Shown: in pieces, positions 1 through 64,000 of the stretch
Position numbering within the stretch: position 1 is the stretch's first letter
Layout: each line of letters begins with the position of its first letter
Assembly (NCBI GenBank): GCA_963750165.1
Contig: CAVVPN010000003.1
Span: 2,048,001 to 2,112,000, forward strand
Direction of reading: 5' to 3'
Source of the DNA: an uncultured Gemmataceae bacterium
GTDB taxonomy: Bacteria > Planctomycetota > Planctomycetia > Gemmatales > Gemmataceae
Length of the DNA: 64,000 bases
Translations under genes and position numbers: made by a program
The notes under the pieces: model-generated
Told to the model about the DNA's origin: nothing
Databases searched by the model: none
What the model saw: the letters and a program-made list of their open reading frames with translations, nothing else

Positions 1-425
1 GCGCCGGACAGAAGCTCCTTCATGCGGTCGGCCCGCTTGGTGAGCACCTGGTAGGTGTGGTGATCGGCCTGAGCCATCGCCACGCACACTTTCCGAATGT
101 CCTCGGCCGGCAGATTTTCATGGAAGAGGTCGCTCATGGAGTTGACGAACACGGTCTGCGGACGCCGCCACCGGAGCGGGTCGGCAAGGGCATCGGACAC
201 GAGGACCATCTTGCCGTTCCAGCGACCGTCGGCGCCGATGACCTCGATGTAGTAGCGCAGCCGCCCCGGCTCCTCGCCGCGCACGCGCTTCGCGAGCGCG
301 ACCCCCTTCAAGCGCCGGGCCATTGCCATTGCGTAGCAGTGGTGGCAGCCGGGCGAACAGATCGAGCACCCCAGAACGGGATTCCAGGTCACCCCGGTCC
401 ACTCGATAGCGGATTTAGTAGACAT
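1..425 (-). CDS. DUF5131 / phage Gp37-Gp68 family protein (runs off left edge)
   Basis: Manual translation from ATG 425 (GGAGA RBS): MSTKSAIEWTGVTWNPVLGCSICSPGCHHCYA, the typical IEWT..TWNP..GC...SPGC..CYA start; not in ORF track. Confidence 0.9.
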   Translation of the reverse strand, partial: MSTKSAIEWTGVTWNPVLGCSICSPGCHHCYAMAMARRLKGVALAKRVRGEEPGRLRYYIEVIGADGRWNGKMVLVSDALADPLRWRRPQTVFVNSMSDLFHENLPAEDIRKVCVAMAQADHHTYQVLTKRADRMKELLSG

Positions 426-646
426 CGTTATCTCCGATCAACAATTCCAGGCCTTGCCCGATTCGCCCGCTTCTCAGCGAAGGTCAGGCTGGCGACTCTA
501 GCGGCGCGTCATCTACAGTAGATTGTTGAGGCTTCGGGCTGCCTGGTCAATTCTGTTTTACAGAATAGAATTACACTACCGTTCTGTTATTCTGAGCGCG
601 CGTCGCGTTTTTCTGAACCGCCGCACAGAGGTCTGGCTCGAGGAGG

Positions 647-1678
647 ATGGTCGTGACAGGTGAAGAAGCTAAAATCGGAGGCGTAGAAGCCGCGGAAATC
701 GTGGCTGAATCAAACGCCAGCGGGCGGCGGCCGAGACTCCAGCCATCCATCGAGTCCGTAGAGCTGTACGACCGGATTTGCGACTGCATCCGAGCCGGAA
801 AGAAAGAAACGCTGGAGGGCGTGGCCCGCGCGCTTCGGTGTGCTCCCTCCGCCGTTTCCGCGTGTCTCAAGACCTGGAAGGACATCCGGCATGCCGAACT
901 GGTGAACCTCGCCGTCTCCCCGATCATTCTTCTCCCACCAGGGGAGGAGTTGCACAAGATGGCGAAGGCGGTTCTGGCCGCCCACCAGGTGATGCGAACG
1001 CCGGGCCCGCCCGGCACCGGGGAAGAGCTGGTGGTCGGCGCCGCCAACGTCTTTGTCCGGCACCTGTTGAGTCGGGCAACCGCCCGATTTTATGCGCAGA
1101 CCGAATTCAAGGGCGCGTCGATCCGACTCATCGAGGAGCGCGAGGGAGCCATCCGGGCGCTCGAAGACGGGGAGGCGCAGTTTGTCCTCGGCGGCTCCGG
1201 ATTTCGCCGCCGGCATCCCTGGCTTCTCTGGGAGAACCTTCATCTCACGATCGACCTGGTGGCCATCACGAGGAAAAAAGACCCCCTCAAAACCGCCCAA
1301 CTGGGATTGACGGAAGAACTGCTCGAACAGCGAGTCGTCTGCTTGCAGGAGGATGACGCCCGGCTGCTGCGATTTCCACAACGCATTGTCGTGACCAATT
1401 ATGCTTCCGTCATGGATTTCGTCCGGGAGGCTGGTGCCATCGGCATCGTTCCCTTGCTCGGAGGCGTCGCGGCGACCGGCCGGGAGGAGTATCGCAAGGA
1501 CTTCCGCGTCTTCAGCCTCAACTTGAAGACGCCGATCGAACCGTGGGAACTCGGTGTTTGGACGCGCCGGGATGCGATGCTCTCCAGGAGCGCCGAGGCC
1601 TATCTTGGCGTGTTGAAGACGTTTCTGAAGAACTCGAATCCGCCGGGAGCGGCCGCACGCTCTGAGTCTGACGGGTAA
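647..1678 (+). CDS. Divergent LysR-type transcriptional regulator
   Basis: N-terminal HTH (VARALRCAPSAVSACLK), substrate-binding-like C-terminus (VMDFVREAGAIGIVP, LSRSAEAYLGVL); start uncertain. Confidence 0.65.
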   Translation: MVVTGEEAKIGGVEAAEIVAESNASGRRPRLQPSIESVELYDRICDCIRAGKKETLEGVARALRCAPSAVSACLKTWKDIRHAELVNLAVSPIILLPPGEELHKMAKAVLAAHQVMRTPGPPGTGEELVVGAANVFVRHLLSRATARFYAQTEFKGASIRLIEEREGAIRALEDGEAQFVLGGSGFRRRHPWLLWENLHLTIDLVAITRKKDPLKTAQLGLTEELLEQRVVCLQEDDARLLRFPQRIVVTNYASVMDFVREAGAIGIVPLLGGVAATGREEYRKDFRVFSLNLKTPIEPWELGVWTRRDAMLSRSAEAYLGVLKTFLKNSNPPGAAARSESDG

Positions 1679-2350
1679 AGTAGCCAGATAAGAGGGCATC
1701 CGTGCCAGGAGCGTCGGCATTGTGCCGAACGGGATTTTCAGAGGCATGTACTCCGGTGTTCGATGGGCGGGAAGAGGCGGGCCGAGAGTCAAGGCGGCGA
1801 GAGGAAGGTGACGGGGTGTTTGGGCGGCACACCCGGTCGAAGCCGAAACCGTCGAAAATAACCGCAAGCAAGAAAGTGGCCCCGGCAAGCTTGTCTCGGG
1901 CCTGCCGGGGCCGGGTGCTGTCCATCGACGCACCGTCGGCTCGGTTATCCCTTGGTCTGGTTGCGTCCCCGCAGAGCCAGCCTCCGTTTCACCGAGCAAC
2001 TACCACGATACTGATTCTCCGCACTGCTACACAAGACCGCCATGTTTCGTCCAGCCAGTTCCTTGCGCCGGACGACTCCCGGTGATAGAACCGGGCCGAC
2101 TTCACCATTTCTGACCGGGGTAGACATCTGCCGTCCCGCCCCTGGATGAGAGAGGCCCAGCCGTTCTCGCCCAGGAGGCAGGCGGCGCCATGCGAAGGTT
2201 CTCCCCAGGTTTTCCGTTCCCCTGTGGCCGCTCCTATCACGCCACCGCCTCTTTTCCCGGGAACGCGGGCGCCGGGTCGTGCAGACAACTCCGCCGGATG
2301 CCTGCACGACCCGGTAATTCCGCTAACCCGTTGCGAAAGGAGAACGGCTG

Positions 2351-2698
2351 ATGGCACACCCCCACTCCGCGCTCGCCGAGTACCTCGCCCGGCTCAAGGC
2401 CGGCGAGGCGGTCCCCTTTTCCCCAGGCCCCTCAGGCGGGGAGGAATGGGACGAGCACGTCCGGCGCATTTCCGCCGAAGGTCAGATCGCCGAGGTGACG
2501 GAGGAGCAGTACTTCTACTGGCTCGAAGTCCTCCCCCCGCACTGGATGAACGGCTCGCACTTCTGCTTTGCCGAGGGCGCCGAGGCTCTTCGGCTCTTCT
2601 GGCGTGACCGCCAGACCGGCCGCTACCTCGCCCGCCAGCTTTCCTGGGATGAGACCCTCCGCTTCTGTGAGCTGGCCGGCATTCCGCGGCCTCACTGA
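2351..2698 (+). CDS. DUF1419-like hypothetical protein
   Basis: EVTEEQYFYWLEVLPPHWM motif; AAGGAGA RBS. Confidence 0.55.
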   Translation: MAHPHSALAEYLARLKAGEAVPFSPGPSGGEEWDEHVRRISAEGQIAEVTEEQYFYWLEVLPPHWMNGSHFCFAEGAEALRLFWRDRQTGRYLARQLSWDETLRFCELAGIPRPH

Positions 2699-2725
2699 AG
2701 CGCCTGGCCCAGGAGAAAAAGCACC

Positions 2726-2938
2726 ATGCGCTACGTCATCCACGTTACGACCCTGCGCGACCCGATCCGCTTCTTCGCGAAGGGGCGGACCCGCGCGGAG
2801 GCCCGCGCCGAGGCACTGGCCTTCATCCACGCCTGGCCGCTGACGGCCAAGAACCAACCCTGCGGCTTCCGCATCGAGGAGAGCCACTGGCTCTTCGCCG
2901 ACATCCCATCCACGACGAAAGGAGACCATCCCACATGA
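2726..2938 (+). CDS. Hypothetical protein
   Basis: AGGAGA RBS; ATGA coupling to next ORF. Confidence 0.6.
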   Translation: MRYVIHVTTLRDPIRFFAKGRTRAEARAEALAFIHAWPLTAKNQPCGFRIEESHWLFADIPSTTKGDHPT

Positions 2939-3147
2939 TCGTTGATCGCAAAGACGGCTCGTGCCGTTCCTGCGGCGGCACGCTCCGCGTGATCGACGCC
3001 GACGACGCGACCCTGACGGTGATCTGCCTGGACTGTCAGGACACCTACGAAGTAGAGACCGACGCCTTCGGCGACGATTGCATGACCTACTACCTGGGCT
3101 TTCTGGCGGAGGCCCTCCGGCGCAGGCAGAAAGGAGCAAACCCATGA
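2935..3147 (+). CDS. Small zinc-ribbon protein
   Basis: CRSC...CLDC pairs; AAGGAGA RBS. Confidence 0.65.
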   Translation: MIVDRKDGSCRSCGGTLRVIDADDATLTVICLDCQDTYEVETDAFGDDCMTYYLGFLAEALRRRQKGANP

Positions 3148-3207
3148 TACTCGCACGCCGTTGGTGCATCGACGAGCCCGAGGACGCCGATTGGAAAGGA
3201 GAACGAC

Positions 3208-3567
3208 ATGAATGACGCGCCTCACGGTCCGGAGCGCAGCTCCGCCGACGAGTTGCGGCACGAGCTCGAGAACCTCGACCGCGAGCTTGCCCAGGTGGAG
3301 CTGGCCGACATCGTCCGCCTCAAGAAGCCTTATGGCTTGAAGATCGACCGGCAGAAGGGACCGTTCGGGTTCGGCATCGTGGCCGAGATCCTGACGGTGC
3401 TGCCTGACGGCCGCACGCGCAACGTGAGCCTGTACCTTTACGACCCAGAGCGGAAGGAGATCTTCCTTGGGCCGCATGGCGTGCCGGAGTTCGTGGACTG
3501 CCACTGCTCGGAGTTCGAACTGTACAAGCGGGCGACGGACATGGGTTACAGCCCGCTGCTGGAGTGA
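3208..3567 (+). CDS. Hypothetical protein
   Basis: AAGGAGA RBS; followed by GC-rich hairpin at ~3572-3603. Confidence 0.65.
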   Translation: MNDAPHGPERSSADELRHELENLDRELAQVELADIVRLKKPYGLKIDRQKGPFGFGIVAEILTVLPDGRTRNVSLYLYDPERKEIFLGPHGVPEFVDCHCSEFELYKRATDMGYSPLLE

Positions 3568-3849
3568 ACGAGGGGGCGGCGCCGGTCAGAAGCGGCCCGC
3601 CCCATTCCGGCGTTCCGCAAAGGTTGCATGGCGCCGCCCCTCTCTTCCGTCTTCCTCCCTGCGCCGAAATGGGCTGACCACACCAACACGCCGGCTGCGC
3701 GGGGCGGGGCCGGGATCGTCACCACCCGGAGAACCGCCGTTTGCCGGAAGCAAGAAAGTGTTTCAGCAGGAGCGCGGCCGCCGCGACCACCAGGGAGGGC
3801 AGCGGATACTTGCAGGCCAGCCAGCCCGCGCCCAGGAAGAACAAAGCCG

Positions 3850-4647
3850 TCATCGCGTTTCCTCCTCCGGGAAGGTGCGCGAGAGCGACACCAGACCGGT
3901 CGCGGCGGTCCGGCCCCGCGGCTCGCGGCAGTCCTCCGCTCGTGTTACTCCCTCCCGACTCGAACTCGTTGTCTCCTCGGCACCGTCGAACGGCTTCACG
4001 ATGCGGCGCTGGTAGCGGAGCACCGTCGGCGGCAGCGACTCCTCGCCTGCCCGCCGCCGTGCGTCGTTCAGCAGGCGGAGGACGTTCAGCAGCTGCTGGC
4101 GAACGCGCGCGTAGGGCTCGAACGGGACGGTGTATAGCTGGCGGCTCAGAACATCCGCCGGGGTACGGACCGCCCTCTCCAAAAAGTACGCCTTCAGGTT
4201 CCGGTACGCCTCCTGGCCGATCTGGACCCGGGAGTGCCATTTGTCGTCCGGCTCCGCAGGTTCATCCGACTCGGCCCGGGCCTTGAAATCCCCTTGCTTG
4301 TACGTGATCGAGTAACCCGCGAAGTGGAGCGGCAGCTTGCGGATGTCGCGGACCCGCTCCCCCTCCTCCTCGAAAAAACAGTGCTTGCCGTGGGTGGCAA
4401 GGAGGACGAAGAGACGCCCGTGGCGGAGGTAATGCAGGTTGGCGAGGCCGGCAAGCTTCCGCCGCGCCCGCGACTGGCGCGAGATGGCGATGCCGTACTT
4501 TTCCTGGAGCTTCGCGTCCACGGCTCGCGGGTCCTTGCCCGCCGGCACCCACCCGCTGACGTAGAACCAGTAGCCGTGGGGCAGGTAGCAGCAGGCCAGC
4601 TGCTGGACGAACCCCTCGACCGTCGTTGCTTCACAGCGGTAGTGCAT
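3850..4647 (-). CDS. Hypothetical protein
   Basis: Globular-looking ORF from ATG 4647 (MHYRCEATTVEGFVQQLACCYLPHGYWFY); longer track start at 5205 looks spurious. Confidence 0.7.
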   Translation of the reverse strand: MHYRCEATTVEGFVQQLACCYLPHGYWFYVSGWVPAGKDPRAVDAKLQEKYGIAISRQSRARRKLAGLANLHYLRHGRLFVLLATHGKHCFFEEEGERVRDIRKLPLHFAGYSITYKQGDFKARAESDEPAEPDDKWHSRVQIGQEAYRNLKAYFLERAVRTPADVLSRQLYTVPFEPYARVRQQLLNVLRLLNDARRRAGEESLPPTVLRYQRRIVKPFDGAEETTSSSREGVTRAEDCREPRGRTAATGLVSLSRTFPEEETR

Positions 4648-6152
4648 GCGGCGAAAAGACCAATGCCTCCCCAGCGTGGCGGAAGGCGGGGTTGTTTGTT
4701 GACGGCCAACCCCACGCCGATGAAAACCGTTTTCCCCGAGAGGCGCAAGGGTCGGTCGGGGCGTCGTACCCTTCCCGACCACGCAAGCTCCGACCCAGGA
4801 AAAAAACCTCCCTCCTACCTTGAAAACCTTTCCCTCCAAACGGTATCTCGGCGGGCCGCCACTATATTCCAAGTGCGACCCCGCCGAATTTATACGCGTA
4901 CCGTCTGCGAACCTCATGGCGAACGGCGGCGTGTCTCGGTGACACGTCGCCTGTCCGCCGCCAAATTGCCGCCAAAGGAGGCCTTTTCTCCCGAAAAGGC
5001 CTCCTTTGACCGCTTCGCCTCCCGCCAAGGAATGCGGCGCGAGGCCCCGTACCAAGGGAGCCTCGCGCCCGATCTTCCGAACGCTCAAAAAGCCAGTCAG
5101 CCCTTTCGTCGTGGCCAATGTGTCCGGCACCACCCGTTGACACGCCAGCGGGTCGCGACTGCCTTGCCGCGCGCACCGCCCGGTTCCGCCTCTGGCTCCC
5201 GCCACAGGCTTCCCCGACTGTCTACTCAGGCCCCACTCCCAGACTCCAGCATTTCAAGCACGTGGGGGACCAAACCCACGCACCGGCGACCAGGCCGGCC
5301 GCTGGAGCCCTTCCCGCGTTAGCCATCTCCTTCGTCTTCTGGGTCACGTGGCTATCGGGCGTTACCCCGAGGACCTCTGGCCATATGTCCGGGCTCCCGC
5401 CGCGGCATAGTTTCGACAAGGCCGTTCCGTACACGGCTTCGCCATTTCAGGGGGCAGAATATAGAAGCTCCTCCCTTACCCTTCGGCCAGGGTCGTTCGC
5501 CGTCACCACGGGCCGCTATCGGCCTTGAGGTGAGCATTTCGGCATCGTCTCCCAGAGAACTCACCGGCAAGCCCTTACGGGCCTTTCATGGTTGAGCTTT
5601 TCACGTCTCCGCGTTTAACGGAGTACACGGGTCAGTCTTACCCGTTTCCCGCTGTTGCCAGACAGGAAGCTCCCCACGCCGGCCAGCGTTCCACGAACCT
5701 CGCGTAGCGAGGCCCGAGGCCCGCGGGCGGATTTGCGGCCTGCCTGGCAGGACCGCGCACCAGCTTTGCAAGATGGCGGCTTTGGCACGCGCCAAAGGAT
5801 GTCCGCGTCGCCCACATTCAGTGCGAACGCATAGGATAGAACGCTGAGATTGCTCTTCTGGGATACAAAGCCAGGAAGGATTACTTCAGCGAGCCTCCTT
5901 CGAGCACGGACAAGCCACTCTCGCGGCAATCCGGCTCTACTGGCACAGCACGTGACGGCTGGTTAGTGCCATCCTCTTAGCCTGGTTGGTGGCCAGGTTT
6001 ACCGAGTGTGCTGCGCGAACGGAAGACCGTGGTCAAAGCGTTTACGTCATTGACGACCGGCAGGACCTATCCTCGCCCTGCACCAGGGAAACTAGCGCAG
6101 GAGAAGGAACAGGACCATGGATACTTTCCGCCCCGTCGGTGCCTGCCTGATA

Positions 6153-6257
6153 CCGATTATCCGGGGAGGATTCCCCGATTGTGGGGGGAGATTTTACCGA
6201 TAGCCGAGGGAGGAGTTGACGATGTCCGGGGGAGAAAACACCGATGCGCCGGGGAGA
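6153..6257 (+). repeat. Five iterons with exact 22-bp period (putative replication origin)
   Basis: (C/A)CGAT-N5-(G/A)GGGAG at 6153, 6175, 6197, 6219, 6241, directly upstream of rep. Confidence 0.85.
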
Positions 6258-6393
6258 AATAGGCCGTGCAAGGCCTTGATTCTGCTGGTCTTTCGCAGTC
6301 ACAACTATTCATAACTGAAGAACAAAACGGAACAACAACAGGGAGCTGCCGACGTTGTTGCTTTTTTCTTCAAAGCAACACAAGAATAAAAGC

Positions 6394-7848
6394 GTGAAAC
6401 GGACCCCCCAGGCAGTCCCGGCGGAGCCAGCCCAACTCCCCCGCGAACACAACCAGGGCAGAGACGAACTCAACCTGGCGGAGTTCCCGCTCGCCGCCCT
6501 GTCGAATCGGGTCTCACCCGCGAAGAAGACGCTTGTCTTTCAGGACCGAATCCGGGACCGGGGCAATGGAGAGTTCATTACGAGGCGTCTCATCATCACG
6601 GCCTCGGACAGGTACGGACTACCCACCGCGATCGATGATGACATCATCGTGGGCCTCATTCAGCTGACGAAAGCCAACAACAATTTCACCGACCGAGTTG
6701 TCTCATTTAGCCGGTACGCGCTCGTCGAGCTTCTCGGCTGGCCCGACAGTGGTCAGAGTTACCGGCGCATCGAGGAGTCGCTGAAACGCTGGCTGGGAGT
6801 CACGTTGACCTATGAAAGGGCCTGGTGGGACAAGGAGAGCCAGAGTTGGATCGACGAGCACTTTCACATCCTCGACAACGTCACCCTCGTGAATCGCGAA
6901 GCCCGCCGAAGGAAGGCGGCATGCCGTCAACGGGAGCTGCCCCTTTCTTCGTTCTCTTGGAACAGCGTCGTCTTTCGGAGCTTTCAGGCGGAGAATCTGA
7001 AGCGCCTCGACCTGAATCTCTATTTCCAGCTTCGCCTCGCTCCCGCCAAGCGTGCCTTTCGCTTCCTCGACAAGCGCTTCTATCGTCGCAACCGCCTGGA
7101 GTTTGATTTGCGCAATTTTGCCTGCGAGCACGTGGGGCTCAGTCGCAAATATGACGTCGGGAAGATCAAGGAAAAGCTCCAACCCTCCCTCGAAGAACTC
7201 GAGAAGGCAAACTTCATCGAGCCCCTCCGGCGGGATGAGCGCTACGTGAAGGTGGGCGCCGGTGTCTGGCGGATCATCTTCGTAAGGAAGACCTGGGAGA
7301 GCCCGCCCCGCCCTACGAGGACCGCGAGCAGGGCACACGAGGAGGAACTCATCGCTCGCGGCGTGACGCCTGCTACCGCCGTAAAGCTGGTGGCGACCTA
7401 TCCGGCGGAGCGGATCGGCTCGAAAATCGAGGTTCATGACTGGCTCCGCGCGAACAATGAGCAGCGCCTCTCGAAGAATCCGGCGGGCTACCTCGTGCAT
7501 TCGATCCGGAATGACTATGCCCCGCCCGCGGGTTTCGCTTCGAGGGCCGACCGCGAGAAGACGACCCGGGCGAGGCACAGCAAGCGGTCACAGGTTGCCG
7601 ATCGATTGGCCCGACACAAGGCGGAGGCCGACGCTCGGCTCGATGCGCAAAAGGACCCGATTCTCCGCTATTGGAACTCTCTCAGCCCGGTGGAACAGGA
7701 GCGGCTGCGAGACGCCGCTCTCGCCGATGCTGACTCGTGGCTTCTCGAGCGGTACGAGGGCGCGAAACCTCACCTCGCGAAACACTTCCTGCAAATCATC
7801 ATCGACCGGTACATCGAGAAGCGGGCCCTCGCCCTTTCCGCAGAGTGA
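6394..7848 (+). CDS. repA: Plasmid replication initiator protein A
   Basis: GRDELNLAEFPLAAL, GLPTAIDDDIIVGLIQL, FSRYALVELLGW; lies between iterons and parA; start GTG 6394 or TTG 6355. Confidence 0.85.
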   Translation: MKRTPQAVPAEPAQLPREHNQGRDELNLAEFPLAALSNRVSPAKKTLVFQDRIRDRGNGEFITRRLIITASDRYGLPTAIDDDIIVGLIQLTKANNNFTDRVVSFSRYALVELLGWPDSGQSYRRIEESLKRWLGVTLTYERAWWDKESQSWIDEHFHILDNVTLVNREARRRKAACRQRELPLSSFSWNSVVFRSFQAENLKRLDLNLYFQLRLAPAKRAFRFLDKRFYRRNRLEFDLRNFACEHVGLSRKYDVGKIKEKLQPSLEELEKANFIEPLRRDERYVKVGAGVWRIIFVRKTWESPPRPTRTASRAHEEELIARGVTPATAVKLVATYPAERIGSKIEVHDWLRANNEQRLSKNPAGYLVHSIRNDYAPPAGFASRADREKTTRARHSKRSQVADRLARHKAEADARLDAQKDPILRYWNSLSPVEQERLRDAALADADSWLLERYEGAKPHLAKHFLQIIIDRYIEKRALALSAE

Positions 7849-8145
7849 GTGCGCCGCAGTCACCGATGCCTTCTTGTCGGAACTGCGAGACGCCGCCACG
7901 CGCTTTCATCACGACCCTGACGGACATCCCCAATATTTCCCGTGCATTGATGACTCTCCGGCACGCCCGCGGGCGGGCCCGCCGGCAGTCTCGCTCGCCG
8001 GCGGGCGGGCGGTCCCGCAGTCCCGACTGCTCGAAAAGGTATTCTCCACTGAGTTAGGGGCTTGTCGCAATGGCCCCAGGCGCGCTACATCAGGAGGGCA
8101 GGGATCCGGGCACGCCGGAATGCCCGCCGGCATGGAGGCAGGATT

Positions 8146-9024
8146 ATGACTACCAGCAGACTCGGCGCGCTCATCGCCGTCGGCAATCAGAAGGGAGGTG
8201 TCGGCAAGACGACCAATACGGTGCATCTCGCCGCGGCACTCGGGGAAAAGGGTTACGCCGTCCTCATCATCGACCTGGACCCGGGCGCTGGAGCAACGAA
8301 GCACCTCGGCATTCCCGTCCAGAGTTTTGCCGGCACGCTCGAACTGCTGACGACCAGCGAGACGCCACAGACCCTGGCCATCACAGAAGGGATGCCGAGA
8401 GGCGTTCATCTCATCCCGTCCAGGACGCAGCTATCGGAACTCGAGACGCTGCTCTCGAAATTTGTCGATCGGACGAGGATCCTCGACCGCCCGGCCGACC
8501 TGGCTCGGCCGCACTACGACTTCATTTTCCTCGACACTCCGCCCTGGGCGGGAGCGACGACTACGGTTGCGGCCTATGCAGTTGCGGACTGGTTTCTCCT
8601 TTCCGCGTTCCCGCACCCGTTGTCGATCGCGGGCCTCAACGAGGCCTTGAAGGACATCGCAGACGTCCGCATCCAGAGGAACCCCGGCCTCGAGGTTCTT
8701 GGGGTCATTCTCACTTGCGTCGATACCCGGACGAATCTCGCCCGGGACGTTGAGGATCTCGTTACGCGGGAATTGCCGGGGCGGGCGTTTCGGACGATCA
8801 TCACCCAAGCGAACGCTCTGCCCGTACTTTCCGGCAGGGGGAAGACACTGTTCGACAGCAAGGTCTATTCGACCCACAAGGTTACCGAACAGTACCGTAG
8901 CCTGGCAGCGGAGGTCGAGGAGCGGGCGGTGAATCGACAACCCTTCCTCCTTCGCGGAAGGGAGGAACCCGAATCCACTGTGAATGAGGGTGCGGAGCCG
9001 AACCGGGCAATTCTGAACGGATAG
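8146..9024 (+). CDS. parA: ParA family partition ATPase
   Basis: NQKGGVGKTT deviant Walker A, IDLDP, YDFIFLDTPP. Confidence 0.95.
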   Translation: MTTSRLGALIAVGNQKGGVGKTTNTVHLAAALGEKGYAVLIIDLDPGAGATKHLGIPVQSFAGTLELLTTSETPQTLAITEGMPRGVHLIPSRTQLSELETLLSKFVDRTRILDRPADLARPHYDFIFLDTPPWAGATTTVAAYAVADWFLLSAFPHPLSIAGLNEALKDIADVRIQRNPGLEVLGVILTCVDTRTNLARDVEDLVTRELPGRAFRTIITQANALPVLSGRGKTLFDSKVYSTHKVTEQYRSLAAEVEERAVNRQPFLLRGREEPESTVNEGAEPNRAILNG

Positions 9025-9031
9025 AGGGATC

Positions 9032-9457
9032 GTGGCGAAACCATTGACGAGCGCAGTGCCATCGAGCGCGGTTGCCCGACTCCTCGAGCCGGGGGTGGCC
9101 CGAGCGGCCCTTGTGGAGACGCACCCTGTCACTCCACCGGTCGTCGAGAAGACGGGAGAGACACCGGAGATCAAGCGAGAGTTCATCCTGACCCAGACGA
9201 CCGACGACGCGCTGGGGCACCTCACCATTCTCTATTCCAAGGCGACCGGGACGAACGTCACGAACAGTCATCTCCTCCGGGCTCTCCTCAAGGCGCTCGT
9301 GCACGCTATGCCGGAACTCGAGAGGCAGGCTTGGCAGATAGGCAAGCTCAGGCGGCCGAGCAACGCCCGGGGTAGGGAGGCCGAGCGCGAGGAATACGAG
9401 AGGCGCATCGCGGCATCCCTGCTTGCCGGCATGCGGGCAGGCCTGCCGTTGGACTAG
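9032..9457 (+). CDS. ParA-associated protein (candidate centromere-binding partner)
   Basis: Starts 7 bp after parA stop; 141 aa; no ParB motif. Confidence 0.7.
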   Translation: MAKPLTSAVPSSAVARLLEPGVARAALVETHPVTPPVVEKTGETPEIKREFILTQTTDDALGHLTILYSKATGTNVTNSHLLRALLKALVHAMPELERQAWQIGKLRRPSNARGREAEREEYERRIAASLLAGMRAGLPLD

Positions 9458-9849
9458 AGGCGGGGCGGGAAAACCTCGACGCATGCCTTGAGGTGTTTGC
9501 AAGAGTTTCCGATGCCACGCGACCGTATCTGTTTACAGGTCGAGGGTGACAAAGGTACAGAGCGGGACCGAGGGCTGAAGGTGCCTCCCAGCTAGTTCGG
9601 TCGATCAGACCGCAGCAGATTGGCGGAAGAGCGGTTCGTGCTGAGGTGGGGCGGACCGACGCACGCAAGCTCGAGCGCTGTTACCAGGGCCCCCCCCACC
9701 CACGCTGGTCGCCGGCGATGACGTTGCTAACCGGCTGGCACTGCGACGATCGACGGCCAGCCGCCGCGGTGGTGGGCCACCACGTCAACCGTTGTGAGCG
9801 GCCAGGAGTGGGACGCTGGTGTCTGCGGCGCGAAGGAGACGGAGGGCAG

Positions 9850-10028
9850 TCGCTCGCGTGGAGGACTTCGTGGATGATGGTGTCGAGGGTGGCCTGCGGG
9901 CTGAGCTGGTCGCGGATCCGGATCTCCTTGCCCCGCCGCGACGGCTCATCGCACTCCCCCTGCGTGCCGCGGGACAGCTCGCGGGTGAAGCGGAAGCGGT
10001 AGCGTCTGCCCAGAATGGTGACGTGCAC
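9850..10028 (-). pseudogene. Truncated HExxH metallopeptidase-like gene
   Basis: GECDEP..KEIRI..LDTIIHEVLHA, then low-complexity sequence. Confidence 0.45.
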
Positions 10029-10109
10029 GGATGAGTTCCATTAGCGTCCGTGACGAGTTTCCCACAGGGCTGTTGATCTGGCTACGGGGGCCGTGGCAGG
10101 GGCTGGCAC

Positions 10110-10926
10110 CTAACTGGGCTTGGCCGAGTTCAAGCTGTCGGCCAGGGTCCAACCACGCTTCGTCAGCGCGAACGATTCGCCCGTGTCCCCGCGCGGTTCG
10201 AGAAGGCGGCGGCTGACCAAGTCGTTGACGGCCTCGCGGTAGGCCGCCTCAAGGCGGGCGTCATTGCCGTCCACGAGCTGCATCCCGTGCGCGGCGAGGT
10301 CGAAGCCGTGCATGCTCTTGGTCATGGACAGGGTGCCGCGCGGGTCCTTGCCGGTTTCCGCGAGGATGTGCTTCGCCTCGTCGGAGAGGTCGGGTTCGTC
10401 CGGCGGGGCTGGCTTGTCCGGCGGGTCCGGCGTCGTCACCAGTGTCACCACCTTGCCGAGCTTCCTCTGGAGCGACGGCCAAGACCGGTCGAACGCCTTA
10501 CGCAGGAGCCCCTCGTCGTGAGGGGAGCTCAGCCGACCGTTGATGGTCCGGATGAGCCGCCAGGTGTCGTCCTTCTCGAAGACGGTTGCCTGATACTGCC
10601 CGAGCGGAGTGCCGGAAAGGCTCGACGGCTTGACCTCAACCAGGTACGGGCAGATGAGCGAACCCCGCATCGCGTGGGCGATCGCGCCGGCTTCGTAGTA
10701 GAGCCACGACGACTCGATGTTCTCGGGCGTGACGCAGATGAGACACGCGCCGCTGCGCGAGCTGGTCGGAGATCGCGTTGAACCAGGACGTCCCCTTGGT
10801 GATGTCCTCGCTCGACATCCAGGGCTTGACGCCGGGCAGGGCGTCGGGCAGCCACTCGCTGAACGCCTCGGCGGCCTGGCGACTGCCGGGGCGGGACCAG
10901 CTCACAAAGATTTCAAAGTCGGCCAC
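10110..10926 (-). CDS. TIR-domain protein (one frameshift near 10755)
   Basis: IFVSWS, PWMSSEDITKGTSW, then in another frame ACLICVTPENIESSWLYYEAGA with the catalytic Glu; AAGGAGA RBS before GTG 10926. Confidence 0.85.
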
Positions 10927-11312
10927 GGACGATCTCCTTCTGCTTGGCGGGGCCTTTTTGCGCGGGGCTCGCTGCCGACGAGGACGACCTCATTCGCCTC
11001 GGTCCGCAGGCCCTCCTTCTCGCAAATCGCCCTGAGCTTCTCCTTGTGCTCCGGCGACGTCCCCTCGCCGAGGAGGACAATCGTGAGCGCCTGGAGGATC
11101 TTGTCGACGTCGTCTTCGGAGTTCCAGTCGATGGTGCTCAGATACCGCTGGGTCAGCTTCTGTCGGTCGCCGCCGGACCTGGCCGCGGCCTCGGGCCCGA
11201 GCTCGATGCCGGCACCCTGGAACATGTCGTCGATCTGCTGGAGCTTCAGCCCTTCCCAGCCGCTGCAGAACTTCCGGAGGTCGATCTGAAAAGTAGGCGA
11301 CAGCAGAGGCAC
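10902..11312 (-). CDS. Stand-alone AbiJ/Abi-type N-terminal-domain-like protein
   Basis: QQIDDMFQGAGI...GDRQKLTQRYLSTIDWNSEDDVDKIL resembles N-termini of abortive-infection proteins. Confidence 0.5.
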   Translation of the reverse strand: MPLLSPTFQIDLRKFCSGWEGLKLQQIDDMFQGAGIELGPEAAARSGGDRQKLTQRYLSTIDWNSEDDVDKILQALTIVLLGEGTSPEHKEKLRAICEKEGLRTEANEVVLVGSEPRAKRPRQAEGDRPWPTLKSL

Positions 11313-11449
11313 GGCTTGTTCCCTCGGGGAGCCGGGGCTCGCCTCCGGCCCATCTGGTCTGTCGGTTCTTCCATCGCTGATGAGATTCTGACGGCGAATC
11401 GGTCCGCCGGCCGGTTAGCTGAACCGGCCCAGGCGGCACGTCGGATGGG

Positions 11450-12397
11450 TCACCACCCATACTTCTCGCGATGGTCCCGGTCGATCTCGTCCTCCTCCTC
11501 TTCCTCCTCGTCCTCTGGGAGGACGTCGCCCTCGTCCATCGTGAGCAGGACGGCGAGCGTGCCCATGACGGGCACGGGCAGGAACGCCTGCGTCACCTCG
11601 ACGTCGTGGAGATCCTCGCCCCGGTCGAACGTCTGGAACCAGTGGCGCAGCAGGCCGTCTTCCTGGTGTCGGCCGTCGTCGCCTCGTTCAAATGCGGCCC
11701 AGCGGGCCTGCGCCACCGGCGACTCGATGTCCTTCTTGCCGGGATAAATCTTCGCCGCGATCAGCGAGTTCGACGGGAACAGCCAGGCGATGCGGCCCTC
11801 GCGCAGGCCGGCGAGAGCACAGGGCTGGTCGGAAAGGCGGACGCCGCGGCGAGCCGTGCAGAGAAGTGACGCCTGGAACTCGGCGGCAACCTTATCGATC
11901 GTCGCGAGCGTCAACTCGCCGTTGTTCAGCGACCGGTCGACGAGGTGAGTCGGGAGCAGGAGGCTCGCCGCGAAAGCGTCGGCCTCCCGCTCCTTCTGCG
12001 ACGCGTTCTTGAACTCGCCGCTCGACTCGTGGGGCGGCTCGCCGTTCACGAGGTCTTCGTGGTGGCGTTCGAGAAAATAATGACCGAGCTCGTGGCAGAC
12101 CGAGAACCGGGTCCGCGGGTGGTGCTCGCCCTCCGGCATCACGCGGTCGTACTTCGTGTTGTAGTACAGGAGGAACCGCTTCTTCGTCGGCTCATACTCG
12201 AGCTTCCCGTCGTACCGGTCGCCGAGGTCGTCGCCGCCGGTGCGCAGGAACGCTCGCTCCGTCTCTGCGACGGCGAGGGGGTCGATGCGGCCGGTCAGCT
12301 TCAGGCGCTTGACCAGCGCGTCGGCCTCCGCTCCAGCGCGGGCCTGGCACTCCTCGTCGGCCTGCCACTCAAGTTTCGTCTTCCTCGGGCTCGTCAT
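11450..12397 (-). CDS. ImmA/IrrE family metallo-endopeptidase
   Basis: RTRFSVCHELGHYFL (HExxH), EREADAFAASLLLP, acidic tail. Confidence 0.93.
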   Translation of the reverse strand: MTSPRKTKLEWQADEECQARAGAEADALVKRLKLTGRIDPLAVAETERAFLRTGGDDLGDRYDGKLEYEPTKKRFLLYYNTKYDRVMPEGEHHPRTRFSVCHELGHYFLERHHEDLVNGEPPHESSGEFKNASQKEREADAFAASLLLPTHLVDRSLNNGELTLATIDKVAAEFQASLLCTARRGVRLSDQPCALAGLREGRIAWLFPSNSLIAAKIYPGKKDIESPVAQARWAAFERGDDGRHQEDGLLRHWFQTFDRGEDLHDVEVTQAFLPVPVMGTLAVLLTMDEGDVLPEDEEEEEEDEIDRDHREKYGW

Positions 12398-12728
12398 CGC
12401 TCAGCATCTTTCTCTTCAGGTCGTCTTCCTTCTTGTCAGTCTCGGGGGTCTTCTCGCCCTCGTTGCGATGGATCTGATACCTGCCTCGGGCGGCCTCGTC
12501 GACAACCTCGTCGCCGTCCCACTCGCCGTCCTGGTCTGGGGTCCACTCTTCGTCCCCGCTAGACGTCGCCGAATCGACAATTTCTTTGATGCGTTCCTCC
12601 GAGATCTTCACCTCGGGGGCGTCGCGGTACGCCGCCGCGGCCTCCTCCGGGGTGAGCGGGCAGAAACCCTGCTTCTTGCGCAGCTTGGGGGCCAGGTCTT
12701 CCCACAGCTTGTCGGCGTCGGAACTCAT
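12369..12728 (-). CDS. Acidic hypothetical protein (candidate anti-sigma factor)
   Basis: ATGA-coupled to sigma stop, overlaps protease start; D/E-rich. Confidence 0.65.
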   Translation of the reverse strand: MSSDADKLWEDLAPKLRKKQGFCPLTPEEAAAAYRDAPEVKISEERIKEIVDSATSSGDEEWTPDQDGEWDGDEVVDEAARGRYQIHRNEGEKTPETDKKEDDLKRKMLSDDEPEEDET

Positions 12729-13353
12729 TTGCTCCCTTTCGTGCTGTCCTTGCGGGCTTCGCGCTCCAGAATCCTACTCCTGATTTTTTCTCTGACCTTG
12801 CTCCTTGTCGCGTAGACCGTGTTCAGGCTCTTGCTGTTCTCGGTGGCGAGGCGGTGGGAGTCAGCGGTGCCGCCGACGGCAAGGTCTGCCCGGGCCACGA
12901 TCTGCTCGAAGCCCGTCAGTTCGTTTTCGATGATGTCTTCCATCATTTCGACCCGGGTCATCTCCGCGGACCCGCACTCCGGGGGGTCGTCTTCGCAATG
13001 GTCCGCGGGGTCGTGCTCCGGGTCGAACTCCAGTTCCTTGGCGACGTGCTTCTTCTCCCCGCGGATGATGCTCAGGGCGGCCCGCTGGACGATCCTGATG
13101 AGCCAGCTCCCGAAGTCCCCTTCCGACGGCTTGAAGCGGTCCGCGAATCGCCAGACGTTGTGGAACGCGTCGGTGACAGCCTGGTCCATCTCGGGCTCGC
13201 GCAGGCGCCACGGAACTGGGTCATGAGGTAGCCCATCGCCCTGGGCGTACACCTCCTGACCAGCAGCGTCAGAGCGTCCTTGTCCCGGTCTTCCGCAATG
13301 CGGCGCACCAGGTCAACGTCGATGTCCTCGTCCGGCGGCGTCTCTGTCGCCAT
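12725..13353 (-). CDS. ECF-type sigma-70 factor (one frameshift near 13205)
   Basis: LVRRIAEDRDKDALTLLVRR; DQAVTDAFHNVWRFADRF..GDFGSWLIRIVQRAAL (region 2); SLNTVYATRSKVREKIR (region 4); GGAGG RBS. Confidence 0.88.
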
Positions 13354-13375
13354 TGAAACCTCCCGCCTCCTGAAC

Positions 13376-13396
13376 GAATACGCACCATCCTTAACC
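13376..13396 (-). promoter_or_regulatory. Motif copy upstream of sigma gene (GGTTAAGGatggtgCGTATTC)
   Basis: Matches copies at 13426, 13509 and 15588. Confidence 0.6.
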
Positions 13397-13425
13397 GCGA
13401 CCTTACCGGAACAACACGTCGTTCT

Positions 13426-13540
13426 GGTTAAGGTTCCAGCGTAATCGATGGCGGGCGGGAAGTCACTGCGACTCGGCCCCGAAAAAAAGCGCCGGGCCGG
13501 TTAAGGCCGGTTAAGGCCCCCCTTAATCCAGGGTGAGGGC
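13426..13540 (+). promoter_or_regulatory. Two motif copies upstream of the Ubl operon
   Basis: GGTTAAGGttccagCGTAATC (13426) and GGTTAAGGccccccTTAATCcagggtgagggc (13509, one base short); tandem GGCCGGTTAA. Confidence 0.6.
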
Positions 13541-13620
13541 GGGAAGTGCCGCCCGACGGTAAGCCCCGAACGCGGGGCAGGCTCTAGCCGTCGCCGGAAC
13601 AGGCGACAGGAAGGGGTTTT

Positions 13621-13902
13621 ATGTCCACCACCGCTGAAGAGGCCCGTGCGGGCCACGACCAGCACGGGCACCACGCCGACCGCTGCCACACGGTTGACAT
13701 CCACGTCAACAACCACAAGGTCGTCCTCCAGCCGGGCAAGTACGACGTGCCCACCTTCAAGAAGGTCGCCGGCGTGCCGCAGGCCGACGACCTGGAAGAG
13801 CTGGTGAACTGCAAGCTCCGGCCGGTCGCCGAGGACGCGACCATCCACATCCAGGGCTGCGAGGTGTTCATCTCCCACGTCAAGGACGGCGGTGCCTCCT
13901 GA
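13621..13902 (+). CDS. Ubiquitin-like (multiubiquitin-type) protein
   Basis: Beta-grasp pattern VDIHVNN..V...DATIHIQGCEVFISH; C-terminal DGGAS; first gene of E2/JAB/E1 operon. Confidence 0.8.
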   Translation: MSTTAEEARAGHDQHGHHADRCHTVDIHVNNHKVVLQPGKYDVPTFKKVAGVPQADDLEELVNCKLRPVAEDATIHIQGCEVFISHVKDGGAS

Positions 13903-13919
13903 GCTTTGAGGTGACCGCC

Positions 13920-14264
13920 ATGTCGTACCCCGAGGATCAGGTGGCGGAGCTGAAGCTGCTCTGCCCCGGCGTTTGCGAGGTCAAGGAGGCAGGCTGCATC
14001 CTCTACTTTCTTCCGGGGCTGATCCTCCCGGACGGGTGCAACCCGGTGCGCACGGACGCGCTCCTCTGCCCGAGCGCCCGCGACGGCTACGCGTCGCGGC
14101 TGTTCTTCGCGGAAAGGGTGGAGTCGAAGGCCGCGGCTGTGCCCAACTGGAACGCGAACGGTGTCCGCATCGCCGAGCGGAACTGGCACGCCTACAGCTG
14201 GAAGACGAACCCCAACCTGCGGCTCGCGCAGATGGTCGCGGCCCACTTGAGGGCCCTCCGATGA
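13920..14264 (+). CDS. Prokaryotic E2-like protein (family E-like)
   Basis: LILPDGCNP..DALLCP..GY; RNWHAYSW; position between Ubl and JAB. Confidence 0.7.
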   Translation: MSYPEDQVAELKLLCPGVCEVKEAGCILYFLPGLILPDGCNPVRTDALLCPSARDGYASRLFFAERVESKAAAVPNWNANGVRIAERNWHAYSWKTNPNLRLAQMVAAHLRALR

Positions 14265-14770
14265 CAGTCAAGGTGCGCATCCCGCGCAAGCTGCTCGACA
14301 ACGTGCGGGCCGACCTGTCGCGCCCGCACGCTTTTGCCGCCGAGCGAATCGGCTTCCTGTTCGGCCGGCTCGCCGCCGCCGACCAGGCCCTCGTGCTGCT
14401 GACCGGCTACGAGCCGGTGGCAGACGACCGCTACATCAACGACCCCTGGTCGGGTGCGCGCATCGACAGCACCGCCATCCGCGGCGCGATGCAGAGCGTC
14501 CTGGACCGGGGCGAGGGCGGCTTCCACGTACACTTGCACCACTGGCCCGGCCGCCCCGTGCTGAGCCGGATGGACGCCAAGGAGATACCCCCGGTCGTGA
14601 CGGGCCTGCGCCGCGTCGGCCTGGCCCAGGCGCACGGCATCGTGCTGCTCCACGAAGTGGAATGCGCGGCCTGGGTCTGGTTGCCCGGCAAGGAGGAAGC
14701 CGTCGAGGCGGAGTCGGTCTCCGTCGTCGGGTTCCCCCTCTCAATCTTCGGAGGAACGAGCCGTGAGTGA
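14261..14770 (+). CDS. JAB/MPN metallo-peptidase (deubiquitinase-like)
   Basis: ERIGFLF (Glu), HVHLH...SRMD JAMM motif; ATGA-coupled. Confidence 0.8.
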   Translation: MTVKVRIPRKLLDNVRADLSRPHAFAAERIGFLFGRLAAADQALVLLTGYEPVADDRYINDPWSGARIDSTAIRGAMQSVLDRGEGGFHVHLHHWPGRPVLSRMDAKEIPPVVTGLRRVGLAQAHGIVLLHEVECAAWVWLPGKEEAVEAESVSVVGFPLSIFGGTSRE

Positions 14771-15572
14771 CGATCGATTCTCGAGACAGTCCTTCCTCGG
14801 CGAACACAGCCAGGCCGCCATCGAGCGCGCCGTCGTCGGCGTCGTCGGCCTCGGCGGCGGCGGCGGCCACGTCGTGCAGCAGCTCGCCCACATCGGCTTC
14901 ATGAACTATCGCTTGTTCGACCGCGACCACGCGGAGGAGTCGAACCTGAACCGTCTGGTCATCGCCACGGAGGCGGATGCGACGGCGGAGACGCTGAAGG
15001 TGGAGTTGGCGAAGCGCAGGATCTTGTCCGTGCGCAGCGCCGCCAAGGTCGAGACGTTCCCCTGCCGCTGGCAGGATCGGCCCGAGCATCTGCGCGGCTG
15101 CGACGTCGTCTTCGGCTGCGTAGACGGGTTCGCCGAGCGGCGCGAGCTCGAGGTCGCCTGCCGCCGGCACCTGGTGCCGCTCATCGACATCGGCATGGAC
15201 GTCCACGTCGTCGGCGACGAACCGCCGCGGATGGGCGGCCAGGTGATCCTGTCGATGCCCGGCTTCCCCTGCATGACGTGCCTCGGCTTCCTGAGCGAGG
15301 CGAGCCTGGCGCGCGAGGCCGGCCGGTACGGCGACGCCGGCCCGCGGCCCCAGGTCGTGTGGCCGAACGGGGCGCTGGCATCGACGGCGGTCGGGATCGC
15401 CGTCGATCTCGTGACCGACTGGACGCGCAGGATGCGCGGCGCGGTGTACCTGATGTACGACGGCAACACCGGCACCATCACGCCGCACCCGCGGCTTGTC
15501 CACCACGACGGCTCGCCCTGCCCCCACTTCCCGCCGGACCAGGTCGGCGCGCCGGTCTTCAAGAAACTGTGA
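14763..15572 (+). CDS. ThiF/E1-like adenylyltransferase
   Basis: RFSRQ, VGLGGGGG, DRDHAEESNLNRL, KVE, GCVD, PCMTC. Confidence 0.93.
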   Translation: MSDDRFSRQSFLGEHSQAAIERAVVGVVGLGGGGGHVVQQLAHIGFMNYRLFDRDHAEESNLNRLVIATEADATAETLKVELAKRRILSVRSAAKVETFPCRWQDRPEHLRGCDVVFGCVDGFAERRELEVACRRHLVPLIDIGMDVHVVGDEPPRMGGQVILSMPGFPCMTCLGFLSEASLAREAGRYGDAGPRPQVVWPNGALASTAVGIAVDLVTDWTRRMRGAVYLMYDGNTGTITPHPRLVHHDGSPCPHFPPDQVGAPVFKKL

Positions 15573-15587
15573 CGGTCGGTTTTTTCC

Positions 15588-15620
15588 GGTTAAGGCCCGC
15601 GTGTAATCAGGGTGAAGGGC
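15588..15620 (+). promoter_or_regulatory. Motif copy upstream of DUF1883 gene
   Basis: GGTTAAGGcccgcgTGTAATCagggtgaagggc, close to the 13509 copy including its downstream extension. Confidence 0.6.
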
Positions 15621-15672
15621 GGCCGAAGGCGCGCCGCCCGCCCTGTTTCTCGGTTCAGTGGGGGGCTTCATC

Positions 15673-15930
15673 GTGAAGTTCTTGCATTGGCAGGTGGACG
15701 CGGTCGATGGCACCGTCGTCAGGGTCGAGCTGGACGCTCAGGCCAACGTGATGCTCATGGATGACAGCAACTTCTCGTCGTACCGCAGCGGCCGGCAGTA
15801 CCGCTACTTCGGTGGCCACGCCAAACGGTCGCCAGTCACGCTGGCCGCGCCGCACACCGGCCGCTGGCACGTCGTCGTTGACCTCGGCGGCTACGCTGGC
15901 CACGTCAACGCGAGCGTGTCGGTGCTGTAG
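15673..15930 (+). CDS. DUF1883 domain protein
   Basis: ANVMLMDDSNFSSYRSGRQYRYFGG...SP...PHTGRWHVVVDLGG. Confidence 0.85.
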   Translation: MKFLHWQVDAVDGTVVRVELDAQANVMLMDDSNFSSYRSGRQYRYFGGHAKRSPVTLAAPHTGRWHVVVDLGGYAGHVNASVSVL

Positions 15931-15950
15931 CCGCGAGTGCGAAACGACAA

Positions 15951-15978
15951 GGCCTCGGTCTCCCTAACGACCGAGGCC
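15951..15978. terminator. Hairpin between convergent genes
   Basis: GGCCTCGGTC-N8-GACCGAGGCC. Confidence 0.55.
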
Positions 15979-15985
15979 CGTGATG

Positions 15986-16108
15986 TCATTTCATCTCTTC
16001 GGTCTTCTGCGGCGGCTTCCGTCGCCGGTCGAGCAAGGCGAGGGCCAGGGTCGCCACTGCGGCGACTGCGCTTGCGATCGTCGCCATTCCAACTGCGAAT
16101 TCGAGCAT
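15986..16108 (-). CDS. 40-aa single-TM peptide
   Basis: MLEFAVGMATIASAVAAVATLALALLDRRRKPPQKTEEMK; GGAGAAGG RBS; below ORF-track cutoff. Confidence 0.55.
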   Translation of the reverse strand: MLEFAVGMATIASAVAAVATLALALLDRRRKPPQKTEEMK

Positions 16109-16502
16109 GAGCCTTCTCCGAATGCCAGTTACCGGCATCCGGGGAGTCAAACGATTTTGAACTGAGTCAGATCGTTATAGGCTGGCACTCGGCGCTGGCG
16201 CGTGGCTCCGTCGCTGGCTTTGGCCCCTGACCTCCCGCGCGTGGGCGGATGAGGTGCTCGGCACTCGCACTGGACCCTGCCGATGGCTCTGGCTCTTGGC
16301 CGTGGTCGTGTCTGACGGACCCTCGCCGGCATGCCACCGTTCCGGGCGAGCTGCGCTCGCCCTTCCTCAATTATACTTCGGCGGACGGTGGTAATAATTT
16401 GAAATGGGACACGGTGCCAGCTCCTGAACCCCCGATCAGCGTGACGTGACTATTGAGTTTGACGTATTGCGCAAGAAATCGACCTCGAGCGAGGACCTAT
16501 AG

Positions 16503-17399
16503 ATGCTTCCTTTTGAAGACCAGGCGCGCGCGGACGTGGAAGCGGATCATCACAAGGAACTGGCCGAGAGCCGCGAGCTTCTCGGGCTCGCCTTGGACAT
16601 GATCGGCAGCGATGGCCAGGGCGGTCTCCGCATCCCCTCTGAGCCGGTGCCGGGGGTGACCGACAGGGCGAGGTCGTTGGCGCTCGGTCTCTTCGCAAAG
16701 GCGTGCAAACAGTTCCGCGGCATCATCATCCTCGCCGAGCGCGGCTTCGGGGACGAGGTGACCGTCCTGACGCGGTCCCTGTTCGAGACGACGCTCGCGA
16801 TGAACTTCATCATGAACGAGAACGTCGCGCTCAAGAGGGAGGGGAAACCCTTCGACCCAGACCCGTCGCGTCCGCTCGACACCGACTTCCGCACGCTCAT
16901 CTACGGCGCGCACTCCGCCTTCACGCAGGCCAAGCGGTACCGGCAGTGGGGCGAGCGACCGGAACTGCGCCCGAGCATCGGTCTGCGCGGCGCTCCGGAG
17001 GCTATCGCCGCCCAGACGGCCGCAGCCCGTGACGCGGTCGGCGAGAAGTGGTGGGAGGCTCTCAAGGGAGGACAGGCCGGTCTGTCGGTCAGAAACCTGG
17101 CCGACTCGCTCGGGGTACTCTCCTACTACCTCGTGGTCTACGGCGACCAGTCTGAAGTGGCGCACGCGGGCGATGGCCTGATGCACTTCGATCTCGAGGA
17201 CGACACCAACCACGGGGCGCTCGACCTCTGCCCGTCACCTGACGGGATCGGCGGCCTCCTGCATCTCGCGGGGCTTGTGTTCCTCGGCACACTCACGGGC
17301 ATCCACAACCGGCTAAAGTTCGGGGATGCGGTTGACAAGAAGCTCGACGGTTTCGCCGCACGCCTCGGCGTGCCGGCAGGCAATGAGGTTCGATCATGA
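16503..17399 (+). CDS. DUF5677 (HEPN-like) domain protein
   Basis: GIIILAERGF...LTRSLFE; late YYLVVYGDQSEVAH motif. Confidence 0.7.
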   Translation: MLPFEDQARADVEADHHKELAESRELLGLALDMIGSDGQGGLRIPSEPVPGVTDRARSLALGLFAKACKQFRGIIILAERGFGDEVTVLTRSLFETTLAMNFIMNENVALKREGKPFDPDPSRPLDTDFRTLIYGAHSAFTQAKRYRQWGERPELRPSIGLRGAPEAIAAQTAAARDAVGEKWWEALKGGQAGLSVRNLADSLGVLSYYLVVYGDQSEVAHAGDGLMHFDLEDDTNHGALDLCPSPDGIGGLLHLAGLVFLGTLTGIHNRLKFGDAVDKKLDGFAARLGVPAGNEVRS

Positions 17400-18265
17400 A
17401 ATATAGGGAGTACAGCATCTTCTATTCGTGGCAGAGCGACGCCGACCCTGCCACGAACTGGGAGTTCATCCGTGGCGCGCTCGATGTAGCGGTCGAGGAG
17501 ATCAAGCAGCGCAAGGGCTTCGACATCCCGGTCGTCGATTCCGGAATGGAGCGAGTCGGCGGCACGCCCGAGGTGGCGACCGTCATGTTTGACAAGATCC
17601 GCGGCGCGGCCATCTTCGTCGGCGACGTCTCGCTCGTCGGGGAGATCAAGCCCCACGGTAACAAGTCGACTAAGAAGACGGCGAATCCGAACGTGCTCAT
17701 GGAGATGGCCTACGCCGGCGCGAAGCTGGGCTGGCAGCGGGTGATCTGCGTCATGAACCAGGCGTTCGGCCGGGCCGAGAAGCTGCCCGTCGACATCCGC
17801 AACCGACGCTGGCCGGTGCGTTACAGGATGCCGCCGGACGACAAGACGACAGCCGAGCAGGTGAGGGCGAAGCTGGCGGAGGACCTGAAGACCGCCATCG
17901 ATGCGATCATCTACGTGGACGACCAGGCGGTCGCCGACGCGGTCCGCCGGTTCGACTCCAACTGCATCAGCGTGGTCGCGGCCTCGCGGTTCCACCCGAG
18001 CTTCCACGCGCCGCGGGCCAACCAGGTGACGATCGGATCGCCAACCGGCATGGACACCCTGGCGCTGAACGCGGCCATCCCGAGGCTCCTTGACCTCGGC
18101 CTGATCCACTGCGACTTCGACAGCCGGCAGGAGCTCTTCGCCTACCATTGGACCTGGCTGGGGCGGATGTTGATCCGCCAGCACTGGCCCAACGACATCC
18201 CTGAGTGGATTCTGCAGATCGACCGCGAGTCGCCGGCCGCCGGGTACGAGCAGCGACCGCATTGA
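17396..18265 (+). CDS. TIR-like / nucleoside deoxyribosyltransferase-fold protein
   Basis: IFYSWQSD, IFVGDVS, NPNVLMEMAYA, LPVDIRNRR. Confidence 0.75.
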   Translation: MKYREYSIFYSWQSDADPATNWEFIRGALDVAVEEIKQRKGFDIPVVDSGMERVGGTPEVATVMFDKIRGAAIFVGDVSLVGEIKPHGNKSTKKTANPNVLMEMAYAGAKLGWQRVICVMNQAFGRAEKLPVDIRNRRWPVRYRMPPDDKTTAEQVRAKLAEDLKTAIDAIIYVDDQAVADAVRRFDSNCISVVAASRFHPSFHAPRANQVTIGSPTGMDTLALNAAIPRLLDLGLIHCDFDSRQELFAYHWTWLGRMLIRQHWPNDIPEWILQIDRESPAAGYEQRPH

Positions 18266-18352
18266 CTATTGGATGCGCCGATGCCGCCGGTGCCGGAAGG
18301 GTTATGGAAGGGAAATGCCTGCGCGGCGTGCAAAACGCGCATCAGGGACACC

Positions 18353-18546
18353 TGTCACGAGCGGTTTGGAACTGAGCCACTTTCGCGGAGCCACTTGAGC
18401 CACCCTCGGAGCCGCTGGGGCAGGGGCTGGTCGCCGTAAGTCCAAGTACGGGTTCCTCTTCTCTGTTGCCGGTAGCTGCCAATGGGGCCTGCGGGGTGGC
18501 TCACTTCTGGCCGCGAAAGTGGCTCACTTTCTGACCGCGATCGACA
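18353..18546. mobile_element. 194-bp IS21-type miniature element (MITE)
   Basis: TGTC...GACA ends; 53-bp imperfect terminal inverted repeats with repeated TGAGCCAC; GACACC duplicated at 18347-18352 and 18547-18552. Confidence 0.88.
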
Positions 18547-19024
18547 GACACCCCCACCGCCGGCCGCGACCCCAGAAAAGGCCCGGTTTTCACGCATGTT
18601 TTGCACGGCTTGCACCGGAGAAGCCGCTTCTGCATCGGCAAGCAATGAACCGAAACAGTTTCGGGGGTGAGCGCTTTGGTCTTCTCGACCTCCGCGCGCA
18701 AGCCGAAAGGACCAGCGCGAATCGGACCGAAACCCCTCGGGCGATGTGACCGAATGCAGCGCGCTCACTGTTCAGGCAGGCCAGCCTGTAGGCTATAGAA
18801 TGACTTCGCCGTCCACGAGGCCCTGAGCCAGGCCGGGCGAGCCGACGTGATCGACGACGGCTGCGACTGCCTAATCCCGTCACATCCGCATAAGGAGGCG
18901 ATCGAGGCCCCGCTGGCGGCAGGCCAACCGGGCGGTGAACGGGCCGACCAGTGTTCGTTCACCGCGACCCCAGGGCCCGGGAGGTCGGCACCACTGTGTC
19001 CAGGTGCGGCCCCCGAGGCGGACA

Positions 19025-20251
19025 TCAGACCCGGCCGCGCACCAGGTCGATGAGCCGGCCAAGGACGCGCTCCCCGTCGGCGCGTAGGCCGTTGTGCTCG
19101 TATTCATCGGTAACCCACGGCCGCAGGCCCCGGATCGCGACGGCCGTCTCCTCCGCGAAACGCCGCTCGACGTACAGGTCGTTGACGTAAATCGTCGCGG
19201 CAACAGGGACCTCGTTGCGGGCAAGCTGAGCGGCGTCGTACAGGCGCGGCCAGGGGTGCTCCGCCAGGATCTCGGCAGCGGCGCCGTGGGAGTGCAACCC
19301 GGAGAAGTCCTGCCACATCCAGCGGAACACGTGCTCGGCCGTGAAGTAGCGCTCCTGGGCGACCTCGTCGGGCATCGTCCGCTCGGCCGACCAGCGCGTG
19401 GGCACCCCGTCAGCGTACGACGACTCGTGGAGCGTGGCGTAGATCGGGTTCCTCCCGAACCGCGCCGCCTCGTCCACGTCGTGGAGAAATGCCCGCGAGC
19501 CGGGCGGCAGCTCGACGATGTGGTGGATCTGCTCGAAGCCGGCGCTGTCGCCGAGTTTGAAGCCGAGCTGGAGGAAGCGGCGCGCGGTGAGCCGGTCGCC
19601 GGACGGGAGCCGGACGTCCTCGTCATCGAGCCGGTGGAGGATTTCCCTGACCCGTTCGCGGTCCCCAGGGTAGCGCTGGAAGTAGGCTCTGTTCTTCTCG
19701 ATCGCGCGGGCCCACGTCGCGGCGTACACGTCATCGACGGGCCGGCCGACCGGCGAGAGGCCGCCGGTGATGAGCGCCTCGCGCAGGCCTTCCGGGGCAA
19801 ACGAGAGGTAGGTCATTGTGCAGAAACCGCCGAAGCTCTGGCCGAGGACGCTCCACCGATCGACGCCGAGTTCGTGCCGGATCAGTTCCGCGTCGCGGAT
19901 AATGCCATCGGCGCGCAGGTGAGTCATGTACGCAGCCTGCTCTTGCGGCGTTGAGCCAGGAATATCGCCAACCGGAGTCGAGCGACCGGTGCCGCGCTGG
20001 TCGATGAGCAGCACCCGGTAGTCGGCGATCGCCCGCTTCTGCCAGCCCGACGGGGGTGCGGTGGGTCGGGTCGCCTCAAAGCCTGGGCCCCCCTGAAGGA
20101 ACAGCAAATACGGTCGGTCGAGGCCATCGGGCGCAGCAAGTTCGCGAGTGAAAAGAGTGATCTTCTCGCCATCGGGCATCGAGTGGTCCAACGGGACCGA
20201 GTGGGCTCGCTCGGTGAGGACCGCGCCGGGAACGCGGTAGGTAACTGCCAT
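19025..20251 (-). CDS. pip: Proline iminopeptidase (alpha/beta hydrolase)
   Basis: VPLDH, FLQGGPG, DQRGTGRS, GQSFGGF, YVNDLYV, EYEHNGL. Confidence 0.92.
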   Translation of the reverse strand: MAVTYRVPGAVLTERAHSVPLDHSMPDGEKITLFTRELAAPDGLDRPYLLFLQGGPGFEATRPTAPPSGWQKRAIADYRVLLIDQRGTGRSTPVGDIPGSTPQEQAAYMTHLRADGIIRDAELIRHELGVDRWSVLGQSFGGFCTMTYLSFAPEGLREALITGGLSPVGRPVDDVYAATWARAIEKNRAYFQRYPGDRERVREILHRLDDEDVRLPSGDRLTARRFLQLGFKLGDSAGFEQIHHIVELPPGSRAFLHDVDEAARFGRNPIYATLHESSYADGVPTRWSAERTMPDEVAQERYFTAEHVFRWMWQDFSGLHSHGAAAEILAEHPWPRLYDAAQLARNEVPVAATIYVNDLYVERRFAEETAVAIRGLRPWVTDEYEHNGLRADGERVLGRLIDLVRGRV

Positions 20252-20543
20252 AAGCGGACTCTCCCCTCGCACTACACTTGCAATGTACGGGCTACGGTAC
20301 AACCGACCCTTAGGACAGGCGACCGTCTGACAATCTCCCCTTTGCGGTGATCAAGACGCAATCCGGGCTTGTTTGGCACCATCTTACAAAGTGGCCTACG
20401 CACTGCATCGACGGCGGCTTGCGTGCTTCGGTCCGACCCACATCCGACACACGTCCGACACACCGCTGCGCTTTCGGGGCTGCCTTTCGCGCCTTTGGCC
20501 CTTGCAGCCTCATTGCCCAAAGGATGACGCGACCCGGCCTCAA

Positions 20544-20873
20544 TCACGAAGCACGTCCGCTACGGTGCCGGTCGTTCGGAGAGTCACCCAGAAGATCCGT
20601 GGTCAGAACCTCCTCGGCGGTTCCGCCACGTCGTGCGACCAAGAGTCGCAGCGCCTCGGCTACGAGTTCCTGTTTCCGGATCTTGTGCTCCCACATGCCG
20701 TGGACGTAGGCGTCGAGCCAGTCGTTCAGGCGCGTTGGCACGCGCAGCGTCACCGTTGTCGTCGGACTCGCCGCCAGTTCTTGCGCGAGGGCAATCCGTT
20801 TCTCCAGGACCCTGATTCTGCCTGAGTCCTTCCTTCGCGAACCTTGTTTGGCCGCCCCAGACGATCGCCTCAT
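20544..20873 (-). CDS. Putative ribbon-helix-helix DNA-binding protein
   Basis: TVTLRVPTRLNDWLD...KQELVAEAL; AAGGAGG RBS; divergent from recombinase. Confidence 0.55.
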   Translation of the reverse strand: MRRSSGAAKQGSRRKDSGRIRVLEKRIALAQELAASPTTTVTLRVPTRLNDWLDAYVHGMWEHKIRKQELVAEALRLLVARRGGTAEEVLTTDLLGDSPNDRHRSGRAS

Positions 20874-20958
20874 ACCCCTCCTTCTCCGCCGTCGCACGTT
20901 ATGACAGGTCATATTGTCCTATGACGGGCAACCGTGCAAGTCCGTGCGCGAAAAGACG

Positions 20959-20993
20959 CTGACCTCCGATAAGCTTCGATTATCGGAGGTCAG
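20959..20993. other. lox-like recombination site candidate
   Basis: Perfect 14-7-14 palindrome CTGACCTCCGATAA-gcttcga-TTATCGGAGGTCAG, ~125 bp upstream of recombinase. Confidence 0.7.
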
Positions 20994-21118
20994 AAAAACC
21001 GCCGGGAAGGGCGCCTGTGAGCCCGTTTTTCCGGGCAAATTGCCGAATCGGACTCGCGCCGCGGCCACGATCGTGATAGCCTGCCCGGCAGACGTACTCA
21101 ATCATCCACGCTCGGGGC

Positions 21119-22114
21119 ATGGCAGCACGAAGAGCCGCAAACGGCCCAACACCACCCGCCGTCCGGCCCACCGGGGCGGACGCCTTGACGAGACTTGAGA
21201 ACGTCGGCGCTCGCGCCCGCGAATTTGTCCGCCAGGCCAAGGCCGCCAGCACACGGCGGGCTTATCGCGCAGACTGGGCGGATTTCATCGCCTGGTGCGC
21301 ACAGTACCACCTTGTGTCCCTGCCCGCGCGCCCAGACACGGTCGCCTACTACCTGGCTGACAGGTCCAAACGGCTCAAAGTGAGCACGCTCCAGCGCAGG
21401 CTCGCCACCATCGCGGAGGCGCACCGGGCGGCTGGGCACGAGTCTCCCAATCGCCACTCTCAGGTTCGGCTGGTCTGGCAGGGCATCCGGCGTGAAAAAG
21501 GCGTCGCCCAGGTCCACAAGAAGCCAGCATTGACCAGGCACGTCCGACTTATGGTTGGCAAGCTGCCCGACAGCTTGCTCGGCCACCGCGATCGCGCCCT
21601 ACTTCTCCTGGGCTTCGCTGGCGCGATGAGGCGGAGCGAACTCGTGGGCCTTGACGTCTCGGACCTCGCCCAGGCCGACGAGGGGCTTGTCATCACGATC
21701 CGCAAGAGCAAGACCGATCAGGTTCGCCAGGGACGGAAGCTCGGGATTCCGTTCGGGAGCAACCCAGAGACTTGTCCCGTGCGGGCGGTTCTCGGGTGGC
21801 TCGACTCTTCGGGCATCCAGGAAGGAGCGCTTTTCCGACCGGTGAACCGGCATGGGCAACTTTTGGAGAAGCGGTTGTCGGACCGAGCGGTCGCGGAGGT
21901 GGTACAGCGCAGTCTGAAGGCCGCCGGGAAGAGCGCCAGGGGTTACTCGGGGCATTCACTTCGCGCGGGCCTCGTTACCCAGGCAGCCATGAGCGGCGCC
22001 AGCGAGAGGTCGATTCAGGAGCAATCGGGGCATCGAAGCCTGGCTGTCATGCGGCGCTACATCCGGGATGGGTCTCTGTTCCGCGAGAATGCCGCCTCGA
22101 AAGTCGGCCTCTGA
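21119..22114 (+). CDS. Cre-like tyrosine recombinase
   Basis: STRRAYRADW, RDRALLLLGFAGAMRRSEL, SKTDQ, GHSLRAG, GHRS..MRRY. Confidence 0.95.
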   Translation: MAARRAANGPTPPAVRPTGADALTRLENVGARAREFVRQAKAASTRRAYRADWADFIAWCAQYHLVSLPARPDTVAYYLADRSKRLKVSTLQRRLATIAEAHRAAGHESPNRHSQVRLVWQGIRREKGVAQVHKKPALTRHVRLMVGKLPDSLLGHRDRALLLLGFAGAMRRSELVGLDVSDLAQADEGLVITIRKSKTDQVRQGRKLGIPFGSNPETCPVRAVLGWLDSSGIQEGALFRPVNRHGQLLEKRLSDRAVAEVVQRSLKAAGKSARGYSGHSLRAGLVTQAAMSGASERSIQEQSGHRSLAVMRRYIRDGSLFRENAASKVGL

Positions 22115-22462
22115 GCACATCCATTCCGGCACCCTGCCTTATCTCAGATCCTTTCGGTTGCAATGAAAATAATGCAAAATCTGTGGCTAACCGGAGGAGT
22201 ATGACAGGGCTCGACGGCAAGGCATTACCCAACATCGACAAGGAGCAACGGGAGCCCGACCCCTTGGTCCCGGAATCCGCGTCGTTGCTCAGGGCCGAGT
22301 TCCTGGTTGAACTCGCGAAGGACGGCACCGATCTTCCAGTCCTCATCAGGGAACAACCAACGCCTTCGCGTACGCGGCAGCTCTTGTTCGAGTTCCCTCC
22401 GGAGTGGTGCGAGCCGCCCGCGCCAGAAGACCGCGTTCCCTCTCAGGTCCAAGGAGACCATC

Positions 22463-22780
22463 ATGCTGTACAAGACGATCGTTCTCGAACTCCTCCAGCA
22501 GTGCCCCGAGATCCACGAGCGGCTCCGCTGTCGGCGGATGCTACAGCCGGCGCTGGAACGCCACGCGCAGGAGTTGAAGACCAGCCACGAGGTCTGGAAG
22601 GACCGCCTGTCTCAGGCGAAGCCGGGCAGCAACCCGAGCCAGATTGCGAGCGAGGCCCTGGAGATGGCCCTCCGGGAGCTGGAGGGCCGTTTGACCTCTG
22701 GTTTGCCTCCGCACGACAGCGAGCCGCTGTCCCTCGACGCGGCCATGGCGTTCGTCCGCGCTCGCACTCCGCCCGCGTAA
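22463..22780 (+). CDS. Hypothetical protein upstream of helicase
   Basis: AAGGAGA RBS; MLYKTIVLELLQQ; helical composition. Confidence 0.65.
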   Translation: MLYKTIVLELLQQCPEIHERLRCRRMLQPALERHAQELKTSHEVWKDRLSQAKPGSNPSQIASEALEMALRELEGRLTSGLPPHDSEPLSLDAAMAFVRARTPPA

Positions 22781-22926
22781 AGGCGTCGGAGAAGCTGCCG
22801 ACGCTGTTTGATTTCCTTCCCGCCCAGCCGGCCGGCGACGAGCCCCAGCCACCGGGACCGGAGGAAACACCTCCACCGCCGGTCCCGGCAACGCCCTCGG
22901 TTGCCGAGGCCCCCAACCCGGCCGAT

Positions 22927-25900
22927 GTGTCCGCCTGTCTTGAACGCCCCGCGCCCGCCGTACCGTTCACCAGCGCCAGCGGTGAAAAAGCCAAGGCCCG
23001 CGACATCCTCGCCGCCATCCGCACCGTCCAGACCATCGACCGCGAGCTGCGGCCCGCCACGCCCGAAGAGCGGCAGACGCTCGCAAGCTTCGCCGGCTTC
23101 GGCCCCGTCGCCCTGTCGATCTTTCCCGACCCCGGCACCGGCCACTACAAGGACGCCACCTGGCAGGCACTCGGCGAGGAGTTGAAGGCGCTGCTGTCGC
23201 CCGAGGAATACGCCAGCGCCCGGCGCGCTACCTTCAACGCCTTCTACACATCCCCGACCGTCATCGCGGCCATGCACGAGGCCCTCGACCGCCTGGGAGT
23301 TGCCGGGGACGCCACTCTCCTCGAACCGGGTTGTGGCGCCGGCCATTTCATGAGCCAGGGCCGGCCCGGGCTGCGCTACGTCGGCGTCGAGCTGGACCGC
23401 GTTTCCGGGCGCATCGCCCAACTGCTCCACCCCGATCAGGAGATCCGCATCGAGAACTTCCGCGACACGCGCCTGCCCGAGGGAACGATCGACGCCGTGA
23501 TCGGCAATCCGCCCTTCGCGGACGTCCGGCTCGACTTCCACGGCCTGCGCCTGGCCCTTCACGACTTCTTCCTCGCCAAGTCGCTGGACCTCTTGAAACA
23601 CGGCGGCGTCCTCGCTCTCGTCACCAGCCATTTCAGCCTCGACAAACAGAACGCCCGCCTGCGCGAGCACCTGGCCGAGCAGGCGGATTTCCTGGGGGCA
23701 ATTCGCCTGCCCTCCGACGCCTTCAAGCGCCAGGGCACAAGCGTCGTCACGGACATCGTGTTCTTTCGCAAGCGGGCCCCCGGCGAACCGGCCAACCACG
23801 CGGACCCGGCCTGGCTCGAGACCGAGCCCGTGGACATCGAAGGCGCCACCATCTCGATCAACCGCTACTTCCGGAAATTTCCGGAAATGGTGCTGGGCAA
23901 TTTCAGCCGCAAGGACCGCCTTTACGACGACGGCTACAGTCTCGCCGCGAACGGCGACCTGGCGGAGCAGCTTCGCGCCGCGATCCGCAACCTGCCCGAG
24001 GGCATCGCTTCAGCACCAACCGCGCGTGAGCAAGAGAGCGCCCCGTCGTTCACTCCCCCGCCGCGGCAGCCGCACGTCACGGAAGGCAGCTTCTTCGTCG
24101 GCGACGATCGCACTATCTGCCAGTGCCTGGACGGGCAGACCGTACCAGTCACTTACGGAGGGAAAACCCTGCACGCTGGCGGCGCGCTCACCGGCAAGCG
24201 CCTGGCCGCGCTGGTCGGCCTGCGCAACCGCGCCCGCCGCGTCCTGCAGTCGCAGAACGAAGGCTGGCCCGAGGCGGACCGCCACGACGCCCGCCGGGAA
24301 CTGAACTGGGCCTATGACCGATTCGTCGCTACCTACGGCCCGATCAACAAGACCACCTTCGGGAGAACCGCTGACGGCACCCTGATCCGCCGCATGCCCA
24401 ACCTGGTCAAGTTCCGCGAGGACCCCGACGCGATGCTGGTTCTCTCCCTGGAGGACTACGACGAGGTGACCGGCCAGGCCGCCAAGGCCGCCATAATGAC
24501 CAGGGACGTGGTCGGCAGGAGCCCACCCGTCACGTCGGTCCGCAGCGCCGAGGAAGGGTTGCTCGTCTCCCTCGACCAGCGCGGCACGGTCGATCTGCCG
24601 TTCATCGTCACGCTCTACGGCCAGCCCGAGGAGAAGATCGTGGCCGAACTGGGCGACCTGATCTTCCACGACACGGTGTCCCGGACCTGGCAGACAGCCG
24701 ACGCCTACCTCTCGGGCAACGTGAGGGCCAAGCTCGCCGCGGCCGAGCAGGCCGGCCCGGCTTACCTGCGCAACGCCGAGGCCCTGCGGGCCGTGCAGCC
24801 GGAAGACGTGCTGCCTGGCGACATCGACGCCAACCTCGGGGCGCCGTGGGTCCCCGAAAGCGACATTCAGGCGTTCGCCGCCGATCTCTTCCGTGTCGCG
24901 CCGTCTTCGATCCAGGTCGGGCACCTGCCGAAGGACGCGGTCTGGAGCCTGGACGCCGACTACGCCGCCCAGCAGTCCGTCGCCGCGACCTCCGAGTACG
25001 GCACGCCCCGCGCCAACGGCACCGGCCTCCTTGAAATGGCCCTGAACATGAAGACGCCGACGATCTACGACACGGTCACCCGCGGCGACCGCGAGGAGCG
25101 CGTGCTCAACCGGGAGGCCACGCTGGCCGCCCGCGAGAAGCAAAAGCAAATCAAGGAGCGCTTCCGCTCCTGGCTGTTCGCCGATCCCGAGCGCACGGAG
25201 CGCCTCGTGCGCCTGTACAACGACGCCTTCAATGCCTTACGTCCCCGGCTCTTTGACGGGTCGCACCTCGACTTCCCCGGCATGAACCAGACCATCCGGC
25301 TCAGGCCCCACCAGAAGGACGCCGTCTGGCGCGGCATGAGTTCGGGCAACACGCTGTTGGCCCATGCCGTCGGCGCCGGCAAGACCTTCACGATGGCCGC
25401 CACCGGTATGAAGCTGAAGCAGGCCGGCCTGATCGCCAAGCCAATGTACGTCGTGCCCAACCACCTGCTGGAGCAATTCGCCCGCGAGTTCCTCCAACTT
25501 TATCCCAACGCCAAGCTGCTCGTCGCCACCAAGGAAGATCTGACGCGCGAGCGCCGCAAGCACCTGACCGCAAGAATCGCCAGCGGCCAGTGGGACGGCA
25601 TCCTCGCCACCCACAGTTCGTTCGAGCGCATCGGCCTGTCGCGGCAATACCAGGAGCAGTTCCTGCGCGAGCAGATCGCCGAATACGACCAGTTGCTCAA
25701 AGACGGCGCCAGCGCCCAAGCGGTCCGCACTCGCCGCAACCTCATCAAGACCGTCGAAAAGGCCAAAAGCAAGCGCGAGGAGAAGCTCAGGGACTTGCTC
25801 GCTGAGGACAAGAAGGATGACGGGCTGGTTTTTGATCAACTCGGCGTCGATCATCTGTTCATCGACGAGTCCCAGTTCTTCAAGAACCTGGAGACGCCGA

Positions 25901-27921
25901 CGAAGATGGAGCGTGTCGCCGGCATTCAGACGGGCGGCAGCGAGCGCGCCTTCGACCTCTACATGAAGGCCCGCTACCTGCACCAGCGCCACCCCGGTCA
26001 CGGCTTGACGTTCGCCACTGGCACGCCGATTTCCAACACCATGGTCGAACTCTACACAGTCCAGCGCTTCCTGGACCCCGAGGGGATGCTCCAGCGCGGC
26101 ATCGAGCATTTCGACGGCTGGGCGGCCACCTTCGGCGAGGTCGTCGATACGATGGAGATCGCGCCCGACGGCGCTTCTCTCCGGCCGCGGAGCCGCTTCG
26201 CCCGCTTTACGAACCTGCCCGAGCTACAGCAGCTGTTCCGCGCTTTCGCCGACGTGCAGACCGCCGACATGCTCGACCTGCCCCGGCCGCGCCTCGAAGG
26301 CGGCAAGGCGATCGTCGTGGCCTGCCCGATGTCCCAGGAGCAACGCGCCCTCCAGCAGGAACTGGTGGCCCGCTACGACCGGCTGCGTTCGGAAAAGGTC
26401 GATCCGCGGGAAGACAACGCGCTGGCCATCACCACCGACGGGCGCAAGCTCGCCCTCGACGGACGAATGCTTTCGGGTACGGCAGCAGACTTTCCCGGCT
26501 CGAAGGTCAACGCGCTGGTGGATAACGTCGCGGCCATCTGGCGGCGGACGGCTGCGGCACGCAGCACCCAGATGATTTTCGCCGACATGGGCGTTCACCC
26601 GACGCCCTGGGGCTACTCGGCCTATGAGGAGATCATCGAGAAGCTCGTCACCCGCGGCGTCCCCCGCGACCAGATAGCCGCCGTCGGCGACGCCGACTCC
26701 GACGCCAAGAAACAGGCCCTCTTTGAGAGGGTCCGCAACGGCCAGGTCCGGGTGCTGCTGGGTAGCACGCAGAAGATGGGCACCGGCACCAACGTGCAGA
26801 AACGCCTGGTGGCCCTGCACCACCTCGACGCCCCCTGGAAGCCGGCCGAGGTCGAACAGCGCGATGGCCGCATCCTCCGCCAGGGCAACGACAACGAGGA
26901 AGTGGCGGTCTATCGTTACGTAACCACTGGTTCCTTCGACAGTTACATGTGGCAGGCGCTCGAAACCAAGGCGCGCTTTATCGCGCAGCTCATGGCCGGA
27001 GACATCGCCGTCCGCCGCGCCGAGGACGTCGGCGGCCAGGAACTCTCTTATGCGGAGGTCAAGGCGATTGCGTCGGGCAACCCGGCGGTCCTGACGCTCG
27101 CCGAGGCCGACGCCGAGCTCCAGCGCCTTTCCGTCCTGAAACGGAATCACGCGGACGAGCAGTACCTCACGCGGCGCAGCCTGCGCGTGCTGCCCGAGAC
27201 CATTGCCAGCCTGTCCGGGCGGCTGTCCGACCTCACGGCCGACATGGCCACCGCCGCAGCCCACGCCGCTGACGCCATCACCATCGGCAATCGTACCGCC
27301 TCCCGCGAGGACGCGACGCTCATCCTTGGCAAGCGTCTGGACTCCTTGCCGGAGTGGGCGCTGGAGCCGCGCCGCGTCGCGCTGGGCGTGTATCGCGGCC
27401 TTCGCTTTGGACTTGTTCTTCATCCGCAATTCGCCCCCGAGGTGTACCTGGAAGGGGCAACCACGCGCCAGTCCATGCTCTCGCGGGAACACCACGGACC
27501 GCGAGCCGTCCTGAACGCGGCGGAGCGCCTGGCCAGCGCCTACGGCTCGGAGTGCGCCCGGGTCCGGCAAGACCTTGCGATCGCGGAGGCCCAGCTGCGC
27601 GACTATCAGGCGCGCCTGGGTGCGCCTTTCGCTCATGATTCCTACTTGTCCCGGCTCACCGTCTTGCGCGACCAGCTCAAGTCCGCACTTTCCGGCGCGG
27701 CCCCGGAGCCAGGCGACGAACCACTGCCGGGGGGTTCCGACCTCGCCGACCAGATTAAGGCCCTCAAGGCCGCGCACACCATCGAGGCCACGCCCCAGCG
27801 CGTCGGCAAACGCCGTTGCTCCGCTGAGGAACCCGTCACTGTGCGCATCCGCCGCCGATCGGAATCGCTTCCGTACTCTGACCCAGCGACGGAGTTCGAC
27901 GACGACGCATTGAGAGTATAA
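22927..27921 (+). CDS. DarB-like N6-adenine methyltransferase / SNF2 helicase fusion
   Basis: LEPGCGAG, GNPPF, HAVGAGKT, DESQ, ATGTP, GTGTNVQ, EQRDGRILRQGN; start uncertain (frame open from 21772). Confidence 0.92.
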   Translation: MSACLERPAPAVPFTSASGEKAKARDILAAIRTVQTIDRELRPATPEERQTLASFAGFGPVALSIFPDPGTGHYKDATWQALGEELKALLSPEEYASARRATFNAFYTSPTVIAAMHEALDRLGVAGDATLLEPGCGAGHFMSQGRPGLRYVGVELDRVSGRIAQLLHPDQEIRIENFRDTRLPEGTIDAVIGNPPFADVRLDFHGLRLALHDFFLAKSLDLLKHGGVLALVTSHFSLDKQNARLREHLAEQADFLGAIRLPSDAFKRQGTSVVTDIVFFRKRAPGEPANHADPAWLETEPVDIEGATISINRYFRKFPEMVLGNFSRKDRLYDDGYSLAANGDLAEQLRAAIRNLPEGIASAPTAREQESAPSFTPPPRQPHVTEGSFFVGDDRTICQCLDGQTVPVTYGGKTLHAGGALTGKRLAALVGLRNRARRVLQSQNEGWPEADRHDARRELNWAYDRFVATYGPINKTTFGRTADGTLIRRMPNLVKFREDPDAMLVLSLEDYDEVTGQAAKAAIMTRDVVGRSPPVTSVRSAEEGLLVSLDQRGTVDLPFIVTLYGQPEEKIVAELGDLIFHDTVSRTWQTADAYLSGNVRAKLAAAEQAGPAYLRNAEALRAVQPEDVLPGDIDANLGAPWVPESDIQAFAADLFRVAPSSIQVGHLPKDAVWSLDADYAAQQSVAATSEYGTPRANGTGLLEMALNMKTPTIYDTVTRGDREERVLNREATLAAREKQKQIKERFRSWLFADPERTERLVRLYNDAFNALRPRLFDGSHLDFPGMNQTIRLRPHQKDAVWRGMSSGNTLLAHAVGAGKTFTMAATGMKLKQAGLIAKPMYVVPNHLLEQFAREFLQLYPNAKLLVATKEDLTRERRKHLTARIASGQWDGILATHSSFERIGLSRQYQEQFLREQIAEYDQLLKDGASAQAVRTRRNLIKTVEKAKSKREEKLRDLLAEDKKDDGLVFDQLGVDHLFIDESQFFKNLETPTKMERVAGIQTGGSERAFDLYMKARYLHQRHPGHGLTFATGTPISNTMVELYTVQRFLDPEGMLQRGIEHFDGWAATFGEVVDTMEIAPDGASLRPRSRFARFTNLPELQQLFRAFADVQTADMLDLPRPRLEGGKAIVVACPMSQEQRALQQELVARYDRLRSEKVDPREDNALAITTDGRKLALDGRMLSGTAADFPGSKVNALVDNVAAIWRRTAAARSTQMIFADMGVHPTPWGYSAYEEIIEKLVTRGVPRDQIAAVGDADSDAKKQALFERVRNGQVRVLLGSTQKMGTGTNVQKRLVALHHLDAPWKPAEVEQRDGRILRQGNDNEEVAVYRYVTTGSFDSYMWQALETKARFIAQLMAGDIAVRRAEDVGGQELSYAEVKAIASGNPAVLTLAEADAELQRLSVLKRNHADEQYLTRRSLRVLPETIASLSGRLSDLTADMATAAAHAADAITIGNRTASREDATLILGKRLDSLPEWALEPRRVALGVYRGLRFGLVLHPQFAPEVYLEGATTRQSMLSREHHGPRAVLNAAERLASAYGSECARVRQDLAIAEAQLRDYQARLGAPFAHDSYLSRLTVLRDQLKSALSGAAPEPGDEPLPGGSDLADQIKALKAAHTIEATPQRVGKRRCSAEEPVTVRIRRRSESLPYSDPATEFDDDALRV

Positions 27922-28191
27922 ACATCCCTCGTCCTTCGCCTTGCCCGCGACGGCACTTGAGCCCAACTGACCTGAATTCAGGCGCGCTTCCTGTAACTCC
28001 TCTCTACAGGTCGGGGACGTTTCTTTCCTGCCGCGTGACACAGATAGTTTATTCGCTCGCATTTGTCGTATACACGTCAGGCTAGCATCGTTCATTATCA
28101 GGTCGGTTCAGAATTGAAGGTGGTTGGCGTTTTTGCGCTCTATCAGGGACGGCCCCCCGACAGAGCGCAAAGCTGCTACCGAGTACAAGGA

Positions 28192-28364
28192 TGGAGTTCC
28201 CCACGAAAAGTGGACAAGGGGTAAAGGGGGGGTAAGGGTTATTCCGTCTGCTCGTACTCCGCCGGGGCGACGTACCTCAGCGACGAATGCTGACGTTTGA
28301 GGTTGTAGAACACCTCGATGTACTCGAAGATCGCTGCCCGAGCCATCTCCCGCGTAGCGAAGAC
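28192..28364 (-). mobile_element. IS3-family remnant (transposase C-terminus and right end)
   Basis: [37 protein letters not shown], then ...GTCCACTTTTCGTGGGGAACTCCA terminus. Confidence 0.85.
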
Positions 28365-28391
28365 GGCGGCTCGGGAAATAAGCCGAGTTCT

Positions 28392-29441
28392 TCATCGCCG
28401 TTCGGCGGGCACTTTGCGGAAAAAATCACAAATGCACTCCATCAATTCACTCACGGTACCCGAAGGGGCCGGCCGAATCGGTACGCACACGGCAACCTTG
28501 TAAGGACCTACTTCCTTAATAGTTCTGACCTCGACATCCTTCTCCCAGGGTCCGTAGGCGTCTCGCCAGGATGCTGCGATGCCGAGGTATTCCCCCGTCG
28601 CCACCGTTGCCGCAACCATCTCGATGGAAGGTGACCACATCCAGCTCTTTCGGCCGCTCGCCCAGTCACCGATCGTGTAGTTACGCGCCCGAAGCTCAGG
28701 AGAATCGTTCACGCACACCGGGTACTTCTCGAGGTCTCGGAGTTCGATTTCTTTTTTCCTGCGAAGCGCGGAGAACGGGTCTCTTTTCCCCCTTCGGGGG
28801 AGGAGGAGAACGTCTCGGACGACGAACTCGGGCACCTCATGGGGTTCCACGTTCCGAACCGCGTCGGTGATCCCCGTTACCGTTACGCCGATTGAGGCCT
28901 CGCTGTAGCCGACCGCCTTCATGAGCTCGATCGGGTTTCCAATGTCGCGGAAGACGAATTCCACGCCCCGGGCCGGAATGCGTCCCGGCACCTCAAGCGC
29001 ACCTTTTGCGTCATCGCGTAGTCGGAAGGTTTTCACGATCCGCGTGAGGGCATGCACGGCGATCGCATATCCGGAAGCGACGGTAATAATCTCACGGTCT
29101 CCCCTCCCGGTCGGTCCGCCGATTGCGTCGAGACGGTCGAGCGTCTCCTTCACTTGACGGTAGACCGACCAACCCGCCGGCGTGACGACGCATCCCTGAT
29201 GACCGCTCCGACTGATGAGTCCATTTCGTTCGGCGTAGGCTTCCTCGATCTCGTTCAGAAGCTCCGACGCCCGAGGGAACGATACCCGTGGAGCAACCTT
29301 CCGGATCACGTCCTTAAGGAGGGGTTTCCTAGGGTGTTCGCGCTCAAGCGCTTCGCACACACCTGCGAAGACGCGGTACGCCTTGAGCGGCGGCAAGTCC
29401 TCCTGTCGGAGTGGTTTCTTCTTAGTGAGCTTCTTTTTCAT
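28392..29441 (-). CDS. Divergent LysR-type regulator
   Basis: RASELLNEIEEAY...VTPAGWSVY, ITVASGYAIAVHALTRIVKTF, SIEMVAATVATGEYLGI. Confidence 0.65.
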   Translation of the reverse strand: MKKKLTKKKPLRQEDLPPLKAYRVFAGVCEALEREHPRKPLLKDVIRKVAPRVSFPRASELLNEIEEAYAERNGLISRSGHQGCVVTPAGWSVYRQVKETLDRLDAIGGPTGRGDREIITVASGYAIAVHALTRIVKTFRLRDDAKGALEVPGRIPARGVEFVFRDIGNPIELMKAVGYSEASIGVTVTGITDAVRNVEPHEVPEFVVRDVLLLPRRGKRDPFSALRRKKEIELRDLEKYPVCVNDSPELRARNYTIGDWASGRKSWMWSPSIEMVAATVATGEYLGIAASWRDAYGPWEKDVEVRTIKEVGPYKVAVCVPIRPAPSGTVSELMECICDFFRKVPAERR

Positions 29442-29536
29442 GTCAGCCTCGATGTCGGGAAAGCGAAACCAGGTCGAATTTTATTATATCGAATTTCAAA
29501 TTCGACATCAAGTTGACCTGCGAAGGAGGTGTCGCG

Positions 29537-30391
29537 ATGATTCTCAATGAGCGCCGAACGTGCCGGCGGGAAAGCCGTGCGCGGGGGGTGCCGTGGGGCA
29601 GCCAAGGTGCTCGTAGCGAGGATCCCTCTCGCAGTGACGAACGGATCGGTGGAGCTTCAGCTATGCCGAAGATTCGAGACACGCAGGAGCACGGTCGTAC
29701 CGAGTCTGAGCAGGAACTCGGCGGGCCGCTGAATGAACGACGCATCAACGAAGTGGGAAACGAGGCTCGATTAGCGGACGGCTCCGCGACCGAGGGCGCT
29801 CCGCAAAAGGGCGTCAAGCCAGAACTTCTCGCCTTCGAGGAAGGAATCCGCTCGCGGCTCGGCGGGTCACCCGAAAAGCTGAACGAGTGGATTCTGTTCT
29901 CTCCATTTGTGCAGGCTCGAATTCACGCCGCGGCTCGCCGATTCCGGTGGGTCGATGATGTCCAGGACATCGCCCACGAAGCGATAATCGCCCTTTCCGA
30001 GTCTCTCGACCGGCCGAGCAGCCCTCTCCTTCGGTGGGACGGGCGCACGGGGAGCGGATTTTGGCCGGCCGTGTTCAGAAACAAAGTGTGGAAGGCGGTC
30101 GATGCTCGCCTCCGAAGGAGGAATTGTCGTCGCCAGGTGGTGGTTGATCAGTTGGCCTGTGATCGGGCGGAGGCACGCGCCGACCATATTACCGCCGAAC
30201 GTTGGGCTGAAGTGATGGATGCGGCTGATTCCCTCCCAGAAATACTTCGCGTCGTATTCAAAAAGCACATCCTTGAAGGATTCTCACGCACCCGACTCGC
30301 ACAAGAGCTTGGATTGGAACGGCACAGAATCGGAAAACTCTTGACCACCGCAATCGAGGAGATCATGCGACTCCTCAATTCTGACCCCTAA
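29537..30391 (+). CDS. ECF-like sigma-70 factor
   Basis: DDVQDIAHEAIIAL; SLPEILRVVF...EGFSRTRLAQELGL; AAGGAGGT RBS. Confidence 0.75.
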   Translation: MILNERRTCRRESRARGVPWGSQGARSEDPSRSDERIGGASAMPKIRDTQEHGRTESEQELGGPLNERRINEVGNEARLADGSATEGAPQKGVKPELLAFEEGIRSRLGGSPEKLNEWILFSPFVQARIHAAARRFRWVDDVQDIAHEAIIALSESLDRPSSPLLRWDGRTGSGFWPAVFRNKVWKAVDARLRRRNCRRQVVVDQLACDRAEARADHITAERWAEVMDAADSLPEILRVVFKKHILEGFSRTRLAQELGLERHRIGKLLTTAIEEIMRLLNSDP

Positions 30392-30893
30392 TCTGATCAC
30401 CTATTTCGCGAAGCAGGCGATCGAGGATTTCGGAATTTGCTTCAAACCAGTTACGGTACGTTGCGACCATTCTGTGCAGGCGGAGCCGTTCATCCCGAAG
30501 TTCGTGACTTTTCATTTGACCACGGTTGAGCCTCCAGAGCGCGGCGTGCTCTTCAGGGGTCAACGGAGGACCATCAAGTAGCTTTGACCGATCGATAGCG
30601 AGATTCTCGAATGGTTCGCCTAGCTTTCTCAGCCGCTCCTCCTCGACTCCCTCTTCCCACGCTTCCTCTTCGGTAAGTACTATCGGGTTCTGCTGGCCGG
30701 GAGCCGGCCGCTTTGGCGTCTGTGCGGCCTCGGTCCCATCACCACCCGCAGGTATACCAAAACCAAACTGCGATAGGTCAAACGGCGCTCCAGCCGCGTT
30801 CTCTGGTCTTGCACCGCCGGCGTCGTCTTGGCCCTTTCCGCCCTCCTTTCCAGGCTGCTTCTTTTCTCCTTGCGGGTTCGTCTCTGGTTCCAT
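30375..30893 (-). CDS. Hypothetical protein
   Basis: ORF convergent with sigma gene; disordered N-terminus, helical C-terminus. Confidence 0.5.
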   Translation of the reverse strand: MEPETNPQGEKKQPGKEGGKGQDDAGGARPENAAGAPFDLSQFGFGIPAGGDGTEAAQTPKRPAPGQQNPIVLTEEEAWEEGVEEERLRKLGEPFENLAIDRSKLLDGPPLTPEEHAALWRLNRGQMKSHELRDERLRLHRMVATYRNWFEANSEILDRLLREIGDQIRGQN

Positions 30894-31014
30894 TCCGGCA
30901 CTATAGCACGAACCGACTGACCTCGTCACGTCGGCGTTCACTGCCAATTCTTCCGCCTCCCGGAGAATGATCCTATGGGCAGGTCCCTGAGTCCTTTTCG
31001 CACGAGGTTTTCCC

Positions 31015-32370
31015 ATGACTCACCGCCTGTTGAGGCTGGCTCTTCCCCTAACGCTCTTTCTCGCAGTCCCAGCAGCCCAGGTGCTCCTAGAGCGGGCTAT
31101 TCTTGCGCGGACGGAGCAATCCCCAGCCGCGCTTTCGAGCCACGCCGTTCTGATCGGCGCCGCCACCATCCTCTTTCTGTTCTTGAACGGCTCAAACGTC
31201 TACTCGGTCGTGGCAATTGCCCGGCTCAGGCGAGAGAGGCCGGTCCACGCGACGCTCTTCGCGCAGAACACGATTGCGTTCACCGCCTACAGCGGCCTTC
31301 TCTGTTTTCTACTCATTCCCGCTGCCCATGTCCTTACCTCTCTCCTTCTCGGCCACGAGCCGAGCCAGGACGAGGTGAACTGCGCTCGCCTTCTCCTCGG
31401 CATCGTTGCAGTCCTTCTCGCGCAGCACGCTGCACTCGCACCTGTCCTCGCCCAGGAACGTGTCTGGTCAGCGTTTTTCGTCGTTTCCTCTGGACTTCTG
31501 GTTCACGCCGTTTTTCTTTTCATCGTTCCCACCGCTTGGGGGCTCTCCGGCGTCATTGCCGCTCGCACGGCAGGCACTCTTGTATCCGGCTCCTTCGCCA
31601 CGCGACTGTCACCAATCCCGAAGGTATGGTTCGGCCTCTCCCCAGTTGTTCGACGCGACAAAATGGTTCAAGCCGAACTTCTTCTCCGCGGTGCCGTTGT
31701 CGGCTTTCACGCCGCCATCGGGTCTCTCGTCGTAGGCATCGTCTTCTTCCTCGCACTCTCCCGCAACGGCGCGGCGCCGCTTGCTGCCGCGGCCATCGCG
31801 TTTAGCTGGTATTCCGTTTTGTCAGCCCTTCCTGTTGGCGTCGCCCAGGCAACCGGCATCGTGACGGCCGAGGCCTTGGGACAGAAGGGTTGGCTCCTGG
31901 TCCAGAAAGCGGTGAAGGGCGGGGACCGGGTCTGCTTTCATCTTGCGTACACAATCGCCATTGGGTTTCTTGTTGCAGGCTTCATCTTCTCGTGGGTCAT
32001 CGAGCCGATTCCGGGCTCCTGTCTCGGCATCGCCCTCTTCGGCATTAGTCTCCATGCCAGCATCGACGGGAGCATCCAAGCCCAGGTCTGGTCACTCCGC
32101 GCCCTCGGCCGGCAAAACGCAATACTCATTGCCACGCTGACGGCTGCCCTCCTCTACGGAACGTCCCTTTTCGCGGTGAGTGAAACCTGCGCCAGTTGGC
32201 TTTGCCTCTTTTGGTACGATCTTCTCCTTTATCTTCTTCTCCAACGAATTCTTCGGCGGAGCTTCACCACTGATCCTTCACTGCGGGGAATGAAGAGGTG
32301 GGAGACTAGCTCTCCCCCTCTGTCTCCCCGGACAGCAGAGCGTATGTGGGAATCCAAGGGTCACAAGTGA
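31015..32370 (+). CDS. MATE/MOP-superfamily membrane transporter (divergent)
   Basis: Many hydrophobic segments; GAAPLAAAAIA...PVGVAQATGIVTAEALG. Confidence 0.7.
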   Translation: MTHRLLRLALPLTLFLAVPAAQVLLERAILARTEQSPAALSSHAVLIGAATILFLFLNGSNVYSVVAIARLRRERPVHATLFAQNTIAFTAYSGLLCFLLIPAAHVLTSLLLGHEPSQDEVNCARLLLGIVAVLLAQHAALAPVLAQERVWSAFFVVSSGLLVHAVFLFIVPTAWGLSGVIAARTAGTLVSGSFATRLSPIPKVWFGLSPVVRRDKMVQAELLLRGAVVGFHAAIGSLVVGIVFFLALSRNGAAPLAAAAIAFSWYSVLSALPVGVAQATGIVTAEALGQKGWLLVQKAVKGGDRVCFHLAYTIAIGFLVAGFIFSWVIEPIPGSCLGIALFGISLHASIDGSIQAQVWSLRALGRQNAILIATLTAALLYGTSLFAVSETCASWLCLFWYDLLLYLLLQRILRRSFTTDPSLRGMKRWETSSPPLSPRTAERMWESKGHK

Positions 32371-32385
32371 ATTGGAGGTTCAGAA

Positions 32386-33246
32386 GTGGAAGCTCTTCTT
32401 ATCGCGGCCGACGCACCGACTGTCGATAGCGGGAAGGCCATAACGAACGGCAGCACGACTCCCGAACAAAATGCACCACGCTTCGTGCCTCGTATTATTC
32501 GCCTTTCCGACATCGACCGCGACGAGAACCAGCCGCGTGCGACCCCGCGGAGTGAGGAGAGCCGAGAGAGTCTCACCCAGAGTGTTCAGAGAGACGGTCT
32601 CTTTTCCGCCCTCCTCGTTCGCCCCGGTGCTGCCGGCCGCTTCATTCTCGTCTCCGGCGAAGGCCGGTACGACGCTGCCCTCGCCTGCGGGCACACGGAG
32701 GCCCTCTGCCTCGTCTGCGAAGCACCGCTCAGCCCGGCCGAACTTCGGCGGATGCAATTTGCCGAGAACGTGTTTCGTGAAACATTGAATCCCCTCGATC
32801 AAGCCGCACTCTTTCGCTCCCTCATGCGTGAGCGCCGTTGGTCGCAGACCCGGGTCGCAGATTTCCTCGGTGTCAGTCAGGGACACGTAAGTGAGTACGT
32901 AAACCTTCTCCGGCTCCCGGCCGACATCCGCGACCGTGTTGCAAAGGGAACGCTCGGTGTGCGTGCTGCCCCCCGAGTGGCCAAGCGCCGGGCGGTATCG
33001 ACCGTCGATACCGCTGACTCCTCACCCGAGAACGTGACCTCACCCTTCGCCGGCGAGAACCCGCTCCACGGCATCACGGTCCATCCCCTTCAAAGTTGGG
33101 TCGACAACGCAACCGGCATCAGGTTCCTCGTCGGCCGCAAATCGAAACGTGCCGTGTCCGACAAGGATCTCCTTCGGGCGCTCAAGTCCCGCGTGAAGGA
33201 TATCGAGGCGAGACTCGCCTCCCCCGCTCCCCCGCTTCCCACTTAG
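32386..33246 (+). CDS. parB: ParB/RepB/Spo0J family protein
   Basis: NQPR, LVSGEGRY, ENVFRETLNPLDQA, HTH SQTRVADFLGVSQGHVS. Confidence 0.9.
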   Translation: MEALLIAADAPTVDSGKAITNGSTTPEQNAPRFVPRIIRLSDIDRDENQPRATPRSEESRESLTQSVQRDGLFSALLVRPGAAGRFILVSGEGRYDAALACGHTEALCLVCEAPLSPAELRRMQFAENVFRETLNPLDQAALFRSLMRERRWSQTRVADFLGVSQGHVSEYVNLLRLPADIRDRVAKGTLGVRAAPRVAKRRAVSTVDTADSSPENVTSPFAGENPLHGITVHPLQSWVDNATGIRFLVGRKSKRAVSDKDLLRALKSRVKDIEARLASPAPPLPT

Positions 33247-33296
33247 TGAATCGCCCCAACCCGCCCGGCAACGGGCCAACCAAGAAGGAGGTTTTC

Positions 33297-33977
33297 ATGG
33301 TTCTCCCCACTCGCCCCGGAAAAAAGAAAACAACAAACCCGGAGCCGCGCTGTCCCGTAATCGTGCTTGCCGATGCGTCGGCCTCGATGCGGGGTCCCAA
33401 GGGCGACGCACTCAACGCGGCGATGCCGCTCCTCCTCGGTGAGATCCGCCGCGACGACCTGGCCGCCCACCGAGTTGAGCTCGCCATCGTCACCTTCGAC
33501 GACAGTGTCCACGTGGCCTTGGACTTCACCACGGTCGCCGACATCGAAAAGATCGCGCCTTTCACTTTCGGCGGAAATACTGCGCTCGCGGGTGCGCTTC
33601 TGAAATCGCTTCAGCTCCTCCAAGGCCGAAAGGAGTACTTCAAGGGCCAAGGGATCGACGCCCCCTACCGCCCGTGGGTGATCCTCATCACGGACGGGGC
33701 CCCGAGTGACCGTGACCTCGTCCTCAAGGCAAGAGAAACGCTCTTCCAAGCGGTCGGCCACCATCGCCTCACCTTCTACCCGGTCGCCGTGAAGGGTGCC
33801 GACTTTGATTTCCTGAAAAGCATCTGTCCCGCGGGCCAAAAGGTCTACGAGCTCGAGGACCTTAAGTTCGCCCAGTTCTTCCGGTGGCTCTCAAGGAGCC
33901 TCGCGGACGTGAGCCGCAAGGATCCCGACGAGGAATCGCCCGAGGCCGAACCTGAAGGTGTGACGGAGATCGAATGA
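33297..33977 (+). CDS. TerY/YegL-like vWA protein
   Basis: NPEPRCPV..DASASM (MIDAS), YRPWVILITDGAP, FFRWLSRS. Confidence 0.9.
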   Translation: MVLPTRPGKKKTTNPEPRCPVIVLADASASMRGPKGDALNAAMPLLLGEIRRDDLAAHRVELAIVTFDDSVHVALDFTTVADIEKIAPFTFGGNTALAGALLKSLQLLQGRKEYFKGQGIDAPYRPWVILITDGAPSDRDLVLKARETLFQAVGHHRLTFYPVAVKGADFDFLKSICPAGQKVYELEDLKFAQFFRWLSRSLADVSRKDPDEESPEAEPEGVTEIE

Positions 33978-34030
33978 CACCACCCGCCGCGGCGGCTCAT
34001 CACTGCCGCGGCCCCTATTGGTCCCCTCAA

Positions 34031-35317
34031 ATGGCAACACCTTCAAACCTCTTCTTCAACGCGACCGGAGCACCAGTCGAGCTTGGGCGAAAGCTCGGAA
34101 GCGGTGGCGAAGGAGACGTGTACGAGATCCGTCGAAGTGGGAGCGTCGCAAAGCTCCTCCGGAACCCCACGACTGAGTTCGAGGAGAAGGTGCGAGCGAT
34201 GCGTCTGTCGCCGCCACAGACCGCAGGCGTCCTCCCTCAGGGCTATACCTTTGCGTGGCCAACTGACCTTCTCGTGAGCGGAGCTCCTTCTCGAACGGTC
34301 GTTGGCTTTTCTATGCCTGTCGCCAAGTACCGGTACGCGTTTCACCAGCTTTACCGGCCCGCGACCCGGGGCCCAGAGGTGGACGAGAGGTTCCTTCTTC
34401 GGACGGCCAAGAACTCGGCGGTCGGTGTTGCGAACCTTCACCGAATGGGTGTCATCGTCGGTGACTTGAACGAATCGAATTTCGTCGTCGGACCCACGGC
34501 GGATGTGACCTTCCTCGATGCCGACAGTTTCCAAGTTCGAGCAAATGGGCGCATTTACCGCTGCACCGTGGGAAAGGTCGAGTTTACCGCCCGTGAACTC
34601 TTCGGACGAAAGTATGCCGACCAGGACCGCACACCCGAGACTGACGCCTTTGCGCTCGCTGTCTGCATTTGGCTCTGCCTCATGGAGGGGAACCACCCCT
34701 TCGCAAGCCGGTACACCGGGCCTGGTAACGGCGCCACACTCAAAGAGAGAATCGAACAAGGCCTCTGGGCGTATGCAACGAGGCGGCCTCCACACTACGA
34801 ACCGCGCCCAATGGCTCCGCCGTTTTCATCGCTTCCGCAGAGCCTCCGCGATCTTTTCCGGGACGCGTTTGAAGCGGGCCACCACGAACCGTGGAAGCGT
34901 CCGAAGCCGGCTGACTGGGCGTTGGCACTTGCCGATTGCGAGGCGGCTGTCGCAAATCGCCCACTGCCGGGACCGAGCGTGAAGGATAGGCTCGGCGACG
35001 CACTCCGCGGAATCACAACCCGCATCGACGCCCTTCGCGGATTTGTCCCGGCGATACAGCTTCCGGCCGTCTCCCCGGCCATACGCACCTCGGCCAGGCA
35101 CGCCTTGATTGCGGGCGGGGCAAGTGTCTTGACCGCGATAGCCCTTCTACTCGTGCGAGGCGAGACCACTTCTCCTCCAACGACACAACCCAACTCGGTT
35201 CCGCCCGGGTGGTCGGCCTTCCCGAACGGCGCGTCACCCGTTCCCGGCGAGCGGACGCCACGACTCTGGGAAGAGCTTCGGAGGAAGGATCCCACGCGCG
35301 TGACCAAGACACCGTAG
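34031..35317 (+). CDS. YegI-like Ser/Thr kinase with C-terminal TM segment
   Basis: GSGGEGDVY, VAK, AWP, GDLNESN, DADSFQ, GNHPF; start 33974 or 34031. Confidence 0.88.
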   Translation: MATPSNLFFNATGAPVELGRKLGSGGEGDVYEIRRSGSVAKLLRNPTTEFEEKVRAMRLSPPQTAGVLPQGYTFAWPTDLLVSGAPSRTVVGFSMPVAKYRYAFHQLYRPATRGPEVDERFLLRTAKNSAVGVANLHRMGVIVGDLNESNFVVGPTADVTFLDADSFQVRANGRIYRCTVGKVEFTARELFGRKYADQDRTPETDAFALAVCIWLCLMEGNHPFASRYTGPGNGATLKERIEQGLWAYATRRPPHYEPRPMAPPFSSLPQSLRDLFRDAFEAGHHEPWKRPKPADWALALADCEAAVANRPLPGPSVKDRLGDALRGITTRIDALRGFVPAIQLPAVSPAIRTSARHALIAGGASVLTAIALLLVRGETTSPPTTQPNSVPPGWSAFPNGASPVPGERTPRLWEELRRKDPTRVTKTP

Positions 35318-35327
35318 GAGAAAAACA

Positions 35328-35651
35328 ATGCCTCATGACCGCGTACCCCGGGCAAGCGAACGAATCGAGGAGGCGGCTCGGTGGGTGGACCTTGTCTTCG
35401 CCGCACTCGATCGCGAGGCCGACCTCTTCCACACCACTCAAGAGCGGTGCCGTGAGACTCTTCAGGGATTTCTTCTTCGGCTCCAGGTGTTGAGTGTGGC
35501 GTCCGGTGACGTCGAACGCCTGGCAGACGAGATCCGACGTTTTGAGGCTTCCTTCCGAGACACCCTCCACGCGGCAAATGATGCCTACCGCGCGGCTTCT
35601 TGTTGGCGCTCCCGAGCCGCGGGAGCCTCGCCTCGCCCATCGCCGAACTAG
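35328..35651 (+). CDS. Hypothetical protein
   Basis: AGGAGA RBS; operon position. Confidence 0.55.
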   Translation: MPHDRVPRASERIEEAARWVDLVFAALDREADLFHTTQERCRETLQGFLLRLQVLSVASGDVERLADEIRRFEASFRDTLHAANDAYRAASCWRSRAAGASPRPSPN

Positions 35652-35693
35652 ACCACGAACTCGAATTCGCCCCTTACTAAAGGAGAACTTGCC

Positions 35694-37130
35694 ATGTCAG
35701 CACGCTGGAAATGGGCCGCAGTCCTTGGACTCCTCGCCCTCATTGTCATCCCCGTCTGGGCAATCACCCGTGTGCGCGCGAACTCGTCTCGCGAGTCGAG
35801 CCGGACTGCCTTGCGACCTGGTATCCCGGCCGAGGCCCTCTCTCCTGCCCGCACCGCCCGCGATCAAATCGAGGACTCGGAACGGCGCATGGTGGAGGAG
35901 GACCGAGCGCTCGCCCAGGCTCTCGACCGAATGGAGGCTGGGAAGTTCGTGCCGGCCGAGCAAAAAGCCACGATCGAAGCCCTTCGCGTTTACGTGAAGA
36001 GCCTCCGCGGGATCGCAGCGGATCTTCTCACTCACCACAAGACGTTCGTTTCGGTCCAGGAGCAGTACCGCGCCGCACTTACCACTGCACCCGCGAAATT
36101 CCGTGACGCAAGTCGCCTATTCCTCGAGTACGCGGCAGAAGAGCCCTTCTACGAAATCAAGCAGGACTACGAGCGCCTGGCCCAGGATTGGCTTACCCTG
36201 GCCTCCCTTGTCGAGCGCCGTGCCGCCGAGGTCGCCCGTGACGACAAAACACGCGATTGGGGCGACACCCTTCGCTACGTGGAACGAACGGCGCTATTCC
36301 TCGAGCGGCTCGACGCCCACCTGGAAAGCTTCCCAATCAACTTGGACTCGGGCGAAATCCGTGAGCGTCACATCGCGGATCTCAAAGCATACATCGACGG
36401 CTTCGAGGCCCTGAGAAAGCACCTCGGCACTTACCGTGAGAAACTTCGGAACGGCGCCGTGTCGCCTGGCGTCCGTGGGGAGCTAACGACCGCCGCTCGC
36501 GAGCGGACGGCACGCACCAATCCCGTTGCCTTTGTCCCGCCGGGACCGACCCCATCTCGTGATCAATTCGCGGACGTGTCCTTCTCCTGCACGTTCCTGC
36601 GCTCGGAAGATTGGCCGGCACTCGCGGTTCGCACGACCCGAGAATTCCGGCCAGGCGAGATACTGATCCTCAGAAACGACCACGTTGACCTCTATGAAAT
36701 CCGGGTGCGAAACATCGTCCGCACAGGGAATGGCCAGGTTGTCTTCGCGTACGAAGACGGCGGCATCCCTGCTCCATGGCAGCAATCCTCCCTCACGGTG
36801 AGACCCAAGGCACCGGATCGTATCAAGTCTGCCGGCCCCGCAGAAGCTCCCGAGACCTACCGCTGTCTTGTCGGCCTCCAACGCACCAACAACTTCATCG
36901 GTGTCTTGGCGAATCGAGAGTTCGCTGTCGGCGAGACGTACCGACTCGACGTAGACGGTAGTGAATACGCAACAGTCGTCGTCCTTCGGACCGTGGCACG
37001 TACGGAGAAGGGCTCCGTCATCGAGATCGATTTCACGAAGCCCATGCCAGCGAGGCCAACGAGCATGGTGCTCGTGCGCCTTCCTTCAGCCACTCCTTCG
37101 GACTCCCCTACGCTCGCCGCCCGTCGGTGA
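35694..37130 (+). CDS. Membrane-anchored helical/coiled-coil protein
   Basis: N-terminal TM/signal, long helical region, beta-rich C-terminus; AAGGAGA RBS. Confidence 0.7.
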   Translation: MSARWKWAAVLGLLALIVIPVWAITRVRANSSRESSRTALRPGIPAEALSPARTARDQIEDSERRMVEEDRALAQALDRMEAGKFVPAEQKATIEALRVYVKSLRGIAADLLTHHKTFVSVQEQYRAALTTAPAKFRDASRLFLEYAAEEPFYEIKQDYERLAQDWLTLASLVERRAAEVARDDKTRDWGDTLRYVERTALFLERLDAHLESFPINLDSGEIRERHIADLKAYIDGFEALRKHLGTYREKLRNGAVSPGVRGELTTAARERTARTNPVAFVPPGPTPSRDQFADVSFSCTFLRSEDWPALAVRTTREFRPGEILILRNDHVDLYEIRVRNIVRTGNGQVVFAYEDGGIPAPWQQSSLTVRPKAPDRIKSAGPAEAPETYRCLVGLQRTNNFIGVLANREFAVGETYRLDVDGSEYATVVVLRTVARTEKGSVIEIDFTKPMPARPTSMVLVRLPSATPSDSPTLAARR

Positions 37131-37155
37131 GGATCCCGAACCAGTGAGGACTCTC

Positions 37156-37449
37156 ATGAAACCGCGCGGCCAGTACGGTTTTCGTCTTGAAGCGGCCATC
37201 GCAAAGAAACTCGAAACGGAGGCCGAGAAGCGGGGCCTTACGGCAGGCCGCTACGCGCGCCTCCTCGTCATCGATGCGCTCTCGGAATCGGGGGACGAGG
37301 ACGAAGTATCCCAGGAGCTTCGAGCCCTCCGAGACGAAGTCGAGACGCTGAAGGAAAACCTCACGACCGCCACCATCGCCATCCTCCAGACCGCGGCTTC
37401 ACTCCCAGAGGACGAAGTCCGGAGATGGGCCGACGAGAACCTTCCCTGA
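37156..37449 (+). CDS. RHH relaxosome accessory protein (TrwA/MobC-like)
   Basis: YGFRLEAAIAKKLETEAEKRGLTAGRYARLLV; directly before relaxase. Confidence 0.65.
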   Translation: MKPRGQYGFRLEAAIAKKLETEAEKRGLTAGRYARLLVIDALSESGDEDEVSQELRALRDEVETLKENLTTATIAILQTAASLPEDEVRRWADENLP

Positions 37450-37462
37450 ACCGGAGTTCCTC

Positions 37463-40000
37463 ATGGTTGCGACACTTTCACGAGCGGGGTCTGGAAACTG
37501 GCGCTACTACGCCCTGTCCCACGAGACGAAGCACTGGCCCGGCGTCTGGTGGGACGGTGGCGCTGCTAAAGCATTTGGGCTCCAAGGCATCGTCACGCCC
37601 GACCAGTTTCGCAACCTCTATCACGGCTATTCCCCCGACGGCCGCGTCGCCCTCGTTCAAGGTGCCGGGTCAAAGTGGCATCGGCCCGGGTTCGACATCT
37701 GCTTTCTCCCGCCAAAATCCGTCTCGATCGCCTGGGCCTTGGCAACTGCTCCCGAGGTGAGGCGCGAAATCGAGGCCGCGGTCGATGCAGCAGTTTCCCA
37801 CACACTCCATGAACTGAACGAGCGGTGTGGGTTCACGCGTCGGGGGCACGGCGGTGCAGAGGTGATGAAGGCGGATCTCGTGGTCTCCCTCTTCAAACAC
37901 TACAGCTCTCGCGCGAATGAGCCGTTACTTCACACCCACGCCTTCATCCACGCCGTGACAATGGGCGAGGACGGAAAGACAGGCGCCCTCGCCGCCGGGG
38001 AACTCTGTCGCCACAAGATGACAGGCGGGGCCATCTTTCGCTGCCAGCTCGCCGAGGAGCTTCGCACCCGCCTCGGATTCGAGTGCGAGAGAAAGCAAGA
38101 CGAGAAGGGCCGCCCGCTCTTCTGGTTTGAAATCAAGGGGATTAGCCAGGAGCAGGTCGATCACTTCTCCACCCGAAGTGCCGAGATCCGAAAGGTGCTG
38201 GGCACAAGTAGTTTCGCGAGTGCGCTTGCGGCCGAGGCCGCAGCCCTCAGCACTCGGCCTCCGAAGGAAGAGGTCCCTCTCCCCGTCCTCCTCGAGCGGT
38301 GGAAGAAGGAGGGAGAGAAGGTTGGCCTCCGCGTAGGCTCCATCGAAGCCCTCACGCACGCCGCCCGCCCACGGTACGACCAGGAAGAACAGACCAACGC
38401 CGCAGCGGAGCGCGCCCTCAAGAAAATCACCGCAAAACAGGCCCACTTCGCCGAACGAGAACTCCTCCGCTTCTCGGCCGAAGAGGCGCAAGCGACCGGA
38501 GTCGGTGCAGCTAGGGTCTCAGCCAAGGTCACGGAACTCCTCCAGAGCCCAAAGCTCCAGGACCTTGGCCTCGAAAAAAAGGAACACCGCTACGCGACAC
38601 CCGAAATGGTGGCGAAGGAGAAAACGCTTCTTGACGCCATCGACCGCGTTCGCGAGCCCCGCACTGAAAAGGTCCCTCATCGTGCCGCGGAAAAAGTCCT
38701 CGCGCGCCATAAGGAGTTTGGAGCCGAAGAGGCAGCCGCGTTTCGGAAGCTCATCCTTGGCGAGGGCCGACTTCACGCCTTGGACGGGCTTCCCGGTACT
38801 GGAAAGACGAGCGTTCTGCGCGCCGTCGCCGCAACTTACAAGAAAGCCCACCGCCCGGTCGTGGGCTGTGCAATTTCGGGAAAGGCGGCGCGCGGCCTTG
38901 AGACTCGTGCCGGCATCAAGAGCCACACTATCTTCAAACTCCTCCGCGACCTCGAGGAGACGACGGGCGAGCGGGTTAGGGCCAAGGCGAAGCATCATCT
39001 GGCGCAGCTTGGGAGGACCGCAGTGAGACTTCCGACCCGACGCCAAAAGCCCCGCGTGAAACTCCCGCGCGGCGCTGTCCTTGTCGTGGACGAGGCGTCG
39101 ATGGTGTCGGCCGACACGATGAGTAGGCTCGTCCGCGCGGCGGAGAAGCAAGACGCGCGTGTGATCCTCGTCGGGGACCACCACCAACTCCAGCCCATCG
39201 ACGGCGCTGCGCCATTCGGCCGCATCCGAAAGACACTCCCCGCTTCAACCCTCACCGACATCCGCCGGCAGACAAATCCCGAGGACCGCCAAAACGTCCG
39301 GGACTTCGCGGAGGGTAACGCCCGGGAGCCGCTTCGAAACCTGGAGAGCCGGGGCCTTCTCACGGTGAAGGAGGACAGGCTTTTTGCCCTCGAAGACCTC
39401 ATCGCCAAGTGGAAGGAGGTGGGTGTCCAGAAACCCAGAGAGAACGTCATTGTCGCTAACACCGACGCCGAGGTCCGAGCCCTAAACGAGCGTGCCCAGG
39501 CCGAGCGGATGAAGGCCAAAAAGCTCGGCATTCGCGGGATGATAATTGACGGCACACGCTACCGCACCGGGGACCGCGTTCTCTGCACGATGAACTCGTC
39601 CCTTGGTGTCCGAAATGGCGACTTCGGCACCGTCGTGGGCTTTGACCGGCGGCCAGGAAAGAAGGCCGTCATCGTCCTCCTCGACCAGACGAAAACCAAA
39701 GTCACGCTCCCCATTCGGACGTACGGCGAGTACCTGGCACTCGGCTACGCCGCAACGACGCACAAACTTCAGGGTGCCACCGTCGAAAACGCCTGGGTGC
39801 TCGTCTCTGGCCCCCTTCAAGACCGCCAGTCAACAACCGTCCAGGCAAGCCGCCACAAGAACGAACTCCGGCTCGTGACGGAGGAGTACGAAGCCGGAAG
39901 GAATCTCGAAGACCTAATCTCCAAGGTCGCAAACAACCGCGAAAAGACGCTCGCCCACGACGTCATCCGCCCTGTCCTTACCCAAACCCAAGAAAGGTAG
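37463..40000 (+). CDS. MobF (TrwC-like) relaxase-helicase
   Basis: RYY, DICFLPPKSVS, HYSSRANEPLLHTH, FSTRS, GLPGTGKT, DEASM, GYAATTHKLQG. Confidence 0.95.
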   Translation: MVATLSRAGSGNWRYYALSHETKHWPGVWWDGGAAKAFGLQGIVTPDQFRNLYHGYSPDGRVALVQGAGSKWHRPGFDICFLPPKSVSIAWALATAPEVRREIEAAVDAAVSHTLHELNERCGFTRRGHGGAEVMKADLVVSLFKHYSSRANEPLLHTHAFIHAVTMGEDGKTGALAAGELCRHKMTGGAIFRCQLAEELRTRLGFECERKQDEKGRPLFWFEIKGISQEQVDHFSTRSAEIRKVLGTSSFASALAAEAAALSTRPPKEEVPLPVLLERWKKEGEKVGLRVGSIEALTHAARPRYDQEEQTNAAAERALKKITAKQAHFAERELLRFSAEEAQATGVGAARVSAKVTELLQSPKLQDLGLEKKEHRYATPEMVAKEKTLLDAIDRVREPRTEKVPHRAAEKVLARHKEFGAEEAAAFRKLILGEGRLHALDGLPGTGKTSVLRAVAATYKKAHRPVVGCAISGKAARGLETRAGIKSHTIFKLLRDLEETTGERVRAKAKHHLAQLGRTAVRLPTRRQKPRVKLPRGAVLVVDEASMVSADTMSRLVRAAEKQDARVILVGDHHQLQPIDGAAPFGRIRKTLPASTLTDIRRQTNPEDRQNVRDFAEGNAREPLRNLESRGLLTVKEDRLFALEDLIAKWKEVGVQKPRENVIVANTDAEVRALNERAQAERMKAKKLGIRGMIIDGTRYRTGDRVLCTMNSSLGVRNGDFGTVVGFDRRPGKKAVIVLLDQTKTKVTLPIRTYGEYLALGYAATTHKLQGATVENAWVLVSGPLQDRQSTTVQASRHKNELRLVTEEYEAGRNLEDLISKVANNREKTLAHDVIRPVLTQTQER

Positions 40001-40005
40001 AAGCC

Positions 40006-41898
40006 GTGAAACTGTCCTCTGTCCAACTGCACTCGATTGTTCTTATGCCAGTCACAGCCCTCTGCGCAGTGACTATCGCTGTCTGTGTGGCGGGGCTCCC
40101 CGCCGAACTTGGACTTGGGGCCGGAGCGATTGCTGGCCTCCTTCTTTCTCTCCTCGGTCGCGACTGGGTCGCGGCGTTTCTGTCCCGAAACCCAAGGGCG
40201 TGCACAGAGGACGAGGACAACTTCCTTTTCCTCCTACTCTGTGTCTATGTCGGGGCCTTGGCCCTTGCCTCAGGAGCCTACGCTTCGTTCGCCTTACTTC
40301 TCGCCCCGAACGGAAAGGCCAACTACATCCCGGGTCTGGTCGCCTTCATCGCCGCTGGCACCTTGGTCTTCTGGCTCGCGCACAAGTACCTCTCCGTCCG
40401 AGACGCGTTTCGTCGCGGCAGAGCGATGCTCTCGTTTGACGCCGCAAAGAAGGTCGTGTCGCGGTGGCTGGATAAAGCGCAACTCGAGGTACCCCTTGGC
40501 GGCCTCCACCTCCCCCAAAAGGCGATGACGAGCCACACCGCGTTTATCGGAGCCCCCGAGTCGGGGAAGTCCTTGAACATCAGGCTCATGATGCAAAGGG
40601 CCTTGATGCTCATCGGACTCGGACTCGGCCACCGCGCCCTTGTGTACGCGGCAAAGCGTGAAGACCTCCCCTACTTGGCCGCGATGGATTTGAACGCCCC
40701 CGTCTATCTCCTTCACCCCTTCGACCTCCGGGGCTCCGCCTGGGACATCGCAGAAATCTCGGATCACGCAACCACCCGAGAGGTCGCAACCGCCTTCATT
40801 CCCGAGGAGCAGGGGCAGAATCGGTACTTCTCCGACTGCGCTCGGGAGCTCCTCGACGGCATCATGTGGTCTTTTATCCGCAGGTCACCTGGATGCTGGG
40901 AGGGTCGCGACATGATTCTCTGCCAGCGAAGTGAGAGCCGTATGAAGGAGGTCTTGGGGAAGTGCCCAGAGACCCGCCACCTCATCGAGCTCCACTTCGA
41001 GCCGCGGAGCACATTTCAAAACATCCGGTCGACTCTCGCCGCGAGACTTGACCCCTTCGAGCCCGTCTTCGCCTGCTGGCATCGGGCCAAAACCAAGATT
41101 CGATTCCGTGATTGGGTAAATTCCGAGTCCATCGTGATCCTCGGAAACGACCCGCAGCGGCGGGCCGCGATTCACCCGATAAACCGGGTGATGCTCAAGT
41201 GGGTCACTCAGCTCCTTCTTTCAAAGTCCAACACCGACACCGAGCGAAGCTCCATCTGGCTAGACGAGTTTCCCGACCTTGGAAAGCTCGAATTCCTTCT
41301 CGAGCTTCTGGGCGAAGGACGCTCGAAGGGGGTTGCCGGGGTCCTGGGGACCCAGAGTATCGACGCCCTCTACGCCATCTACGGGAAGGACTTGGCGGAG
41401 GCGATTCTCGCTACGGTGAGTCATCTGGGGCTTCTCCGGAGTGGCGGCCCCTTCACGGCCAAGTGGCAGGCCGACAGGCTCGGGGACTACGAGTTCGACG
41501 AGACGAATGTCACCGTTACTCACAACCCGAGCGGGCAACCGTCTATCGCCTACGCCCGCTTTGTCGCGAATCGAAAATCAGTTCTCCCGTCAGAGTTCCT
41601 CTCGCTCCCGGCGACAAACCCTGAGAACGGGCTTACCGGCTTCTACATCTCGTCCTTTGTCGGCGCGTGGAAGAGTTACCTCCCCGGGGACTATCTCTCG
41701 CGCGAGCTTATCGCTCCCGATTTCAGCGTTCGGGATTTCGTTCCGAGACCGGCAGACCACGAGGATCTCCTCCCCTGGACAGTCGAGGACCTCCGTCGCC
41801 TCGGCCTTGACGAGAACCCACCAGTCGATCCCATCACCATCGCGCCGCAAGGAAAGAATCCCCCGAAACTTCCTCCCAATCGAGGGATGAAGAGGTGA
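40006..41898 (+). CDS. Type IV coupling protein (TrwB/TraD-like)
   Basis: N-terminal TMs, GAPESGKS, PFDLRG..WD, WLDEFPDLG, EGRSKG..LGTQS. Confidence 0.92.
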   Translation: MKLSSVQLHSIVLMPVTALCAVTIAVCVAGLPAELGLGAGAIAGLLLSLLGRDWVAAFLSRNPRACTEDEDNFLFLLLCVYVGALALASGAYASFALLLAPNGKANYIPGLVAFIAAGTLVFWLAHKYLSVRDAFRRGRAMLSFDAAKKVVSRWLDKAQLEVPLGGLHLPQKAMTSHTAFIGAPESGKSLNIRLMMQRALMLIGLGLGHRALVYAAKREDLPYLAAMDLNAPVYLLHPFDLRGSAWDIAEISDHATTREVATAFIPEEQGQNRYFSDCARELLDGIMWSFIRRSPGCWEGRDMILCQRSESRMKEVLGKCPETRHLIELHFEPRSTFQNIRSTLAARLDPFEPVFACWHRAKTKIRFRDWVNSESIVILGNDPQRRAAIHPINRVMLKWVTQLLLSKSNTDTERSSIWLDEFPDLGKLEFLLELLGEGRSKGVAGVLGTQSIDALYAIYGKDLAEAILATVSHLGLLRSGGPFTAKWQADRLGDYEFDETNVTVTHNPSGQPSIAYARFVANRKSVLPSEFLSLPATNPENGLTGFYISSFVGAWKSYLPGDYLSRELIAPDFSVRDFVPRPADHEDLLPWTVEDLRRLGLDENPPVDPITIAPQGKNPPKLPPNRGMKR

Positions 41899-41931
41899 AT
41901 GAGTTAATGAGCCCAGAATGGAGAAACGCAC

Positions 41932-42282
41932 GTGGCAAAGGGCCTCTACGACGTCTGGCATCTAAAGCCCGAGGTCTGGGTCGAATCGGAAAAATCTGGC
42001 TCCCAAGTCCGCTTTCCGGCCGATTACGAACTCGTGGCGCGCGTCAAAGCTCGCTCCCTCGACGAAGTCTACGAGAAGACAAACAGTATGGACGGCCCTT
42101 GGTGGGCGCGAAAAGACGTCGAGTGCGTCATGCCCTCGCGCTCGACCTCCATCGACGACGTGGTGATTGGCCCCTCGGGCGACATCCACGTTCTCGGCTG
42201 GAACGGCTGGATGATGGTCCGACAAGCAAGAGCTCCGGTTCAGGGCGTCGAAGCAAAGCCGACAATCGAGCCCTCCCGATGA
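41932..42282 (+). CDS. YodL-like protein
   Basis: YELVA...LDEVYEKTN...RSTSIDDVV. Confidence 0.65.
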   Translation: MAKGLYDVWHLKPEVWVESEKSGSQVRFPADYELVARVKARSLDEVYEKTNSMDGPWWARKDVECVMPSRSTSIDDVVIGPSGDIHVLGWNGWMMVRQARAPVQGVEAKPTIEPSR

Positions 42283-42476
42283 CCCCGTACGACGAACGAG
42301 GCGGTATCACGATTTTTTCTGGCGTCTGTCTCGAGGTCCTTTCGACCTTCGAGACCGAATCGGTGGACCTCGTCGCCCGGCAGGAAAGCGATTCCGTTCG
42401 CGCCTGCCGGGTCGTTCGCCCTGTCCAGGAAAGAGAGGGCGGTGATCGATCTAGTGAAGACAGCCGTGGAGGCTAG
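42279..42476 (+). pseudogene. N-terminal remnant of DNA methyltransferase
   Basis: ITIFSGVCLEVLSTFETESVDLV, broken before the expected DPPY. Confidence 0.6.
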
Positions 42477-42587
42477 TCCCGTGACAAAAGTCGAGACGTG
42501 CGGTTCGCCGACCTGCCGAACTCTCGACATCACCGCGCCCGAGAAGCACTTCGGGGAGCCCTTATAGACATGACGGAGGATTGAAAT

Positions 42588-42986
42588 ATGTGGCCATTCA
42601 GAAGGCGTGCGACGCAACCCACGGCCGATGGCACGCGCATTACACCTCGGCACATCGAGGCCGCAGCCGATTACCTCATGCGCTGTTCGGCTTTGGGACA
42701 TAGGGATGGCATCCTCTTCGAGCAATTCGTGGAAGGCGATGCGTGGTACGACCAAGGGCCGCTCGCCGTTTGCTTCGGACTCGACCCCCGCTTTGATGAA
42801 CACATGAATGTGGTCTACTCCTACCTCGGCCTCATGTTTTTTCTGGCCGCTGACCACGCAGGACGGGCAGGGCTCGGGCGAATCGAGTCGCGAGGCGGTC
42901 GGGCGTACTTTGTGCTGACCAAAGAGGGGAGGCAGAAATACCCGTCGCCCCCCGACGAGGAGTATCTGCTCGAAGAAGAGCCATGA
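42588..42986 (+). CDS. Hypothetical protein
   Basis: GGAGG RBS. Confidence 0.6.
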   Translation: MWPFRRRATQPTADGTRITPRHIEAAADYLMRCSALGHRDGILFEQFVEGDAWYDQGPLAVCFGLDPRFDEHMNVVYSYLGLMFFLAADHAGRAGLGRIESRGGRAYFVLTKEGRQKYPSPPDEEYLLEEEP

Positions 42987-43047
42987 ACGACTTTGACGAC
43001 GCCACCATCGCCATCTCCCTTTTCCTCGCCCCGAGGAGGTTAAACCA

Positions 43048-43236
43048 ATGTGGCAGAAAGAGCGAGACACGAGAAACGCGGCATTGAAGATGAATATCGC
43101 CCTTCTCGACGAAGAAAACCGAGACTGGCTCATCATGCAGCTTCTCGGCGTTCAGGGATTCATCCGGCAGCTCGACATCACCGCCGCGGACAATCGCCTT
43201 CAGGAAATCATCGAAGCCGTCGCGGAGGAAGAATGA
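43048..43236 (+). CDS. Hypothetical protein
   Basis: AGGAGGT RBS. Confidence 0.6.
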   Translation: MWQKERDTRNAALKMNIALLDEENRDWLIMQLLGVQGFIRQLDITAADNRLQEIIEAVAEEE

Positions 43237-43409
43237 ACGACCTTGACGATGCCACGATCGCCGCTGTCGCCTACATAGCCGATCACCTCGCCGGACTCCC
43301 CGCCGATCGCGGAGCCATCGAATGGTGGCTATGGGGAGTGCTCATCGCCTACGCCGAGGTCGTCATCGCTGCCGAGCGGCGGCGAATGCAGGAACCGAGT
43401 CAGAATTAA
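43233..43409 (+). CDS. Hypothetical protein
   Basis: GGAGG RBS, ATGA coupling. Confidence 0.55.
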   Translation: MNDLDDATIAAVAYIADHLAGLPADRGAIEWWLWGVLIAYAEVVIAAERRRMQEPSQN

Positions 43410-43419
43410 GGAACCGACC

Positions 43420-43638
43420 ATGTGGCCATTCCGAAAACGAGTCCGTGGCGATGAGGCAGCCGATGCCCTCGCCAAGTTCTACTGCTGCAATTCCACCTAC
43501 ATTTGCAGGGGAAATTGCGGCGATAAGTGCCCGCCGATTTACTACGCGACGAGAGACTGTCTCCGCATGATGCTAGGCCGCGAGCCGACGGACGAGGAAA
43601 TCCGCAGAGCGTATGAGATCGATCACAGCCTTTTGTGA
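43420..43638 (+). CDS. Cys-rich hypothetical protein
   Basis: AAGGA RBS; six Cys. Confidence 0.5.
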   Translation: MWPFRKRVRGDEAADALAKFYCCNSTYICRGNCGDKCPPIYYATRDCLRMMLGREPTDEEIRRAYEIDHSLL

Positions 43639-43675
43639 TCCAAATTGACGCGGGCCGGACCCGCGCGGGTGAGTC

Positions 43676-43894
43676 ATGTTGACCGTGAAACAAGCGGCGG
43701 AGCGACTCCAGTGCAGCGCCGCCACCGTGTACCAACTCTGTGCTCATCGTCGAATTCGCCACGAGCGGCATGGCCTCGGCCGTGGAAGTATCCGCATCTC
43801 GGAAGACGCCCTTGACGAGTATCGCGCGAGCGTGACGGTAGAAGCTACAGAACGTCCCGCCGTGTCCACCCGACAGTTCAGGCACCTTTCTTGA
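43676..43894 (+). CDS. xis: Excisionase-like HTH protein
   Basis: MLTVKQAAERLQCSAATVYQL...IRISEDALDEY; convergent with integrase. Confidence 0.88.
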   Translation: MLTVKQAAERLQCSAATVYQLCAHRRIRHERHGLGRGSIRISEDALDEYRASVTVEATERPAVSTRQFRHLS

Positions 43895-44957
43895 ACGGGT
43901 CAAACCCCTCCATCCGCTTGAATGCTGCTTGGTGCTGATCGATCAAATGTCCATAATGTTCAAAAATCATCTTGTAGTTCGCATGTCCGAGAAGGACGCG
44001 AAGATACTCGATCTCGTTCGGGAACTGCTGGAGGAAGTTGGTAGCAAAGGTATGACGGAGCCCGCTCACACACAGCCCCGGTTGCCACTCAAGTTTCTTC
44101 GTCTCCTTGAACTTCCCCCGCAGGTTCGTCAGGTAAATCTGCGGCGCGTCCGGATCCCAGGGCCCACCGTAGGCGTTCCGGAAGATCGGCCCTTCGGGGT
44201 GCTCGGCGTTCAGCCGCTCGACAAGTTCGCGGGCCTCGTCATTCAAGAGCCGGACGTACTTCACGCGCTTCTTGTTTCCACGCTCGTGGCTCAGATCCTC
44301 GCAATCCCATCGGCTTTGTTGCTTATTGTAGTGCCGGGCCGCAATCTGGATGACAGTCGTGATGCGGGCACCGGTCCACGCGAGAATCCGCACGAGGTCA
44401 GCGAACGCCGGACTCGACACCCGAAGCACCTGCTCGAACGTTTCAGGCGTCCAGACCGCTTCCTTGCCCCACGACTCGCCGGCCGGCAAGTGAAGCTGAC
44501 CGCGAAGCGGGTTCTCGTGAATCAACTCGCCGCCCTTCTTGGTCCGAGGCCGAGCCGCCCAGTTGAGGCAAGACAGGATGATCGACTTATAGAGCCGCTC
44601 CGAGCTGGGGGACAGCTCCTTCTTCCCGAGCCAGCCATCGACGTGCTTCGGCCGGAGGTCCCTTGCTCGGACGTGGCCGCCGATGTGGTCCTTGAACTCT
44701 TGCAATCGCTCCTTGCAGTGCCGGTATCGCTCCGGGACGCACGTCGCCTCGACGTGGTCGAGGTAGCGGTCAGCGAGGTCGGCAAAGGTGATGTTCGGGT
44801 CCGGGCTCTGCTCTAGCTCGGCCTGACGCATGAGGAACTTGAACTGCGTCTCGGCATCGTCCTTGTCCTTCCCGAGCCGGTGAAACTGCCCCGCGATCGT
44901 GCAGGTGTACTGGTTATAGAAGGGGGTCCAGTTGACCTTCGGTTTCCGGCCGGCCAT
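43878..44957 (-). CDS. int: Tyrosine integrase
   Basis: ITFADLADRYL, WTGAR, LRHTFAT, LLGH, HYGH. Confidence 0.93.
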   Translation of the reverse strand: MAGRKPKVNWTPFYNQYTCTIAGQFHRLGKDKDDAETQFKFLMRQAELEQSPDPNITFADLADRYLDHVEATCVPERYRHCKERLQEFKDHIGGHVRARDLRPKHVDGWLGKKELSPSSERLYKSIILSCLNWAARPRTKKGGELIHENPLRGQLHLPAGESWGKEAVWTPETFEQVLRVSSPAFADLVRILAWTGARITTVIQIAARHYNKQQSRWDCEDLSHERGNKKRVKYVRLLNDEARELVERLNAEHPEGPIFRNAYGGPWDPDAPQIYLTNLRGKFKETKKLEWQPGLCVSGLRHTFATNFLQQFPNEIEYLRVLLGHANYKMIFEHYGHLIDQHQAAFKRMEGFDPFKKGA

Positions 44958-45054
44958 CGGCAGCACTCCGCGAGCGAGGAGGGTAGTGGATCGATCTTCC
45001 TCGTATTCTTCCTCGGTAGTGCTTTCTCTTCAAGGCCAGCTTGGCGTTTTGTCC

Positions 45055-45132
45055 CTAGAAAACCTGCTCTGATTCTTGCTGGTAGTGGATCATGCCCATG
45101 AAGCCGACCCCTACTATTCCGATCCTGACCAT
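45055..45132 (-). other. att-site candidate: 5' fragment of Gfo/Idh/MocA oxidoreductase
   Basis: MVRIGIVGVGFMGMIHY, then 8 unrelated codons and a stop, ~100 bp before the integrase start. Confidence 0.7.
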
Positions 45133-45414
45133 TTTTACCACCCCTTTTTGCACCGTTTGCTTGTTTTGTCCATTTAGCACCGTGTTTGTCCCAAACTTTG
45201 CATTCATCCTTGCGCCGGTAAGGCTTCCCGTTGGTGATTCAGCGGTGCAACTTCCTGGCGGCGTCGATGGGAAATAGCATATTGGCGCACCTGGGAGCGT
45301 GCCACGGGCAGTCCTCGATGAAGTCACCGCCTTCAAGGACCGCTTGCTAGAATAAGTGACCGTTTCTAAAATGACGGCGCGTGAACGGTCATCGATCGGT
45401 CATTGAGGAACAAC

Positions 45415-46122
45415 ATGCAACTGAGCATGCGGGATCTCACCAAACTACTCGACGTGGCCGAGTCCACGGTTTCACGATGGATCAAACACCGTGGCTTGCC
45501 CGCCCAGCAGCTTGGGGGGCAGTACCGCGTCAACCGGGCGGAACTACTGGAGTGGGCGACGGCGAACCTGGTCCGGGTGTCTCTTGACCTGTTCGACCAC
45601 CTCGAAGCGGACGCCGAGGCCGCCCCTTCCCTGGCGGAGGCCCTGGAGGCAGGGGGCATTCACTACCGCCTCCCGGACACCAGTAAAGATTGTGCCCTGC
45701 GCGCGCTGGTGCAGGTCCTGCCCCTGCCGGAGAGTGTGGACCGGGACCTCCTCCTGCGGCTCTTCCACGCGCGGGAAGCGTCGGCCTCGACCGCCATTGG
45801 CGACGGCATCGCCGTCCCCCACGTCCGCAACCCCATCGTCCTGCATGTCTCCCGGCCGTCGGTCACACTCGCCTTCCTTGAAAAGCCGGTCGAGTTTGGG
45901 GCACTGGACGGCAAGCCAGTCCATGTCCTCTTCTCCATCATCAGCCCGACGAACCGGAGCCACTTGCAGCTGCTCTCCCGGCTGTCCTTTGCCATGCACG
46001 ACCACGGGCTACGGGAGGCCGTCGTCCGCCGGGCGCCGTGCGCTGACATCCTGCGGGAAGTTCGCCGGGTCGAGGCACGCATGAACGCGCCCGCAGCTGA
46101 AGGACAGATCGGAGCACACTAG
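45415..46122 (+). CDS. HTH + PTS EIIA(Ntr)-like protein
   Basis: Excisionase-type HTH; REASASTAIGDGIAVPHVR; FGALDGKPV. Confidence 0.92.
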   Translation: MQLSMRDLTKLLDVAESTVSRWIKHRGLPAQQLGGQYRVNRAELLEWATANLVRVSLDLFDHLEADAEAAPSLAEALEAGGIHYRLPDTSKDCALRALVQVLPLPESVDRDLLLRLFHAREASASTAIGDGIAVPHVRNPIVLHVSRPSVTLAFLEKPVEFGALDGKPVHVLFSIISPTNRSHLQLLSRLSFAMHDHGLREAVVRRAPCADILREVRRVEARMNAPAAEGQIGAH

Positions 46123-46230
46123 CATGGATGTCCTGCCCCGCGCCATCATCCACGTTGATTTGCTCGATATTGTGCCCATGGTCGCACTGGCGCCGGCCTG
46201 GGTGTCTGCGCGGACATGGTGGGGTACGTC

Positions 46231-48217
46231 ATGAGCGAAACGCTGGTGCTCTGGGGGATCGTCGTCGCCGGATTGAGCGGTGTCCCGGGCCTTCTTCTGG
46301 GCCGGACCTCGATGGCAGGACAGTGGTTGACGACGTTGCTGGCCGTGGTCGGGTCGGGGCTGGGCCTCGGCGGCGTCGGCTGCGTTCTGGGCAACCGGAG
46401 ACAGCGAACCGCTCGTGTGGCCCTGGCCAATCCCGGGGGCCGAGTTCAGCGTGGCCGTGGATGGGTTGTCGGCCGTCTTCCTGCTGCCGATCTTCCTGAT
46501 CGTCGCTCCTGGGAAGTGTCTACGGGCTGGCCTACTGGAAGCAGACGGAGCATCCGCAGAATGGCCGCAAACTGTGCCTGTTCTACGGCACGCTGACCGC
46601 TGGCATGGGACTGCTGGTGATCGCCCGCAACAGCATCCTGTTCCTGTTCGGCTGGGAAATCATGGCGCTGTCGGCGTTCTTCCTGATCACCACCGAAGAG
46701 GACAACAGGGAGGTCCGCGAAACCGGCTGGGTCTATCTGGTCGCGACCCACGTGGCGACCTTGTGCCTCTTCGCCCTCTTCGCGTTGCTGCGCGCCGCCA
46801 ACGGCTCGTTCGCGCTCGATACCGTGAACCAGGAGAACCTGTCGCCGGGATTGGCGACGGCGATCTTCATTCTGGCACTCATCGGCTTCGGTCTGAAGGC
46901 CGGCATCATGCCGCTGCACGTCTGGCTGCCCGGCGCCCACGCCGTTGCCCCCAGCCATGTTTCCGCCCTCATGTCGGGCGTCCTCATCAAGATGGGCATC
47001 TACGGCCTGGTGCGGGTGACGTCCCTGTTTCCGAACCCGCCCCTGGAATGGGGCGGAGTCGTCCTGGGGCTCGGCGTCGTCTCGGGCGTCCTCGGCGTCG
47101 CCTTTGCCATCGGCCAGCACGACCTGAAGCGGCTGCTGGCCTACCACAGCATCGAGAACATCGGCATCATCGTCATGGGCCTCGGCCTGGCCCTGCTGGG
47201 CCGTTCCCTGGGCCGGCAGGACTGGGTCATCCTCGGACTGGGCGGTAGCCTGCTCCACGTCTGGAACCACGCGACCTTCAAGTCGCTGCTCTTCCTCAGT
47301 GCCGGCTCCGTCATCCACACGACCCACACCCGCGAGATCGACCACCTGGGCGGCCTGGCCAAGGAGATGCCGTGGACGGCCCTGTGCTTCCTGGTCGGGG
47401 CGGTCGCCATCTGCGGCCTGCCGCCGCTGAACGGCTTCGTCAGTGAGTTCCTCATCTATCTCGGCCTGTTCGGCACGCTCGGGGACGGGGCAGGGCCGTC
47501 GTTCGCCGGCGGCGGCCTTCGCCGCCCCGGCGCTGGCCTTGATCGGGGCGCTGGCGCGTGGCGTGCTTCGTGAAGGTCTACGGGGCGGTCTTCCTGGGAA
47601 CGGCCCGGTCGGACCACGCGACGCACGCGCATGAATCACCGGTGGCCATGCTCGGGCCGATGGGCGTGCTGGCGGCCTGTTGCTTCCTGATCGGGCTGGC
47701 CCCGCTCCTGATCGCTCCCATCCTCGGCGCAGGCATCTCGGCGTGGGCGCCCGGAGTCTGAGGGACGCAGGTCCGCGCCTCGCCGCGCTGGCCCCCCTGG
47801 GCTGGATCACGGTCATGGGCCTGGGGTTGATCGCCGCCTTGCTCGCGGTGGGAGGTGTGTTGCGGCTGCGACTGCGCCACAGTGTCGTGGAGACGGGAGC
47901 GACCTGGGGCTGCGGCTACGTCGCCCCGACGCCGCGGATGCAGTACACGTCGTCCTCCTTCGCCCAGATGCTGGTCGGACTGTTCGGCTGGGCGCTCCGC
48001 CCGCGCACGCGCCAGCCCCGGAACCTGCCCCTGTTCCCGCAGAAGACCGACTTTCCACAGCGAGGTGCCCGACCCGGTGCTCGACGAAGCAGTGTTGCCG
48101 GCGTTCCGCTCCGTGGCGTGGCTGTTCTCCTGGTTCCGCGTGTTCCAGCAAGGGAACATTCAGACCTACCTGCTGTACCTCTTCGTCGCTCTGATTGTCT
48201 TGCTGCTCTGGCGTTAG
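46231..48217 (+). CDS. hyfB: HyfB-like proton-translocating subunit (several frameshifts)
   Basis: FGWEIM, KAGIMPLHVWLP, LLAYHSIENIG, LPPLNGFVSE, TWGCGY. Confidence 0.85.
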
Positions 48218-48227
48218 AAGGGACGTG

Positions 48228-49147
48228 ATGGAAACGGTCATTCAGAATACCGTCCACGTGCTGCTGGCCCTGACGCTGCCGCCGCTGCTGCTCGGCGTCA
48301 TCGCCAGGACCAAGGCGCTGTTCGCCGGCCGGGTCGGGCCGCCGCTGGTGCAGCCGTACTACGACCTCATCAAGCTCTTCCGCAAGGGATCGGTCTTCAG
48401 CACCACGACGACCTGGGTGTTCCGGGCCGGGCCGGTGGTCGGCCTGGTGACGGCGGCGCTCGCGGTGCTGCTCATCCCGCTCGCCAACGCGACGGCGCCG
48501 GTCTCGTTCACCGGCGACTTGATCCTGCTGGCGTACCTGCTGGGCCTGGGGCGGTTCTTCACCGCGTCGGCGGCCCTGGATACCGGCTCCGCCTTCGAGG
48601 GGATGGGGGCGGCACGGGAAGTCACCTTCGCGTGCCTGGCGGAACCGGCGCTGTTCCTGGGGCTGCTCGTCCTGGCCAAGCTGTCCGGGTCGCTGCAACT
48701 GGCGGACATGCTCGGCAACTCGCTCGGCGGCGCACTGGTCGACGGCGGGCGCCTCGCTGGTCCTGGTCCTGCTCAGCTGGTTCATCGTCCTGCTGGCGGA
48801 GAACTCGCGCATCCCCTTCGACGACCCCAACACGCACCTGGAACTGACCATGATCCACGAGGTCATGGTGCTCGACCACAGCGGGCCGGCCTTCGGCATG
48901 ATCCTCTACGGGGCGGCCCTCAAGCTCTTCGTCTTCGGGGCACTGATCGTCCGCCTCGCGTTCCCCTGGGCGACCGGCTTTCCCTGGCTGGACTGGCCCA
49001 TCTTCGTCGGCGGGATGCTGGTCGTCGCGGTGGCGATCGGGGTGGTGGAATCGACCATGGCGCGCCTGCGGCTGACCCACGTTCCCGATCCTGCTCGTCG
49101 CGGCCTGCCTGCTGTCGGCCTTTGGCGTCATCCTGGTGGTGAGGTGA
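48228..49147 (+). CDS. hyfC: HyfC/HycD (NuoH-like) subunit (frameshifts)
   Basis: GRVGPPLVQPYYDLIKL, RIPFDDPNTHLELTMIHE. Confidence 0.85.
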
Positions 49148-49151
49148 AACG

Positions 49152-49796
49152 ATGGTCCAGTTCCTCGATCCCCTGTTGATCGTGGCCCTGGCGCTCAACT
49201 TGTCGCCCTGGGAGTGAGCCGCATTCGCGCGGTCATCAACACGGTCGCCCTGCAGGGGATATTACTGGGGACTTTGCCACTGTTCCTTCCCCACGATGAG
49301 ATCGGCTTGCGGAGCATCCTGCTCATTCGTGGTGACGATCGCTCTGAAAGGAGTCATCATCCCCTGCTTCCTCGTGCGCGCCATGCGCGAGGCGGACATC
49401 CAGCACGAGGTCAAGCCAGTCGTGGGCTACATGAGTTCCCTCCTGCTGGGGGCGGTCGGCACCGGCCTGGCGCTGGTGTTCTCCTCCACGCTCCCCCTGG
49501 CCGAGAAGCACGCCGGCTACCTGCTCGTGCCGGCGTCGCTCGCGACGGTGTGGACCGGCTTCCTCCTGCTGACGACACGGAGGAAGGCCATCATGCAGGT
49601 GCTCGGCTATCTGCTCCTGGAGAACGGCATCTTCCTGTTCGGGCTGCTGCTGCTGGAGGCGATGCCGTTCCTCGTTGAGGTCGGCGTGCTGCTCGACCTG
49701 TTCACCGGCGTGTTCGTGATGGGCATCATCATCCACCACATCAGCCGCGAGTTCGCCTCGATCAGCACGGAGCACCTGACGGAGTTGAAGGAATAA
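49152..49796 (+). CDS. hyfE: HyfE-like subunit (frameshifts)
   Basis: QVLGYLLLENGI, EVGVLLD. Confidence 0.82.
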
Positions 49797-49799
49797 CCG

Positions 49800-51243
<1,444 letters not shown>

Positions 51244-51247
<4 letters not shown>

Positions 51248-52776
51248 GCGACAACGGCTTCGCCTCGTTGCGCTCGGGACAGGCGATCCCACGTGGGCAG
51301 ATTCCGGAACGGCCAATGGCGGAGTTCCGCCGGGCCGTCGTGGACGCGGTCGCCCGCGGGCACCGCGTAGCGGCCCTGTTCGGCGACGCTCCGGCGTCGG
51401 GCGGGCCGGTGGAACTCTACGCCGTGCTCGCCGACGGCACCCAGGCCCTGCTGCGCGTCGTCAAGACGACCCTGGACGCGGATCGCTTCCCGTCGCCTGA
51501 CGCCGGATTGCCCGCAGGTTCATCTGTTCGAGCGCGAGATCGCCGAGCAATACGGTGTCTGTCCCGAAGGCCATCCCTGGTTCAAGCCGGTTCGTTTCCA
51601 TGCCTCGTACCGACCCGGCCACGACGCCTGGGGCAGGAAGCCGGACGAGCCACCAGTCATCGGCGTCACGGACTTCTACCGCGTCGAAGGGGAGGAGATC
51701 CACGAGGTAGCCGTCGGGCCCGTCCACGCCGGCATCATCGAGCCGGGGCATTTCCGCTTCCAGTGCCACGGCGAGCAGGTCTTCCACCTGGAGATTTCGC
51801 TCGGCTACCAGCATCGGGGGGTCGAGCGGGCGCTCGTCGGCGGGCCGAACAAGCGCACCATCCACATGATGGAGGCGGTGGCCGGGGACACCTCGGTCGG
51901 CCATGCCACGGCCTACTGCCAGGCGGTCGAGGCCCTGGCCGGCTGCCAGGTCCCCGATCCGCGCCGAGGTGTTGCGCGGCATCGCCCTGGAACTGGAGCG
52001 ACTGGCCAACCACACCGGGGACCTGGGTGCCCTGGCGGGCGACGTGGGGTTCTTGCCGACGGCTTCGTACTGCGGGCGCATCCGCGGCGATTTCCTCAAC
52101 CTGACGGCGCTCCTGTGCGGCAGCCGCTTCGGCCGCGGCCTGGTCCGTCCGGGCGGCGTCGGCTTCGACCTGGAGGAGGATCGGAGGCGGCAGTGTCTGG
52201 AACGCCTGGAGGCGGCGTACCGGGACGTGGCCAACGCGGTCAACTTGCTCTGGGATTCGACATCCGTGCAGGCCCGGTTCGAGGGGACGGGGGCCGTTGC
52301 CCTGGCGGATTGCCGCGCCCTCGGCCTGGTCGGCCCCGCAGCGCGGGCCTGCGGCGTCGAGGCAGACGTGCGCCAGGATTTCCCCGCCGGCATCTTACCG
52401 CTTCGCCCAGATCCCCGTTTCCACCTGGCAGACGGGCGACGTCTTTGCCCGCGCCTACGTGCGCTGGCTGGAAATCCAGCGTTCCGTGGCGTTCATCCGC
52501 ACCCAGCTCACCGAGTTTCCAGACGGTCCGATCCGAGCTGACGCGGCGACGGTCAAGCCCGATCACTTCGTCATCAGCCTGGTCGAGGGCTGGCGCGGAG
52601 AAATCTGTCACGTGGCTCTGACCGACAGTCAGGGCCGCTTCGCGCGCTACAAGATCGTGGACCCGTCCTTCCACAACTGGATGGGGCTGGCGCTGGCGCT
52701 GCGCGACCAGCAGATCTCGGACTTCCCGCTGTGTAACAAGAGCTTTAATCTGTCGTATTGCGGACACGACCTGTGA
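51244..52776 (+). CDS. Ehr-type large subunit, HyfG/HycE-like, no Ni ligands (frameshifts)
   Basis: VGPVHAGIIEPGHFRF, LGYQHRG, ELERLANH, EGWRGE, DFPLCNKSFNLSYCGHDL. Confidence 0.85.
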
Positions 52777-52785
52777 GGAGCAAGT

Positions 52786-53548
52786 ATGTTGCAAGTCGCG
52801 CTCGCCCGCCTGAGGCAGGGCCACCGGACGATCGCTTACCCGGCCAGCGTTCCGGCCCTGCCGGATCGGTTCCGAGGTCTGCCGGTCGTCGATACGTCCA
52901 AATGTCCGGACGGTTGCCGCTCGTGTGCCGAGGCGTGCCCGACGGACGCCATCACCATCGACGGCACCGGGCTTCCGGCTGGACCTGGGGCGCTGCCTGT
53001 TCTGCACGGACTGCGTGCAAGCGTGCCCTGAAGGGGCCATCCAGCTACAGCCAGGACCACCGCCTGGCCACGCGGACGCGCGAGGATCTGATTTACGATG
53101 GGCGGGCGCTGAGAGCTGGCCGAGGCGCCTCGACGCGAAGCTCCGCCGGCTCTTCGGCCGGTCGTTCAAGCTCCGCCAGGTGAGCGCCGGGGGTTCGGGC
53201 GGCTGCGAGGCCGACCTGAACGTGCTGGGCACCGTCGTCTTCGACCTGGGCCGGTTCGGCATCCAGTTCGTCGCCTCGCCGCGGCACGCCGACGGCCTGG
53301 TGGTCACCGGCCCCGTTAGCGAGAACATGCGTTCGGCCCTGCTGGAGACCTATGCCGCGATCCCAGCCCCCAAGCTCGTGATCGCCGTCGGGGCCGAGGC
53401 CATCAGCGGCGGGGTGTTTCGTGGACACCGCGAAGTCCACGACGGTTGCAGCGCGCTGCTGCCGGTGGATCTGTTCATCCCAGGCTGGCCGCCCCACCCA
53501 CTGACGATCCTCGACGGGCTGCTACGCCTACTCGGGCGACTGGAATAA
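52786..53548 (+). CDS. Ferredoxin + NuoB-like small subunit (frameshifts)
   Basis: CPDGCRSCAEACP, CLFCTDCVQACP, ASPRHADGLVVTGPV. Confidence 0.85.
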
Positions 53549-53685
53549 CTCCACGAGCGCTGATGTCGTGATCAACGGCAGCCACCACATCTATCGCCAC
53601 GCCGCCACAGGTCTCCTCCGAACACTCCGACCCTCAAAGGATGGCCCCCACCGCGGTGTTAACGTCTCTGTCATTTTCACACCTC

Positions 53686-53958
53686 TTACGAAGGCGGCTT
53701 GCCCTTGCCCGCCGCGATGTACTCCGCCCGTCGCCGCTCGTACTCCTCCGGCGTCAGCCGCTCCAGTTCCGTCTCGCCGCCGAGGACCGCCTGCTCGAAA
53801 ATCTGCTTCAAAAAGGGAATACACCAGCCGCAACCGGTGCCGGCGCCGCCGCACTCCGACAGCTGGCTGGCCACCTTCGGCCGGTTCTGGCGCACAAAGT
53901 TCACCAACTTGCGCCGCGAGACGTGGAAACAGTAGCAGATCTTCTGATCCGGGTTCAT
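53686..53958 (-). CDS. BFD-like [2Fe-2S] protein
   Basis: ICYCFHV...GAGTGCGWC. Confidence 0.85.
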   Translation of the reverse strand: MNPDQKICYCFHVSRRKLVNFVRQNRPKVASQLSECGGAGTGCGWCIPFLKQIFEQAVLGGETELERLTPEEYERRRAEYIAAGKGKPPS

Positions 53959-54091
53959 TACAACACTCCTGGGCGGGCCCGCGTATATTGTACTCGATTG
54001 CCCGCCGCGTTGAACCGCCGAATGGCACGCCGATTTTAGCGAATAAGACTGGGAGAAGCAGCAATCGATCTCCCACGAAAGGTCCGCCCTC

Positions 54092-56043
54092 ATGGAACAG
54101 CATTTCATCCTGTGCGGCCTGGGTTACGTCGGCTGGCGCGTGCTGGACTACCTCCGCGCCGCGGGCGCCCCGGTCGTCTGCATCGATAACCGTTGCGCCC
54201 CCACCGATCCACGCCTGCAGGGCGTGCCGCTCATCCAGGGCGACTGCCGTCAGCAGGACGTGCTCCTCAAGGCGGGGCTCGACAGGGCGCGCGGCGTGCT
54301 CATCCTCATCAGCGACGACCTCATCAGTATCACCGCCACCCTCATGGTCCGCCGCCTGCGTCCGGACGTGCGCGTCGTTGTCCGCATGTTCAACCAGAAC
54401 CTGGTGCCGCGCCTCGGCGGCGCCGTGCAGAACGTCTTCGCCCAGAGCACGTCGGCGCTGACCGCGCCGCTGCTGGCCCTGATCGCGCGCACCGGCGAGG
54501 CGGTCGGCGCCTTCACGCTGGAGGACGGCCGCCGGCAACAGGTCGCCCAGCTGCAGGTGCGCGCCGGCATCCCCCCCTGCGGCCTGAAGATCATTGACCT
54601 GTGCGCCCGACACGAATTGCTCGCCGTGGCCCACGTACCGGCGGGCGAACCGGTGCGCTTTTTGCATGACGTGGAGCCGGAACAGCCGCTGGCGGCCGGC
54701 GACCAACTGGTGGTCTGTGGCGAACCGCGGCACCTGCAAGGGTTGATCGCCCAGGCCGAGGGCGAGTCACTGCCGGAACTGATCTGGGCGGGCCTGACGC
54801 GGCGGCTGTTCCGCGTCGGCTGGCGGACGTTGGCGGAGGTGGACCTGTCCGTCAAGCTCTGCACGACGGTGCTATTAGTGGTGATCGTGGCGAGCACACT
54901 GATCCTCACGTTCGGGATTGGCGAGTCGGCGGCGGACGCCTTTTACCGCACCGTCAGCCTGATGGCCACCGGCGCCGACATGGGCGGCGCCCGGCTGGAG
55001 GCGGGCGGCTGGCAGAAGGTGTTTGTCAGTGTGTTGCGCCTGGTCGGCACCGGCCTGGTCGCGGCCTTCACCGCCATCCTGACGAACTACCTGGTGCGCG
55101 CCCACCTGCGCGGCGCCCTGGAGGTGCGACGCATCCCCGACCGCGGTCACATCGTCGTCTGCGGCCTGGGCAACGTCGGCTACCGTGTCGTCGAGGAACT
55201 GCTGCGCCAGGGCGAGCGCGTGGTCGCGGTGGAGCACTCGCCGACCAACCCGTTCATCCCAACCGCACGGCGGCAGGGGGCGGCGGTCATCGTCGGCGAC
55301 GCCACGGTCGAGGAGGTGCTGCGGCAGGCGAACGCCGCCAGCGCCCGCGCCGTGGTCGCGGCCAGCAGCAACGAACTGGTCAACCTGGAGATCGTCCTGC
55401 TGGCGCGGCAGGTGAACCCGGGGCAGCGCGTGGTACTGCGGCTGCGCGACCCGGGGTTGGCGGAGACGATTCGCCAGGCGGCGAACATCCAGCTGGCGCT
55501 GTCGGTGCCGGAGCTGGCGGCGCCGGCGTTCGTGGCGGGGCTGTACGGCGACCGGGTGCGCAGCGTCTTTTTCGTCCACGGCCGGCTGCTGGCGGTGGTC
55601 GATCTGAAAACCCAGCCAGGCGACGGCCTGCTCGACGGCCGGCCGGTGCGGGCACTGGCAGTGGACTATCAGCTGCTGCCGGTCGGCCTGCGCGGCGCCG
55701 ACCAGGTCATGCGGGCGCAGCCGCTCAACGCCCGGCTGCGGCCGGGGGACTGCCTGACGGCCGTCATCGGTCTGCCGGACCTGCAGCGGCTGTTGCAGCG
55801 CGAGCCGGCGCCGCGCGCGTGGCAGGTGGAGGTAACCGCGGTGCCGCCGCCGGCGCGGCCGTTCCTGGCGCAACTGCTGCGCACCCGCGACGGCCTGGAC
55901 GCGACCTCCGCCGAGGCGCGGCGCAACAGCTGCCGTTGCTGCTCGCGGATCGGCTGACGCGCGGCGAGGCGGAGGACATGCTGTACCTGCTGACGCGCGA
56001 GCGCATCGGGGCGAAGGTGCATCGGCAGGCCCCGCAGGAATAG
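54092..56043 (+). CDS. TrkA/RCK NAD-binding potassium channel protein (frameshift near 55925)
   Basis: Two CGLGxVG Rossmann motifs flanking TM/pore segment (AFYRTVSLMATG). Confidence 0.88.
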
Positions 56044-56147
56044 GAACGCAACAAAATCATGAAGAACAAAATCATGAAAAATAAAATTATGAAGACAAAT
56101 AAAAATCTGTCTTTATGATTTTGTTCTCCATGATTTTGTTGCGTTCC
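56043..56147. repeat. AT-rich composite palindromic repeat
   Basis: AACAAAATCATGAAG-like 15-mers in tandem; ~36-bp imperfect inverted arms. Confidence 0.8.
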
Positions 56148-56163
56148 CCACAAGCGAGGCGCC

Positions 56164-57037
56164 ATGTATGCGACGCTGGAGAACTGGCCGTATCTGCTGC
56201 TAGCCGGGGCGGGCACCGGGCTGCTCGGGGCCATCCTCGGCACCGGCGGCGGCGTCTTTCTCATCCCCATCCTGGTCGTCCTCATCGGGTTGCCGATGCA
56301 CTACGCGGTGGCCACCAGCATTCTGTCGGTCATCGCCACGTCCAGCGCCGTGGCCAGCGGCAACGTCGAGCGTGGCACCGCCAACATGCGGCTGGGCATG
56401 GTACTGGAGATCGCCACCGCCGCCGGCGCGATCGCCGGTGGCCTTACCGCCGCGGTTCTGGCCCCGACAATCCTGGAGGGGCTGTTCGCCCTCGTGCTGG
56501 TGCCGACCGGCATCATCATGTGGCGGCACGGCGGTGAGCACGCCGCAGTCATGATCGGCCGGATACCCCGGGGCGACCAGGTCGCGGAGGAGTCGCCGCA
56601 CCTCGGAGGCGCTGGGCGCACGCTATGTCGATGCGGCGACCGGCCAGACGGTGGCATACCGGGTGCAGCGGTTGTGGGCGGGCCTGGGCGTGTCGTTCGT
56701 GGCGGGCAACCTGTCGGGACTGCTGGGCATCGGCGGCGGCGTCTTCAAGGTGCCGGCGCTGCACCTGCTGTGTGGTGTACCGATCAAGGCAGCAGCCGCG
56801 ACCTCCAACTTCATGATCGGCGTGACTGCGGCGGCCAGCGCGTTCTTGTACTTCGGCCGCGGCGAAGTACGGCCGGCGCTGACGGCGGCGGTGGTGCTCG
56901 GCGTGCTGGTGGGCTCGGTCGCGGGGTCGCTGCTCAACCGCCGTGTCGGTGGCACGTTTGTGCAGCGGCTGTTCGCGGTGCTGCTGCTGGCGGTGGCGGT
57001 GGAGTTTTTTCTGCGGGCCTTCGGGGCCAGGGGGTGA
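56164..57037 (+). CDS. TauE/SafE (TSUP) transporter (frameshift near 56600)
   Basis: GTGGGVFLIP; GLLGIGGGVFKVP, AAATSNFMIG. Confidence 0.88.
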
Positions 57038-57040
57038 GCA

Positions 57041-57391
57041 GTGGACGCCGAGGGGCGGTCGCGGATCTTGCGGCACTGGGTTCACTGGAGCCTGCTGGCG
57101 GGCGTCATCGTCAGCGGCGTGCTGCTGGCGCTGGGGCTGGTGACGGCCCTGGCGAGCGGGCAATCGCGGCCGAAGGGGGCGCCGAGCATCCCGGGGCTGC
57201 TACGGCAGGCGGTGCATGGCGAAGGGGTGGGCCTGCTGTACGTGGGCCTGCTGCTGCTGATCGCCACGCCGATCCTGCGCGTGGTGGTGCTGGCGGTGGG
57301 CTGGGCCGTGGAAAAGCAATGGCGGTTCGCGGCCGTGGCGGTCGTCGTGCTGACGCTGCTGGGCCTGGGCCTGCTGTTAGGGGTGGGTTGA
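57041..57391 (+). CDS. DUF1634 membrane protein
   Basis: GLLLLIATPILRV; follows TSUP gene. Confidence 0.85.
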   Translation: MDAEGRSRILRHWVHWSLLAGVIVSGVLLALGLVTALASGQSRPKGAPSIPGLLRQAVHGEGVGLLYVGLLLLIATPILRVVVLAVGWAVEKQWRFAAVAVVVLTLLGLGLLLGVG

Positions 57392-57584
57392 ACGGGCGTC
57401 TTCCCTGTCGGTCCTTTTCTCAAAGCCGCTTCAATCTGGACAATCTCGGAAGTTGTGATAGACTCTTTAATCATCATGTTTTGTTTTTGATTTACGTTCA
57501 CCTGCCCGGGTCGGCACAGGATCTGGCAAGCGCGTCCACCGCCTCTCCCGGGAGAACGCAGGCCCCACCTGCAGGAGCGACAAC

Positions 57585-58535
<951 letters not shown>

Positions 58536-58545
58536 GGAGGGATTC

Positions 58546-58986
58546 ATGACGCAGAAGACGGGCGCCGGCCTCCGCTGGGGGCTGGCGCTGTTGCTGGTCA
58601 GTCAGGTCTTCGGGTGCGGCGGCTCCGGGGCGGCCACGGCCCGGGTGTCCGGCACGGTGACGCGCAACGGCAAGCCGGTGCCCAACGTCCTGGTCCAGTT
58701 CCAGCCAGAGCAAGGCCGGGTCAGCACCGGCCTGACCGATGAACAGGGCCACTTCACGCTGAAGTACGACCGGAAGCAGGAGGGGGCGGTCGCCGGCACT
58801 CACCGCGTTTCCGTGACGTTCCGGCCGAAAACGCCGAAGGACGAACAGCTGCTGGGCGAGGGCAAGTGGAGCCCGCACCCCGACTACGCGGCCATCATGG
58901 AGAAGTACGGCAAGGCGGACAGTACGCCGCTGCGCATCGAGATCAAAGAAGGCGACAATTCGGACGTGCAGATCAAGCTGGATTAA
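58546..58986 (+). CDS. Carboxypeptidase-regulatory-like lipoprotein
   Basis: FGCGG lipobox, VSGTVT..GKP, TDEQGHF, GAVAG. Confidence 0.85.
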   Translation: MTQKTGAGLRWGLALLLVSQVFGCGGSGAATARVSGTVTRNGKPVPNVLVQFQPEQGRVSTGLTDEQGHFTLKYDRKQEGAVAGTHRVSVTFRPKTPKDEQLLGEGKWSPHPDYAAIMEKYGKADSTPLRIEIKEGDNSDVQIKLD

Positions 58987-58995
58987 TCTTGTTAC

Positions 58996-59049
58996 TGGTC
59001 GGAGCCCGAGCGCCAGCGCGGGGCCGCGCTGGCGCTCGGGCTCCGACCA
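58996..59049. repeat. REP-like palindrome
   Basis: TGGTCGGAGCCCGAGCGCCAGCGCGG and its reverse complement, between convergent genes. Confidence 0.85.
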
Positions 59050-59103
59050 ATAACGAACATTCATGGCGCTCCCGTATCAGCGGCAAGCCGCAGAACGATG
59101 GCG

Positions 59104-60357
59104 TTATTTCTTGCCGCCGACGTTGCTGTAGTCGAACATGGGCGTGCGGTCGAACAGGTCGCGCGGCCGCAGTTCAAAGCCGGCCCAGCCGACGTGGGTC
59201 GTGCCCAGGAACTGGCCCTTGATGAACTGGCCGTCCTCGGAGCGCGGCTCGTGGTGCATTGGCGTGCTGAGCCAGAGTACCACGTCAGACTTGAGGACCG
59301 GCTCGCCGTCCGCGACGTACTTCGGCAGCTGGGTGTAGTTCAGTTCCGTGTTCTTGGCTTTCGTCACCCAGAAGTCGTGCCGGGTACACATTTCCTTGCT
59401 GAACCCGTTCTCCTTCTCGCTCTTTTCGCCGCCGAAGTGGCGGGCGTTGCCCGAGCGGAACGTCATCAGGTCGTAGGCCAGCGGCTGCTTGCGGGCGTTG
59501 ACGCGCTTGTCGTTGATTACGCGCAACATGGTGAACTTCTCCGGCTTGAAGTCGGCGAAGCCCTCCTTGCCGTTGTTGAACGGCGTCACGTCGCTGCGGG
59601 CCTGGGTCTTTTCCTTGTGATTGATGTCTGGTTCGATGTGCTCGACCAGGTAGACCGAGTTGTTCTCGGGGCCGTCCAGGTTCACGTCGATACGCCACAG
59701 GCCGTTGTGCATGTGGCCGGTGAACTCGCGGCCGCCGTAGTTGCGACCGCAGGAGCCGACGCGGAACGTGATGACGCCGTTGTCCTGGAAGCCGTACTCG
59801 ATGATGTAGCGGTAGTTCGCCGCCAGCAGCGTGCCGAACAGTACCAGCGTCTGGCCGCGGCGGACGGTGTTCTCGCTCATGAACATGATGCCGCGGTCGC
59901 GCACCTCCTGGACGACGTTCGGGCGCTTGCCTTCGCCGCCGCCCAGTAGCTTGCCGAACGGGCCGGCATCGTCGCGTGTCACCGTCGTCATCTCGAAGTT
60001 GTACGACACGTCCCAGAAGCGTGGGGAACCCACGTGGTAGGGCACGAACATCTCCGACAGCCGGGCGTCACCCAGGACCTGCATCCACGGCTCGCCGGGG
60101 CCCTTCTTGTAGAAGGCGTCCTGGATGTACAGGCCGTGGCCCCTCGTGGTCGCCCAGTGAACCTTCCAGGCGGTCTCCATCGAGCCGTTGCTCGGGAATT
60201 CCTGGATAACCTCGTTGCCCGAAGAACTCTTGAACTCGGGCCGTTTCTTGCCCTTACCCTTGCCGCCGCCCGGTTGCTGGGCGGCGACGCCCGCCAGGAT
60301 CGCCAGGATCGCCGTCAGCGTGAGCACGGCCAGGGTCGGTTTTCGCAAACGCAACAT
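59104..60357 (-). CDS. Secreted copper amine oxidase-like catalytic domain
   Basis: Signal peptide; SEMFVPY, ANYRYIIEYGF, HMH..WRID, DVVLW..HHEPRSED, GFELRP. Confidence 0.8.
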   Translation of the reverse strand: MLRLRKPTLAVLTLTAILAILAGVAAQQPGGGKGKGKKRPEFKSSSGNEVIQEFPSNGSMETAWKVHWATTRGHGLYIQDAFYKKGPGEPWMQVLGDARLSEMFVPYHVGSPRFWDVSYNFEMTTVTRDDAGPFGKLLGGGEGKRPNVVQEVRDRGIMFMSENTVRRGQTLVLFGTLLAANYRYIIEYGFQDNGVITFRVGSCGRNYGGREFTGHMHNGLWRIDVNLDGPENNSVYLVEHIEPDINHKEKTQARSDVTPFNNGKEGFADFKPEKFTMLRVINDKRVNARKQPLAYDLMTFRSGNARHFGGEKSEKENGFSKEMCTRHDFWVTKAKNTELNYTQLPKYVADGEPVLKSDVVLWLSTPMHHEPRSEDGQFIKGQFLGTTHVGWAGFELRPRDLFDRTPMFDYSNVGGKK

Positions 60358-60398
60358 GAAGGATGTCTCCGCGAATGTTTTGGGATGAAGGGGTCCGG

Positions 60399-61016
60399 TC
60401 ACGGCTGGGTCGAAAGAGGCGTGCGGCCGAAATGGACCTGACCGGTGGTCAAATCCACGACGACGGTGCGCGGGCCGACGTAGGCGTCGCCCTGGACGAA
60501 GTCCACCAGCGCCAGGCGGTGGCCGAACAGGGCGTCCTGTGCCTCGGCGTGGTGCGGCCGCAACTCGATGCGCAGTTGCGACTGTGCCGCGAACAGTCCA
60601 GTCAGGCGGGCGTCACCGCGGACCAGCTGCTCGACCTGCGCCTGCTCCTCGGCCGCCAGCGCCGTCGGGGCGTGCGCCAGTTTCTCGACCTGCATCACCG
60701 TGCCGTTCTTCAGATCGACGCAGGTGTAGACGGTCTCGTCGCCCTCGTAGCAGTAGTGGGTGACGCGCACCTGCCGCTGTGGGGCGTCGGCGGTGGGGCC
60801 GGGCAGCAATTCGACCTTGATGAACACGGTCTTGCCCGGGGCGCCGGCCAGCAGCGTCTCGGCCAGTTCGCGGGCCTGGCGGACCTCGGCGGCGCTGAGT
60901 TCAAAAGACACGGCCCGTTCCTGGTCTTCGCGGTCACTGGGTTGCGCCTGACCGCAGCCCAGCGGCGCCAGGGCACAGCCGAGCAGCAACAGCCAGGACG
61001 ATCTCCGTCGTAGCAT
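60399..61016 (-). CDS. Lipoprotein, possibly amine-oxidase N-domain-like
   Basis: LGC lipobox; LSAAEVRQA, VDLKNGTV, VVDLTTGQV; GGAGG RBS. Confidence 0.6.
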   Translation of the reverse strand: MLRRRSSWLLLLGCALAPLGCGQAQPSDREDQERAVSFELSAAEVRQARELAETLLAGAPGKTVFIKVELLPGPTADAPQRQVRVTHYCYEGDETVYTCVDLKNGTVMQVEKLAHAPTALAAEEQAQVEQLVRGDARLTGLFAAQSQLRIELRPHHAEAQDALFGHRLALVDFVQGDAYVGPRTVVVDLTTGQVHFGRTPLSTQP

Positions 61017-61214
61017 TACAAACCTCCCGTGGTGGAAATGAAGCCTTCTTCGGGCGTCCGAAGCGAGGCGCGAGTGTATCTGGAGAGGAACTCGTCTGTT
61101 CTGCCGCTTGCGGCCTGGCACGCTGCGACCCTTCTCACGTTAGATGGGTATCAGCGCTAAGCCGCTTGCGGCAGAAGGAAATATCACACCGCCCATTGTA
61201 ACCGCGAAGCGGCG

Positions 61215-64000
61215 TCACGCCAGAATATTCACGGTGCCGCGGCCACCGTCGATACGGACGCGCTGGCCGGAGCGCAAACGGCGGTGGATTTCGGGCAGCC
61301 CGGCGACCGCGGGCAGGCCGAACTCGCGGGCCACGATGGCGCCGTGCGACAATACACCGCCCGTCTCCATGACGAGGCCGCGGGCGTGGACAAACAGCGG
61401 CACCCACGCCGGGTCGGTGGTCGGGCAGACGAGGATGTACGGCTCCGACGGCGGGCTCACCACGGCGGGCTCGTGCAGCACCAGCGCCGGCCCCTCCGCG
61501 ACGCCCGCCGACAGACCGACGCCCTGCAGCGTAGCGGCGCCGGCCGCGGCCGCCGGCTCACGGCCGATGGCCTCCAGGTCATCGCTGAACAGCACCTGCG
61601 GCACGAATAGCTTGAGCGCCTGCGCCCGCCGCCGCCGCCGCTGGGCGATGCGCCCGGTCAGCGTCCCGGGCGCGGACTCGGCCTTGATGAGCGTGGGCAG
61701 TTCGTCTGGCGTCAGGAAAAAGATGCCGCCGGCCAGACCGTAACGCCGGTCCAGCTCGACCAGGTAGCGGCGCACCAGTGCGTAGCCGTGCATCAGGTAG
61801 TGCTTGGCCGCTTCGCGCAGACCCATGTAGGTCTGGAGCGATTGCAGCTCCTGCGCAAACGCCTGCCGCTGGCCTGCGGTCAGCTTGCACGCCGCGGCGA
61901 TGCGTTCCAGCAGCGCCGCTTCTGAGCCCGAAGCGCCAGCGAGGAGTGCAGGTTCCCGCGCTGGCGCTTCGGGCTCAGAAGTCAGACGGTCCAGCGTCGC
62001 ATGGTCCTCGGCCCAGCGCGGCTGCGACAACTCCATTTCCTGGCTGCCGCGGTGGCCGAAACGCTGCAGGAACTCGTCGCGGCTGAGCCGGCCCGCGGTC
62101 AGCGCGCGCACGGCGCGCGGCAGGTCAGCGTCCTCGTCGGGATGAACGCCCATGACCAGCTCGCGCAGCAGTTCGCCGGCGCGGGCGGCGGCGGCGGTCG
62201 CGGTCACGCCCGGCTGCTGTTGCAGGCCGCGTGCCAGCGCCCGCTCCAGGTTGCCCAGCGCCAGCGCCGTGAACACCGTCGGTTTCAGGCTGTCGCGCGC
62301 GAAGTCGAACAGCGTCCGCCCCACCCAGTAGTGGAAGCGCTCCAGCAGCGTGGCGTTCGTCAGCTGGGTCACGTCATCGGCAACGGCACGGGTTGCCTCG
62401 TTGAGGAACGGCGGCACCAGATCGCGGCGGAAGCGGTCGGCGAAGGTGGCGGACGCGCGGCGCAGTCGGGCCGCCGAGCGCATCAATTTGAGGAACACGA
62501 ACGGTAGCAGCAGGTAGAAGCGCCAGCCGGCGCGGGCGGGGTTGAAGACCGCCTGGGGGTTGAGGGCGCGGACGGGGTTCTGCTTCAGCGCGGCGAAGGA
62601 GTGCTCGAACGGCAGCGACCGGTACTGCATGCGCGGCTCGCGGCTGAGGTTGCAGTACGGGCGGCCGCAGATCAGGTCGAAGGTGCCGAGCGTGTCCAGG
62701 GCGGGGTCGGGGTCGAAGCCGAGGTCGCGATACATCTGGCCGAAGCCGCCGCGGCCGGACATGAACTGCCGCACCACCGCCCAGGTCATCGGCGTCGGCT
62801 CCGGCAGCACCTCCGCGAGGTTGTAGCGGCTCCAGACGGTGCCGCCCGGCTCCGCCAGCGCCCGCGCCGCCTCGGTCTCCTCGCGGCGCAGCTGCTCCAG
62901 CTCGGCGCTGTCGTCCACGACCGCGGCGGTCTTGATCGGCCGCGCTTGCAGCAGGTAAAACTGGCCGCCCGCCAGCGCCCATTCGATGTCGCACGGCGTC
63001 CGAAAATACTCCGCGACGCGCAGCCCCAGCCGGCCCAGGTCCGCCAGCTGCCCGGGGCTCAGCGATGCCGCACTGCGATCCGCCGGCTGGCCCTGACCGC
63101 CCGCGGTCAGCGTCACCGTCACCCGGCGTTTGCTGCCGATGACCTGGTTCACCACCGCGAGCGTCTTGCGGTCGAGAAAGAAACGGTCGGGATCGACCTT
63201 GCCAAGCACGATGGCCTCACCGAGGCCGAACGAGGACTCAACGATCATCTGGCCGGAAGCGGGGTTCACCGGGTCGGTGGTGAACAGCACGCCGGCGACC
63301 TCCGCGGGGCACATCAGCTGCACGGTGACCGCCGTACCGATCAGCCCCTCAATGCGGTGGTGGCGGCGGTAGGTAACGGCGCGGTCGTTGTTCCACGAGC
63401 GGAAGACAGCGTTGATCGCGGCCACGAGCATGGCCCACGGGTCCGTCGGCACCGGCTTGCCCTGCCGCGCACACAGGCCGCACAGTTCGTCGCACAGCCG
63501 CTCCAACTCCGCGGCGTCGAGGTCCTCGTCGGTGGTCTTGCCTGCCTCGGTCAGGACGTCGGTGACGCGCGCGGTCAGCTCGGCCTCATCCACGCCCAGG
63601 GCGGTCGGGGCGAACATCAGCAGGAAGTGCAGGTACGCCCGCCAGGCGCCGCGCGGGTTGCCGGTGCGTTCCGCCTGCTGCCGCACGCAATCCGGGTGCA
63701 GGCCGACGTTGAGGATGGTGTCCATCATGCCCGGCATCGACTGGGCGGCACCGGAGCGCACCGCCACCAGCAACGGCTCGGGACCGCGGCCGAAGACGCG
63801 GCCGGACAGGTCTTCGAGCCGCTGCAGACCGGCGCGCACCTGGTCTTCGAGGCCGGCGGGCCAGGTACGCTGGTGGCGGTGATACAGGTCGCAGCACGCT
63901 GCCGAGAGCGTGAAGCCGGGCGGTACCTGCAGGCCGCCGCGCGTCATCTCGGCGAGGCTGGCACCCTTGCCGCCGACGAGGTGCTTGACGGCGTCGCCAC
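61215..64000 (-). CDS. PEP/pyruvate-binding phosphotransferase with C-terminal His swivel domain (starts beyond window)
   Basis: VGGKGASLAEM, VAVRSGA..SMPGMMDT, DIEWA, LLQARPI, TDPAW, GGVLSHGAIVAREFGLPAV. Confidence 0.9.
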   Translation of the reverse strand, partial: GDAVKHLVGGKGASLAEMTRGGLQVPPGFTLSAACCDLYHRHQRTWPAGLEDQVRAGLQRLEDLSGRVFGRGPEPLLVAVRSGAAQSMPGMMDTILNVGLHPDCVRQQAERTGNPRGAWRAYLHFLLMFAPTALGVDEAELTARVTDVLTEAGKTTDEDLDAAELERLCDELCGLCARQGKPVPTDPWAMLVAAINAVFRSWNNDRAVTYRRHHRIEGLIGTAVTVQLMCPAEVAGVLFTTDPVNPASGQMIVESSFGLGEAIVLGKVDPDRFFLDRKTLAVVNQVIGSKRRVTVTLTAGGQGQPADRSAASLSPGQLADLGRLGLRVAEYFRTPCDIEWALAGGQFYLLQARPIKTAAVVDDSAELEQLRREETEAARALAEPGGTVWSRYNLAEVLPEPTPMTWAVVRQFMSGRGGFGQMYRDLGFDPDPALDTLGTFDLICGRPYCNLSREPRMQYRSLPFEHSFAALKQNPVRALNPQAVFNPARAGWRFYLLLPFVFLKLMRSAARLRRASATFADRFRRDLVPPFLNEATRAVADDVTQLTNATLLERFHYWVGRTLFDFARDSLKPTVFTALALGNLERALARGLQQQPGVTATAAAARAGELLRELVMGVHPDEDADLPRAVRALTAGRLSRDEFLQRFGHRGSQEMELSQPRWAEDHATLDRLTSEPEAPAREPALLAGASGSEAALLERIAAACKLTAGQRQAFAQELQSLQTYMGLREAAKHYLMHGYALVRRYLVELDRRYGLAGGIFFLTPDELPTLIKAESAPGTLTGRIAQRRRRRAQALKLFVPQVLFSDDLEAIGREPAAAAGAATLQGVGLSAGVAEGPALVLHEPAVVSPPSEPYILVCPTTDPAWVPLFVHARGLVMETGGVLSHGAIVAREFGLPAVAGLPEIHRRLRSGQRVRIDGGRGTVNILA
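61919..61981. repeat. REP-like palindrome inside the coding sequence
   Basis: CTTCTGAGCCCGAAGCGCCAGCG...CGCTGGCGCTTCGGGCTCAGAAG, 63 bp. Confidence 0.85.

Follow-up and report, generated by a model that had tools for sequence, protein, structure and literature searches.

The window, a stretch of 64,000 nucleotides, belongs to a Planctomycetota chromosome in a genome of 9.62 Mb that is 93% complete. The locus under study (Table 1) consists of a plus-strand series of genes, coding for candidate ubiquitin-like (Ubl), E2-like, JAB-like and E1 proteins and for a DUF1883 protein, placed head to head with a minus-strand series that codes for an ECF-like sigma factor, an acidic protein, a CapP-type peptidase, a 136-aa protein and a TIR-domain protein. 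Plasmid-like RepA and ParA genes adjoin the locus upstream. Family-level statistical support is found at the locus for E1 (ThiF), CapP, sigma, DUF1883 and TIR only, while Ubl, E2 and JAB are assigned by motifs and gene order. The gene set proposed in the initial annotation holds for E1, DUF1883, CapP, sigma and the acidic open reading frame; Ubl, E2 and JAB lack a family match, the 'Abi-NTD-like' label of the 136-aa protein finds no support, and the sigma and TIR genes are both frameshifted.

Table 1. Genes and promoter-like motifs of the locus, in positions of the window
Feature	Position	Strand	Basis or remark
TIR-domain gene, frameshifted	10110..10926	-	N-terminal ORF 10636-10926, C-terminal ORF 10110-10670
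136-aa protein, initially 'Abi-NTD-like'	10902..11312	-	Without recognised family
CapP-type M78 zinc peptidase	11450..12397	-	Pfam Peptidase_M78 1.8e-12; PADLOC capP 7.6e-41; PDB 7t5t CapP 5.7e-7
119-aa acidic protein, candidate anti-sigma factor	12369..12728	-	pI 4.3, 37 D+E
Divergent ECF-like sigma factor, split by 1-base deletion	12725..13353	-	Pfam Sigma70_r2 1.3e-7
Motif A, GGTTAAGG atggtg CGTATT	13377..13396	-	Faces sigma operon; TTAAGG core starts 41 nt before sigma start codon
Motif B, GGTTAAGG ttccag CGTAAT	13426..13445	+	Faces Ubl operon
Motif C, two tandem GGTTAAGG copies, then TTAATC	13499..13528	+	Faces Ubl operon
Ubl candidate, 93 aa	13621..13902	+	Gene order; C-terminus GGAS, of GG(A/S)S form
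E2-like protein, 117 aa, unannotated family	13911..14264	+	Gene order, Atlas lead
JAB/JAMM-like peptidase candidate, 169 aa	14261..14770	+	AERIG...HVHLHHWPGRPVLSRMD; E...HxH...SxxD motif read from translation
E1, single ThiF/MoeB-type adenylation domain, 269 aa	14763..15572	+	Pfam ThiF 2e-27
Motif D, GGTTAAGG cccgcg TGTAAT	15588..15607	+	Between E1 and DUF1883
DUF1883 protein, 90 aa	15658..15930	+	Pfam 6.3e-29; own motif copy

The Ubl, E2 and JAB proteins have no match in Pfam, NCBIfam, PADLOC or PDB sequences. The GG(A/S)S C-terminus of the Ubl candidate is kept in the window and in the related loci L001 and L003. None of 37 members of the E2-like family matches Pfam, and none of its 105 clusters carries a Pfam domain; in this family S96 is invariant and C53 near-invariant, and a language-model comparison (Atlas) offers Prok-E2_E as a lead (score 0.91; 31% of the members in that cluster). 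Among solved structures the E1 comes closest to the corresponding domain of Citrobacter BubCD (3.4e-13), a likeness to Type I Bub, and its crossover loop has a Tyr within [RK]YG and no Cys, the Tyr being seen in the window, L001 and L003. A DUF1883 orthologue occurs in L001 (2.8e-26). In contrast to Type I Bub, the operon consists of four separate genes with DUF1883 at its end and no BubE, and the E2-like protein is not significantly alignable to BubB. Specifically, hhalign with a true BubB homologue gave a non-significant E of 0.064, the family profile had no BubB match, and a MAFFT alignment places an Asn at the WSRH serine. As stated in the accessible part of Ye et al. 2024 (10.1101/2024.11.21.623953), bubE is present in all Bub operons; here DUF6527/BubE (PF20137) has no match in the window's genome, the genome of L001 or the record of L021, and the genome of L003 has one, on another contig. 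The order Ubl-E2-JAB-E1 in four separate genes is that of Type I/II Bil operons, whose E1 is, in the part of the description available, of IAD-AAD-CYS architecture, unlike the lone ThiF domain found here (PMC10557695). Its context would make the Ubl conjugation a Bub-related pathway that acts against phage or in stress.

A promoter-like motif, TTAAGG-N6-CGTA(A/T)T, is directional and faces the sigma operon, the cargo operon and DUF1883. All five copies of GGTTAAGG in the window fall in the two intergenic gaps of the locus, against 0.75 expected and with none of 100 shuffles reaching five. In its strict bipartite form the motif occurs three times in 9.62 Mb, always at the locus, and the reversed control does not occur; in its relaxed form it has 23 matches across 12 records totalling 205,884 bases, distributed as 20 in sigma/cargo gaps, two before DUF1883 and one elsewhere. 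Motif C has counterparts in L001, L002 and L003, and motif D has one in L001 (7169, minus strand) that is placed likewise. In nine loci the sigma-side copy stands 41-46 nt ahead of the start codon, and the motif letters co-vary, changing together within each locus; L015 and L017 gave no motif of this kind. In ECF promoters the -35 and -10 blocks are about 16-17 nt apart. As the blocks of the motif are separated by 6 nt, its reading by a protein with sigma2 and sigma4 domains is unexplained. The motif might then be an operator, bound by the sigma-like protein or by the HTH of CapP, while host sigmas transcribe the operons. This reading, to which we give little credence, draws on a spacing at odds with sigma70-family geometry; it has to accommodate the asymmetry of a motif that is always oriented to the gene it precedes and keeps a fixed short distance to the sigma start, the two-domain ECF fold of the protein, and a search of 10000-16200 that found no sigma70-type promoter. 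In its favour is also the internal HTH domain of CapP, mentioned in the available part of a preprint (Calloji et al. 2026).

The TIR gene gave PADLOC TIR-TM matches in two frames (6.2e-15 over profile 2-55 and 1.4e-15 over 86-169). The TIR effector expected initially is present as a domain, in a gene split by a frameshift which, as assembled, is not a simple homopolymer slip, and whose junction no reads span. For the 136-aa protein no Pfam family was found at E <= 0.01, so that its 'Abi-NTD-like' label is unsupported, and none at meaningful E-values in PADLOC or NCBIfam. Both genes are missing from every related locus (L001-L021) and have no motif copy, and for this reason they are not assigned to the regulon. 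Judging by gene content, the TIR gene is an accessory outside the conserved cassette. Of the regulon first suggested for the sigma factor, made up of the conjugation genes and the TIR gene, only the former carry the motif, which the Ubl operon shares with the sigma operon.

Intact orthologues of the sigma factor have 204-243 aa, and Sigma70_r2 was confirmed in 11 relatives; the r4_2 profile of sigma4 is above cut-off in L015 only, among the window and its relatives, and NCBIfam sigma70-ECF scored 25.8 bits, under the cut-off of 42.9. The model of the L001 orthologue resembles ECF sigmas in Foldseek (SigK 4nqw on top, 1.1e-4, then sigmaE 6jbq and 1or7), the matched structures being ones solved together with their anti-sigmas, and the protein has the sigma2 and sigma4 domains only, as in ECF (group 4) factors. 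Residues 101-132 of this orthologue form a disordered, acidic linker of about 30 residues. In the window the gene is interrupted at 13208/13209, within a G run, where the plus strand reads CC and relatives have GGG. Assemblies from long reads often lose a base in such runs. None of the public sequencing runs contains the locus (best share of sampled words, 0.14); one 229-nt contig from soil metagenome run X1, at depth 2.5, has the missing base. Since this contig is otherwise identical, the frameshift, initially feared to be real and inactivating, probably reflects an error of assembly or variation between strains.

A different view of these data is that the cassette works in relatives and decays here, with the sigma and TIR frameshifts both real and the Ubl operon silent or uncontrolled. 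Two frameshifts within 3 kb, one of them not a simple slip, would fit such a decay, which is also seen among relatives: L005 and L006 retain sigma remnants, L004 has no sigma, and in L017 an IS lies between the sigma and acidic genes. However, the base is missing from a run of G, the soil contig supplies the lost G, and the remaining genes and every motif copy are intact, so that we consider decay in the window unlikely, albeit the least unlikely of the alternatives.

The start codon of the acidic open reading frame overlaps the stop codon of sigma (ATGA), and the end of the frame shares 29 nt with the beginning of CapP. The encoded protein has at its N-terminus a conserved module of three helices (about residues 1-60), followed by an acidic tail with conserved RN.G and L..DDD motifs, and belongs to a family of 19 clusters and 326 representatives. 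Pfam, PADLOC and NCBIfam do not assign the protein to a family; its own family matches no known anti-sigma sequence family in Pfam and NCBIfam, and Atlas gave no usable match. The zinc motif HxxxCxxC, known from anti-sigma factors, is absent from this protein, which has a single Cys. Neither is an XRE-type HTH of the CapH kind recognised in it by Pfam, NCBIfam or PADLOC, residues 1-60 having a pI of 4.6. The absence of an HTH repressor from the locus, on which the initial annotation had built, was borne out in the main open reading frames and in 53 alternative ones located between 9.4 and 16.2 kb of the window.

The proposal that the acidic protein is an anti-sigma factor gains support from complex prediction. 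The sigma-acidic pair scored 0.75 (runs 0.78, 0.75 and 0.75) and the best control 0.00, the score being a model confidence whose mark of 0.75 was attained by 116 of 157 solved complexes and by two of 215 mismatched pairs. Part of this pass may reflect likeness, because sigma/anti-sigma pairs abound among solved structures. The partner has a pLDDT of 60-61 and contact agreement is at least 73%. In the predicted interface, residues 2-58 of the acidic protein lie against residues 22-93 and 136-197 of sigma; in other words, the three-helix module is predicted to sit between sigma domains 2 and 4. Contact with both domains is the inhibitory mode of solved sigma/anti-sigma complexes.

The third gene of the triad, noted at first as an HExxH protease of ImmA/IrrE type, is confirmed as such and as CapP-type by its Pfam, PADLOC and PDB matches, with the PADLOC match spanning 6-231 of the 242 profile positions. 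The HELGH motif and EREADAF, which holds the third zinc ligand, are invariant in 10 of 10 cassette CapPs and identify a zinc peptidase of the Peptidase_M78/IrrE family. There is no Cys between HELGH and EREADAF, hence no cysteine switch, and that loop contains an invariant His123; such a switch is described for E. coli CapP, and not every CapP homologue has one, according to the available part of the preprint (Calloji et al. 2026). At least three representatives of the acidic family (P0135, P0147 and P0112, among 150 listed) are fused to Peptidase_M78. A Peptidase-HTH-GAF architecture was read from the model of the fusion P0135 (pLDDT 86.6), a relative 44% identical to the window CapP; in Foldseek the P0135 model matches Thauera CapP 7t5t (6.6e-14, 296 columns, TMt 0.68) and ssDNA-bound PprI 8sln (2.0e-9).

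Sigma, the acidic protein and CapP make up a triad that is conserved and portable as a cassette. CapP lies directly 3' of the acidic gene in all 13 assessable loci, the contig ending in the other two of 15; 12 of the 15 loci have the sigma gene at full length, counting the split copy of the window and L017. In L001, L003 and L021, as in the window, a Ubl operon is the head-to-head cargo, and the linkage to Ubl operons anticipated for other genomes is thus found by gene-neighbourhood comparison. The triad is not specific to them, as it also fronts a Type III CBASS in L002 (AAA 4.9e-17, bacHORMA_2 2.6e-63, SMODS 7.8e-19, SAVED 5.2e-23), a truncated DncV/SMODS-like gene in L009 (E 0.003-0.006, below cut-off) and PD-(D/E)XK plus UvrD in L015, where the triad has a canonical Bub operon as its tail-to-tail neighbour. 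Mobile-element genes occur nearby, namely a serine recombinase beside L021 and an integrase beside L003, and one contig is predicted to be viral. Together with the upstream RepA/ParA, they could mean that the triad controls a mobile element, as in ImmA/ImmR-like excision or induction, and that the Ubl genes merely share the ride. We hold this to be very improbable, for the motif copies stand directly before cargo operons and DUF1883, the strict motif is confined to the locus within the genome, and RepA and ParA have no copy before them.

From the head-to-head arrangement of a triad that shares a private promoter-like motif with the Ubl operon, it would follow that CapP frees the sigma factor to switch on its own operon, the Ubl operon and DUF1883, a reading that we favour with some reservation. 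The acidic protein would hold the ECF-like sigma inactive, and upon a DNA-damage or phage signal CapP would likely destroy it. By analogy with CapH/CapP and IrrE/DdrO, ssDNA may open CapP, which may then cut its acidic neighbour, perhaps close to the conserved RN.G that precedes the C-terminal helix; the freed sigma would join RNA polymerase and, acting at motif A, generate positive feedback on its own operon. If true, this would be a positive-control variant of the CapH/CapP repressor switch. A further possibility, which seems to us as doubtful as the operator, is that CapP cleaves the sigma factor itself, for example in its acidic disordered linker, or another protein, with the acidic protein as adaptor or co-activator. 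In its favour are the disordered, acidic nature of the linker, the lack of any cleavage site readable from sequence, and acidic-peptidase fusions that suit an adaptor as well as a substrate. Nevertheless, the interface predicted across sigma2 and sigma4 is of the inhibitory type, and a neighbouring small protein is the substrate in CapH/CapP, IrrE/DdrO and ImmA/ImmR, according to the accessible parts of Lau et al. 2022 (10.1101/2022.04.27.489752) and Calloji et al. 2026.

The cassette whereby CapP would release the sigma factor can be set beside several known systems. As far as the available sources describe it, CapH+CapP has the same peptidase family, is divergent and upstream of CBASS, Bil or Bub-type operons, and has a small partner gene directly upstream of the peptidase, with natural partner-peptidase fusions in both cases. 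Here, by contrast, the partner is strongly acidic and HTH-less, a dedicated sigma belongs to the cassette, CapP has no cysteine switch, and the logic would be activator release with feedback instead of repressor loss. IrrE/PprI-DdrO of Deinococcus and ImmA/ImmR of ICEBs1 and phage also have a peptidase of M78 type that carries a GAF-like domain, and a neighbouring regulator is cleaved there upon damage; unlike here, their substrates are XRE-type HTH repressors and no sigma is involved. The proposed scheme resembles that of CalpL-CalpT-CalpS in type III CRISPR, in which an immune signal activates a protease, an anti-sigma is cut and an ECF-type sigma is freed. CalpL, however, is a Lon-SAVED protease activated by cA4, not an M78 peptidase, and the proteins described here are unrelated to this system in sequence. 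In Myxococcus, the ECF sigma/anti-sigma pair DdvS/DdvA controls a CBASS and CRISPR defence island; in the accessible part of that report the anti-sigma is transmembrane and the module includes no M78 peptidase (PMC11506125).

The wiring, of which the initial annotation knew no description, is not wholly undescribed: one sentence in the available part of Lau et al. 2022 (10.1101/2022.04.27.489752) mentions a sigma factor beside capH/capP in 24 CBASS systems, not studied further there. Likewise, as given in the accessible portions of the respective reports, CapH+CapP flanks 168 of 544 Bub operons (Ye et al. 2024, 10.1101/2024.11.21.623953), and Type II Bil operons have a divergent CapH/CapP in 25 of 162 cases (Chambers et al. 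2023 preprint, PMC10557695).

The genes under study form two head-to-head units in a genome of 9.62 Mb (12 contigs) from the phylum Planctomycetota, and among named relatives, MAGs of Gemmataceae and of other Planctomycetota are those nearest to the locus. On the minus strand, a cassette of three genes codes for a sigma factor, a 119-aa acidic protein that is a candidate anti-sigma, and a CapP-type M78 peptidase, the latter corresponding to the HExxH protease of ImmA/IrrE type recognised in the initial annotation. The packing of these genes is tight: the sigma stop and the acidic start share ATGA, and 29 nt are common to the end of the acidic gene and the CapP start. On the plus strand, four tightly packed genes are followed by a DUF1883 gene. 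No HTH protein is encoded in the 9.4-16.2 kb of the window and, accordingly, the earlier statement that an HTH repressor is missing here holds. Conversely, the minus-strand protein formerly labelled Abi-NTD-like is a 136-aa product without any family. Among the 15 loci compared, the 136-aa and TIR genes are confined to the window, where the TIR frame, as assembled, is split by one surplus base near 10700. As neither a terminator nor a copy of the promoter-like motif intervenes between the CapP, 136-aa and TIR genes, our guess is that the last two are transcribed by read-through from the CapP transcript.

Features of the locus and of its surroundings (positions in the window)
Feature	Position	Strand	Setting and matches
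RepA-like replication initiator	6355-7848		left of locus; RPA 8.4e-13
ParA	8062-9024		left of locus
TIR gene, split as assembled		-	last in transcription order, after 136-aa gene
136-aa protein without family		-	after CapP in transcription order
CapP-type M78 peptidase	11450-12397	-	Pfam 1.8e-12; PADLOC capP 7.6e-41; PDB 7t5t 5.7e-7
119-aa acidic protein	12369-12728	-	pI 4.3; 37 acidic and 18 basic residues
Sigma factor	12725-13353	-	Sigma70_r2 1.3e-7
Motif A	13377-13396	-	faces sigma operon
Motif B	13426-13445	+	faces Ubl operon
Motif C	13499-13528	+	faces Ubl operon
Ubl mRNA leader	13550-13620		two hairpins
E2-like protein	13911-14264	+	candidate
ThiF-type E1, 269 aa		+	2e-27
Motif D	15588-15607	+	precedes DUF1883
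DUF1883 protein		+	6.3e-29
DUF5677 protein and 289-aa TIR-like protein, overlapping	16503-18265		right of locus; DUF5677 1.6e-20; CAP12-PCTIR_TIR 0.016, below cut-off

With RepA-like and ParA genes on its left and DUF5677 and TIR-like genes on its right, the locus lies in a mobile, defence-island-like stretch. The RepA-like/ParA pair (6355-9024) resembles the backbone of a plasmid-like or integrative element within a chromosome contig, and the overlapping genes on the right possibly form another pair of defence genes.

The sigma frame is broken as assembled, one G being missing from a run that reads GGG in two related loci (L001 and L002), and the initial annotation had feared a real, inactivating change. 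No public sequencing run contains the locus (best share of sampled words, 0.14). In the eight runs compared with it, no sequence covers the TIR frameshift, and the sigma frameshift is bridged by one contig only, a 229-nt soil-metagenome sequence of depth 2.5 that has the extra base and is identical at all other positions. Since this otherwise identical contig carries the missing G, the break most probably reflects faulty assembly or variation between strains. Programmed frameshifting was considered but rejected, given a non-slippery site and the existence of an unbroken allele.

The cassette is both conserved and portable. A profile search of 1.84 billion proteins returns 326 representatives of the acidic family at E <= 0.001 and 140 at E <= 1e-10, and a word search gives 19 clusters, whose members are annotated 'hypothetical' throughout; the protein has no Pfam, PADLOC or NCBIfam family and no usable match in the Atlas. 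Of 401 genomes sampled from the phylum, 4 have it, that of the window included, and the viral collection yields a single triad locus. In the synteny set of 15 loci, which comprises the window, CapP lies directly after the acidic gene in all 13 loci with contig beyond that point. Twelve loci have a full-length sigma gene, the split copy of the window counted, whereas two hold a sigma remnant only and one has no sigma; Sigma70_r2 is confirmed in 11 relatives. In 11 loci the sigma gene stands immediately before the acidic gene, and in L017 an rve-family IS element (8090-9754) separates the two.

The triad is linked to the Ubl operon in other genomes, as the proposal of the initial annotation requires, but the linkage is not exclusive. 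The same Ubl-E2-JAB-E1 operon lies head-to-head with the cassette in L001, L003 and L021, the last lying on a predicted viral contig with an adjoining serine recombinase. Elsewhere this position is taken by other cargo, namely a complete Type III CBASS (Trip13-like AAA, HORMA, CD-NTase and SAVED) in L002, a PD-(D/E)XK nuclease with a UvrD-like helicase in L015, a truncated DncV/SMODS-like gene (a weak match) in L009, and small genes without assignment in the remaining loci. L015, in which the Bub and nuclease-helicase genes together occupy 5680-8138 and 9019-16958, also has an entire type I Bub operon (Multi_ubiq 5.7e-12, Prok-E2_E 4.1e-34, a JAB-ThiF fusion, DUF6527 2.5e-16), placed tail-to-tail behind CapP and not head-to-head with sigma. 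Downstream of the cassette, L002 (11675-19585) holds a defence island with AbiEi/AbiEii, DUF6361, a PLD-like gene and a helicase gene, and in L001 a second JAB-like and ThiF pair (13002-14832) follows CapP.

A short motif marks the gaps between these genes. Specifically, four exact copies of GGTTAAGG occupy the 267-nt sigma/Ubl gap and a fifth the 85-nt E1/DUF1883 gap, making five in the window against 0.75 expected, and every copy is oriented towards the gene downstream of it. Behind three copies, a spacer of 6 nt leads to CGTATT, CGTAAT or TGTAAT, and the inner copy of a tandem pair is followed by TTAATC. In the whole genome, the strict bipartite pattern has three matches, all at the locus, against none for the reversed control. 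Related loci keep the arrangement whether their cargo is Ubl or CBASS, and in more distant loci the motif variants have changed together on both sides. The variants are GATTAAGG-N6-GGTAT in L003, [GA]ATTAAGG-N6-AGTAT in L009, GTTAAGA-N6-G[AG]TAT in L010, CCTTAAGG-N6-CGTAT in L016 and GATTAAGA-N6-[AG]GTATT in L021. A relaxed pattern gives 23 matches in 205,884 bases (12 records), of which 20 fall in sigma/cargo gaps, two before DUF1883 and one elsewhere; under it, L015 and L017 have no copy. The sole copy outside the expected places is at 15679 in L001, beyond the second JAB-like/ThiF pair. In nine loci the sigma-side copy stands 41-46 nt before the start codon, and a scan of 10000-16200 for sigma70-type promoters gave no sites. 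Judged from sequence, the position, direction and co-variation of the motif would be those expected of the cognate promoter of a private sigma, whereas its 6-nt spacing would not.

The sigma factor was modelled from its intact orthologue in L001. The model (pLDDT 77.9) consists of two helical domains plus an acidic linker (101-132) that is disordered, and it matches the ECF sigmas SigK (1.1e-4), sigmaE, AlgU and CnrH, most of them solved with anti-sigmas. Moreover, the pairing of sigma with the acidic protein suggested in the initial annotation is predicted to bind: with an alignment for each protein, the L001 complex scores 0.75 against 0.00 for the best control. Of 157 solved complexes 116 attain this mark, as do 2 of 215 mismatched pairs. 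Since the solved structures include many sigma/anti-sigma complexes, likeness may account for part of this score. In the prediction (partner pLDDT 60-61, contact agreement at least 73%), acidic-protein residues 2-58 contact sigma2 (22-93) and sigma4 (136-197), the acidic tail lies outside the reported interface, and the interface residues of lowest error (9, 12-17, 47, 50, 51) lie where the family is most conserved. That is, the acidic protein is predicted to clamp the sigma factor.

As for the peptidase, CapP keeps its catalytic motifs unchanged across the cassette; the cysteine switch is absent and an invariant histidine occupies that loop. Fusions of the acidic family to an M78 peptidase number three among the 150 representatives listed. 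The model of one of them (pLDDT 86.6) begins with a three-helix N-terminal module; a disordered acidic stretch and a helix come next, and the body that follows matches Thauera CapP (6.6e-14) and ssDNA-bound PprI. In P0112, one of the three, the N-terminal module of the acidic family is joined to a different type of M78 peptidase (HECGH), and in P0150 its fusion partner is a 6-O-methylguanine DNA methyltransferase DNA-binding domain (8.1e-12).

By analogy with CapH/CapP and IrrE/DdrO, ssDNA produced by damage or infection would activate CapP, the activated peptidase would cut the acidic protein, and the freed sigma would join RNA polymerase. Sigma would then fire motif A and thereby its own operon, in a positive feedback, as well as motifs B and C for the Ubl operon and motif D for DUF1883. 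A possibility, which we advance tentatively and would not yet call probable, is that CapP, an anti-sigma family without annotation and a private sigma of ECF-like type reading the compact non-canonical promoter TTAAGG-N6-CGTAAT constitute a self-contained, portable 'sense-and-amplify' module that hops between immune operons (CBASS, nuclease-helicases, Ubl), and that here drives a BubE-less Ubl conjugation system with Ubl, E2 and JAB families recognised by no database. If real, a sigma-releasing version of CapH/CapP would combine a tight off-state, positive feedback and a promoter orthogonal to the host, and it would explain how toxic immune operons travel between hosts with their own switch. 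It would also provide a compact orthogonal induction part and a handle for inducing and studying the Ubl conjugation operon. As the motif is small and the regulon private (three sites in 9.6 Mb), the hypothesis lends itself to direct testing by reporter assay.

In CapH/CapP, the model case for immune operons of bacteria that are transcribed upon damage, induction comes through repressor loss; in the cassette of the window, a dedicated sigma would be released instead, if the model is true. The concept is shared with CalpL/T/S, in which a protease releases an ECF sigma in immunity.

Divergent CapH and CapP pairs are known beside CBASS operons (10.1101/2022.04.27.489752), in 25 of 162 Bil operons (PMC10557695) and in 168 of 544 Bub operons; the latter have so far shown no protection against phages (Ye et al. 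2024, 10.1101/2024.11.21.623953). In addition, one sentence mentions 24 systems that carry a sigma70-family sigma alongside capH and capP (Lau et al. 2022, 10.1101/2022.04.27.489752). The earlier suggestion that this wiring may be undescribed has therefore to be narrowed: a sigma beside capH/capP and a protease-released ECF sigma are already known, whereas our literature searches found no paper that links an M78 peptidase (COG2856) to an anti-sigma factor or studies the sigma beside capH/capP, and none on DUF1883 in such a context.

Regarding the plus-strand operon, the order Ubl-E2-JAB-E1-DUF1883 read initially rests on family matches for E1 and DUF1883, and on gene order and motifs for the others. 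Only the fourth of the four packed genes, E1, is recognised by sequence, its best solved relative being the E1 domain of Citrobacter BubCD (3.4e-13); the other three candidates, Ubl, E2 and JAB, have no match in Pfam, NCBIfam, PADLOC or PDB sequences. Their identities are nevertheless likely, given the gene order, the conserved C-terminal GG(A/S)S of the Ubl candidate, the JAMM-type motif visible in the translation of the third gene, and a language-model lead from the E2-like protein to Prok-E2_E (score 0.91; 31% of the members of that cluster). Bub is the nearest known system; yet its defining DUF6527 is absent from the genome, and E1 has a single domain, unlike the multi-domain E1 that defines Bil, so that the operon is not a canonical Bub or Bil.

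The E2-like family comprises 105 clusters, none annotated, with S96, N79, W80 and Y60 invariant and C53 nearly so; in a MAFFT alignment, Asn stands at the position of the catalytic Ser of BubB (WSRH). A weak BubB match (E 0.01) was discarded, as it came from a profile containing a true BubB homologue. Because a clean family profile did not find BubB and hhalign against a true homologue was not significant (E 0.064), E2 homology is not claimed on sequence statistics.

Finally, RNAalifold gave no consensus structure on a mixed set of seven cargo leaders, in which the coordinates of the L009 and L010 leaders are probably off. In the Ubl mRNA leader, two hairpins are present in the window and in L001 (9131-9204), L003 (9164-9237) and L021 (7162-7235). 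Their arms differ between loci yet pair, for example GTCGCC..GGCGAC versus GTCGCA..TGCGAC, and the second hairpin ends at the ribosome-binding site.
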